Below are positions 1 through 64,000 of a stretch of DNA of 64,000 bases, one piece after another (positions within the stretch are counted from its first letter, which is position 1; each line of letters begins with the position of its first letter). The position numbers and the translations under genes were made by a program. The DNA is taken from the NCBI GenBank assembly GCA_000708835.1, contig DF237421.1, positions 1 through 64,000 on the forward strand, written 5' to 3'. Under the pieces are notes generated by a model, which worked only from the letters and a program-made list of their open reading frames with translations, ran no database searches and was not told where the DNA came from. Source of the DNA: Klebsormidium nitens. Lineage: Eukaryota; Plantae; Klebsormidiophyceae.

Positions 1-58
1 AACAAGGCGACAAAGTTTGATATTGAGACTTGTAAACGATGTCCAACTCTGTCTGCAG

Positions 59-1332
59 AAGTCGCCGCCATTTACTTCGCCACTTTCATCCTCATCCTCA
101 TTCCTCTCTACATCGCGGCCGTCCTGCTCACCCTCCCCCTCTGGCTCCCTTTGGTGGCGGCCTTCTTAGCGTTTTGTGGCGCCTTTGTGACGCACCTCCT
201 GAGTATGGTCGCCGTCTTCTCTTTCGGAGCCTGCTGGATATACTCCGGGCACAGGTGGGTACCACGACCTGTGCAAAGCTTCGAACCTTCTAGGTCCAAC
301 TTAATGCTCCATCTGATTACTGAAAACGCTGGTGATGCATCTCTGGCTGAAAGATGTAAGGATTACGAGTTTCCCTCCGCGTATAACGAAGAGTGCATTC
401 CTTCGCATGATTTTGCAGATCACTGAAGCATCCCACCGTTTAAGGTATCGTTGCACATCGCTGCAGTTCCGTTATCCGTGCTTTTAAGCTTAGAAGTCGC
501 AACTTGCTTTTTGTCTTCCAGAATCCACCGGGGAGCATTGACCCCGAAGCAATTGGACGGTCCGGAAGAGCCGCCGATCGTACTCGAGATTCCTCCGGCC
601 TTGTCAAGCTTCGGAGAGATGCTTGAGTGTCCCATCACCCGGGTAAGCATGACGTCACGTTGACTCGAAGTGATAACTGAACCGTATATTATAATATGGA
701 CGCCAGAAAGTAGTCGTCTTATGTTTACGATGAACCCTGGGTTTGAAAAGGGGAAGCCCTCGGGATGACGTGAACATTTGAAAGAAGTGCGAATAAGAAC
801 CCCTCTGCCTCAGTTGTCGAGACCTGTTTGAGGTTCTGGTGGGGTTGCGGCTTACGATGTGTTCCTGCCGTGCTTCTTCGAGTTACCTAGCTTAAGACGA
901 AACACTTTGGTGTGGTATATGGCAATCCTCTGCTGTGACTCTTTCTATCTTCGTTTCCAAGACTTCAGGACTTATTCACCGCTCGATTCATCTTTGAGAA
1001 GCAGTGACGTCCTCTCCGCTCCTTTGCACCAGCAAGTCATGCACGACCCGGTGATCGCAACCGACGGCTTCACCTATGAGCGCTCGGCGATTGCCGCGTG
1101 GCTCGCCCGCAGTTCCACGTCGCCCATGACCAACCTGCCACTGTCCGGCGATTTCCGGCGGTTGATCCCAAATCGGACGGTGAAGGCACAAATCGCGGAG
1201 TGGCGGAACGTTCAGGAGAAACGGGTGGAAGCGCAGAAGACAGGCGTTGCGCTGCGGCTTTTGATCAAGCAAGTTGTTTCGGTTGCTGGAAACGTTGATA
1301 CACTACTGTTCGGCTTTTTGGAAGAGCTGTGA
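59..1332 (+). CDS. Membrane-anchored U-box E3 ubiquitin ligase, tandem copy 1 (5' partial; upstream exons lie outside the window)
   Basis: Exons 59-254, 522-642, 1033-1332 with GT-AG junctions in frame. The spliced product has a hydrophobic N-terminal part (VAAIYFATFILILIPLYIAAVLLTLPLWLPLVAAFLAFCGAFVTHLLSMVAVFSFGACWIY) followed by a U-box ([32 protein letters not shown]...TSPMTNLPL...LIPNRTVKAQIAEW). Exon-by-exon paralog of copy 2. Confidence 0.9.
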
Positions 1333-3456
1333 GAGTACGTTGAGCAGTGCACGTTTGAGGACCAAGCGTTGCTAAGTTCTTAGCCAGGTCAGAGCACATT
1401 TCAAACGCTAAAATGTTCATCGAGCTCCACACGAGCCGGTTCACCGTAGTAGCAGAGGTTCCGGTTTCTGATCATGTGACGCGATTGTTGGACGGGCCCG
1501 CAGCATACTTAGTATGCTTATGGAAAGCTTTTGGATAAGATACGAAGCAGGACATGCGCGCCACCATCTGCGCGTTTCGCGGTTGATGGGCGTGCCGATC
1601 AAAAGTCGTCCTGATGCGAGTAAAAAGCATGCCGTCTAAGGAGTTTCGTATATGGAACGGCACAAATGTCAGCCCGCCTCGGTTGATTTTGCCGACTGCT
1701 GGCGCTGCTTGCAACATGTTGAGACAGCTAAGCCAGCGGCTAGCCCAACGAGGCATCCGCACGACGTCCACCTGCACACCTTCAGGATGGCTGCCTGTGT
1801 GCGGAGATACTGCAGGTCAGATATGTGTGCGGCGTTGCCCGCCGGCGGGATGCTATGCAGCTTCTCGGGCTCCGGCTGACTTCGGGGTGAAAATCGGTAT
1901 CCAGCTCTCAGTGTTGGTGCCGCATAGAATAACGCAGAGTAAGTTCTCTGAGACGCGTGCTTCTTGCAATAGGCATGCCCAAACGAAGCAAGTTAAGCCA
2001 TCGACCTTTTCGAGGCTTTGATTTTCTGCAAGAGAACACTGGTAAGCGAAAGGTGAAAGCTCACGCGGTACGCTCAATTACGCACGTTTGCTCTGGACGA
2101 CAAGCACACAACCAAGCTGCACCAATGCAAGCTAGCCGCAGAGCAGAGCAAAGTCAAGATTTGCAGTAGGTTGATACGAGCGCGCGCGCCGGCGCCGAAG
2201 TCAGATCTGCGGCCGGCCGCGGGTCCAAGCTGGCGGCCGTCCCATGCAGCCACCAGGTGGCAAAACCGTACCATTGTGTAGCCGCGGCCGGCCACGCGCA
2301 TGAAGGCGGCCGCCAGCGAAGCGGCTTCGTCGACTTGATCAAAATGAGAAAAGAAAGTGGCTCAAAACTCTTCGCGAGTAAGATTAAGACCTTACCTGTG
2401 GATAGATCGAACGAGGAGCTCAAGGCAAAGGCTGCAGAAAGGAGGCGCTGCAGCGATGATCTCGTCGCGCCACAGCTGCAATCGAGTCGCCTGGCAATCA
2501 AGCTAACTTTAGGGGGTTTTGGGGATCTCTTGCTCAAGAAAGGACCCGGTCTCCTCAAAGTGCCATCGTGCATGCCAGACCCCAGCGTCGATAGCAGCCT
2601 GAATCTCAGCAACCTTGAACTAGTTCGAAGTTTTCGAGGTGCCATTCTCGCTGGTAGTGACCTGCTTACTTTGACAAATCTGTTGAGGGTACAACATTGG
2701 AATTCTCTTGCCAGATGATGCGGGTTGCTGGCGTCAAAACCTGGTCAAGATGAATGTTCGAAGACCTTGGCTCTTCGTCAAATTTGAGGTTCCTCAATAG
2801 ATTTGAGGAGCTACGGAAGTGAGAGGTAAGGGAAGATCAGATTCGTTATAAAACAAGGGATGAACGCAGCACATGCCAGTAGGCATGCTGTCGGTGCTGA
2901 GAATGGCTTCAATGAGATATTAAGGTAGATCAGATGGGTTTTGACGCATAATTTCGAAGATAATTTATCAGAGGGTTCATCTGCATCGTATCAAGCTCAA
3001 TAATCAAATACGGGAAATCAGAATATTTGGGTGACTGCATTCCTCCATGGAGTCACAAAGATCAAGTGGCATGATCTGAGATTCTTCGATCAGAGAGAAT
3101 GAGAGAAGATAGATACTACTGCAGCACAAATCCAGGCTTACGAAGGCCTTGAGATTTCCAGCAATTGCTCTCCAGCTGGCATGGACTATCTTATCTACTC
3201 TGAACATCAGTTGGCGTACAAAGCTTCTGAAGTGATTTCTTCTATACACGTGGAGGAGCTTTGAACACTTTTGAGGACTAGAGTGCATCATTGCACATGC
3301 AGACGAACTCTCGAGAGCTTTTGAACCATTATCAGGTCTCTTTCAAAATCCCCAAGACAACAATAGCTAATCTAACAAGGAGATCAATGAAAGTGTACTG
3401 AAGCGGTGTTCTCACAGGTGCTAACATCTCCTGCCTGCAAGGTCCATCTGCCTGCC

Positions 3457-5800
3457 ATGGGTAGCAGAGGTTTGAAGACGAAAGAGCTCTTCAAGGACGC
3501 TGGCATGCACAGGGAAGCAAGATTCATCGTAGCCACGTAAGTCGAAAATCGCCTTTAAAAACGCTGCTCAGGTGACTTGCTTAACCGACAATGAGACGGT
3601 CCATCAACACAAGGGGTACATAAGTTTGACAGAAACCTGCCGCTGACCTACTCCTCTGTGGGTCGCATTTTTGAGTCTATTTTTGGAACAATTGCGTGAT
3701 TTCTGGGGCTGAAAAGTTAAACAAGATGTGCCTGGCAAGATGGGGTTCCTGTGCTCTTGGAGGTCGAGCAGAGCTTTGGGTACTCAGACAACGCAGACTC
3801 TCGTGAACGCGTCTCATCGTGACGAGATCTGCTGAGATCTGCATCATGTGTCAGAATATGCAGTATCTGCAAGCTGATCCCTTCGAAAAAGGTTTTTAAA
3901 GGCAAAACACAGACACTAGTTGCACGAACGCTGAAGGCACTGACCTGAACGCATCCCTTCGGCTTTCAGCCGCATCTGCAGGTACCTCCTCAGTCTCAGC
4001 TTCCTCTCCGGCAACTTCTCCGCCCTTCTTTGCTTCTTCCTTTCGGGTGAGTGGATTCCGCTGTCACAATGCTTGAGTTGGTCCCGGCTTGTATAATAAC
4101 GCAGTCCAGATTGACGTGTTCTCGATTGGAATCGGAAGGTGGAGCATCTGATATGCCGTAAACAAACTCGAGTTGTTAACGTGAGTGCGCACCGTGCAAA
4201 CACATACCGACGCTGAGTTCCTCTTAGCTGAGTCCACAGCTTCTTTGACTACTTCGGTGCACTGTTTATCCTAGATTGCTGCCGGAGGTGACCGTTGAAA
4301 AGCGTGGCTTTTCGCTCCCTTCCCTTGGGGGTACCTATTCCTCCATATGAGACTTCTAGAAAGAACAGCGAATCACACGTACTTCTTTGCAGTCCACCGA
4401 CCCAACAAGGCAATGAACCTACATCAAAGCACCTACATCAGAGCTAGTAAGGAGATTTGTGCTCTTTCCAATCGCAGGAATCGCCGCCTTTTTCTTCGCC
4501 ACATTCATCCTGGTCCTCAGCCCCCTCTACACCGCGGCCATTCTGCTCACACTCCCTTTCTGGGCCCCCTTGCTGGCGACCTTCCTGGCGTTTTGCGCCA
4601 CCTTTGTGACACACCTCCTGAGCCTGGTCGCCGTCTCCTTGTGTGGGGCCTTCTGGGTCTACGCCAGCTTCAGGTGGGGTCGATATTTGCGGAGCACGGA
4701 GCTTGAAAAGCTTTGAAGTTTCGGACTTCGATCCATCTGTCTTTTCAGAGTCACAATTGTATGATCGTTCGAGACTCTTTGCGTGAAATCATGTTCAGGT
4801 CTTGATTAGAAGGTAACACAGATTAATGAAACACCCCAAAATTGTCACTCCGTTGCACGCGATACTCTAGTCCCCCTTCTCTTGACTTCGGGCTGAGCTA
4901 ACAGGAATTGCGTGCCATCTTCAGGATCCAACGGGGAGCTCCAGCTATTCCGCAACGATCGGACGGTCCGGAAGAGCCTCCAATTTTCGTGCGCGAGATC
5001 CCTCCAGCCTTGTCGAATTTCGTAGAGATGCTCGAGTGCCCTATCACAAGGGTAAGCATGACGGCAGGTCGGGAGCAAGTGTACAAAGACGCTTCCCGTC
5101 GGGAATACAAGTCGAAGGTCGACATGATTGATAGTCTGAGATGCACTCAAGAGTTTCACAAACGGCTGCCAAAAGAATTGCAAAGCATGTTTGCTCCGGA
5201 GGGTCCCCTCAGAAGTGACTTCGAACAAGCTGAACTTTCGCGACGAATTTGATCTTCCTTTTGCAAACCTGTCCTTATTGAAGCCCCTGCGACGCTCGCG
5301 GTTCTTCAGATGGTTCCGGCTGGTTCTACGACCCAGCAAGAGTGCTCCAGACTTTTGTCACAACCTCTTCAAAATGACGTGCAAACTTCTGCCCCAAGTT
5401 CGTTGTTCCCGTGTGCAGATTGTTCCATAACCCGACGCACTTCTCAACCGTCATTGATAGGCACTGACGTCATTTCGTCCCCACTCTTTTGCACCAGCAA
5501 ATCATGCGCGACCCGGTGATCGCAACCGACGGCTTCACCTACGAGCGCTCGGCGATCGCCGCGTGGCTCGCCCGCAGCCCCACGTCGCCCATGACCAACC
5601 TGCGGCTGCCCGGTGATTGGTGGCAGTTGATTCCAAATCGGACGGTGAAGGCGCAAGTTGCGGAGTGGCGGGAGATGCAGCAAACACGGGCGAAGGAGGA
5701 GAGGACGTCGGACTTTGCGTTGCGGCGTTTGGTCAAGAAGGTTGCGTCGGCTGCTGGGAGCGTCGACACGTTGCTCTTCGGCCGTTTGGAGGAGCTTTGA
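3457..5800 (+). CDS. Membrane-anchored U-box E3 ubiquitin ligase, tandem copy 2 (256 aa)
   Basis: join(3457-3536, 3982-4046, 4478-4673, 4925-5051, 5498-5800) = 771 nt, phases consistent (2,1,2,0). U-box motif [44 protein letters not shown]...LIPNRTVKAQVAEW. The first two exons are inferred from splice signals and phase only. Confidence 0.85.
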
Positions 5801-8653
5801 GAGTTTCTTGAGCAGTATGCGTTTGAGGACAGGCGTTGCTGGGTTGTTATCCAGATCAGAAGAGAGCCAATGCCCGCTCAATGGCTAGAATGCTCATCAA
5901 GGTCCTCATGAGTTGAGCCGATTGAACGTAGCAGCACAGGTCTAGAGTCTATGATAACGCGATTTCTGATCGTCGGGCCTCTGAGCATTGTGAGATTTGT
6001 CAGGTGAGGCGTTGGAGATATAATTCGTAGCAAGAAGGCACGCCACTCTTTTCACGAGAATTGCAATTGTGGTTGATCGACGGGTTTAGCAGAACCAGGC
6101 AGACAGTAATTAACAGTGAACGGACTTAAGCAGCGCTTAGGCAGATTTCCAGTTGCACAAATCTCTGCTCGCCGTGTGTAATGTTGCCGTTTGCGCTCTG
6201 GCAACCATTATGCAAATCGAGAGACCCGAACGCGTCTGCGCTGTGCGACATATATATGCACAAGGGGCGCGTCGGCGGCATGCCATACGAGCAAGAGACA
6301 ATGCATCATGCAGCTTCTAAGTTAGGCGCGTCCCGGAATTGCGGGTACCGTCACACTGCATAAACGGTCATTGGGCGGACATGCATGCATGTATGTGCAC
6401 CGTATGTGCAGCGTTTGTGGGAGCTATTGCTCATGTGGAGATCGTTGCGCTAGCCTACATATTGGACATGCTAAGCGGTCTGACTGAGCATCCACCTTAC
6501 ATATATGCACTGAGTGTTTTTTTGCATTTAAAGTCCTAGGCCGGGCTAGCCTGCGATCGATTCACTGGGGTTACAGAAAGCTTAGCTTAGTAAGGGCCTG
6601 GCCATGTCCAATCAAAGTTGGCAGGCTTTGACTACAGGCATTGTGGCCACGGCCGCTGTCACGGCATCATCGAGTCGGCAGCTCGTGGTACATGTCACAT
6701 TAAAATGATCGAATTAACAGGCCGTTGCTGTCTGGGTACAGTCATTTAGGCAACGCTCTACTCGCTCTTCTACGCCGCATGCGGTTTGGGGCAGCATGGC
6801 CGAGAATGTCATTAATTCTAGACGCATTCGTTCCGCATGCTCAAGCTCAGTGCTTATACTGGAAGACGTATCATGTAATGCCCCCGACCAAGCCACGTGG
6901 CTGCTCTATCCTGGCCGCGAAATTACGGCTGTTGTTTCCCAGGGAGACGAGGAACGGGGACATAGCGACCACCTCTAATCGGCACTTCTGCCCCTCGAGG
7001 TTGGTCAATGTTGTGGCTGCTGCCCACAACCGCGAATAATCCCTGCGATATTCAAAAGGAAGAAATCTTTCAAAGTTGACATTCTCGACTGGGCTGAGAG
7101 GAAGAACAGTCTCTTCCTTTCCAAGAAGGAAAGAACAACCAAGAGGAGACCGGCGGCGAGTTGACAGCATCAAGGTGAAGGGTTGTAAGCTCTCGAAGTA
7201 TGTCCCTCTATCTGAAATGGGCTTGTGCGAAAACGGTTTGGGAGCAGCTTTGTTGATTGAAGAAGGGATCAGACCACCATACAGGCCAGCGCGCGCTTCT
7301 TTGGCGCGCGCACACTGTGACCAGGATGCCTGCCGGGCTATGCCACAGATTGACTGGGCTTCACCGATCAATACGTCTGCTTTCTTAACCTAAAGAATCT
7401 CAACTTTCGATAGGAATCCGAACCTGGGCCGGCAAGAAGAGGAGAGAAAAGAAAATGAGATTTGACTCACTTCCGAAAACACTTGACAATGTGCACCCCC
7501 CTATCGGGTAGGAAGCTCAGGTCCTCAATCTGAAGCGCGCTGCCTGCTGCACCGTATGCTTGGACCAGTGCTGCCGAAAGGCAGCTAAGAAACTTCTGCG
7601 ATGACTCAACGGCGCCTGGAGAACCGTCGAGAGTCCTGCAGGACAACGAGTGATCATGACCTAGTTCCTGGCTATGTTGGAATCTTGAACCAGCTCTGCA
7701 TTGGAGCTGGCGAAAAGTTGGGTGAGGGATGTGAAGAGGGAATGTACTGAATCAGCCAGAAAGAGGAGCAGTTCAGAGTTCAGTGCGCACAGGGAAAAGA
7801 AATACTGAAAGACACCCACAGCTGAAAGCTGTGCCCACAACCGCTAAAGACCACTTTTGTCTGAAGTGTGCACAATTATGTGTTACAAGTGCTTGTACTG
7901 CAGGTCAAATATTGTGCAGCGCCCACAAGTGCATCGCTATGCATTCTGTCACTCATCAGGGCAGGATCCTTAGCTTGCAAAATTCAACTGCCAGGAAGTG
8001 CCACCACAACCGAAGACTTACATTCTGATCTGCAGATAGGTGTAGATACACCTCAGGGTCAACGTCTTCTGCTTGTGACAGGTGGCAGCTTTCTGCTGGC
8101 CGTTTGAATCTCCACCCGGAGCACTATCTATCTCCATCTATGAGAGTATGGGCTGGCGTCAGCGGCCGCAGCTCACCAAGGCATCAGCAGAAAGATATGC
8201 ACACTCAGCACAGGAAGCTTTGGGTGAACCGCCAAACAAACAAGCAGCAGTGGTATGTCCAAAGAGCGCCACTGTGTGCTGCACCGCGGCTCTCAGCGAG
8301 CCCTGTCTGCTTTCCTTCAGTGTCAAGAGGTGTTTGAGGCCCTTGAGTTTCCAGTGGAGAACCGCTGACAGCCGGCACAAACCCCAATTTCTTCTGAACA
8401 GCACAAATGCAAACACTCTGCACTGGGACTCAAGGCGCACTGCCCATCACAGCGCCAAGAAGGACATTGCTGTGCTCGGTGCGGCTTCTCGTGCTGCCCT
8501 CCTGCTTTGCACCACCTTCACCTTCGCCCCTGAGGTTGAAGGAGACGCTGCCCACATTGCATAATGCTGGTGACAGCTGGCAGCTCTGAATGTCCAAAGA
8601 ATCAAGTGTTTTGAGCTTGCATTGCAGAGCTTGCCGACATCCCCCGGATTAGA

Positions 8654-9296
8654 NNNNNNNNNNNNNNNNNNNNNNNNNNNNNNNNNNNNNNNNNNNNNNN
8701 NNNNNNNNNNNNNNNNNNNNNNNNNNNNNNNNNNNNNNNNNNNNNNNNNNNNNNNNNNNNNNNNNNNNNNNNNNNNNNNNNNNNNNNNNNNNNNNNNNNN
8801 NNNNNNNNNNNNNNNNNNNNNNNNNNNNNNNNNNNNNNNNNNNNNNNNNNNNNNNNNNNNNNNNNNNNNNNNNNNNNNNNNNNNNNNNNNNNNNNNNNNN
8901 NNNNNNNNNNNNNNNNNNNNNNNNNNNNNNNNNNNNNNNNNNNNNNNNNNNNNNNNNNNNNNNNNNNNNNNNNNNNNNNNNNNNNNNNNNNNNNNNNNNN
9001 NNNNNNNNNNNNNNNNNNNNNNNNNNNNNNNNNNNNNNNNNNNNNNNNNNNNNNNNNNNNNNNNNNNNNNNNNNNNNNNNNNNNNNNNNNNNNNNNNNNN
9101 NNNNNNNNNNNNNNNNNNNNNNNNNNNNNNNNNNNNNNNNNNNNNNNNNNNNNNNNNNNNNNNNNNNNNNNNNNNNNNNNNNNNNNNNNNNNNNNNNNNN
9201 NNNNNNNNNNNNNNNNNNNNNNNNNNNNNNNNNNNNNNNNNNNNNNNNNNNNNNNNNNNNNNNNNNNNNNNNNNNNNNNNNNNNNNNNNNNNNNNN
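8654..9296. other. Assembly gap (643 N)
   Basis: Run of N characters. The ORFs listed across it are artefacts. Confidence 1.
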
Positions 9297-9319
9297 CACA
9301 CCCTCAATGCCCTCAATGG

Positions 9320-9710
9320 AAAGGAAAAAGGGCCGGGGGCTTCGCCCCCCCCCCCACCTTTCCTCCTCCTATTGTGTAGTCAGACAAAGGCGTGTTTACT
9401 ACTGCTAGTGTTTAGCACGGCCATGGGCGCCTACGTCGGCTCTTGTGTTCTGCCCATCAGAGTGGGGGGGCAGGGGGGCTCGGGCCCCCCCACATCACCC
9501 CCATCCCCCCACACGGCCCTCGGTCCTCCCTCGGTGTCCTCGAAATAAAAGGAACATTAAGGGGAGCTTCGCCCCCCTCTGCTTCTTTCCCTCCTCCGCT
9601 TATGTGAACCAGTTGACATGTGCGCGTGTGTTATAAAAGCGCAGTTATGGGCGCCACCTCGGTTCTTGTGTTCTGCTCATCAGCATGAGGGGGGCTCCGT
9701 CCCCGTCACA
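9320..9710. repeat. Two degenerate ~230-bp tandem units with G/C hairpins next to the gap (possible repeat or transposon end)
   Basis: GGGGGCTTCGCCCCC (~9335-9349) recurs as GGGGAGCTTCGCCCCC (~9562-9577). ATGGGCGCCtacgTCGGCTCTTGTGTTCTGCCCATCAG (~9423-9460) recurs as ATGGGCGCCaccTCGGTTCTTGTGTTCTGCTCATCAG (~9648-9684). Confidence 0.6.
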
Positions 9711-10922
9711 TTGCCCCAACGTCCTTGTGAAAAGGTAAATGGTGGGGGAGAGGAGGGGCTGTACTCGATGTTCATGCTAGCTACCTTGTACTTTTGATAA
9801 GGGAACTTAAGCAAGGCTTCAGCGCCCTTCCGTAGTCGTGCCAATGGTTTCAACTCCAACATGGGCGAGATTAAGTCTGGCAACTTAGCCTCTTAGCTCC
9901 CCGGCCCGATCTTGCACTAGGGCCAGCTCCGTGGTCTCCCCAAGAGCCCCAGCTAGATGCCACCGTAATCTTTCGCAGAAACATACCGATCCTTGGATAC
10001 ATGCTCAGATCCGTGTAAGAGAAAACGCATGGGGAAGTACATGCCGTACAATTTCAAGACGGGTTCAAGACTCAGAGTCTTCTTTCGGCCTCTCAGTTGA
10101 CTAGGCTAGCCGCCCCATGAATTGTCTGATCAACGCATGATCTAATTGACGGGATGAAAGAATATCTTGCAGAGCAATTCGATCGTGCACGGCGGACTTC
10201 GTTGAGTGCCTTGAGCCGAATATGTGAGCTTATATACATCCATCGGCTATGCAAATTTGGTGCAATCGATTAGGTTGGACACAATATTGTACCTGCCTCG
10301 ATCCGCTCTAAGTTATAATTTCCGCTAGCTCTTCGTGCCTGTGTAGCTGACCAAGGCCGGCGCTTCTAGGCCCTCACCGCGTTACATGCTGTAAATCATA
10401 CGATGACATATGTGTCAATCAAGATCGAACGCGTCAATATCTCGACAAGCTTCTTCTAATGATGTTTAGAATTGCCAAACCTTTCAGTGCCTGCGTCTGT
10501 CATGAACTTGAATGAAGCTTGAAGCTGTAGAATCAAGGGCCACAGGATCATACCTCGGAGAACTAATGTCGACAGGCCAGGCCCGGGTTTGGATGCTAAC
10601 CGCGAGCACATCATGGCCGGAATGGAATTGAAGGCATCGGTCATCTCGCCCTTGAACATGCAGACTCTCAATGAGAGTGCTAAAAATGGAGCGCACATCT
10701 ACCGAGTCCGAAACACCAGTGGCATGCATAGTTGGTGATTGAACCGGGCCCGGAGACAAAAACCAACAGAATGGGCTCCCTTTCAATTTCAACACTAACT
10801 GATGTGGCAGATTAAAGAGGACGGTCGGCTGCATGTCCGACTTTTAATTATGCCGACCTGGGCTACGACGTTTATTCTAGCCAAACACAATCATTTCTAG
10901 CGTCTGTACACGTCATTTTTTT

Positions 10923-13900
10923 CTACATAAACGCGCCCGCCCCCTCGTCCTCGCCTCCGTCGTCCACGTCGTCTCCCTCCTGCCCCTCGTCTTCCTCCTC
11001 TAGTTCGTCTTCTTCCGCATCGGGGTCCAACCCCTGCGCAAACAGCGCACGATTTTAGGCGACCAGTTACGAAACTGGATGCACGTGCTGACTCTCCGGA
11101 AAGTCGTTTCGTTGTAGCGCCTCACCTTCCTCCTCTGGCTCTTCTTAGCTTTCGTACCATCTCTAGTACTTGACCCAAATACTTCCAAACGCAGTATCCT
11201 GCCGACTTGCCCAGCATCCTTCTTTACCCGCCAATAATCTCTCGGCAGCCCAACAGAAAGCAGACCCAGTACACACAACACAGAACACGGAACACAAAAC
11301 ACAGATGAAAAACCGCAAAGTCCTCCCTGACCTTCATGAGATTTCTATGCGCGCCAGCCCCATCAGAGTTTCAGCCCATCAGCAACCCCAATACAAACCT
11401 CAAAAATCAAACCCAATTTTCCAATGCCACAACGTCTGTGCAAAACCTCAAAACCCAAACCCAAATTCTATCCCTCCCCCCCACCTTCATGAGCTTTTCT
11501 AGACGCGCCAGCCCCGCCTGCGCCTCCTTGCTGCGCGGGTTCATCGCGAGCGCGATCTGGAAGTGCGACAACGCCTCGCTGTGCTTGCGCTGCGCCATGA
11601 GCACGCCCGCCAGCCGCGAGTGGACCGAGTCCTTCTTGTGCGTTTCCAAGTGTCGTTGTAACCTGCAAGCGAGGTATTGATTCAGCCTGTCTTCGTTGAG
11701 CATCATCATCAACTTGAGTTGCAATCAGCTTTGATGAGGTGTTAGTCGACCGGTAGCTAAAACTGCGCGTTAACCAAGTCCTTCTTGTGCGTTTCGAGAT
11801 GGCGTTGTAACCTGCGAGTTAGGTATGAATTCAGCTTCTCTTTGTTTCGCATCTTCGATTTGAGTTGCTATTAGTCGACAGGTAGCTTTAATCGCGCGTT
11901 AAGTGGGTTCTTCGTGTGCGTTTCGAGATGCCGTTGTAACCTGCAAGGTAGGTGATTATTCAGCCTCTCTTTGGGAAGCATTGTCGATTTGAGATGCGAA
12001 AGAGTTTGTGGGCATCTCCAAGGGTGTACAGGACATCGAGATGCCAGCTGGCAACCCAGTTCCCGCTTTTGCGGATCGCTTGGGGGGTCCTTGCTCTTGA
12101 CACCGCGCTGCTGGTGTGCCAAACGTCGCTTGTCGGAAAACTGGAATTTCTCGTCAGGCAACCCTTTGAATACAAGCCAAAGCTTCGATAGACTGGAGTC
12201 TGTAAGAGGGCTGAGAGCGATCAGACCCTCCTAGCAGCTTCAAAAAGAAACGTTTGCAAGCGCTTAGAAAGCATATTCCGTTAGGCACAGCAAAGGCAGC
12301 AGCGACGCCCGCCTTTACGAAAGAGGGTAGTGTGGTTCACTTAAAGGTCCGTTGCTTGTTTTTCTAAGAAAAGTCGTCCTTCTCGCTGGCATAACTTCGA
12401 CAAAACTCAAAGCGATGAAATCTGTGACAGGGTTAGTAGTATTCGAAACCTTCTAGCAGCATCGATGCGCATTAAATCCGAGGAAGCGGAAAAAGGAGCT
12501 GTGTAAGGCACAGCAAGGGCAGCAACGACAACCACCTTCACCGAAAATACTAATTGAAGTCACTTACAGCTGTTGTGCGTCCCCTAGTCGGTCCTGCATT
12601 TGGTACAGCTCCGCCAGGCCCAGTATCGCTTCCAGGCACTTGGGATCCACCGCTAGCGCCCGCTCGAACTGGGCGTGGGCCTGCATTAGGTGTGACCGGA
12701 ATGAGCGACCTTCGTCCGATTCAAGTGGCGTCAAACATTGGCAGATTGCTTGAGAAACGCTGTAGCTGAAGGAAATACTCAGCAGCATTGACGTTGTCCG
12801 TGGTTTTGCAGGTCACCCGCCTTACGTTGGATGACCGGGCGCTGTCTTGATAGAGACGATTGTCCACACTGAAATAGGGAGTGGGAGGCTGTAAATTTCT
12901 CGGTCCCCTCGCACCCCCACGTTCGCGATCGCAAGACCCAGAATCAGACCCTTCGCTCCTGTTTCTAAAAGTGGGTCTTGCGTCTACATCTGAAGTGGAC
13001 TCTACCTATTGCTGTCAAAGTGGGCCCCCCCTTATGCAGCCGCTGCAGCTAAACCGGGGGCGAGGGCATACGTCTCTTACTGCAAAGGGTGTACACGCGT
13101 TGCGCCAGGGGTTATCGAGATGAACGAAGTGGCCCTTACCCGTTGTCCCTGGTCTAGGTGCATGTACGCAACGCCCGGTAAGCACACCGCCCGCGCGGAG
13201 CCCGGCATCGCTTTCGCGGCTTCCTTGGCGACCACTAGCGCCTCCTTCGGCTTGGCTACGGACAGGGACGCTTTGACTAGACCTGAACGAAGAGAAAACG
13301 GCACGGGCTATATCTGTATGAACTTGCTATAAGACATTGTAGCTCCAGCGATTTGAAGATTCTCCGTAGTAAGCCAACGTTTGGATTTAAGTACGTTCGA
13401 GAGAGCTTTCAAAATCTGCACGGCGATCAGAAGTCGTTTTCAGCCAGCTGGTTCTCAGCGAGCGACGTTCGGCCAGCGCCCACGTGTTCAGAACACAGGG
13501 TCAGAAGAGAGGACCCTGTTTCAGTTGCGTGTGTGGAAAGAGGTGAGTCGCACAAGTGGCAAAAGACCCCGTCGTAGCAAAAGTCCTCCTGTTCCCTCGA
13601 GGCTGGGCTAACCTGAAAGTTACCCGGGGCCAACAGGAAAGGCATCAGAACCTCTGTACTTCGAATTCAGGTCGAAAGTCAGAGGTCCAAAATTCGGACA
13701 GCACCACTCTATAACCGATGCCAAGAGCTGCTCTGATCGGCAAATTTTTCCTTTCCGCCAGTGCGAAACTACACAAAGCTGAGAAGGTTTTCAACTTCAG
13801 ATTTGGATCAGCTGTAAGAGAATTATCAACCGGATCCAGCTGCAAGGCGCGGCAACGATTCTCACCTTCAAAGCCCTGCAAAGTCGGGTCAAGTTGAAGG

Positions 13901-16900
13901 GACCGCCGAAAGGCCGCGACGGCGGCCTCCGCTCTACCCATAGAGAGACACAAGTTACCCTGCAGCGAAAAGCCCAGAAGTTTGTCAGTAACGAACGACG
14001 ACGGAAATGTTGATTCGTACTTACGCAAAAATCCCCCTGTACCATCCCTGAGTCCTCAGTTTTTCACACAATAGGAGAGACTCCTCAGATTGCATGCAAA
14101 ACGAGCTCTGAAGCACTCCAAGAGCCCGATCGACGTCAGTCGTCTTTTGAGGGTGTCAGATTTGAATTTGTTCTTGGATGAACAAAAGACGCTGCGACGT
14201 CGGGGAAAACAATATACCACTGGTCGCATATACAAACGCAGAAAACCTGCAGGAACTTAAGAGCTTTCATCCGACAGGGGAGCCTCTGAAGCTTATGCTC
14301 CGCAACGTTGATTCTTAAGTTCCGTTCACAAGGTTCTGTCTGAAGCGGGGCAATGCAAAGGGAGTGCGCAAGACGACGTACCCGTATATAGTACGCCAGC
14401 CCATGTCGATCGTTCGCCTTGATCGCCTGCACAAAAGAAAGACGCTTGTTTACAATCTTACTTTCGTCTTCTGTCAACCTCAGTCCAACAACTGCAGACC
14501 GCATATCTGAAAACACACGTAGCATTCCGCTCGCTTCTCTTACCGCAGATTCCCCTCAGCTACTCTGATTAACCGCTCTTTGCACCAATACCGCTCAAGA
14601 AACCAACGCATATGCTTTTGACCAACTCTCTTGTCACGTCACTGACGTAGAGACGAGGAGCATATGCCATCAGCAAGACTGGTGAAGCGGACAAAGGTCC
14701 GTGCTACAGTGATGACGTCGTCAGCGCCACGTCACCTTGTCTGCGTACGTCAGCGCCTTCGGCAGGTCCTCGCGCGCCTCCCAGAAGATGGCCGACGCCA
14801 CCCAGCTCTCCGGGCACCGGTAATCCGTGCTCAAAAGCTCGTGGGTTAGCCTGCAGGGTCAACGTAAACTGTGGTCAAAGGAGGGAAGCTGATTCAGGAG
14901 GTCGTGTGTAAATCTACTAGGGGATCGGTACTCAGCAGCTCTTGGGTTAGTCTGCAAAACCAATATAGAAGCGTGCCTCAGAAAGGAAACTAGCTCAGGA
15001 GATCGTGTGACAGGCTGGTTAGGTTTTCCTTCACCAGCAGCAACTTACGTGGGGCAAATTATTTTATCGACCTCACTTTGAAGGAATCTTAACGTGGATA
15101 TGTTGACAGAAGAGATACCCAGCGCTCGCTGACATTGGCAACTTTAACAGTCTCTCTCAGACGTACATCTGGGCAATGGCAAGGATCTACTATGAACCCC
15201 GCACTCAATCCACGAGCTCGATTGCACAGATTGACACTCCCTCAGCGGCATGGCGCAGCGATCCAAACTCTCGACCTATCTCGCAACCTCAGATGTGACA
15301 CGATCCGAAAAATACGTAGATTCAAAGCCCAAAATTCCAGAAGCCATAGAAGCACGCCTTTGGACTCACTTGTTCAGGTCAGCAATCTCGCCTTGTGACC
15401 TCAGCAGAAACGCGTACCGGTCCATTTGCGTGAGGATTCCCGGGTCCATCAGCCGCACCTTTTGGTACGTCACGCACGCGTCAGAGACGGCGTCGGACGC
15501 TGCTTCAGCCTGTAAGACACGTGAAACCTGATTTGGACGTCCTTGCAACTAATTCTTCCAAGATTGTCGTCAGGTCAAGCACACAAGATCAGGGTGAAAC
15601 GTCCTAGCCGCTAAAGACTCCGATTCTTAAGTTCGTATCTACTAACATATGCACGCTTACAGAAGGGGGTCGGAGAACGCTTTCTTTCGACAGGGAATAA
15701 AAAGCGAGGGCTTTGCTGGACGATAATTCTCGCTTCGGACGTGTCGAACTGCATCGGTGTACTGCATCCATTGGTCTATCCAATTTGACACGCACATATC
15801 GGAGTCAACGCCGAACGACGCGCCTTCCCTTACAAACCCAGGAGCCATGCGGAATCCGGTATGAATGACCCGTTCCAACGAGGGCTTTCACTAGATCAAA
15901 GGAAAGTCAGCGACACGCACAAGACAGCATCATTCGGCGTTATCGCATGGGGCGCCCTGTCATGAGCGCCATCGTAAGCAGGTAGATCGCCACGATTTGA
16001 GAACGCCTGGGGCACGGAAACTACAAATTCCCGGCTGTCCAACCGCGTGGTCACCAATTTTTAAGCATTCCGGATCGTCGATGGCTTCAAAAGCGAGAAA
16101 GCGGAGCAGAACTCTGTCCTACTAACAAAAGGCCTAAACCGGGCAGACCGGAGGCACTCAAGAAAATCCGGCCAATAGGGACTGAATGTTTGAGTGCGAC
16201 AAACGCGGCGATCTACCTGAAGCACGTGAGCCTTGAAACGCAGCGGACTCGCCATGCATAGACGCATGGAAAGCACGGACGCTTTTTGAGCGCCCGTCGT
16301 TGATCATCTCGAGCATGGAGTGCTGCGGCCAACTTGGTTGCGGTAGAGACTCAAAAAAAGCAGAAACAGTATCGTGACAACAAGGCGAAGAATAGAACGT
16401 CCAATCATGACCTGCGTGAGCGTCCGCTTTTCGCATCACGACTTTGGAAGGTGCTTGTACAGATACGGAGGGAAGAACGAAACAAAGACAGGAGGTGAGA
16501 AGCAAATGGAACGAGCACGGAGCAAGTATAAACGGAAGGGACAACCTAAAGACAACGCTAAACGCAAAAGAAGAGGAGGGAAAAACGAAACGAGCGCCGC
16601 ACCTTGGCCTGTTCGAGCATGAGGTGCTGCGCCCCGGGGAAGCGCTCCTGCAGCGCCCCCCAGTGGGCACGTGCCTTGCGGTGCTCGTGCGCCGCGGCTG
16701 CCACGTGGCCCTCCACGAATTGCTGCAAAGGAGAAATGAGGAGACTCTCGGTTCTAGAACCATAGGCGGTACGGGTGGGAATGTTCAGAGCGATGTTGGA
16801 ATGGCGCTTAGAGTTGATTCGGTGTGTGAAGTATGTGATTTCGGGTAGAACTTCGATGGCCTTGCCTGGGGGAATGGCCCTGTCAAAGCAGCTTTGTATC

Positions 16901-19900
16901 AAACGTATCGAGAATCATAGGACGTGGAATAAGCGATTGATTGAAGACTGTCAGAGGCGGTGGCGGGCCTTCCAAATGAGACAAGCGATGAACGACGGCA
17001 TTCGAAGATTCTCGGCAGCGGCGGTTCTCCGTGAAAACTTTCAACGATGCACCTTGCCCTCCCTTTCAAGCGGCGGAAGATCATTTCTGATCTCGCATCC
17101 CGTGTTTGTTATTTTTGAGGCCACACAAAGTCTTACAACCAGGACGCAGGCCCGAGCAGCGTAGATGGGCGGAGCTTTCATAGAACGTCCGACACCCAAC
17201 CTCAACCGGTGAGATCAAGTCGGAAACCCTTCCCTATGCGGACCTAAAACCGCAAATCGCAGCGAACGTCCGACACCCAAACGACTCCAGGTACGCCCGG
17301 CGATCTTTACGCTCGATTGTCAGCCTCATGCTTTTAAGATTGAATGAAGTTTGATTTCGAAGCGGACGTCCAGCGGACCTGAAGCCAGAGAGCGGGGTCG
17401 AGCGGATCGGTCGAAAGATCGCGGGAGCCGAAGACGGGCGGGGGCGGCATTGGGAGCAGGTCCTGGATCTCGCGCGTCGGCGTGCGCAGCCGGGCGAGTG
17501 CCACGTGGCACTCCAACATGTACGGGCACTGCCTGCAGAAAGTGATGGGGAACGTCGATTTGAAGTGACATAACAAGACGTTAAAACGTTCACAACAATT
17601 CTGAGACTCTTATCATGACGTGGCAATGCATGCGGGCCGGTCGCATCTGCGTTGCAAGGAAGCAAACACGTCGAACTGATTAACTGCTTTTCAAAGTTCG
17701 TCGGTGTGCAGAACGGACGAATGTCAAACCACCAGGAGCTATGGACACGCGAAACCTTTGGGCATAGGAGCACAATCGAAGGTGAGTTCGCATCAATTTA
17801 TTGCTCGTAATTTGTGCTGAGATATAAGTTGTCAATGAAGCAAAGTGAACCGTCAAATAATCACGGAGGTCATGTCATCAAGCTCTTTCATCTGTTGATC
17901 GATCGCAAAGTGCAATCAACATTAAAGAGCAGTGCGTTCGTCGATCCAAGGAAAGTGCATATTCACACAATCTGCAGTCTGGGCCTATTCGAACTGACTG
18001 AAGGTGGAGCTGAATTGCAAGGCGTCGTGTGGATAACTCATAGGCTGCACGGGGCTCACCTAAGGCACTCTCGGTGGCATGCAATCGCGGCCCTGCACAA
18101 GACGAAGAATCTTCATCGATACAACTGCCCGGGAGTTGGTCGAGGTTTGTTTCCGGTGTCTAGAACCCTTTCCAATCAAGCCCTGGCTCAAATGCCGGGC
18201 CAAGATTAAGGGCAGCCTAGGAATCGTGATGAAATGTTTGTCGTGCCTGTCCTTAATTGGCAACCCGGGGATTTGGGCTTAACCCAGAAGCCTAAGTCAT
18301 GTGGGTGCACGAACTTGGTCGGGTAGACTCCCTGGATAGATCGTCCGCAACTTATGAACCATATCAACGCCCCCACTTCTCAGCAACCAGATTCGTGCAC
18401 AAAGAGTTTCGCGATTGTCCCCAGCCACGCCACATTCCGGCGCACACAGGTTTGACGAGAACTCCAGGAACAGGGGACAACCAAGAGAGGGCAACGAAGG
18501 CCACCGCAACTTTGAAAGACGCCATTGTGGCGTCAAAGGGCAGGAAACGGCAGCGGTGCAGATTATCTATGGCCAGATGAGGTCGGTGTAAGGATAGATA
18601 AGGTGCCGGTCAAGAGAAAAGCCAACGGGAGAGAGAGAGCCCACCTGTCGTATCCATGATATTGGTATAACCGCGCCAGACAGAGGTTCATCGCCAAGGT
18701 GCGGGCACGGGACGGAACCGTTTCTAACTGCAAACGGCCGGATCCAGATTCAGAACGGGGTTTCAAGGGTCAATCTACAGCTAGCATGTCCAAACCGCGT
18801 TGGATTCGAAAACATTGCAGGGTGATGAAAAAGGCACACAGATGCAGGATAGAACGTTGGACTTTCATCGATCGAACCCTGCAGCCCCAGAACTTAGTTT
18901 TAACTCGTTCACATCGAAGCACCCACAACCTGCTTAAGGCCAAACTCGTTTCTCCTTTAACGTCGTAGACTCGTTTCGAAGCAGGAGTCAGGGGAGTAAA
19001 CCGATACTCCGAATCCTCGTAGCAACTTGACTATCATGGTTCGACCGCAGAACCACGCATAAACTCTCATCGACATATGCAGTTCCTAATGCGTAAATCC
19101 TGCAAGCATATCAAAGTCTCCAATCTCACCTCCTGGAGCGCCGCCCTCATCTCATTGAGCGACAGGTGGCACTGCGCCATTCGATACTTGACTTCGTTCT
19201 CATCAATTCTTCCCGTTCCTTCGGGGGTCTGCTCAGCAGCGCCCAGGACCCCCCCAAAACCGGAGCGCCCAATTCCGGACTTGCCGGCGTGGCTCGCCAG
19301 CTGTAGGGCTGCTCGATATTCAGCCTACGAGAAGATGAAGGTGAGTAAGCGACCCAAGACGTAAGAAACCCGAAACAAAGAGAGCATGATCAGGGACTCA
19401 TTTTAGTGCCTGCTCAAGTGGGCGGAGGTTTCCACCGCAAGTCACTCAAAACTGTACCTCTCATTCAATCGATCCGCTGCCAATCCCCCTCAAGATCCAC
19501 ATAAAATGAGAATGATAGAGAACCTTGGTTGAGAGTAAGTAACTGCGTAAGGGGCACTGCTTAACCTGCCACGAATGCCGAAAAGACCGGGTCCTCATGA
19601 CAACTCACCAGCGCTCGCCGGTACTGCTTTGTCCCTCGATATGCGTCAGCGAGAAGGATCTGGCACATGCAAACGACGAAGTCGTGAGGCCGATTCCCTT
19701 GCAACTTCAAGCGGCGAGCACCAGCCAGAGAACCTGCCATCACCTTCTAAGATGCTTTATCTTAAGCCAGCCCTTGATTCATTTCTAGTAAACAAAAGGA
19801 GGGGCTTGACATTATCTAAAGTGCTGATATCTCCAGAGTGCAGAAAGTGTTCAAATCAGCAGGTGCTATCCGCACCACCCTTTCTCAGTGTCAGACTTAC

Positions 19901-20667
19901 TCGAATGGAAGGAAGTGCCCATGTTTACATTTGCTTGCACTTTTGACACCTGTGGGGGCAAAATTATGCGTTGTGTGTCCCTTTAGCCCTCGGTGGATGC
20001 TTGCTCACCATGTTTTCCGCGTGTTGCATTGCATCCACGTCAGGCAGCGTCGACTCAGCAGCAAGCAACAATTGCGCCTGCAAAAAGAACAGCTTCCGCC
20101 ACGCTGAAGCTTTGCACCCCTCAATCATTGCTGTCGATGAAATAACCGGCTGGCTTAGTAGAAATAGACCGCCCGCAGTAGTTGCTGATCGACCCTTCTA
20201 GCGGTCCAATCAGGGCCCATTGCTCAGCAACCACAAGTTGGCCCTGGTTGCTGAGTGGGGCGACAGGAAAGCCCATCAGCAATTCCATGACGTATATGTG
20301 TGTACAATTTTCAACATCAAATGAGAAACAGGTGGCGCAATGGCAACAAACCTGCCAATCAAGTCACCACTTCTCAGCCGGGCAATTCATTAGTGCCGGA
20401 CTCCAATTGCTCACAAGTGACATGGACAATCCCCAAACAGTCCAATCTCTCCGTGCATTTGGACTCATCGCAGCAAGAACCCAAAGCCAGCCAAACAGCC
20501 CTGCAATTTGCTGATTCTCCGCAAAAACATCCGCCCATGCTAAGACCAACTTGGCCCTCATTCTGATCAAAGCGGGCCTCGATAGGCAGGCACCTTACCA
20601 TCAGCTCTGCAGACTCGTGCAGGCCCTCCTGCAGGAAGAACCGGAGCTGTCGCTGCATCACCTCCAT
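10923..20667 (-). CDS. APC7: Anaphase-promoting complex subunit 7 (TPR protein, 570 aa, 16 exons)
   Basis: Exons: 20599-20667, 20009-20077, 19609-19659, 19130-19324, 18645-18727, 18060-18092, 17379-17532, 16603-16722, 15370-15509, 14736-14850, 14382-14426, 13866-13959, 13140-13282, 12568-12680, 11485-11662, 10923-11033 (1713 nt, open frame). Matches recalled plant APC7 throughout: MEVMQRQLRFFLQEGLHESAELM, ENEVKYRMAQCH, HRECLRQCPYMLE, GLARLEKLMKGLDPDAEEDE plus an acidic tail. Confidence 0.95.
11775..12005 (-). repeat. Two intronic echo copies of the APC7 exon-15 acceptor plus exon start
   Basis: The real junction tgcag|GTTACAACGACACTTGGAAACGCACAAGAAG (exon start 11662) is repeated with decoy exon starts at 11811 and 11940. 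Flanking intron sequence is duplicated too. Confidence 0.9.
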
Positions 20668-20904
20668 GGCGCCCTTCCCTGAAGCTGAACTTTAATTTAA
20701 TAGTTCAACTTCAAGTTCAAGTGGTGGAGAAGATTTTGTCGAGATTACTGAGGGTAATACGTTCTTGCATTCTAAGCCCTGAGGCTGCATGGGCACCCGG
20801 CAGGTGATGGAGAGGTCGGTTTCTCATTTCGACGAGCTGCTGAGTTCAGTCTTTGATATGGCATTGGTCTGGGTCGCATTGGTAGGTATTTGCGCTGAGT
20901 AAGC
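20668..20904. promoter_or_regulatory. Compact bidirectional promoter/UTR region shared by APC7 and the PPR-SMR gene
   Basis: The head-to-head start codons are only 237 bp apart. TSS positions are not determinable from sequence. Confidence 0.6.
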
Positions 20905-22922
20905 ATGGCTTTGGGCGCCTTGCGTTTCCTTGGGAGGGTCGCAGCTGCTGGCAGCCAGCTCGTCACCCAGCGGCTCTCTGGCCTTGTCAGCAGCGGGGGC
21001 ATTTGCAACCATCTGCACAGATCGCAGGGCACGTCTTTGCTTCCAAAGTTTAGCTGCTCCTGGCTGAGCGGTAGCAGAACTGCAACTGGGTCGTTCCCCA
21101 GACCTGCATTGGCGACGGAAACTTGCAGCTCACTACTCTCAGAGCAGGTACAGAAGCAATTTGGCCTGGGATGCTTCTTGCACAGTAGCACTGCGAGCGG
21201 GGATGGCAGCATGCGAGGAGCGCGGGAGCCTTTGACACTAGAATCGTGGAAGAGGTTGGGCGTAGAGCGGCAGGTGCTTGAGTTGAAGAGCCTCTCCATT
21301 GAGCAAAGGTGGCGGTTTCTAGAGAAGTTAGAAGCAAGTGGGCAAAGACCCACAATAGTCCACTGGACCACGGCCTTGCATGACGAAACGGGGTCCTTGA
21401 GCGTGGAGGTGCTTGTGGCTCGAGTGGAAGAGCTCTGGAAGAAGGGCTACCAGCCAAATGCTATCACGTACGGCGTGCTTTTCTATGCTTGTAGGCGGCA
21501 GTTCCGATTAGAAGATGCTTTTGTGATCTGTAGGGACATGCTTGGCCACTCAGTCCAGCCCCAGCGACAGACCTTCCTGACACTCGCAGTACTACTCAAG
21601 GAGTCATTTGCGAGCAGCAGGTCTGCCCCACTCATTGCGCCTCACAGCAAAGGGATGTTCTATCTTCAAGTTCTCCATGCAGAGCTGCACGCTTGGGGAG
21701 TACCCATAGATGTCCCAATTGCATGTGCCCTGATGAGAGCGCTAGTGGAGTTGTGTGGGAAGGCAAGGTTGCACTCTGGGGGAATCAAGCTTGCAAAGGA
21801 GATGCAGATGGCAGTTCGCAACCAAGGCCTTGAATCGAGTGACGCACTCTGCGCAGCAATCATCGAGTGCCTCACGACCAGGTTGGCAGACATGAGCATT
21901 GCAATCGATGCTCTGAACGAAATGAGAAGCTTGGGTGAAGAAGTTGGTTCAAAGACATATGCCGCTCTGGTAAAAGCCTACACTAAAAGGCACCAGTTTG
22001 AGGCCATACCACCGTTATTGCGTCGAGCAGAGTCGGAGGGAATTGCGTTTGATGCTAATAGCTTGGGGCATGTGATCAACGCTTTTGTCAAGACGGGTCG
22101 CAACCAGGAGGCTACGCAGTTATTTAAAGAAGCAGAGAAGGGTATAGTCATGAGCGCAATCCTTGTCTCGGAACACCTTCGCAATTTGTCAATCCAAGAA
22201 GATTGCCAAGAAATTCTACGGGTCTCCGCAAAGTATCGTGACTTGTTCGCCGTGGATGCCAGTCCTCGCGAGCGTGATCAGCAGTATCTTGTGCAAACAC
22301 TCGTAAATATTCTGGCGAATAACCCCACAGAAGAGGGCATTCATTTCATTTGCCAAGCTTTGGACGACTGTAGAAGTGGCTTGGCAACGGCATGTAGCAA
22401 TTTGCTCCGCAACCCAATCGAGGAGACTTGGAGAGCTTGCTTTGGGGTTCTGAAAGAATACCAAAGCATTACACTCTTGGAGCGCACGAAGTAGTACAAG
22501 AACTGAGCCAGTCTTTGTGGGCACTCGGAAGGAGATCAGATGCAGTAAAGCTCGTGGCAGGAGCAAGAGAAAATGACATGTTTCGAGATGTGATAATGGA
22601 TTTCAATAACGTGGTGCAACTAGATGTGCATTCTCTTAGGGTCAACACGGCTAAAGCGTTTCTCTACCTCGTTCTAAGAAGGCTTTTAGTGCAAAGTGGC
22701 AGTCAAGCATCTCAAGGTAAGCAACTTAGGTTGATTACTGGACAAGGACGTCATAGTCGTCGAGGAAATGTCGCTAAGGGTCAAACTATGCTTGTTGAGC
22801 TTAAAAAAGTATTGTTAGAATGTAGGTTTACGGCGTCTGATTTTAAGTTCTTGCCAGGTGGAGGGGCGTTTATTATCCTGGAGGCCAGTATTGAGCGCTG
22901 GTCGCACTTGTTGTTAGTTTAG
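20905..22922 (+). CDS. P-type PPR protein with C-terminal SMR domain and organellar presequence; intronless; interrupted by an apparent 1-nt frameshift near 22483-22490
   Basis: ORF 20905-22494 has an R/S/L/A-rich, acid-poor N-terminus and PPR repeats (KKGYQPNAITYGVLFYAC, TYAALVKAYTK, SLGHVINAFVKTGRNQEATQLFKE). The overlapping ORF to 22922 carries the expected continuation (LSQSLWALGRRSDA...QLDVHSL...LITGQGRHS = SMR). No plausible GT-AG intron joins the frames. Confidence 0.8.
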
Positions 22923-24055
22923 TGAGAACTGGTCACTTCGTGGGCACACGAGTCTCCTTATTCGGCAGACGGTCTGCAAGTCTACTTCTTTGATTTCAGT
23001 GGCCAGGAATAGTTGCCAACCACATGGGATTTTGGATTCGTTGCTACAGTCATGCAGTGTAAACTCAAATGTTGGGCGGCACGCACCGATGGTCACTTCT
23101 TTTTATACACGCTTAGGCACCTGGGCCCATGGCGCAGAAACAAGCAATTTCGGAGTTCGGGGGCTTCATCACCGATCAAGTCACTCCCTTATACACAGGA
23201 AACGAACTTCGTCATGCAATAATCAAACACGTCCGACGTAAGCACTACTCACCTCAGCAGGCTAACTTAAATAATCATATCTAATGCAGTCGCTGAGCTG
23301 GCAGCAACGGTGAGGCCTGGCCGCACCGTCGTCCATGCAGCCACTGGGCCAGTATCTTTTCAAGTTTGATCATCGATGATCCCGGTCTAATCAACATGAT
23401 TGAACTAAAAGCACAATCTGACTCTAGCTTGCATGACAACTGGGCCCGGCCGCCCGCATGTGTGCATGCATATATATGGCCTGGCAAGTTGGATCAGAGA
23501 TCTGGCATGTAAAACGTTATGAAAGATATGGCTAGATTGTCTGTAGACGATTTCACATGTTGTCCAGCTACAATCGCCTGTATACATCATGCGCGGCCGT
23601 GCGTAATGTGAAGCTGGACTAACTTCTGGGATTTGATTGCAAATTGCAAATGATTGCCAGGCTCGCACCGCACTGATTGACATACCATGCATCCCATGCC
23701 AAGCCTGTACGGTATCAATCATATTATCACATCTTCCAAAGGCTGCGCACATATCTAGCCAGACATGCAAACATAGCACGCACGGGGGGTGACCCCGTTC
23801 ACATAAGCAACGGGCATGTTTGAGCGCAATGGCTCAGACTTGCAGTGGTTTGAAACAACTTCCCAGCCGCACGTGCAACTTCATTCCATGACTGCATGTC
23901 AGCCACTCGGGCCGCAACAATTCTTTTGACGTTGGGATGGCCCCAATGAAGCACCAAGAAGTGCATCTTCATGCTGACTATGCTTTAGAAACAAGATCAA
24001 ACAACTTGTTTGTTGAGCCGTGGGATGTTTATTCAGCCAGGTCATTGCACGTGTC

Positions 24056-27000
24056 TCATCCATACCCCCTCCTATCTCCGTTCCACGTGTCAACGGCCCC
24101 CAAGGTCGCCGACTCGTCTGTAACGGGCATGTTCCTCCCTTCTGGAGGCTTTTCATAGCTGCGCGTTCCAACGTACGTCTCAACCCGGTTGATGACAGGT
24201 GCTGTGTCGGCGTCACCCGTCTTTTGCAGGGCGGGGAGAAGCGCTGTCATGATCACATCCAGGATTTTCCGGAACTGCTTCGGATACGTTTGGTTTAGTC
24301 GGAACCCCGCCACCTGCACGTTCCATAGAAGCACTTTTGGTCCTTGTTGCAACCTGAGCTTCTCATTCCAAACAGGCACTAGTTGCGACACGCATGCGTC
24401 GAGACTGGAGTTATTTTCCCCCCTCTAGTTCAGAAGGCTTTGTGAACTTCGTTATAAAATGCGAAAGGCGTACTGTCTGCTTTCTCATTGGTAGAGCGCA
24501 TTTAGGCTTCCTAATAGAGAAGCGGAAAGTTTTGTGTGTGCAAAGAAAGGTTGACGAGATTGATACATGGCCTCCAAGATACTCCCTGAGAACGTCACCA
24601 TTGTGAAGCTTATCCACACCGCAAAGACGCAAATTTCGCCCGACGAAGGGACTAGATAATTATGAACCATTAATACCAACACGACTTGCTGCGCGTTTAT
24701 AAACGTCAATGGAAAGTCCGACAAACACGGTACTGCCATCGCTTATTCTCTTCATGAAGGATCCCTCTATCCAGAAGTGATGTCAATACGCAACTTGATA
24801 GGTCGTTTCAAATCGTAAATCAATCCTCAGGTGCTTCACGGCAACAAGTGACAAAGCCAGCCGCGCTTACGTTGGAGGCTGCCGAAAATGCTGACGCACT
24901 CCCTTTGAATAGAGACAACGCTTGCTGAAATACTACACGGCGTATGACGCGAATACACGAAAAAACTTTCGCACTTTTCTGAGCAAACACTGACCTTGAT
25001 CATTGACTCAAGTGCACTCCCGGAGCCCCGGTTGGGGGGCAGCCCGTTGAGCAGGCGGGCCAGCCACGCCCACGCCTGGTCCAATCCGTGAACCGGTTGA
25101 CCCCGGGGGGGGTCCGTCTGCCAACCCACAAAAACCGCAGCTTGTCAGTTGAATGTTCGGAAAGCACGGGTTTGTAACGCGGTCGGAAGCCACGATTTGC
25201 AGATCGAGCCACAGAGGGTTGGGTTGCAAAACAGTTCCGAGCTATGCAGCGACACGAAGCGACACAGATGCGCAGAAACAGGAAAGCAAGTGCTGTGGTG
25301 TGCAGAAAGCAGAGCGTACGTGCTGGTCCGAGCACTAGAGTAAAACGCTGTGCTGTTTCCGCAGAAACACCAGACGGACTGGGCACTCTGCCTGCATATA
25401 AAGCGAAGTCGCCTTTGGACTGCGGCGGCATAGCGTATGACTCACCTGCGTGATTGCAGCATAGAAGACCATGATCCCAGTCATTCGCCCAATATAGGCG
25501 TCGGTGCTTTCCAGCTGTCCGTCCTCTTCTCGGTATCCAACCGTCCGGTAGTAGGCCGCTTCGGACTCGTACTGTGCCTAAAATACGGAACAAAGAGCAA
25601 GTATCTGAGTCACGAGATTCACGAAAGGTTGACGGTCTTGTTTCAATTGAACGGTTGGCGTTGCCGTGAACATCTATGAAACCCATGACAAACTCTTGTG
25701 TGGACGCAATTCCAGCCTTGTTGTTGCGTAGACAGATGCAATAAAGAGAGATTTGACAAGAGGCTGAGGTCAGAAAAGACGAGTCTGATAGCCCAGAATT
25801 GGGAAGCGGTTCAGGGAAACCCAAGACCGCACTGAAAATAGAGCAATCTATCCGGCATCTCCAGCTGCGAAAAGGAAGCGCAAGCAAATGACGAACGGCG
25901 ATTACCAACACCGAAAGCATATCCCTGCGATAAGCTCACCGGAATGTGAGGAATCTATTTCGGTACGACGAAGCAGCACTCCTGCGCAAGCGCGCGAGCC
26001 GCACATCTCACAAATCCCGGAAAAGAGGAGGGGACAACCGCACCAGAAATGAAAGAACCCTTAAGATAGGCTTACCGGAATGTACGGGATGTATTTCGGT
26101 ACGACGAAGCAGCACTCCTGTGCGAGGCGCGCGAGCAGCACGTCCCGGAAGGGGGGCACGGCGGCGGCCACGTTGATGGCGACCTGGGCGAGCGGGAAAG
26201 CGAACGACGGCAGCTTCTGGACCTGGCTCTCGCACTGGCTCAGAAACTGCGGACGGAAAAAGGGGGGCGGATATGGACTTGGTAGAAAACTTGTTCCAGG
26301 GCGTTTCGCGCAGATGACCACCGTGGGAGTGTGTTCTAGTGACATCAGATAATCATTTGGAGGCTCGATAGGTGTGCAAAGGTCGGTAAGTCTGGCAGCT
26401 TCTGGACCTGGCTCTTGCACTGGCTCAGAATCTGCGGGGGCAGAAGGGAGACGGCTGGTGAGAAAGTGGATCGGGGGCATTTATCTCACGAGAAGATTGG
26501 AAGTTCACTCATGGCACATGAAAAGGAGTTCGGGTCAGACTGTTGGTAGAGTCCCGGAAAGGGTTCAGAATTTCTGCCGGTAAGAGAAGAAGAGGGGCTG
26601 GGGAAAAACTTTGAATCCGAGAGAACGGAGCGAATACAGCTCTTGAGGAGATTCGAGGCTTGTAGCGTCAGCAAATGGTAGCATGAATCATGCAGAGTGC
26701 AGAAGGTTGGTGAAATGGTGTGATCGGGGCATGGAGGGCCCAAAAGGACGTTAAAGCGAAGGCCGTTGGGCTCGAAGAACGGCAGCCTTTGGAGGTCACT
26801 CCCTGCCTGGCACTTGAACCAAGCCCAAATAATGATGATGCTGCAAACGGAGTGCCAAGTGCCCTCACTCCAAAAGTGCGCTTTACGAACAGGCCTTTGA
26901 GCTTCGACAAAGGCTCCCAACTTCTTCACCAAAAAACGATCAAACTCTTGGGAAGCACACTCCGTCTGAAGGCGCCTTACAAGACACCCTCTTTTCTGCA

Positions 27001-30000
27001 GCTGCCGCTTTTGTTTTTCAGACAAAGATTCACGTCACCTTCAAGACCCGGGGGCTACCTTCATCCTCGGCAACTCTTCAGAAATGATGGCACATATCTG
27101 TCAAAAGCAGGTCCGTAAGAAGCGTGCAAGTTGTATATTACCATCTACAGGCCCTGAGCAGCCTCGACAGACAGGTCCGCTAATACTTCGTGAAAGGTAA
27201 AAGCTTAACTTGTCTGCAAGAGCCAAGAAAAGGAAGTTCCGCTGCGGTTGCCTCGTCAAAGATTCTCCAGCTCATGCCCAATGAACTTGAAGCAAAACGC
27301 TCTGGGGGCTACGCTGAAAAACGAAGCGGAAACAACGTTCCGACAGGTCTGAAAGATCCTTCAAAATGGTGACGACTGACTTTGTCCGCAAGCGCCAGTA
27401 GAAGGAAGTTTTGCTGCGGCCGCTTCACTCATTCTCCTGCTCATGCCCAATTACTCTGGAACACAATACTTTGGTGGGCCGATTAAAAAAAACAAAAAAC
27501 ATGATTCCGACAGATCTGAAACCTTCTTTCAAATTGACTAACGCACCTTGTCCGCAAGCGCCAGTAGGAGGAAATTTTGCTGCGGCTGCGGCGCCTGTTG
27601 CAATTCTCGCACAAGCTCGGCGCTCTTCAGACCAACTTGCCGCTGAGTGGCGCTGATCTGCTGGACCAGTGTCGTCATGCGCCGCTCCAGGCCCTTGCGC
27701 TCCTGTGAAGTGAACCAACTTTTTTGTTTTGCATCTTCTCATTGGTGGTAGTTTTTTGCTCGTGAGAATGATCAAGTGATCTGCTGGACCAGTCTCGTCA
27801 TGAGTCGCTCCAGGCCCTTGCGCTCCTGTGAAGTGAGCCAAGTTTTAGCTGTGAACCTCAAATTCAAAGCCTCCGAGATTTGTGTTCGTGTAAGGTTCAC
27901 AATCTCCTAAGATTGTTAAGATCATTTGCTGCTTCCAGCGTCGTCAAGCGCAGCTCCAGGCGCTTCCGTTTTCCTGGTCCATACTTCTGATAATGGACAA
28001 TCAGCTGCATGAAATGTAAGGTCTTACTGCCGGGCAACAGGAACGAGTGGAGACAAGACCAATTCAGATGAAGTTAATAATTCTACCTTGCCGCTAGAGT
28101 AGTCGCGCGACTAGCAATGAGCAACCCTCAGAAGCAAGCGCATTCAGAAGCGGCCCAAAATTCAATACCGCTCTTCACCACTTGTTCTTCTGCCATCAGA
28201 ATAGCAGTGAGAGACTTCAAGGAAAGTCAGAACGCCAAATTCAACCCAGAAAACGGCTACCTTTTTCGCCCCTGGCGCCTCTTCAAACGCCTTTACGTTC
28301 TCCTTCACTCTCCGCAGCACTTCCATCCTTTCCCTCTCTCCCCTCGCCGCGCTTTCCGTCATCTTAACCTGCCTCGCCCCCCCCGTCGCTTTCGCCGCTT
28401 GCTTTTCCGCTTGCTCCTTCGCTTTTCGCTCCTCTTCCCCTCGTTTCGCCACCGTTTCCCGTTCTGCCCTCTTCCGTTCCGCGTCCGTTTCCGCCCTCCT
28501 CCGTTCCGCCTCCGCCTCTTCCGCTTGCCGCTTCCGCCGGGCTTCTTCGTCCTCCTGCTCCTTTTTCCGGCGCGCTTCTTCCGCCGCTTTTTCAGCCGCC
28601 TCTTGCTGACGTCGTTCCTCGACCCGTCGGGCTTCTTCCTCCGCTCGACGGCGCCGCGCCTCCGCCTCAGCAGCCGCCCTACAAAAAGACGCGTGAAACT
28701 TCCCAGAGAAGGTGGCGAGGAGATAAAAGCCAACAGACCCAGGGTTTTTAACTCGCCTGAGAGATGTCGAGGGCGCGGATCCATGAAGCGCTGGGTGATC
28801 GTGTTGGTTTCACAGCAGTGATTCGCAACGAGGAAAAGAAACGCGCATCAGAACCGCTCACTCTGCAGCCGCCTCACTCTGGGACCGCCTCTGCCCTGCT
28901 GATTGCTTTACGAGATCTCAAGGACGAATTGAACCACATACTGAAAAGGGCAAGCTGTTGCGATCCGACTTATGGAGAGTGACTGAAGAGAGGAAACGAC
29001 AGCAAAGAAGAGAACGGAAAGAGGTCTCTGGGTGAAGAGGACCCCTTACTTTGCCGCAGCCTCTGAGTCCTTGAGCCGCCGTTGGCTGGCGGCCTCTCGC
29101 TGCTCGTGGTCCCGCTGAAGCGCACTCAGGTGCGCATCACGCGCCTCCGCGCTGCATCAAGAGGTGATTGAAATTTTGTTTCGACTTAATTCAATGCTTA
29201 ATCGACTGTGATTAACATTGAAACCAGATCTATATCAGCATCGGTTGAATCTTTCACGTCTGGTCCGGCTGCTATAGTCCGGAGTTCAACATACAAGATT
29301 GACATTCGACTGTGATTTTGTGAGCCTGGAAATATTGCGAGAAATGCTGCGACCAGCTTAGAAAGGTCGTAGGACATGCACATCCTCTCCTGGCAATCTG
29401 CGGTGCAGGGAGTTCGATCGGGTCCGTCCAACAAGACTCAGACTCACTGAGTCTGCATTTCCCGAGCTTTGAAACCTGACGCCCACTTTGAAGGAGCATT
29501 AGACGAGCATTAGAGCACTCGACGCCAGCACGACGTCTCTTGGCATAGCCGCTGTGCACTGCTCACAATTTTTCTCCCCAAGTCCCCGAAAACCGACACC
29601 ACTAATCCGCAACCTTGGCCTTCCAAATCGCACGACGAAGGAGGTCCTCACATGCCCCGCTGATCCTCTGCATCTCGCGCCCGCACGCGCTGCAGCGCTT
29701 TCTCCCTTTCCCGCTCGAGCGCTGCCAGCGCCTCCGCCTCTTGCTGCCCCTGAGCCTCTGCATGGCGCGCCAAGCCACGCCACCGCGCACGAATGTCCTC
29801 CTGCAACAGCAGATTTTTGAGCCATTTCCTTCTACCAGTTGAGACATGACAGAAGACAGGACTGCAGGTACAAGTGGTTGGAGCACTTATAACATCAACT
29901 ACGGGCGAGACTCTCGGAAACAGCGAAACGCCGAGCAGAAGGGCAAAAGCGAGAGCTCTTAAAAGCTTCCATGACCTACTGAGCACAAGCAATGGCGGCA

Positions 30001-32575
30001 ATATGGCGAAGCAGGGCACTACATCAACCAGGCCAGGCAATCCTAGAAACATACAAAGCCTTCAACTGTTTCTCAACCAATGTGTCTGGCAGCTGCTTAC
30101 AGCGCCCGTTGTGAAGGGCAGCCGCCAGGTTCAGAAGATTGGCAGACAGACGTCTTCAATCTCGAAAAAAGAGAGAGGTTAACAGCGCTACCATCGGCTT
30201 CAGCAGGCAAAGACACCCTCTCTGCAAAGCTCAACGCTTCGGCCCTGTCAAACCCTGACCTTGACCCGAGCCAGGCGCTCTTTCCAGCCCAAATACCGAT
30301 TCTAGTCGCCAGCTGAACACTCAGGTAGCAATTGGCAAAACGTTCGAAGAATGAAAGGACAACACATGTCAATATCGCCTCAACAGACACGGCTGACGTG
30401 TAAGAAACCTGCCGAAAACTCATTTTGAGTCTGGCCAGGCGCTCCTATTCAAGCCCAAACCACGCCAACAGCTTGACACTCCGGCAGCAATTGGCACAAA
30501 CCTCCAAGAACGAAAGGACGACACATGTCAATATTGCCTCAACAGACACAAGTGACGTGCACTGGGGGCTGTCGAAACCTCACCTTGACCCCCGCCAAGC
30601 GCTCCTTTTCCAGCTCGAACAGCGCCGCTTCTACCACGTCCGGTGGCGGCAGCAGGCTCTCCTCCCAGGACCGCCCAGACGCCGCCGCGACCTCCTCAGC
30701 GGGGGGGACGCTCTCTGGTAGTCTGCAGAGGGAGCATGGGGGGTGTTAAAGAAGGGAGGGCGAGCCCTATATGCGGCGGGCTTTACGAAAGGTGACGAGG
30801 CACCAGTTTTCAACGAAGTTGCCTAAGCGGGGGGACGCTCTCTGGTGGCCTGCGCAGGGGGCATGCAGGGGGGGATAAAGGAGGAGAATAGTGAACGCCG
30901 CATGCTTCGGACTTCACAAACGGGACAAAGCACCACCCGTCTACTAAACTGCCTTGGCAGCGAAAAGGTTCTCTAGTGTTCTGCGCAGGGGCATGTGTGG
31001 GTAGAAGAAGGGAGGCACGCTGCATGGGGAGGCGGGGAGCGAAAAGGCACTCTTTCAAAAGGTGTGGAGTGATCTTGTTTTACTAGGGGAGTGATTGAAA
31101 GAGCTCTCGTCTTCACTTTGAAGGTTTGGTTGTGATTATTCAATTCAGATTTGAAGTCACATCTCTTTGAAACGGGAAAAGCTTTAGGCGCTTCAACGAG
31201 CCGTAACAAATCGCCAACGTCCAACACAGTTGTCCTTTAATTCATTCAACGCTGCAAGACAACATTGGTCTTTTATAGACAAAACTCACCGCAGATCCTC
31301 TGTCCTCCCCCCTTTTGCCCCGATGCTTGCGGGTGCGCCACTTGGCACCCCCTCGTCGTCTTCGTCGTCGAAGTCCGGTACTCGTACGATGAAAGGCGCT
31401 TTGGTCCGGCCGAAGTCGGTCGGTTCGAACAACTCGATGCACGACAATCTGCAAAGGAGGGAAAGAACTTGGCCGGCCAGCTCAACGGAGTGTCCAGAGA
31501 ACGAGCCATGCCGGCCTTATGATGCGGCGACGATGTGAAGGTGGTTTCTGAGCGCTAGATTCAGGCGAGAAAGGGGTAGGTGCCTCCACGGAAAAGAGGC
31601 TGATCAGAAAGCTGGGGGAACTCTGGCAGACCAGTTACGAAAAGGAAGCGTTATCGAGGATTCTGGTGATCGAATGTAGAGGGATTAGTGAAAACCGATA
31701 GCTGGTGGTGCCCAGCTGCGCGCCCGCTGACAAAGACGAAAAGCTCAGAAAGCTCAGATGCTTCTGCTCTCTCTAAAGATTGCATACTCTTGCAGATTGA
31801 AGCTAATCCGCAGAAACAGAACAATTCAAGTTTTGTGGTTCAAGGTTGTTGTGCTCGAGCTCGAACAGAAACCCGGCTAAACGCTTGAGCTTTCCTAGTG
31901 CTCTCACAGATGGTTGATACAGATCCATCAAACATATTTCAAACTTAACCCTGATTGTTGCATTATAGCTCACCTCTTCACGCTTGCCTCTGCGCCCCTT
32001 GCCGTCCCCCCTCGCAGAGGCGACGGAGTCGCCCCATTCTTGTAGACTATCTTATCGAGCTCCGCGCTCAAGTCCCCAAGATTCCAATCCGGGTCAGGGT
32101 CAACTTCTAACCGGCTGCTTAACCCCGCTTGCCCATTGCTCCTCGCAAGGAGTGAGGGCGACCTCAGCGTGAGGTGCAGCTTTTCCTCTGAACCATGCCG
32201 TAATTTCTCCCCCGATGAGCGCCTGTTCGACGGTGAAATGGCAGGGAGCAAGGCAATGGCAAAAGGGTTGACCGGGGGGGGTGATAGTGGATCAGCTGAC
32301 TGTAAAGTTGGCCAGAGACCAAGAATGTTGTCTGCTAGGACTGAACCAGTGGCACTCTGATGCGGAGAGTCCCACACCCAACTGTTAGCGCCCCCATCTA
32401 GTTCTGCCCCTGAGGGGAGCACAGACTCAGGCGACCGGACTGGAGACGGCTGAGAGTCCAATCCAGTCGCCAAGCTTGAGTCCGACTGTGTGTCCGACTT
32501 CCGTGGCCTCCGGTTAGGGTGCTTGAAGGGGGAGAGCCGGGTGGCACGAGATGCATCTTCAACCGGGATCGCCAT
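24056..32575 (-). CDS. GLE1: mRNA export factor GLE1 (about 802 aa, 11 exons; start codon uncertain)
   Basis: Exons: 31974-32575, 31290-31448, 30584-30722, 29652-29800, 29050-29151, 28261-28678, 27547-27702, 26076-26246, 25446-25577, 24995-25117, 24056-24313 (2409 nt, open frame). Contains the plant GLE1 N-terminal motif LEVDPDPDWNLGDLSAEL, an E/R/A/K coiled coil, and the GLE1 core (VVPKYIP, YIGRMTGIMVFYAAITQ, AWAWLARLLN, AGFRLNQTYPKQFRKIL, PPEGRNM). Confidence 0.92.
25930..26450 (-). repeat. Echo duplications flanking GLE1 exon 8 (donor side and acceptor side)
   Basis: The exon 3' end is duplicated at ~25940-26015 with an intact GTGAGC donor. The acceptor plus exon start is duplicated at ~26392-26440. 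Confidence 0.85.
27225..27990 (-). repeat. Echo duplications flanking GLE1 exon 7
   Basis: Acceptor ttcacag|GAGCGCAAGGGCCTGGAGCG is repeated at ~27778-27842 and degenerately at ~27935-27985. The donor end CTACTGGCGCTTGCGGACAA is repeated at ~27378-27425, and the ~175-bp intron unit is repeated again near 27230. Confidence 0.85.
30250..30995 (-). repeat. Echo duplications flanking GLE1 exon 3
   Basis: Acceptor-side copies at ~30826-30865 and ~30970-30995. Donor-side copies at ~30250-30295 and ~30430-30450, within a ~160-bp intron duplication (cacatgtcaatatYgcctcaacagacac at ~30363 and ~30523). Confidence 0.8.
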
Positions 32576-33989
32576 CAGGGGTGGCAAACTGGGGTCACCG
32601 CAATCTGCTGTGAGGAACAGAAAGGTGGGGGTTAGAGAGAACCAATCGAGCAAATGGGGATTGCAGACTGGATCTTCACAATGAAAGTATGGATTAGAAG
32701 GCCTCCTAAAGTGCAAGATGTATGTGGGTCTTGGGAAAGAAATCAAACACAGATGGCCAAATTGGGGTTCGGGCTTCCATCACCCAACCAAGAGATACGG
32801 GACTGTGCCTGGCAAGTGGTGTTCATCGACTTTTGCCTGATCAATGCCAATCACTAATCAATGTTGACTTTCCCACAACAGCAGGAAAGTACATACTCCT
32901 TCACTCTTTTGGGAGGATTGTTTGAGTAGGGCCGTTTCGTTGAAGCTGCCCCTGCGAATGGGACCAATTCTCACCAGTCGACAACCGCGTAAGTAGCTCA
33001 TACTGATGCATATCATTTATGGTGGCGGCATCAACAGGGCTGCAGACATGCAAAAATGGAATGAGCTTCCCAATGCAAAATGAGACCCTTGATAGACAAA
33101 CGTCCCTTACCTGGCCATCATTTGGTGCATTGCTCTGCTTATGGCCCCCTGGTTGGTGGAAGACTTCCAAACGGGCCAATAACTTTGCAGCAAGACCTAC
33201 AAAGTTGCTGATGGATCCGTCCTGCGGCCTTGAACTTTGACGCACTACTTTACCAGCTCGTTTGTAAGAATCCCTTCTCGAAGAGCAAGGCGGCTACCTG
33301 GACTGGCGTACTGGGGAACGATTTCTTCAAAAGCTTCCCTTCAACTTCAACTTTGCTTCTGGCACTGCCTTCCTTTCCTGGACAGCGTGGCAATCTTGAC
33401 GATGTCTGGCTAACGTAACCCGGTTTGCTCTAAAACTCCTCGTCGAGCGATCTGACCGCGGGATGTACCCATCATCGGTTCGACGCGTGCTAACAGAGAT
33501 GCAAAGTAACGATGGGATGTAAAGTGGGTCAAGTTTTAATCTCTTTCTGAGCTCCGACTCCGAGGAACAGAGCATCTTTCGGTGATACAGAATTTCAATG
33601 GCAGAACGCACAAGGGGATCACATTGACCGCCATTGGCATAGGTAGCGTATGGTTGTCTCTTTCACTAGGAAGTTCTTGAGGAGATTATCCAGAGCGACC
33701 GCTCGATTGAGTGCTGACCGGTCTTCAACTTCAAACTGACGATTGGTGGACGCACGTTTGGGACCGGCCGCTTGCTGATCCAATTGAGTGGTCAAGCTGA
33801 TTTAAGGAGTAGAGGGCAGAGACTGCCATGCAGGGGATCTGTTGAGCATTGACAATGCCTTATGGATACAAAGTCCCATTCCAGATGATATAGCAGCATT
33901 GTGTTCATATCCCGCTCGCCTAGGTGGACGCGCTTTAGGTCCACTTTGTAGGTGGTGCGGCGCCGTTTGCTCTCACGTTGCGGAGTGCG

Positions 33990-36900
33990 ATGGCTTCAGA
34001 AACTGAAGCAGCCTCTCCTGACACCGCTGGTGAAGTAAGTGGTTTCTCTGAGGTGGTCTTTGAAAGCACAGAACAAACGCCAACAGTTTCTGAGGAGAGC
34101 AATGAAGAAGCGCCATCTTCCAATGCAATGCTACCACCTGGCGACGTTTTCCGCCCTGAGGACTTGCAACAGATCCGCTCGGCGCCCTGCCGCATCCATG
34201 ACATTATCATTGAGGGCGCAAAGCGCACCAAACCCCACGTCATTGAGAGAGAACTGGAGGAGGCGAGAGCTGCGGGGAACTTCACGGAGCTGGCGGAGAG
34301 ACTGGTGGAAGCGACGGAGCGGCTGAGGGGACTGGACATCTTTCAGAAGTGTGTGGTTACGTGCGAGGCGGGTCCGAGCGAACTGCCGGGGACAACCAAT
34401 GTGGTGAGGTTCTTGCGTTTAATGGGCAATGGGTTCATGCCTCAAGCATGTAATCTCATGCTTTTGTGGTGGCACACTGATGCACTTTGATGGTGGGGAC
34501 CTTGACGCAGTGCGTCATAAGCCTCTGAACAACCGCTGCTTGGAAGTGGAGTGTTCGCAAATTGCAAATCTGCACTGGAAGATCTCTGCAAAGGAGAGGT
34601 TTGCTCGACTTCTCTGCTCCTCCTCCATTCATCACTGTGGCGGGCACACGTGTAAATGTTAAAAGGCCCTGTAAGATGAGGAGGATCAGGTTCCCTCCAA
34701 GGATCTGCAAAATCTCCTACCCTCTCAATGAGGCTGATCAAGTGTGTGGTTGTTTGCTTCCTTTGCCCTAGTAAGCCAGAAATCGACCGGTCAAATGGTT
34801 TTCCTGTGTAATATGTGGTGCTGAAATAAAAAACATGATGAAGAGTTCAGAGGGCTCTGAATGTCTTCGCAAGAGTCCTTGAGAAGCGCGTAGTGGATTA
34901 GGCAGGCTCTGTATCTGACAGCAAGGACTCTCTTGGAAGGACTTCCAGCTCGCCCCACGTTGCTTTGTTGACGAAAAGGGCTTGTGTAGCATGCAGAGCC
35001 ACCTATCGAGAACGTGTATGCATGTGTGCCCTTTCATCAGACTTGACTTCTCAATCAGTTGCTACAGCTTCTTTCGACCAGGTTGCAAATGAAACTAAGA
35101 AAACTTCTCGAGAAATGTCTGATTCCGAGCTCCCGGGCAGAAAGTTTCCAGAAGTTGAAAGGCCTTGTCAAAAAGTTGGTCGACTTGTACCGGGCCAAAT
35201 TTACCTGCGATTCTGCAATCGACTTTTCTAGGCTACCTCAAGTTCCGCCCGGCTTTGACAAATTTGTCAAGAAAGTTGCCTCATTTCTCGAGAAGATTTC
35301 TTGGTTTCATTTGCGACTTGGTCGAAAGAAGCTGTAATTGCCAATCTAGCTTGCTACTTTCCAGAATCTGAAGGTCGTTGGTTCGTTGCAAAGAGCGTAG
35401 CCGGTGAGGCAGCTTCGTGCAGTTTGTAGAGAACCTCAGGAAGCTTCTAACATGTTTACGATCGTCCCGCATATCAAAATCCAGATTGTTTTTCAGTGTG
35501 AGGTCATCCCTGTCTCGAGAAGAGCCTCTTTGGAGCCTGAGCCGGGACCTACTTCCAGAAGCTGAAAAACTTCTGCATATGCACATGAGCAGGGAATGGT
35601 TATCTTCCGATCATTCTATTACCTGTTTGCACAATTCTGGGTAACCCGCAGGTCGTCTCTGTCGTTGAGAAGGGCCTACATCTTCCAAATTCAGCCCTCA
35701 GCTTCGGTTTGTAACCCGCTGGTCAACATGCTAACCTATATCCCTAACCTTCAGGTTGTCTCCGTTGTCGAGAAGGGCCTCTTTGGCGTGCGCGCGGGGA
35801 CGTACTTCCAGGGGCGGGAGGGCAGCGTCGAGGGCAGCGTCTCCATGCGCAACGCCTTCGGCTACGCCGAGCAACTAGACGCGAGCATCCAGCGCAGCCG
35901 AGAGATTTCCAACACGTTCTCGCTCGGCTTGGCGGTCCCGCGCCCCGCGCTGCGTGCGCGCGTTTTCCAGAGCAACAGCAATTGGCAGGATCTGAGCAGC
36001 TACATCGAACGGTTGAGGGGGTGCCAGGTCAGCACCGATGCGGGCGACCACGAGATCGACTACCAGCTGGCATGGCGGGAGCTTCGGGTGAGTGAAAAAT
36101 GACTGAACCTCTCCCCTCTGAGGAGCGTAATCTTGTCACGGCAGGATGGACCTGACCCGGCGAGAGCTCAGGGGATTCTCTATAGAGTTGTGCTTCACAG
36201 TCTCACCTAAAATGCCGTGAAGAGGTCGTGTCATCCTTGTCACATTCCGTTCACCTTCGAATCTGCTCTGGGAGTGTTTCGAGAAAGCCCGGTCTTCGAG
36301 GAGGCCCGAAAGATCGGCGTCAAGAATGCTGGACAAAGACCCGTCATTCTACGAGTCAATCATATCAATAAGCGGTTCTCTGATCCCCGTTCTTTTGAGA
36401 ATTCCAAGAAAAAGCAGCCATCCGTTTTCACCAGTTTCCGCCGGGGGAAAGCTCTTTGGAGCTTATAAGCACACGCGTTGGTGTCTATATGGTCTGACGT
36501 TCTGCAAATTAGCAAATTCACCAAAAGCAAAGCATCTGGATAAGCACATATGGGAGAATGACTTCTTAGCAGCTTTTCTTTGAAGTGTTTGTTTGAGGAT
36601 GCGGCTTTGTGAGCTGGCATTGCGCCCTTGCGACGTAAAACTCCCTACGGATTGCAGGGTCTAAAGGACGACGTGGGGCGGATCCTATGCGAACAACGCG
36701 GCCGTTCTTTTCTACTTGTGGACATGTCAACGTTTACCCAGCAATTTCGCAATCATGGCCAATAATGCGAGCATTCTCTCCGGTTACAGAATCCAGCGGG
36801 CACGGCGGGGTGGAGCGTGCAGTGCAACCGGGTCATTTGCTGCGTTCAGAAGAACGTCAGCTTTTGTCCACAGAGCGGTCACCCTCAAAACCAAGCCTAA

Positions 36901-39567
36901 AGTCTGTGTTAACCTTCTCTGTCACCTCTGGTCGACCTCCTTACGTGTTTCTGCAACCATCATTAACCTTTTTCTCGGTTACAGGATCCAGCGGGCAAGG
37001 CGGGACGGAGCGTGCGGCGACAACTGGGTCACTCGCTCTTATCGAGCGTGACGCACACGTACCGGCTAGAGAACCGGGACAGCCGATTGCGGCCGACGCA
37101 GGGCTGGGGGCTGCGCGTGACTAGCCAACTGGCGGGACTAGGACTCGATTCTAATCTTGTGCGGTTCATAAAAGAGGTAGGTTTTGGTTTGATTTGATTT
37201 TGTGAAGCTGACATTTTGGACCGGTATCTATTCGCGTCACTCTGGGTTGGTACCTCCGCGTCACCAGCCGATCGGCGGGACTAGGATTCGACTCGAACCT
37301 CGTGCGGTTCATAAAAGAGGTAAGGTTGGTCATTTTTAAAAGTGTAAGCGATGTCCAAAGTTGAGACTGGGAGGGTATATTAGCACCAATTCGAAATTGA
37401 GGAGAGCGTTGTGATCTCGCAGCGGCGGGTTCGAACTCGACCTTGATTACGTGCTGGCTATGATGGAAAAAAGGCGAACGTGACAAAGTCTCGTTCCCAG
37501 ACTCTACTCTTGCGGGCCTTTTAACATCCCTGGCAGGGAGTTCAATCTCTTCGAAGAAGGTCGGAAGGTCTGAGTTTCGGTCAGGCTTCTAGACGGGAGC
37601 CGAAGAGCAGGAAAGTGACACAGCGGGGCCGTGGCAAGGCTTCCGCGCTGCAGTCTGTGTAGGAACGATATCGTGCAACTAAAACAGTCGTTGTGTTTTC
37701 AAGGTGCGCTTTTCTTATTTTGGATTTAGGGAGCGCTGAACGGACAGTTCGAGAGCGTTGGTTCCTCATAAACTTCGCCGTAATCATGAACTTTGCTCGT
37801 AGCGATGTGCCACTTTCAGGTCGCTCGCCACGCGGTTCCTCACGCGGAATCCGTTACACTGGACTGGAGAACCACCTTCTTGTCCATCACTCAGAGGCCA
37901 TTTCCTTCCTCCGCTTTGCGATGACGTCACCCTGCCCAACGCTGACGTCACCCACGTTCCCTCCTCAGGAAGTCGAGGGCCACGTGGCCTTCCCCCTGGG
38001 CTTCGGCGGCGCCGCGCTCGGCCTTGGCGCGACTGCCGGGTTCCTCCTTCCCCTCGGCTTGGGTGGTGTGAAAAAGCCCACGAGCATTTCGGACCGTTTC
38101 TTTCTGGGGGGGCCGAACAGTCTGCGGGGGTTCAAGCACCGGGGGGTGGGGCCGTCAGAGCCGCGGCGAATATTGGAGGAGCCCAAACCGGGGGCGCCGC
38201 CACCCCCCCGGGACGCTCTAGGTGGAGATTTTGTGGTGGGTGGTTTTTGGATTTTATGACGCAACGATGTTTTGGGGCTTTAAGGTTTCAGAGGTCGTTT
38301 GTGCGCGCCAGTGATTTTAATCTTCACAGGAGCTGTGGTGGTTCTTTAGGTTACAATCTATGATGGGCTTCCTTCGTGCCCATTGTTCTGAAGATCTTGC
38401 TGCGATGGTTAAGTCAGTTTCTTGTTCTAACAATACGCAGCCTGCCCGAGTCATCTTATCAGCATTTTCGTCGTTTGATCGAGAGACCCTGCAGTTACGG
38501 CTTGCACGTAGTGCGGGTCTAAGGTTTAATCTGCTGTTAACCCGAACTGCTACAGCGTAGGTCAAGAGTTGCATCTGGCTACCGCAAAATCATACGGACT
38601 CCTTGGGCCTGAAATGACCCCTGTGTGTCACCGTCCGATCATAATACACTCAAGTGCGTTGGAGTGCTTACTCTAAGATGACAGTGCGTTTTCCCATTTC
38701 ATCGCCTCGAAAGCGCGACAATTTCACAGCGGACGTTCCACTTAAAACGCAAACGTTCTGCTCGGACCCAGCGACTGACCGCCTCATTCCCTTGTGCCAG
38801 CTGTCCGGCGTCGCCGCACTCTCCTTCGACCTGCCCGTCCGACTTTTGCAAGCGCTCAACGTCCATGGGCACGTGTTCGTGGCAGCCGGCAATAGCGTAT
38901 TGGTCCACGGGGGCCAGCCGCCGGTGTCGGCGAGAGACTTTTTGCGAGGGTTCCGTGCGTCGGCGGGCGTCGGGATCGTGTACCCATCACCGATCGGGCG
39001 GCTGGAGGTGAGCCAAGTGGCAGGCTGTGGAAAGAGGATGTGTCTACAAATTTAGTGACAGAGTTGATTCCGGAAGATGTGACGGTGCCTCCCAGTAGCT
39101 TCTATGGACAAATGACCACCTGGATAGAACAGAAAGAGCAGACGCTTTGAATGCATATCTTTCGTGGACACGTCTTGTGACACGTTTGTGCGATGCGATG
39201 CAAAGGCCTGATTACGAAAGCTGCCATGTAGTAATTCAGAGTGGAAACGTTCGGCGGCTTCAGATCGCTTGGACTGCTATTCAAGGGCAATTGAACCAGC
39301 TTGTCACTCCGAAAAAGGTCCACGTGCTACCACGTTTGACGGCCACTGAATTGCATGGGGTTTGTCGGTTGTCAAACTTTCACAGGACGAACGTCGCTCA
39401 GTCTCCCAGTGCCAGCTCTTAATTGGTCCCACTTTGCCGAATGATGACGGCGATTGCAAAACCCCGTTCACCATCTCGTGCAGATCAACTACAGTCGGCC
39501 CCTGCGCATTCAAGAAGGGGACAACGCGCAAGCTTTCCAGATTGGATTCAACGTGAGTTCACCCTAG
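33990..39567 (+). CDS. SAM50: Mitochondrial outer-membrane SAM complex subunit SAM50/TOB55 (Omp85 family, 498 aa, 6 exons)
   Basis: Exons: 33990-34403, 35755-36087, 36985-37176, 37969-38235, 38801-39007, 39484-39567 (1497 nt, all introns phase 0). POTRA (IIIEGAKRTKPHVIERELE), RRQLGHSLLSSV, DRFFLGGPNSLRGF, RDALGGDF, LSFDLPVR, FRASAGVGIV...GRLEINY. Confidence 0.95.
35495..37330 (+). repeat. Echo duplications around SAM50 exons 2 and 3
   Basis: Exon-2 acceptor echoes at ~35495-35540 and 35645-35680. Exon-3 acceptor echo at ~36775-36850. Exon-3 3' half plus donor echo at ~37242-37326. Confidence 0.85.
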
Positions 39568-40729
39568 AGCCACCGGAAATAGCAGCCAGCGACAATGAAA
39601 ACCTAGGAATCTAAGCCAGCGTTTCTTTAGCTTCAGGTAAACGGAGAGAATGATCGCCTTGGGCATATCCACCCAGGCAGCTAAGCGGACCCTCGTTCAA
39701 GTTCACAGTCTGATGTTCGATTTTGCTTACCCTAGGATGGCATGATGTTTACGTCAGCTTCACTTGAACGACAAATCAAACTTGCAAATGAGTTGTCTGT
39801 GTTGGAGGGAGGAAAAAGATGAGCTCCGTCAAAGTCTGAGCTCGCGGCCCGGCTTTGAAATTCATTTCAAGGGCCCAACTGTCTTAGTATCAAGCTAACA
39901 TGCCTTGACCCAATTCCATGACCAGCCTGGCCCACGGTGCTGGCAAGAACGCGGATTCAACCTACGTACGGTCAGCATGGGCGGTTCTACTACTTTTCAG
40001 TTGCGCTATACAGGATGCTGCACTAGTACGCCATGCAAATCATGGCGGCATACTAACAGTGTTACTGGCACTGCAAGTCCGGTCGTGATTGTTAGCATGG
40101 GCTGGTATTTAAGCTAGCTAGCGAGTATAATACCTCGCATGCACTTATCCAGTAAAATCTTACATGTAACATGAAATTTCATGCTTATTCTGTCTCCCGT
40201 GGCTGCACTCACTGTAATGCAATATATTCACTGCATGCACTACAGCGCGCGAGCAGGCTGGCAAGAATTGTACCTCGAAGGCAGAATCATCGAACGATCG
40301 TTGGCAATATGTACCATATACTTACTTATTTAAATGTAACCAAGAGCGCGGCCGGCTAGCTAGTCGATCAGAGCACAGTACATGCATATAGGAATAATCT
40401 GTGTGAAACGAAATTGCTGGCCAGCTGGCCCGTGGCCAGTCGTTGCAAATTCCTTCAAGAGCTCGCAAGGAAAGCGGGCCACATTCCTTCTATATTTTAC
40501 CGGCCGCTGATCATGCCTACATACTCGTAGAACTCACTGAGGTGGTAGACTAGCTCGTTCGCTCAATCCTTTGTACGTATGAGAAAGGCAGGAGTAAAGT
40601 TATATTATACTTAGCTTTTGCAGATCTCTTTACATCAAGTCAACTCACTCGAATCTCAAACCGTGTAGACAATCGACACACAGAACTTCTTTAATCTAGC
40701 TACGTTACATTTTTCATGATTCTTGCTGT

Positions 40730-43261
40730 TTACAAGGCCTGGGAAGAGGGGGCGATGTTAACCGAAGCAAGGACCAGAAGCCACCTCGGACCCGGGGCGG
40801 CATTGACAGTGCTATTCGCACTTTTGTCAAGGTACTGCCAGAGCAGGACGACGTATGCATTGCCAATCTGCGAAGACAACAGAAGAGGTAGCTTGTTAAG
40901 TCCAGGATTGACATGGGATTGGAACTTGCTCACGTAAAATATTGACAAAGAGGATTGTAGACGCACACCTGTCCCTCCCTTTCACGTTTTTCGTACAACA
41001 AGCAAACAAGCAGTTCGAGTATCCGATCCTTCTACGCGTTCCCGGTTCAAGGAATCAACAAACCAGTAAGGACCGCTGTTCAAACTAGTTACTTTTTGGC
41101 ACCGATACAGCACAGCTTTCGACTCACGAGCTACTCTTAACAAAGTGAAGACTCAGACAAGAGATTGACAGCCCTGTTGCTGATTGCAAACTCATGAGCG
41201 GTTGATCTCATCCTCTCTTTGAGATGAAGCTACATCTTTGGGATGTGGAGTTTGGCAGCGAAGGTGGACTTACCATAGGTACTTCAGGCACAAGGACAGT
41301 GAGGATGGCAGCCTCGCGACCTAGTTGACTGTAAGCAACAGCGGTCGGAGGAGGAGCGGTCGCATTGCGAGCCCGCAGCAGGGTGAAGAAGGTTAAAAAA
41401 GTGGGAACGGTCAGATTGAACCTGCAAAGTCATGAGTGCAAGTGTTGATACATGTTGCACAACTACGAGCAAGATGTCTGAGAACCCTAGCTTCATTCAA
41501 ATGGGTCATCTGACTAATATGAAACCCTTAATCAGAAGGAATAAGAAGGACAAGGTTGGCACGAACTCATTATATCCAGAAAAGGAACGTCTCGAAAGAA
41601 GTCTTCGAAGGAGGGCACTCAGATCAGAACGAGCAAAATAACCTAGATTGACTTGCTGTTTCAGCACGGGGAGACCTCTTGACCTGATTAAGAGTCTCGG
41701 TAAGGTTGTGATGCAAAGGCTGAAACGAGTTATAGTTGCACAGATGTCAACATTCAAGCCCGACTAAGTGTAGGGGATCTCCCCTTATATGCAGTCTGAC
41801 AGAGTTAAGGCAGACCAGTCGCTCCTGCACTACATACTTATGCTACTGTAGGTAGCTTTTCCGCATCAAAAGCACAGAGAATAGAACGTCACTTACGGAA
41901 TGGGGCCGTACAACCCTGGCACCACTAGATGAAACTGTGGGGCGAAAAACTCCTCAGCGATGTTTTGGAGGCTGATGCTGCTGTTGCTCAGCGCCGCTTG
42001 TAGCTTTTCTGTAGCATTGCCCACCGCCGGCTGCGTGAAGTTTGCAGGCAGTGTGGCATTTGCGGAAGTTGTGACGTTTGTGGTGACGTTGCTTGACGTC
42101 ACAAATATTTCAGGCAAGGTTCGCGTCACCACTGTGCCGTTGAAAGCGGGGGCGATGCTTGTGAACTTCATCCGCCACGTGGAGTTCTGCTTTTGCCATG
42201 CGGAAGTCAGGAAGTAATTCTCGTTGGGCTGCAGCGGAAAAAGAAGATGGGGCCTTGGCCTACAAACATCTTCGCTGATTTTCTCTGCAATGTGTTTTGA
42301 GATGACCAGCTTTTTGAATGCTCACACAGCCGCGCTGAAACACTTAAAACGATCCCAAGTGAAAGCATAAAAAAGTTACTCGGGCAGAAATTCCATTGGT
42401 ACATATTCAACTGCAGTGGAACAGCTCAAAGGCTGCTCGAAGTTGCTGATGTTGGCAGCTCTCAAATGCAGTACTCCCAACGCCCCTTGAAAGTCTGAAG
42501 CCCCTTACCTTTCCTGTGTTGAAAACATCCACATAAGCGGTGTTGTTCTCATCGATGATGAAGAAGATTTGTTCTTGAAAGGTCACGTTTGTGTTTGGAT
42601 CTGGTGCCACTAAGGCAAAGGTGTTCGCCACAACAGTGTCATTAGCAGGCAACCTGCAAAGAAACGTACAAAGTGTATCTGATTATGCTAGGCAGGGCAC
42701 TGATTCATTACGCGGATTGCAACCTCTACGCATTACTGAGAACGGGCACCTCTACCACAGAACGTCTATAGCTACTTCCAAGGAGGTGATTGCTCAACCC
42801 CACAGCAGCTGAAACAGAAGAATCTGGGGGCATTTAAGGCGAGTAGAGTACTGAGCATTGAATGCAGCTCAAGTAAGGTATGGTAAGCCCCTGAAAATAT
42901 CCTAACCAAACCCAATCGTCTCCAGTGCCCTCTTGAAAATCTCAACCAATCGAACCCGGCTTCTTAGAAAGGGCTTTACATCACAGGGTGGGTTTGAGCT
43001 GTAGTAAACTTACGTCAAGGGAGCCGCTATGTTGGCGACGACGAATTGGACGCTGGGATCAAGGAACTGGTCTGCTCCAGAGATGTTTCCTGAGATGATG
43101 TAGCCAAGGAGGTTGACATTAGTACTCTGCACCTCCCGGAAGAGCGCCACGCTCTCATTGGCCGACAGAGAGCCGTTGCTGAGAACCTGCGCCCTGGTGC
43201 TAGAAGCTGCAACAAGCAGTAGTGTGCAGAACAGGGCGGAGAGCAAGGCGCGGCGAGCCAT
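40730..43261 (-). CDS. Secreted, heavily N-glycosylated protein with two tandem putative NTF2/SnoaL-like domains (322 aa, 5 exons)
   Basis: Exons: 43014-43261, 42509-42653, 41897-42186, 41274-41421, 40730-40867 (969 nt, open frame). Signal peptide MARRALLSALFCTLLLVAASSTRA; 17 N-x-S/T sequons; internal duplication. The gene model is well supported; the fold call is inference. Confidence 0.75.
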
Positions 43262-44827
43262 GTTACTGCTGAGCTGCAAAGAGCTGGCGAGCTTTGGGTT
43301 AGGCAGCGGCTTGTGAAGAACTGAGCTCGATTTGTGAATCAAAGGACCAAGCTTATAAACCGCTGAAACTCGGATGCTGTCGCCGGATGCTGCTGCTGCT
43401 CAATCGATTTTGAGTGAACGCTGAAATTTCTGGCTCTGGCCTAGACTGAGCTCTCTCCCTACGTAGCTGCTGACTAAGCAAAGGGGCCTCCCTAAACATG
43501 TACTTTTCGTCAATCACGCGTTCTGACTTGTCACGAAAGCCCGCCTGACCAGCAAACATTTGTAAAGGCTGACGCCAGTAAATCAAAGGGCGCAACTTAT
43601 TAAAAAATGCGGGAGTGCTAATATTTCAGCAGTCCCCGAGTCAGCGCCACATGGCTTTAGCCTTTAGGCAGCTGAGATGCAGATGCATCATTTGGGAACT
43701 CACGCATAAAGTGGAAGACGTGGCGAAGGGCCCCAGCTTGACGAGCAAATGCCAGCTTTCACCGTCCGTTTCGGAAATCCTGGCAGAACGGTAGGCTATG
43801 GATGTCGACATACGTGCCGTACGGTCGCGTGACCCGACTTCTGGACCGCGCGAGCTCCACAGACAGCGAGTGAAAGTTCGTCGCGCAAACACAGCAGAAC
43901 GGCCCGGCCAGGTTCCGGTTCCGAGGGGGTCAATATTTCTGCGCGTCAAATTTCAATATTCGAAAAAAAGCGCGCGCTGAAAATACGGGAAATCTCCAGG
44001 GCTGGCGGCGCTGGCGGATCCAATGATTCATGCAATGATCTTCAATTTTGTTGGAGGGCGCGGCCGCGCCAAGCGCTAGGCCGCGGCCGCGCCAGTGTGC
44101 AGTGTCGCCTACTACTGCGCGCGTGGTAGCGCAAGCTAGTACATTTTAACTGAGTGATCGAGCTACGGCTATTGGAAAGTTGGTCGCGCCCGCGACGCCA
44201 AAATGAGGAGCTTTGAGGGAAGCCGTCTGCCAGTGCCTAACACTTACACTCCTGGCCGATCTTAGCTGTAAGCGCGGAGCGCGCACTTTCTTGCTGAACG
44301 GGCCGCGCAGTGAGCAACACTCAGGTCCTCATGTGAAAGGTTCTAGTGGCACTATCGGCCAGCACATGCTAATTTCGACGCTGCCGTTCATGTACTATGA
44401 CACCATGTGCACGACCGATGCAGAAAGCGGTGCAACCAGGTTTGTTGTGTGTCACATTCGGAACACAAGCGGACCAATGGTTGAATTGGTTCACAACAAG
44501 ACTCCAGTACTTGAACGGCAGCTGCGCATGAGCATTTCAGACAATGGTAACCTTCTATGCAGATCGGCGAAAAGCTACTCCTACACAAGCAGGTCTCGCT
44601 GCGTGTGCCCTAGTCAAAGGCTGTAGCACGAAAACCCTTGTGCAGAATTCGTTAATAATCGAGACATTGTGCGAAAGGCTACTGCTTTACGTAAACAATT
44701 CCTATGCAGCCTGCAATATAGCTGCACACCAGTTTCAAATGTGACCAGTATAATACACCGAGAAGAGCCTAGCCGACGAGTGTTTCTGGAAGGCCCCAGG
44801 GGGTCACATAATTCTCCTGACTCCTTA

Positions 44828-47800
44828 TTATTGCCGGCCTGACGTCATCTCCCGGAACTCGTCTTCCACCTGTTGCAAGGGGAAACAGCGAGATCGAAGC
44901 CGTCAAGGGTCTGGAAGAATCCTTACTTATTGTCCAGGCTTTCAAGAACGCCGCGCGATCGAATCTGATAAGCACCAAGCAGGAGGTGTTTGACGAAGGA
45001 GATTCCTTTTTCTTTCCAGGGCCACCTATTGCAAGCTGGAAACAGCCTGTCAGCGAGTTCCGTTTGCAAAGCGGGCGCAAGAGTTGTATTTCATTAGTGT
45101 TTCGTCAAAGCCGTGTACGAAAAGTAACTACTGTAATCTAGTGGCCTTGATGCTCCACACGAAGGAGCTCTTAAAGTTGCAGGTAACGGAGGATTCAAAG
45201 GTTGGGTGCTTGTACCGTTGGATATTCAAAGCAACGAGGTTCGTGGGACAATTGTCTCTCGTTGTCGCAAGCGGTGGTTACCAGAACGTAAAAGCATCAA
45301 GCGAGGGGTTCAAAAGTAGGAGAGGCATCAAGAAACTCTAATCAAGCCCCCACTTCGACCCCGTCCCTCCGGCAGAAAATTTCGAGCCCTTCAATCTGTC
45401 CTTCTTAGCCGATTGAGAGTATCCACGCATACCAAGTAAGATGCTCCGCGCTGACCCCTCAAGGGCAAGGCTATCGTAACCCCATTCAGCCAAACGCTCA
45501 CCCTTTTGAGGACGTCATCAACCGACTCCGCTTCCGTCACGGTCTCCGTCTTTGCTTGGTCCTTCTTGGCTTTGATCTTGAGCTCCTTAGCGCGCGTCTC
45601 CAAGTTTTTCTCGCGCTTCGTTTCCCGTTCGAGCATCTAAGAAACGCCAGAGCATCTCGTGGGAAAAGGTCGGGTGCACAATACCAAGGGCCGTATTTGG
45701 AAGAAGATAATACTGATCTGTGACTTCAGGACAATTTGGCTGTTTTGAGTGTCTGAACGTTAAGGCCGAGGGCTCGTTCTTCACTTGGACTTTGAATGCT
45801 CGTACAATTTGAGGACCGACAGAGCGATCCGTCTTTCTGGTCAGATATGGCTGATCAGTATACTGCAGCTAAGGATATCAATCGACTCACGATGCCAATT
45901 CAGGAATCATTTATCACTTTCTTGCGAACCGACGTTGAGCCTCAAGATTCTCAGATAAAGCGCTTCCAGCCTGCTTCTTAGCCACCAGTAACATCAACCC
46001 GCTGATTTTGCACAGTCCCCAATTGTGAAATGAACCGGGCTCCCTGTTGGCACTTCTCTCACCTGGGCGATGGACTGTTTCTCATTGGGCTGCATGACCG
46101 CCAGCCCCTCGCAGAAGTCGAGCAGCGTGGTGCTTCCGTCGGAGGCTCCGGCGGCGAGCATCTTGCCGGACTCTTGCACGCGGAACGAGGTCAGCCCGAT
46201 GCCCTCGTCCATAACCTGGGGCCAAACCAACATGGTTAACGAGGGCTTTACCAAAATGAGAACCGGATTATCTTACTTTGGATGTCATTCAGTTTTACGG
46301 GTCGCTTTTATCCACGTTTCGACTTTCACTCATTTTCAGGGGGAGGAAAGCGTCTCATCGACCCAGATAGGTTGATCTGATCCGCCTGCTTTCCGCCCGT
46401 CGATTCGATCCGCCGTTTTCGATCCCCATCGCTCTCTGCGTCTCCATGCTTCTCGCTATCAAGCGCGACTTTCTACATTCTGATGTATGATCAAGAATCG
46501 GATCGATGCCCCAACGCAGATCGTGGAGGTTTCCTACAAATCAATAGCCCAAATAAGATTGCCACCCAAGCACTGATTCTAAGTCCCACCTTGACTGTGA
46601 GCGTGGGGTCGTTCTGTTTGTAGAAGTAGTCCCACACGTCGAGCGAGCCGTCCTTCTTTGACGTGAAGAAGACCCCGGGCCGCGTAGGGCTCCACGTGGC
46701 GCCCGTGATGTAACTGCTGTGATACCTGCGAGTGACACGTGCCATGACGTGAGAAGCATGTGGCAGAGGAGGGATGAACTGCACAAGCAGAATCTTTGGG
46801 CGGCGATGCATATATGAACAGCTTGTTGCAACATTGGGTAGACGCTTCGCTGCCAATCAACCTCTGGTTGCAATGGAACTGAGGAGAAAGCAAGTTTTGG
46901 CGGTGTCTATAGACAGAACCAGCCCTCAATCGCTGGACACAGGATTCGCGGATGCCTGTCTTGACAACGCCCTTAGCCGGAGTGTTCCTTTGCGTATGTC
47001 AGCAAACGACAAGCGGTGAAAAGGCTGATGTCACGCGACGTACCCGCTGAGCACCGGAATCAGGACCCTTTTCAAGGCGACAGGCCTTATAATCCCGGAA
47101 ACGATCTCTCCGGATCATTTTTTGTCCAAATCCCTGAATCGACAGGCCGCCCCAAGCCTGGACCAGGCGACACGTGACGTCAGCGGAGCCCGGTACGTAC
47201 CTGGTTGTCATGATGGCGGTCCGGAGGTCCTCGTTCCAAATGCGCGCCGTCCAGTCGCCCGCGCTGAGGAAGTACTTAGGGTAGAAGGGGCTGCGCTCCA
47301 GCGCGCAAACCGGGCCGTGGTGACCCTGGTAGCTCGCCGTAACCCGGTCGGTTGCAAGTTTCGCCTGAAAACCAAGGTTAAGGGATGGGTTACCTCCATA
47401 ACAAGTAATCTGCCTCTAAAACAACCGGTGGTGACCCTGGTAGCTCGCCGTAACCCGGTCGGTGGCGACCTTGGCCTGGAGAACAAGATGGTGTGCAAAG
47501 TGATTTGCTTATGTCCGAGAATGGCTTGCCTGCTGAGAAAATTTTCTACTTGAGCTATTCGACTAGTACCGTTTAGGAGGTGTGATGAGCGGGTTTCGTA
47601 GCAATCACCGAGAGACAATTTCCTCATCTTGTCATAATATGAGAGGGTTTGCCCTCTGGACAGATCCTTGGATTTCGCGCTGCTTGATACGTTGAGAAAA
47701 AAGATGAGCGGGTTGAGTAGCCAATCACCGACAAGATAAAGTTCTGAAGCTCATCGATGCGAGCCTCCAAACCAAAGCAGGGCACACTGGCGGAGCGCAA

Positions 47801-50800
47801 AGAGACGGCCATTGAAGGGTTCCACTCCTCAAGTAGCGGTAGCAGCCGTGAATAGCTGCTGGTTGCATCCGTAAGTCGTGGTTATAGTCCTCACTTGCGG
47901 TACTCAGCATCTTCATCGGCTCCTTCCTTCTTACCCTGCGACGCGACCCGCCAGCTTCAACCATCTCAAGTAGGCCACAAACGTAGCTATGCTGAACTCC
48001 CAGGGACTCAGATTGCATAATGTCCAAAACCGTGAACTTGAATGCTGAGTTTCTCACCTTCCTGTTGCACGCCAGCACGATGCCCTCCTCCGTACCCCCC
48101 ACAATCTCAGCCTTCGTCTCAGGAACTCAGAGAGGCAAACTGTCCGAAGCCTCTGGAGTGGAAGACATGAAAGTTTTCGAACGCCTCACCTTTCTGTTGC
48201 ACGCCAGCACGATGCCCTCCTCCGTGCCCACCATGAACTTGCCGGCGCCGCCCGCGGCCTCGTACTCCATGCTCACACCACCCAATATCACGTTCGAGCC
48301 TTTCTCCTGCAGACAACAATATGATGACCTCAGCCTAAGCCTGCCAGCTAAAGACTGAAAATCCAACATTCCAGATGCGGAATAGGGAAGAGGAATTCCA
48401 TACCGAAAACATGATCGCTCAGATCCTGTAGAACAGAACAACAAGGCTCGGCTTTTCACCTGGAGCACTAGGGACTCGACGGGCTCGCCTAGCCGCCGCG
48501 TGTCCCACCACATGACGCTGCCGTCAGTACTGACGCTCGCGCACTCCGTTCCGGTCTTGCTCGTCAGCCACACCACGTCGTACACCGGATCGCTGCGCGA
48601 GCGGAATGAACAGGGATTGCATTGCGTCAGAAGAACTGCGAGTCTCCTTTGGTGATTGCAGACTCCTAGTGGGTCAGCAATCGTTCGCAATGCCCTTCTA
48701 ATTACGAGAAACGTTCTCCATAATGGCACCGCACGACAGGGAGTCCTAGGTACTGATATTTCTTTTCAGGTAACAAAGTGCTGCGATTCTCGACCAAAGA
48801 TGTTCGTAAGATTGTCTCCAATATCGGAACCACTACGCATCCCTTTGCATTTAGGAGCGCGGCCGCTCAGGATTGGAGTGGGCTCTGCGTCAAACTTGCA
48901 CAGCAGGGTGTCACTCACGAAGCGTGGCAGCTTAATCTCCGGTTATTGACGTGTTTTGGGGAATTCAGCACAGGGGTTTATGCGGTTTAAGCAGTCCCCC
49001 GCCGGCATCGCTCTTCGGTCGATGCAAAAGCTTACTTGCCGAGAAACGTTTTCATAGAACAAAATGGTTCGCGTTCTTACCTATGTGACCGTTCGATTGG
49101 GGACGAGTCCACAGGCGCCGACCCCTTCCGAGTGTCAAAGTACGACACCTGTCCGTTGTACAGCCCAGCAGCCAGCACGTTTGGATCTTTGGGATTGTAG
49201 ACTAAGCAGCACGCCTGGCTCGTCGGCGTGAGCTCCGTTTCCGGCGTATTCGGGTTGCTGATGTCCCAGATGTAACTGCTGGTCGGCATGTCTTCCGGCA
49301 TTTGCTGGAACTGTAAGATTGGAGAAGAGCACCAAGAGTTCTTTCTTTGTCGAACTGCCTTCCGGTCGCCGTAAGCGCAATTCCTTCTCCTAGAGTCTTA
49401 GCCGGAAAACGGACTGTCCTTTGGTGTCACTGCTGGTCGGCATGTGTTTCGACAATTGCTGGAACTTTAAGAATGGAAGAAAGCAACAAAACTTTGTCCC
49501 TTGTGGACTGGCGTTCCCGGTTGGTACTGCATTCGTAAGTTTGACCACACAGATATAGAGAAATCGAATGTGCTGAGAGTTGATGGCGGAAGAAGTTTCA
49601 GTATTGATACTTGCTGCTGCTCGGTATGTTGTCCGGCATCTGCTGGAAATACGCGATCAAAACGAGGACTACGGGCGCCCAACCCGTTGGATCTCAAAGT
49701 TTCTTGTTCAACTTCTTTCAAGATTGCAGTCGCGTCGTGGTTTAACAGAGGTGTCGTCTATTCAAGCCGTTTACTGTACAAGAGCGCTTATTTGCAAGTT
49801 CGAGAAGCTTCGAGCGGCTAGAATCTCGATCCAGACCGAAGGGAGTTGAGATTTTCGGGGTCAACTGCGCAGTTGCTCGACTTTGTGACTATCCCTTCTC
49901 GTTTGAAAGAACGAGGGCGCGTGGATCCCAGTCCCTACGTAGTGCAGCGAAGGCTTCTGCAGATTAAGCGTACAAGTCTGCAAAAAGAGACAAAGCCACA
50001 ATGCAGGATCCCAGCTTACCTGTAGGATGGAATACGCGACGGCCAGCTTGCGCGCCCCGTCGGGGTACCACGAGATATACGACGCCGCGCGCCGGATGCG
50101 CTGCGTCGGCTCCCGGAAGACGGTCAGCGTCTTGGCGTACGGCTGCTCGCTGCTGTGGTCGGCGACGCTGCCGGAGAAGTACTCCTCGTATATGTCGATC
50201 GCGTTGTTCTGTTTCAATAGCGTATCGACCTGAGAAAGTGGAATATGTTGCAAAGTCAGCCAGAGATGGGGGTCCTCCGACCTCGAAAAGGTGTTTTTAA
50301 TGAGGGAAAAGACGTGCAGATGATAGGATAACAGCGCTGCCGGAAGAGTACCCCTCGTTTATGTCGATCGCGTTGTTCTGCTTGAATAGCTTATCGACCT
50401 GAAAGAGAGGATACCAAGAGAACGGTGAGAAAGTGATTGTGTAAATGCGTCGCAATGAGACAGAAATCAGGCTGTCACGTCTGCACAGAGGAGCCAGAAA
50501 AGAAGGCCCCCTTAGAGACTATCTGTATCCTTCTGCAGCAACAGATTCTGCCACGAAATGAGGACCAAATATTATTCAAGGGGAGAAGTACCACTTTGTG
50601 GTGCTAGTGATCGTAAGGCCACGACAAGGAGCTGTTGTCCGATTGCAATAGGCTTTCCATCTCCGAACAGAGGTTTCGTTCCCCGTTCCGGGTCTTCGAT
50701 CCCCCGTTTTCTTTAGAGATGTATACCTCTAGAGCAACCGAGTGGACATTGCTTTCACATTGTTCAAAATAATCTTGACCGCTTCCACTGCAACACCCTC

Positions 50801-52808
50801 GTCTAACCTCTATACTTTCATCGACTCAGCGACCACCTCCTTTGCTATGTTCTCCCGTTTTAGCTTTGTGCGTGCTTCAGCCTTGACTAGGAAACGGAAC
50901 CAGGAGAATGGAAACCGTCAATCGCGCTCCGTGTTTCACGTAGTCCTCGTCGACCTCCTATTAATTACGGAAATGGTGTTGTGTGTTCCCGAGTTTTAGG
51001 TCAACAGAAAAGAGGCAAACGGTCCCTCACCTTATCTCCCAGAACCTTGATTGCCCGTATGTAATCTTCATCCTTCTCCACTTTCTTCCTATAGCGTATC
51101 GTGTGCTCCAGCTCCTGTGGATCCACGTCCTTGGGCCAACCCCCCTCCGTGTGCAGCATGCCCTGACTCCCAAACGAGAAGCGCTCCGTGTTAACCTGTA
51201 CAAGTAGGTGAATATTTGAAACCCCCAACAATAAGTGGATCGTAAGAAGTTTATGAAGAAGCTGTGTAGAGTGTCAGAGAAAATGCGGCTTATAATGAGG
51301 TAATAAACCTGCATGATAGGCCCTCTTGAGGTTGATGATTTTCGCACAGGCAGTCTTGATGAAGCGAGAATCTGCTGCTGGTGAGTGAACACGTTCTGCC
51401 TTCTCTTGGGTCAGTTGCGCAGCCTTGAAAAGTCCCCCCACACCCTCTCCTCCCTCGAGGCTTTGCGTGACCCGCTCATAAGGATGACAAATGATGCCAC
51501 ATTTTTTGCGTGAAGTGAAGTCTGCCCAGGCCAGAGGATTGACGGATACGAAGGCAGACTGCGACCTTGTAGAAGAAAGATTCGAAGGTGAAACCTCGAG
51601 ACTGCCCTTATTGTCTCCTCTCAGAGTGTAGCTCCCAGTGCACATCGAGTACGTCTGGTTGGCCTCCTCGCTTCTTTCAGCAAGTGAGGCCTATAGCCAT
51701 CTTCCTCTCACTCCTTCACGAAGCACCCTGGCATGCCGTGAATGGTGCAATAGATTGTATGGCAGTATCTTGCTCAGAGTGTGCTTTATCTTGAATTTCT
51801 TAAAACTGTTCTTGCTCCTATACTCGGTGCCTCCTCCACATGCCCGCAGTTGGAACTCAAGCAAGAGGCACTTTCTCTTCGGCACTTAGTTCGCGGCCGT
51901 GTCGATCTGACTGGCCTAAACACACTCTGAACCTCTGTATATCAGCAACTTGTTTTCCTTCAAAGAGAAAGCCTCAGACGCGGAGCGAAGGACAGCCAGC
52001 ATTCCACCACTCCTCTGTCTAGCTGCCACTATCAGCAGTTTTGGCTTCAAGTAGGCCTGTGACACTCTCTATTGTTGCAGCTCCTGGCCTTGGGCAGAGT
52101 GTGCAAATCAAGCAACCTCAAAAATGCGGATCTTCCATAACCATCACTGAGAACACCACCACCAGAAGCTGATACACTCCCCTAGAATAGTCATGATAAG
52201 CTTGAGTTTCCATTAGAACGGAGCTAATACTGAAATCTAGACTCAAAACCATTCACGTGCCCCGCACCTATGCCCACCCTAAACCCTCTGCTAACCCCAC
52301 CCGTCCCGGTATTACATTCTGAGCTTATTCTCCATTTTTTTAAATGACGCAAATAATCTTTGAGCCATGACCACCACCAGCAAAAAGTGCAGAGCTGGAG
52401 ATCAGTACGCTACACGTCGCGGTTCGCATCTTTATGATCATTTTTTCTGAAGCCATCCAATCTGAGATAATGACCAGCACTCCAAGCACGGTAAATGCTG
52501 GATGCACCCTGCACGGTGCCCTTAATATACTGCTATCTTCCTATTCTCTAAAATCCTAGATTGGAAAGCAGGACTCAAAGAGTAGAAACACAATCTGGTA
52601 AGCTTCTGGTGGCTGCACCCCTTACCTCGTGCTCGGACATTTCTGGGACAACTTGCACATTGGTGACACATGGATTCCGTTCCATGTGGTTCTCAGCTAG
52701 AGCTGGTTCCGGACGCAGGTCCACCAGGACCTCTGCCGGACTGTCCGAGAACTTTGCATGCCGTCCAAACTCCTTGCGCTGCTTCTGGTACATATAGTAG
52801 ATCTCCAT
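44828..52808 (-). CDS. DNAI2: Axonemal outer-arm dynein intermediate chain 2 (IC2/IC69/ODA6, WD40; 555 aa, 11 exons)
   Basis: Exons: 52626-52808, 51031-51195, 50020-50229, 49081-49310, 48460-48592, 48190-48306, 47201-47364, 46590-46725, 46063-46215, 45502-45636, 44828-44869 (1668 nt, open frame). Matches recalled Chlamydomonas IC69: [32 protein letters not shown]...[64 protein letters not shown]. Confidence 0.95.
47425..50405 (-). repeat. Echo duplications in DNAI2 introns
   Basis: Exon-7 acceptor echo (decoy start 47475), exon-6 donor echo (GT at 48057), exon-4 acceptor echoes (~49425-49470, ~49605-49655), exon-3 acceptor echo (decoy start 50398). Confidence 0.88.
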
Positions 52809-55800
52809 AATCAAGGGGTTGATGGTCCCGTCTGAAAATTCTCTTTGGTAAATCTGACTGAGGCTGAAAGTGCGTATGTGATTTACTCTGATGAACTTCA
52901 CAAAGAATAGGGCAAGTAGCTGATTCAGGCCCCTTGGGTTCAACTGCCTGAGTTCTGAGAATGTTTGCGCGACCAGCTGCGCATGGTGTGTCGTTGTTTG
53001 AACAGCTGCATCCGAATCAGCTCGTCAAATTAAGCTGCTTATCACCCAAGCATTGCTACCCTGAGCTGCCCAGCTCTGAAAAGCTGAGATGCGGTCTACA
53101 TTAAGTGCGCACCTAGTTTGTTGCCCTCGAGGCTGGATTCTTGCATCTCAATTCAGGCTCGGGACTCTAGTGGCCTGCTTTTGTTTTGCAGTTTTTATAC
53201 AAGGGAACCGAAATACGGCAAGAAGAACCAGCTCTTCCCTCCATAATATGAATCTTCTGGGTTGTGTCCCCTTCGTATCTTCCAGCTCAAAGCTACAGCC
53301 TACAGCTTACTGGAGACGCGACTCATGGCAGGTGCTTCCAAGCTCAGCTCATCCGTTTCACCCGGCGCCCTTCATGGCGAACCAATCCCATGCATGAATA
53401 CAGTTTTTAAGTTCCTTTCTTTGTTTTCATTCTACCTCGGGCAGCAGGCTATTAGGAAGGGGCGTTTTGTGTGAAGCTTCAAGAGGGTGTTACTGTTACA
53501 GAAAGGAAGAGTACCTATTTCTGCATAGGACTGAAGCACGCCAGGGTGGCACGCCTTAACCCGCTTACTAACAGTATAAAGTCCCCATAACGCCGCAGTA
53601 ACCAGTGGTTTACCTGCCACGCTGAAATAATTCCCCCTGCCTTAAATACGGGGGTGTACAGTGTTGGTACTTTAACAGTACTACCTAGTATTATCAAAGC
53701 ACGATTCGCAGGCTTGCCTCTTGCCAGTGCATAGTACATACTGCACACAACGACACGCGACATACCGTTGAACCTTCTGCTGCGCGCGCGCAGGCAGGGA
53801 CAAGAATGGAGGGTCAGATGAGATATCGACGGCTGTGTTTCTATGTCAGAAAGTGACGTCCGATCGGGTGCTTCAGGAATCAGGATTACACCGGCGCCGT
53901 CCGGCGGCTTCTAGCTTGACGTCACACCTCTGTCAGATGTTGCCGATGTGTTCATCAAAAGAAATAATTCGTCCAGAGAACAAGCTTCCTAGTGGCTAGA
54001 AAAGACGCACAAACTAGGATCCGAGGGTCTGTTTCTAATCAGAATTCAGAATAAAAGTAGGCTAAAATCGAAAGTCTAACGTTATCGCGTACATGTCAAC
54101 GGGATACGGTCGTCAAAGCAGTACGGCTCTTCTCATTGGTCAAAGTCGCGCGACCAAATACTTATTACCCGATCTTTGAGGGAGTGCAGACTTTCGTCAT
54201 CCGCCAAGTGGCGCACTGCCATTGAACCTGGGCGCAACGAGAGATTTGGGCAACCTCTCTCGGGGCTTACGGAAAATGCTTTCCTGGCTTGACGGTAACC
54301 GCTCAAACTTGCGTGGAAGGGGGGCCGCCATGATTGTGTGCATTGTGCAACCCCTCTTCTCCCCAGCCTGTCACTTGCAGCTTCCTATTGGGTCCAAAAT
54401 TGACTTCAGAGGGACTTCAGAAGTTAGAAGTTAGAACCCATTTCTGCTAGTGGTTGCGTCACGGTATTACGCGGGATTGTCCAAAGCACAAGCCAGCCGG
54501 TTAGCTACCTCGACGCTCACGGCGCTTACCCCCATATCAAAAGCCCAATCTGTGATTGCTAACAAGAGTTCGCAGGGTACATATATATTCGACGTTTAGG
54601 GGTTTGCTCCTGGCCTTCTCTGCAGTCAGCTGCTTTCACGAACGTTCCAGCTCCAGGCCCTCTCCTACAGTACAAGTCACTCCCTTTGAAGCCTGCTGGT
54701 GCCTCGCAATACCCATTTATACTGAGCTGCGAAGAATTTTGAGGTCTCAGCTGGGTGGCGATCAACAGAAAGCAAAACGTGCACTGCAATCAAAAGAGGC
54801 TTTTGGACACACGCCTGCTTTACTTACAAGCGCTGACATGCGATCGTAGAGACTGATCCAGGCGATCATGCCGCTCTTCCCTCACATGCCCGCTGCAGAA
54901 GCTTAACATTGATAACACAAGACCTGTGAGACAATGACGGGCCTTGTTGAACCCCGAGGCAATGATTGACGAGCGGGCGGGCGGCGGCACCTCTAAACGC
55001 CTGGCGGCTGACTGCTGACGTCATCGCACACGCAATGCCACAGTAAGGAGCAATGCGCAAAAAACCCCCGAGATGCGGCATTCGAATTCACTACAAAACA
55101 GACTCAGCCAAAGTGGTATGAGGCGTAGATCAGTGAAGGAAGAAGCAAGCAGGCTCTGAGGGACTGGAGGCCTTTCCTGAGGGCGTGAAGGTGAGAAAAA
55201 GAGTGGGTTGACGGCAGGAAGTCTGAATGCAACCTTCACATGTGGAGTGTTTCTTTGATCCAACGCACAAGACGTCGGACGCTAGGTCTGAAATGCATTG
55301 TCTGCAATTACAAGTAAGTTTTGCAGGCCTAAAGAGAAAGAAAAGATCTGAGGCAGGCTTCCTTGGGTTGACTCCGATTTTCTCTTATAAATATTTGTTG
55401 TGGTTGGAAAGTTTTGTCAGAGTGCACTGTTTCGATTCTGTCATCTTATGTGGACACTTCTCTAGATGGAGGGTGTAATGCCGAGGGTGGTGCAGTGAGA
55501 GGAGCTAAGTGGAAGAGAAGCGGACTTATTCTGAGCTAGTTTGACACCTCATTGAGAAGTGAGATAATGCTGTGCATCTTATGGATCGTCTTGTTTGCAG
55601 AGGCACTTCTGTTAAACAGGCGTACGTTTTCCAGTGCTTCTCCGCTTCTTTCCGTGCTGTTGCCTTCTAGATAAGGGACTTTGAACCCGCACGCTCCTTC
55701 AGTGATAATTAGCCCTACCTGTGCGCCTTCAGTGTTTGCTGATGTAAGCTGTTTGTTTTGTCCTCTTCTTCTTTGGTTTCTCCTTGTTTCTATGGTTTCA

Positions 55801-56456
55801 AAAGTCCCTTGGGTCCACTTTTTAGCCAGTGCTTGAGAAGCATACCCACCTGAAAAAGGCATGGGGGGATGAGGAGAATTGTGCAAGCTGTCTAAGAGCT
55901 AAGACATCTAAGAATGATGTCAAAGAGAGGTTGTGGCTTGAAGGTAACAATGCTGAGGGACGCTGAAAAGGGTAAACGCACTCCAGGTTTTGCACAGTGG
56001 CAGAATAGGAAGCTCTTCCAAGCAGACTACGAGTACTGTTCCAAAGTTTACCCACGGAACCTTTTTGAAGAGTCACTGCGCTTTTGAAGCTGCATCTCCG
56101 CTGGTGATCATTTTCTGAAAGGTGTCGTCACTTTGAGGAGCTCGCTGAGGTGTCCTTTTGTGTACTGAGCCAAACGCCTTGACTTTCGTGTGACGACATT
56201 TGTCCAATTGCAGTGCTCTTTCTCAGCCACAGTTTCCTGCTCTAAACGCCGGCGCAGTCAGGTGATCTATGGAAGCTTCTGATTGAAGTTCTTTTGCTCT
56301 TCGCCTGTCCTACTGCTCCCTACTACCCCGATCAAGCCCGGAGTAAGGCAAGTCTTTCCCTCTCACACAGGCCCGCAATTGCCCCAAGCTAACGAACCCC
56401 GTTTTGGCTCCTGCAGACTGCTGATTTCTCCAACTTCATAAAAGAGCAGTGCCCGA

Positions 56457-59400
56457 ATGGGAAACATGAATGGAGAGCCTACTAGAGACGAGTTACGAGA
56501 GCGGGCAAACCGAGCGTTGGCGGACTTGGCAGCCTATCAGGGGGGGGGCAGCTACGTCTGGGTAGTGGTTCGCGAAGGGGAGAAAATAGGGGGGTGCTCC
56601 ACCAACCTGCGGCCGTACCAGGACGCGTTTGAGAACGAGGTTATGCAGGCTGTGTGAGTGCAATTCCGGGGGACTTATCGTTGACTCTCTCCTTTTTCCC
56701 CCAACATGACCGGCTTTCGCTCCACGCTTTGCCACTCCTCATTTTCTTTTCACTTACTCTGCTGAAGTCCCGTTGACTCCCTCCTTTTCCCCCCCACATG
56801 AATCGGCTTCTTCGCTCCACGCTTTGCCACTACTCTGTTCTCTCCTCTTCTTTCTCGTTGCTCTTGCTACTCGAATTTGATGTTCTTTTCACTTACTTTG
56901 CTGAAGTCCCGTTGACTCCTTCGTTTCCCCCCCACACGAATTGGCATTTGATCCATGCTTTGCGACTCCTATGTTTTATCTTCTCCTTCTCGTTGCTCTT
57001 GCTACTTGGGCTGACGTCCTTCTTCTTGACTAAGTTGCCCAAGCTACTTAAAAGGCCCCCGGATAGGAATGTATGCCAGTCTCTTTGAGTGTCTCGTGTG
57101 CAATGGCAGAAGGAGAGGAGTTTGACGGGTGAAGACTTTTTGTCACGTATGGGTTGCTGGGTTGCTGTCAATCCTAAGTCCGTTCGGCCCGAGGGGGTGC
57201 GATGGTGAGACCTCTGCAGATGTTATATGGTCAAGGGCTGAAGCTGCCTTTGCCGACCCCGACCTTTGACCCACTCTTTCCCCACGTAAAGCTGCGACGG
57301 AACGCTTGAGCTTGGCTTTCGCACAAACTGCAGTTTTAAAACCCGAGGCAGAGTCCATGGGTCTTTGTCTCGAAATTTCCTTCACCTACCCCTCTTCGTA
57401 AGCCTTGCTCTGCCTGATAAACAATCTGCTCAAACCGCTTCGCAAAGAAACGACTCGATTCCTTGTACGTATGACTTTGCTTTTGCTGGCAGATATCTTG
57501 CTGTTTGCAGAGCGATTTACATACGTGCGACTGGGGACGCGCTGCCCAATACGGAGGCGAACTTTGGTTAGCATATCACACGACTCCTTATACGTGTGAC
57601 CTTGCTTTCTGCAGACCGATGGAGATCTGTGCGATCGGCAACGCGCTGCCCAAAAAGGAAGTTGACCTTTGCGTATAGGATATCGTACATTCACTTATAC
57701 GTACAGTTTCTGATATGTACGCCCTTGCTTTCCGCAGACCGATGGAGATCTGTGCGACTGGCGACGCGCTCCCAAAGACGGAGGCGACCTTTGCTCAGAA
57801 CACCAGGACAAGGCACACGGACCTGCACCCCATCGTGGCCGTTCTCATGGCGAAGCTGAACGAGATCAACGGCCACAACTCGCCCAGGACAATGGCCATC
57901 AAACACCCCGACACGGTGAGCCCAAATGATGGGGCCCGCTGATTCGCATTCTCTGTTGCCGAAGCGGTTGATTTGTTTTGATCATTGTTTTTCCGAGTGA
58001 GAAGGTGAGGCTTAAAGCAGTGAAGAGTTTGAACGTGATAAGGGGGTTTCTGCGAAATCGGACAGCCTCCGGATCGCCGCGCATCTGCCCACTTGGACGT
58101 AAAGTTAGCGCTGCAGCAGTCGATTGGCCAGTCTCATATCGGATCTCCGACTTGTCGAGCCAGGTCCTCTTTCATCGGGAATGGTGTTCTTAACGTTATA
58201 GCTCCTTCCAAATCGATTGAACCAGAACCGTTTGTTTCCGGGAGCACATACATTAGGAGAACCTTCCGAAGCTGTTCCAATCAAGCCTCACCGGTCAAGT
58301 GCTTTGTATCTCAGCATGTCTATCCTCTGAACGGATATGTTTGCAGAGAAAGTCTTAATAATGATTCCAGACAGACTCTCACCTCGCAAGTAGTTCTTCC
58401 CCGCAGCTTCGTCTTTGGTTGTCGGTCCTGAGGAGTGCATAACTCTGCGGAAATCCTTCTTTGGAGCTTTCTAGGCAGGCTCTCATATCTGCAGTTCCTT
58501 CTTCCCCGCACCTTCCCTTCCGCATCACCTAAACGTTTCTTCAAGTCGTTCCGGGGCAGACTCTCTGTTTTTTACCCACTGTAAATCGAAATACAAATTT
58601 GTATTGATCCTAACACCGGCTCCGCCTGGAAAGTTCCCGCTTTAAGCCCATGAACATGCGGTCTCAGAATTCACCCCGGATTAAAGATCGATCGGACTGA
58701 AAAGCCCGCTTTTCTGGATCGAGACTTGTTTCTTCCTTCATGCACTGAAGACGGGTCTGGAAGTGGGTTCTTATGAACTGTCCCCACAGCTCCCCTCCTG
58801 GTTCCCGCATCACCTGTGGTGAGGACTTTCGCTTCCAAGGCGTTTCGAGGCCGACTCTCACTTCGAAACTCCTTTTCCCTGCAGCTCCCCCCCTGGTTTC
58901 CGCAACATCTGGAATTTTGAAGGCGTTTCCAGGCAGAATCTAAGTTTGTTATTGCATTTTGTCCGCAGCTCCTCCCCTGGTTCCCGCATCACTTAGAATT
59001 TTGAAGGCATCTTCAGGCAGAATCTAACTTTGTTATTGCTTTTTTTCCGCAGCTCCCCCTCTGGTTCCCGCACCGCCCCAAAGTCTACGCGGAGCGCACG
59101 CAGGCCATGTCCCTCCCGCAGCTCTTCCAGGTCCTCGACGCCATCTTCGGCCACGTCAGGCGCCACGTGGCGGCCATCCATTCGCTGCACTCCGCCGTGG
59201 CCTCCCACTTCCGCGTCTCCTCCGTGCCCACGCGCACGCGCGCGTGCTTCGAGGCTTTCTTCGACTTTCTCAGAAGGGAGGCCGAAGAGATCGGGGGAAA
59301 GCCCCGGGGGGCGAGGAGTACCCCCCGGGGGGGCGTTTCTCCCTCGGTTGGCACCCCCCCGGGAGCACGACTACCCGCCGCGAAAAGCCCTGGGGAAGCG

Positions 59401-60093
59401 AACGGGACAACCCCCCGGGGAGGCCCACGACGGCGCGGGCTCAGGAACAGCCCGACCCCGGAGAGGACTCCGGCGGGGGGGTTGTTTTTGCCGTCTCCGG
59501 GCCCCCACCCGTCGGAGATGGTGGGCGATTTGGACGAAGATGTGCCCATCCTGGACAATCCCAAGTCGACGATCACCCGGGGGCGGCGGGCGAAGAAGGG
59601 CGACCAAATAGCGGGCGGAGCAGGCAAAGCGTCGCCAAAGACGGAGTCAGAAAGTCCCTGGGCCGAAGAGGATGAGCTTGCGAGGGGCGTGAGCCGCTCG
59701 TACAAAAGAAGAAGGGAGAGCTCGAGAATTCCGCCCGGGAGTTTCGGAGGAGCCGGGACTCCCGGAAAGAGAACTAGAGTGAAGACCGAAGTGGACGACG
59801 CGTTCGCCGGGAGGGCTGAGTCCGACTTGAGCGCGCACTCAAGCACGCCACGTGTCGACGTGCCGTTGGCCATGGCGGAATGCGCTGAAAGCAGGCCGGA
59901 GATCCAGTCCAACGGGGTTGGGGTCGAGCATTCCGGCGGAGCGGGACCGGAATTGGGCGGAAAAGGTTGGGATGACGGAGACAGCGAACATAGTTTTGAC
60001 CAGTTATTGAATAACGTGGACTGGGAGCAGGTAGAGAATGGATTGAGGGCGGAAACGGAGGACGCCGGAAGCGGCGGAATGGATCGGGGCTGA
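56457..60093 (+). CDS. Putative transcription factor with a divergent EIN3/EIL-like N-terminal domain and long disordered C-terminus (471 aa, 3 coding exons)
   Basis: join(56457-56653, 57738-57915, 59053-60093) = 1416 nt, phases 2 and 0, with an in-frame stop upstream of the ATG. Motifs GSYVWVVVREGEKIGGCSTNLR, DLHPIVAVLM, LPLWFP and VLDAIFGHV..HVAAIHSL parallel recalled EIN3 [38 protein letters not shown] and VLTAVIKHM..DIAKIRKL. NLS-like KRRRE and KRTRVK. Gene model confidence is high; family call is moderate. Confidence 0.65.
56681..57015. repeat. Three degenerate intronic tandem repeats (~90-130 bp)
   Basis: gttgactc..cc/ttttcccccc/acaYga..cgctccacgctttgccact..cttttcacttactYtgctgaagtccc occurs three times in intron 1 of the EIN3-like gene. 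Confidence 0.75.
57495..59035 (+). repeat. Echo duplications of the exon-2 and exon-3 acceptors of the EIN3-like gene
   Basis: Exon-2 decoy AGs end at 57510 and 57614 (real 57737). Exon-3 decoy AGs end at 58789, 58884 and 58968 (real 59052), each followed by a CTC-CNC-NNN-TGG-TTY-CCG copy. Confidence 0.9.
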
Positions 60094-62361
60094 CAATTAA
60101 GTTGGCGAGATGGTAAAGCTGTAGACTCGGCTGACTGAAGCGCCACATTATAAGCAGGATTGAAAGACTTGCTTTCTGGTTAAAACATGGGCTACGAGAT
60201 TTTGGCTGCCTGCTTTCATGTGATTTATCACAAACACTTGCTAGGAGGGCCTGTCTAGATGCACACCTTGACATTTATCTGCTGTGTTTGCTTGACACTG
60301 ATAAGGCGTTAAAGTTTCTCGAGCGGAGAGACTTTGTATAGGGAAGCTGGGTAAGTGTAAGTAGAGTGACGCGAACTCGGGATATCCTGATTTGCTCTCC
60401 ATATAGGTATTTTCAATCTCTTCGTTCTTTTGCGTTACCTGGATGAGAAGCCCGGCAGAGTCGAAACGATCAGACGCGATTGACCAGAGCCAAACGGATC
60501 CAAACCCCGCATAAGGTGCCCATGCGCTTGGAACCCCCGCCGACGAAGCCCGTAATGCATAAGACACTGGTGAGACTTCCAACTCAGGGCAGTAGGATAC
60601 GAGAGCTGAGATGAAAGACTGCCCGCTTATATTTGACACGTTTCAACATGTACCGTGCCTGATGCACGCTCGGAGGACCACCACCTTACCCTTTGTAAGC
60701 CGATGCATGATGGCATGCGTGCTTCTTTCCGTCAATTATCCTGTTTCGAAACTGGCATAATCTAATAATTTTATGTTACACAGGGTATACACGCAACCGT
60801 GAAGACGTGGTGTCCTGCAAAGACTTTTGTTGGCCGCCCTCATAACATGGACTTACATGCACCACAGATCTGAATGTACAAAGCATTGCCATGTGCGCTG
60901 CGCTCCTCTGCAACCATGCAGAATTGTAAACTTATAAACTTATGTTTCCCTGACGCGCTCAAATCCGGAGATGTTAATCTGCCACCTTCATCAAAACTTC
61001 GATGGTGCCTGGTGATCATATCACTTGATCGATGCCGCCCCGAGCGTGCAGGGCGGCAACTTCTAAGCGTCCGGCGATTATTGCATGCCCTGCGCTGGCC
61101 CGCCCACCCGGAGAACGGACTCATGTTGAGAAGAGGAAGATTTTAAATTGTCAACAAGGAACTCAAACCGTACCCCGCCTTGCCTATAGGAACTTCATGC
61201 GATGCAGTGACTGCAATCATTGATTCGTACGTCAAGACAGTTCAAGTTCGTTGGCATGCAGCACGGAATGGAGGTCGCTTAGAAAGCACCTCGATCACAC
61301 GCAACGCATGTACTGCACAACTCCGAGCGCACTGAGCAGCGGCAGCGGGCCGGGCAAAACATATCCACAACATGGTTTCGCATTGCCCACACCTATACTA
61401 TCGTTTTGGACGAGCTTCGAACAAGTGACTCACTGTCAGCGCGCATGTGGTCTGACATTGTCAATAGCATGCGGTATCGATTGCACAACAGACCCGGCGA
61501 ACTCAATGGCAATGAGGATATTGTACCCATCAAGGACTCGACACATATGCCATATCTCGGTACGTGCCATTTCTGTAGTTTCCGAGTGCCAACATGCTCA
61601 TGCGACTTAACAGTGCGTGTCGAATGCCCGTTTGTTGACTAAGATTTTAACAACGAGTCGAGTCCACCAAGGATAGCACCATCCGGATGATGGTGTGTTT
61701 GGCCAAACACGACGTGCTGACATTGTTCATCGGCTATCGCTCTTCTTACAAAAGTTAGAATCACTGAAGTGGAGGACTCAGGAATCGGACCTTGCCAACA
61801 TTAAGAGTGCAAATCTACTGAAAGAATGGTTATGTGAAGCAGCATTCTAGCCTTGACCACTTCTTATTTTGCAGCCACTATAAGTGTAGCAGTCCACAAG
61901 CTCGGTGTATATGCTCAGACAAGATATACCTAACGTACGGGCCACTCGTTGCCCAACTTGCTTTCAAACTTCCGCACTCGTCTCCATCAAAGACCACTTT
62001 CTCAGGCCACCAGAGTAACAACCGCTATCGAACTCAGCACCGCACCCCCAATACCGCACTCGCCCAAATTTCCTTCAAACCTCCACGTTTACCTCCAACA
62101 CTGGCCACTTTCTCCAAGCAGAGTAATAATTATTTACTTAGCTCGACACCGCACTCACACGTACATTTTAGCTTTTGGTTGGGAACTTTGCTATTGCGGC
62201 ATAGTGTTTGCCAACCTCAGAATAAACGCCAATGCAACACATGGTATCTGTCCTGAACAGTGCGGCCCCCCCCTTAGATTGATGCTATATCAGGCTTTCC
62301 GAGCTATTAATGTTCCAGCTTTGCAACCCGGATGAGCATGCGCACCAATAAAGCCACTCCC

Positions 62362-64000
62362 TCAAACTGCAACCCTACGCGGCAGTACCGCTGTGGCTTC
62401 CATTTCCAATCCGTCCAAGTATGCATCAACGGCTCTTCGGAGCTCAGTATTATGGAGCTCGCCTTGCGATGCGTGCCACTGCGCTTTCAACTCCCGAATG
62501 TGAAAGTATTCTCTCCGGGCTTTTTGGAAGACGACATCGAGAACGTGTAGCAACTCCGCCTTCTCCATTTCTTCCCTAATGGTCCAGTACTTGGTTGGGT
62601 AAGGAAACCAATCGGGTATCTGAGAAGGGTAATGACGTCAGCCATTTTGTCAACTCGAGGTCCACCGAAAGGAAGCCTTCTGGCTAAAGGGCGTCCAAAC
62701 AGTGATCTTTGCGTTCACAAGCGCTAGCTAAGAAGCCGTACCACGGTGATGTTAAAGCCCCCTATGAAGTGATTCAGAGAGCTTTCGAACAGGGCCAACG
62801 GTTAACGACGAGAGAGCATGAGCAGGTTCGAATGTCGTAATGAATAACACATTTGTTGCCAGCATTTGTTGCCAGGATCAGACACCGTAGCTTGGATCAC
62901 TCTACCAATGCCGCCAGTACAGTCTTCGTACAGCCTTTACGAGTGTGCTTTCCCTCGCTGCACGCCGCATAGTTGTGAGATTGTGTCCATCAGCATCCGA
63001 TTCCAATGACCCGCACAGTTGGCTTTTCCCGCACCCAGATAATAACCTGCCACAACTAGATTCTTTCCGTGATTTAGTTCCGCTCACCGTGCTTGGAGCC
63101 GGTAACCCTTGGGAGGACGTGATGCGGTTCATCCCCCTCACGAGCGCTTCGACGACGACCGCGAGGTCCGCCCGAAGCTTTGACGGCCCCTCGGACAGTA
63201 CTACGGACGGGGATGTGCTTTCGGACGGGGACGGAGAGCGGACAAGGCTTCGCAGGACGTTTGAGGCGTTTACTTTTCCGCCGTCGACTGGGGCATCTTG
63301 CAATCGGCTGCTTGTGAAAAGAGGATTGCATAAGTAAGCATTGGTTCCGTAGCTCTTCAAAAACCCAAAAACCTGGCTCTTTTGAAGATCAGCTCGTAGA
63401 GACGTCGATGGAAAGAAGAGGTTACGTACTAGCAAGCTAGAAGTCTAAGGAGAGTCCGAATGAAGTCAGTCAGTCAAAGAAGCAGCAATTGCCTCAACAA
63501 GCAACCGTACAGGTAGGATTCGAGTGGATTCAAACAGCGCTGGCAGTGTCGGATTCGAATGGCAGAGTCAAATGGGTCTGAAGGGGCACGGATTATCCTC
63601 ATGAAACAAAAAATCCTATCTTCCTTGGCTCGTTCCCTCCACTTGTACTTGATCCAAGCATAACGAGTGCAAACATCAAGCAATCCCTGACGATCCGACT
63701 CATTTCGGACACTTTTTGAGAGCAAGAACATCCCGATCAAACAAGGGTTGGAAATGTCACACGATCACCGAGCTTGAAATCTAGTCCTAGGGGGTTCGCC
63801 ACCCTGGACGATTTTGGCGGATATATAGAGACCCCCGGTTCTCTGAGGACTGCGGTCCGGAACAAGAGAGCAAAAAAGATAATGGAACAAAAGAAGAACC
63901 GACCTTGAGATCGCAACCTCTAGGCCCTCGACTAGCGCCTCCGTCACGGGCGTGAGGCGCGGCGAGCACCACACGCGCCTCCCTCCGCTCCCGCCGAACA
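62362..64000 (-). CDS. Second divergent EIN3/EIL-like paralog (5' partial, runs off the window end)
   Basis: Exons >64000-63904, 63307 (or 63310, NAGNAG)-63088, 62619-62362; phases 2 and 0 as in the + strand paralog. Peptide ...VWCSPRLTPVTEALVEG...LRADLAVVVEALVRGMNRI...PST|IPDWFPYPTKYWTIREEMEKAELLHVLDVVFQKARREYFHIRELKAQ...RRAVDAYLDGLEMEA aligns with CSTNLRPYQDAF, HTDLHPIVAVLMAKLNEI, PDT|LPLWFP, MSLPQLFQVLDAIFGH and RACFEAFFDFLRREA. Confidence 0.65.

What the first reader, a model, noticed from the sequence alone, without database searches (positions are those of the whole stretch)
56457..60093. Highly divergent EIN3/EIL-like DNA-binding domain in an unannotated-looking algal gene
No ORF-track fragment is recognisable alone, but the spliced protein follows the recalled EIN3 domain in order across ~190 aa: G-F/Y-V-aromatic-xxx-E-x-x-K...G-x-S-x-N-L-R, then the L-x-x-hydrophobic-x-A/S-L-M helix, then the P-x-W-aromatic-P motif, then VLxA-hydrophobic-xxH followed by hydrophobic-A-x-I-x-x-L. 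The basic EIN3 signatures RRKKMSRAQD and YKKPHDLKK are not conserved, implying altered or lost DNA specificity. The C-terminal ~250 aa are G/P/R/S/E-rich with NLS-like motifs and an acidic-aromatic end (FDQLLNNVDWEQVE), typical of an activation domain. A PxWWP core also occurs in animal NRF1 and fungal DUF2841 proteins, so this may be a separate, ancient-looking branch of the same fold rather than an ethylene-pathway component.
Basis: partly seen in the sequence, partly recalled or inferred. Interest (0 to 1): 0.8.

Follow-up and report, generated by a model that had tools for sequence, protein, structure and literature searches.

The report
Hidden EIN3-fold regulator gene in Klebsormidium
This expressed alga gene, filed as a "hypothetical protein", is predicted to fold like the DNA-gripping part of the plant ethylene switch EIN3 although no sequence search recognises it, and it belongs to a small gene family seen so far only in Klebsormidium-type algae.

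Summary
The gene is real. It is annotated in Klebsormidium nitens as hypothetical protein KFL_004720090 (468 aa).

Sequence methods do not link it to EIN3, NRF1 or DUF2841. Pfam gave nothing on 19 family members at E<=10, and single-sequence and profile searches of PDB sequences were also blank.

Structure does link it to EIN3:
- An AlphaFold2 model has mean pLDDT 82, and above 90 for residues 90-200.
- The top match in the ESM Atlas is an EIN3 cluster (TM 0.53, residues 21-205).
- Residues 1-67 weakly resemble MADS-type dimerisation modules. The NRF1 link stays weak.

EIN3's basic patches are not conserved. An ortholog keeps the introns and shows purifying selection (dN/dS 0.15 in the domain). 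Sequence relatives (19 among 1.84 billion representatives) are all Klebsormidium or unlabelled.

Best reading: a nuclear, probably dimeric regulator of the EIN3 fold superfamily, with changed or lost DNA specificity.

The parts
54498..55190 (+). 5'-UTR exon. The 3' end at 55190 is firm.
   Evidence: Contigs continue 527-695 nt upstream of the acceptor. Their last 30 nt map uniquely to 55159-55188. A GTGAGA donor follows 55190. Nine short uORFs would lie in this leader.
55191..56416 (+). 5'-UTR intron (GT..AG)
   Evidence: Loose ends at 56415 in all four runs, with their upstream continuation at 55159-55188.
56417..56653 (+). Exon holding the start codon (ATG at 56457; the annotated start is 56466). 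It encodes the N-terminal helix / beta-hairpin / helix module (P0001 residues 1-62).
56654..57737 (+). Coding intron 1 (phase 2, GTGAGT..CAG). It contains tandem echoes of the acceptor plus the start of the next exon, at 57497-57578 and 57601-57682.
   Evidence: Joint 56653>57738 in four runs. Repeat families D1, D3, D6 and D7. The echo acceptors read into stops after 20-21 codons.
57738..57915 (+). Middle coding exon (P0001 residues 63-122). It covers the linker and helices 1-2 of the EIN3-like core, which starts at residue 75 = 57772.
   Evidence: Joints on both sides. dN/dS is 0.05 against the ortholog. Model 75-204 aligns to EIN3 173-304.
57916..59052 (+). Coding intron 2 (phase 0, GTGAGC..CAG). 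It has three echoes of the acceptor plus 'LP.WFPH' exon start, at 58781-58816, 58876-58911 and 58960-58995.
   Evidence: Joint 57915>59053 in four runs. Repeat families D2, D4 and D5. The echoes read into stops after 10-11 codons.
59053..59298 (+). Rest of the EIN3-like core (P0001 residues 123-204): the PLWFP loop (59056-59070) and three long helices.
59299..60093 (+). Disordered-looking C-terminal tail (residues 205-468) and stop codon. Features: basic NLS-like clusters at 59578-59601, 59704-59721 and 59764-59784; an island at 59473-59562 that is identical over 30 aa in the ortholog; and an acidic/aromatic end at 59992-60033.
   Evidence: Composition and pI, motif coordinates, ortholog alignment and dN/dS of 0.34 for the tail and 0.20 for the last 60 aa. 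The 3'-UTR runs beyond 60300.

Best explanation
KFL_004720090 is an expressed, selectively constrained nuclear-type protein. Its first ~205 residues form a two-part domain of the EIN3 fold superfamily.

Domain layout:
- Residues ~1-66 form a small helix / beta-hairpin / helix module. By analogy with EIN3 residues 113-173 and with MADS and NRF1 dimerisation modules, it should pair two chains through a shared beta-sheet.
- Residues 75-204 form a helical core with the same topology as the EIN3 core DNA-binding domain. It includes the proline/aromatic loop, which reads PLWFP here and PPPWWP in EIN3.
- The ~260-residue tail looks disordered. It carries basic nuclear-import-like clusters, one strongly conserved short motif and an acidic/aromatic end of the kind found in activation regions.

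Most likely mechanism: the protein acts as a dimeric DNA-binding transcription regulator. Its target sequence should differ from EIN3's, because EIN3's basic patches BD II-IV are not conserved.

It is one member of a small, fast-diverging gene family detectable only in Klebsormidium-type algae. It is probably a very divergent offshoot of the EIN3/EIL lineage rather than a component of ethylene signalling.

Shown: the gene model, expression, constraint, family and predicted fold match. Inferred: homology to EIN3 (as opposed to mere fold likeness), dimerisation, nuclear location, DNA binding and activation.
For: Gene and expression:
- Spliced contigs from four studies show the exact joints.
- The product is identical to the annotated protein.
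- A K. subtile Trinity transcript encodes a 38%-identical full domain.

Constraint:
- The ortholog in L005 keeps all three coding exons, the splice sites and the open frame.
- dN/dS is 0.15 for the domain, 0.05 for the middle exon and 0.34 for the tail.

Fold:
- The AF2 model has mean pLDDT 82.3 and pTM 0.68; residues 90-200 are at 92-97.
- Foldseek gives 4zds probability 0.93-0.94 and TM 0.61-0.63 normalised by target length.
- The top ESM Atlas row is 'Protein ethylene insensitive 3' (PF27048 + PF04873), TM 0.53, 143 residues, query residues 21-205.

N-terminal module:
- EIN3 82-352 is a dimer while 174-306 is a monomer (PMC4564277).
- EIN3 dimerisation maps to residues 113-173 (preprint 10.64898/2026.07.10.737652).
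- The NRF1 dimerisation domain is MADS-like (PMC10810270).

Other:
- The core of this paralog is basic: pI 10.15, net charge +5.
- Neighbours of this gene and of three paralogs are ordinary cellular genes, not transposon genes.
Against: - No sequence method links the family to EIN3. Pfam is blank for every member at E<=10. Single-sequence and profile searches of PDB sequences do not list 4ZDS or NRF1 at E<=10. The protein-language-model search gave no usable hit.
- The fold match rests on one predicted model built from a shallow alignment of 19 partly fragmentary sequences from one genus.
- EIN3's basic domains III and IV, which are needed for its DNA binding, correspond here to largely non-basic segments.
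- Several paralog cores are neutral or acidic, with pI 5.2-6.6. DNA binding may therefore be lost in part of the family.
- The N-terminal module alone modelled poorly (pLDDT 58).
- No DNA-binding, localisation or dimerisation data exist.
Confidence: 0.6

Rival explanations
1. The protein has an EIN3-fold domain that no longer binds DNA. It would work through protein contacts, for example as a partner or decoy that pairs with canonical EIL proteins or with other family members via the N-terminal module.
For: - EIN3's basic patches BD II, III and IV are not conserved.
- The N-terminal module is acidic (pI 4.7), whereas the matching EIN3 region carries a basic domain.
- Several paralog cores are neutral or acidic.
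- The proline-rich loop of EIN3 has been proposed as a protein-interaction site.
Against: - This paralog's core is still basic (pI 10.15, net +5).
- The tail has the usual make-up of a transcription factor: NLS-like clusters and an acidic/aromatic end that is conserved in the ortholog.
- Strong purifying selection falls on helices 1-2 and on the loop. In NRF1 the corresponding kind of element contacts DNA.
Confidence: 0.2
2. The likeness to EIN3 is not homology. This would be a lineage-specific helical protein whose predicted model happens to resemble, or was drawn by AlphaFold towards, the EIN3 core. The shared short motifs would then be chance.
For: - All sequence and profile tests were negative.
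- Identity in the structural alignment is only 18%.
- The alignment behind the model is shallow.
Against: - EIN3 was named before any structure was computed, and it then came out first among 48,161 chains, with a gap of almost 5 Z units to the next hit and 87% of the target domain aligned.
- A second library of predicted models also puts EIN3 first, and that alignment extends into the N-terminal module.
- The EIN3 fold was described as unique to EIN3/EIL.
- The organism is a streptophyte alga reported to have canonical EIN3/EIL genes (PMC9136324), so a source for duplication is at hand.
Confidence: 0.12
3. The family is carried by, or derived from, a transposable element. The scan noted an EIN3-labelled gene inside a KDZ transposon elsewhere in this genome. 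On this reading the protein would serve the element rather than the cell.
For: - An earlier scan note, s1-277591, which I did not check.
- The family is multi-copy, fast-diverging and lineage-restricted.
Against: - This gene lies between a WD40 gene and a paralog. Three other paralogs lie beside an acyl-activating enzyme gene, a ribosomal protein L16 gene and a dienelactone hydrolase gene. No transposase was called nearby.
- The gene has a spliced 5'-UTR, conserved intron positions and an ortholog under purifying selection.
Confidence: 0.06

Closest known systems
EIN3/EIL transcription factors of streptophytes (Pfam PF27048 EIN3_N + PF04873 EIN3_DNA-bd; structures 4ZDS, 1WIJ)
   Same: - The same order of elements: helix pair, long proline/aromatic loop with P-x-W-[WF]-P, then three helices.
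- An N-terminal beta-hairpin module ahead of the core, where EIN3 has its dimerisation region.
- A long variable C-terminal half.
   Different: - No detectable sequence-profile membership.
- Basic domains II-IV are absent.
- The domain sits at the very N-terminus, without EIN3's acidic and basic leader.
- The loop between PxW[WF]P and the next helix is about 12 residues shorter.
- The gene has introns inside the domain.
- The family is found only in Klebsormidium-type algae.
- No evidence ties it to ethylene signalling.
NRF1 / Ewg / P3A2 (Pfam PF10491 Nrf1_DNA-bind; structure 8K4L)
   Different: The superposition is poor (rmsd 12 A, TM 0.22-0.25), there is no Pfam hit, and the NRF1 DNA-binding part has three helices. 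I could not compare the two halves separately, so kinship stays open.
MADS-box domain (SRF, MCM1, MEF2, SEPALLATA3; Pfam PF00319)
   Different: The scores are weak (rmsd about 5 A). This part of the model has pLDDT 55-74, and modelled alone it failed. There is no MADS sequence signature and no basic DNA-contacting N-terminal helix (pI 4.7).

Membership tests
EIN3/EIL (PF04873 EIN3_DNA-bd, PF27048 EIN3_N) | Significant match to the family's sequence profiles | tested here: not met
   hmmscan against Pfam-A at E<=10 gave no EIN3 model for the three exon products, for P0001 (whole and residues 1-205), for ten relatives, or for all 19 members of A1. The A1 profile does not reach the 4ZDS sequence at E<=10.
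EIN3/EIL | [quoted passage not shown] | tested here: met
   [not shown]
EIN3/EIL | Proline-rich loop with PPPWWP (EIN3 211-216) | tested here: inconclusive
   P0001 has PLWFP (residues 124-128) in the long loop between helix 2 and helix 3. Paralogs have PAWWP, PTWWP, PAWFP, PDWFP or PAYFP. The position fits the ranges of the structural alignment, but no residue-level alignment was available.
EIN3/EIL | Basic domains BD II (88-94), BD III (238-248) and BD IV (265-274), needed for DNA binding | tested here: not met
   Definitions come from PMC4564277. The segments in the matching places (P0001 about 129-145 and about 156-173) hold 3 K/R (R130, K132, R136) and 2 R plus histidines. The N-terminal helix region has net charge -4.
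EIN3/EIL | N-terminal dimerisation region ahead of the core (EIN3 113-173) | tested here: inconclusive
   The model has helix / hairpin / helix at residues 7-62. The Atlas EIN3 alignment starts at residue 21. No solved EIN3 structure covers this part, and the module modelled alone gave pLDDT 58.
EIN3/EIL | Binding to EIN3 binding sites, and a role in and turnover by the ethylene pathway (EIN2, EBF1/2) | not testable with these tools
   Needs DAP-seq or EMSA, genetics and protein-interaction assays.
NRF1/Ewg (PF10491) | Match to the Nrf1_DNA-bind profile | tested here: not met
   No hit at E<=10. No NRF1 chain appears in the PDB sequence searches.
NRF1/Ewg (PF10491) | Fold of the dimerisation and DNA-binding domains (8K4L) | tested here: inconclusive
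   [not shown]
DUF2841 (fungal, PF11001) | Match to the family profile | tested here: not met
   No Pfam hit. No structural test was possible.

The most novel reading that the evidence does not exclude
This Klebsormidium family, plant EIN3/EIL and animal NRF1/Ewg would all descend from one old eukaryotic type of transcription factor. That ancestor would have been built from a MADS-like beta-hairpin dimerisation module followed by a helical DNA-binding core with a P-x-W-W-P loop. The alga family would be a sequence- and structure-level stepping stone between the other two. The neighbouring gene, which has two such modules in one chain, would be a covalent version of the dimer.
Probability: 0.2. 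Interest if true: 0.8.

Novelty: new variant of a known kind. Interest (0 to 1): 0.55.

Why it matters
EIN3/EIL is treated as a streptophyte-specific family with a fold of its own, and its origin is open.

This finding points to a second family with the same predicted fold that is invisible at the sequence level. It occurs in an early-branching streptophyte alga that is reported to have canonical EIN3/EIL proteins as well. The fold therefore appears to have diversified beyond ethylene signalling.

The family offers natural variants that lack EIN3's basic patches, which could help find out which parts of the fold read DNA. It also gives a concrete handle on the suspected kinship between EIN3, MADS-like dimerisation modules and NRF1.

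Practically, five or more Klebsormidium 'hypothetical proteins' gain a testable function.

Tried and rejected
- Pfam on the separate exons, on whole proteins and on all family members: no relevant hit.
- PDB sequence searches with one sequence and with the family profile: only chance-level rows.
- ESM Atlas search by sequence features, and the Atlas's own model (pLDDT 0.35): uninformative.
- Modelling the N-terminal module alone: pLDDT 58.
- Transposon origin: the neighbours of this gene and of three paralogs are ordinary genes.
- Literature: I found no paper linking EIN3 with NRF1, and none on this family.
- Profile-profile comparison with EIN3: not run, because no tool gave me EIN3 sequences and I did not type any from memory.
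- A second, profile-based run of the word-index protein search: not run. The family profile cannot reach the EIN3 sequence even among the 177,635 PDB sequences, so it could not do so among 5.8 billion.
- Scan look-up by sequence: blank.
Full report
**What is there**

The window comes from Klebsormidium nitens scaffold DF237421.1.
- 56457 (annotated start 56466) to 56653
- 57738 to 57915
- 59053 to 60093

The introns are canonical GT..AG, in phases 2 and 0. The spliced product is letter for letter the GenBank protein KFL_004720090, 468 aa, 'hypothetical protein' (P0001). The gene is therefore annotated but unnamed.

**Expression and gene model**

I laid contigs of four runs from four different studies on 56300-60300.
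- Each run holds one contig that skips exactly 56654-57737 and 57916-59052. Only thin contigs (depth 2-4) lie inside the introns, against depth 6-72 on the exons. Intron-less contigs can only come from RNA, so the gene is transcribed and spliced as proposed.
- All four contigs also run on upstream of 56415 into sequence that maps to 55159-55188. This defines a 5'-UTR intron, 55191-56416.
- It also implies a leader of roughly 700 nt, which would hold nine short uORFs. The transcript's 5' end is inferred, not shown.

**Family and constraint**

A full HMMER scan of 1.84 billion representative proteins with residues 1-205 found only 19 proteins at E<=0.001. Those that carry a label are K. nitens paralogs (KFL_009430030, KFL_007950010, KFL_008650010) and a K. 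subtile Trinity transcript with the whole domain at 38% identity. The rest are ORF fragments from unlabelled Logan or JGI contigs.

One Logan contig (L005) carries the ortholog.
- It has the same three coding exons, the same splice sites and an open frame.
- The introns are largely unalignable.
- Nei-Gojobori dN/dS is 0.15 over the domain, 0.05 in the middle exon, 0.34 in the tail and 0.20 in the last 60 residues.

The family alignment A1 shows these conserved columns:
- H-x-[DE]-L-x-P-I-[VI]-A
- P-x-W-[FW]-P
- Y-A-x-R-x-Q
- V-x-D-x-I-F-x-x-[VI]-R
- T-[RW]-A near the last helix

**Sequence tests of the EIN3/NRF1 idea**

All were negative.
- Pfam (a copy that includes PF04873 EIN3_DNA-bd, PF27048 EIN3_N and Nrf1_DNA-bind) gave no relevant hit at E<=10. 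This holds for the exon products, the whole protein, residues 1-205, ten relatives, and every member of A1.
- phmmer, and a profile of A1, against all PDB sequences did not list EIN3, EIL3 or NRF1 at E<=10.
- By the usual sequence definition this is therefore not a member of the EIN3 family.

**Structure test**

AlphaFold2 on A1 gave a model with mean pLDDT 82.3 and pTM 0.68. Residues 90-200 are at 92-97, and the first 70 residues at 55-74. Its elements in order are:
- helix 7-24, hairpin 31-36/39-44, helix 46-62
- a loose linker
- helices 77-84 and 89-106
- a long loop with two short helices and PLWFP (124-128)
- helices 143-157, 161-177 and 182-203

The searches gave these results:
- Foldseek itself gave weak E-values (0.6-0.7) but probability 0.93-0.94 and target-normalised TM 0.61-0.63 for 4zds. 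NRF1 (8k4l_B) was its first row, at E 0.36.
- The shape search of the ESM Atlas put a cluster named 'Protein ethylene insensitive 3' (EIN3_N 96%, EIN3_DNA-bd 92%) first. It had TM 0.53 and 143 aligned residues spanning query 21-205, so the N-terminal hairpin module is included.

- The target was named in advance.
- The gap to the second hit is large.
- Coverage of the target domain is near complete.
- A second library agrees.

According to Song et al. the EIN3 fold had no structural relatives outside EIN3/EIL (PMC4564277).

**How the parts map**

Song et al. place PPPWWP at EIN3 211-216, basic domain III at 238-248 and basic domain IV at 265-274. They report that EIN3 82-352 is a dimer while 174-306 is a monomer.
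- The ends of the alignment (75 = 173, 204 = 304) and the position of PLWFP fit a shared helix pair, Pro/aromatic loop and three-helix layout. The loop after the motif is about 12 residues shorter here.
- The places of BD III and BD IV are occupied by HRPKVYAERTQAMS and HVRRHVAAIHSLHS. These hold a few K/R and histidines, not lysine/arginine clusters.
- The core is nevertheless basic in this paralog (pI 10.15, net +5). In other paralogs it ranges from pI 5.2 to 9.6. The N-terminal module is acidic (pI 4.7).

**N-terminal module**

The NRF1 structure paper reports that NRF1's dimerisation domain is closest to the SRF MADS domain and pairs through a four-stranded intermolecular sheet (PMC10810270). 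A 2026 preprint narrows EIN3's dimerisation region to residues 113-173, just ahead of the core. This makes dimerisation through the hairpin a reasonable inference.

**Tail**

Residues 206-468 are 54% G/P/S/R/E. The features are:
- basic clusters at residues 298-305, 340-345 and 360-366
- a 30-residue stretch (263-292, AGGLFLPSPGPHPSEMVGDLDEDVPILDNP) identical in the ortholog, within an otherwise fast-evolving region
- an acidic end (residues 401-468, pI 4.1) with SFDQLLNNVDWEQV, which reads SFDELLTDVDWDLV in the ortholog

The layout is the usual one for a nuclear activator, but that is inference from composition.

**Reading**

The best-supported account is a dimeric, nuclear regulator of the EIN3 fold superfamily, with altered or possibly lost DNA specificity. 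It belongs to a Klebsormidium-restricted family that most likely split from the EIN3/EIL lineage and diverged beyond sequence recognition. K. nitens is reported to have canonical EIN3/EIL proteins as well (PMC9136324).

The rivals are a non-DNA-binding partner protein, chance or model-driven fold likeness, and a transposon-borne gene. The neighbourhoods of four family genes argue against the transposon idea.

I found no paper describing this family or an EIN3-NRF1 relationship in the searchable library.

**Earlier scan notes**

It has also noted similar candidates elsewhere in this genome. I used those notes only for the organism's name, the pointer to the neighbouring paralog and the transposon rival.

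Noticed in passing
window 62362-64000 (minus strand), continuing to about 67131 in the scaffold; L001:15897-20666: The convergent neighbour gene (annotated product 627 aa, no Pfam hit) encodes two complete copies of the same three-exon module in one chain. Module 1 holds ...TYVFVVAGDG..., ...AELHPIVAVMIDSLN... and TPTWWPHSPKKYAERTQ.... About 250 linker residues follow. Module 2 holds ...CIWMLFGGSGGRRVWCSPRL..., ...ADLAVVVEALVRGMN... and IPDWFPYPTKYW.... It may be a covalent version of a dimer. Metagenome ORFs P0006 and P0007 show the same read-through, from a module-1 end into a module-2 start.
   Followed up: partly
window 57497-57578, 57601-57682 (intron 1); 58781-58816, 58876-58911, 58960-58995 (intron 2): Both coding introns end in tandem 'echoes' of their own acceptor plus the first 30-80 nt of the next exon. 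Every echo keeps a pyrimidine tract and CAG, and would read into a stop after 10-21 codons. The spliced contigs use only the last, authentic acceptor. A further CAG at 59016 would add 12 in-frame residues. Parts of the echoes are also present in the ortholog contig L005.
   Followed up: partly
window about 54498-55190 and 56417-56456: The 5' leader is long (about 730 nt if it is one exon), is split by a 1226-nt intron, and holds nine short upstream ORFs. This could mean translational control. The transcript's start was not determined.
   Followed up: partly
protein P0013 (JGI metagenome ORF, 570 aa): It matches residues 69-99 of the query eight times over. It looks like a tandem array of exon-2 echoes, from a relative's intron, read as an open frame. 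Its Pfam hits (DUF975, TetR_C_24) are probably repeat artefacts.
   Followed up: no
window 8001-10000: A 2-kb stretch with G+C 0.38, against about 0.51 elsewhere in the window.
   Followed up: no
window 56702-57371 and 58042-58711: Thin contigs (depth 2-4) lie inside both introns in three of the four runs. They are probably unspliced precursor RNA or a little DNA in the libraries.
   Followed up: no
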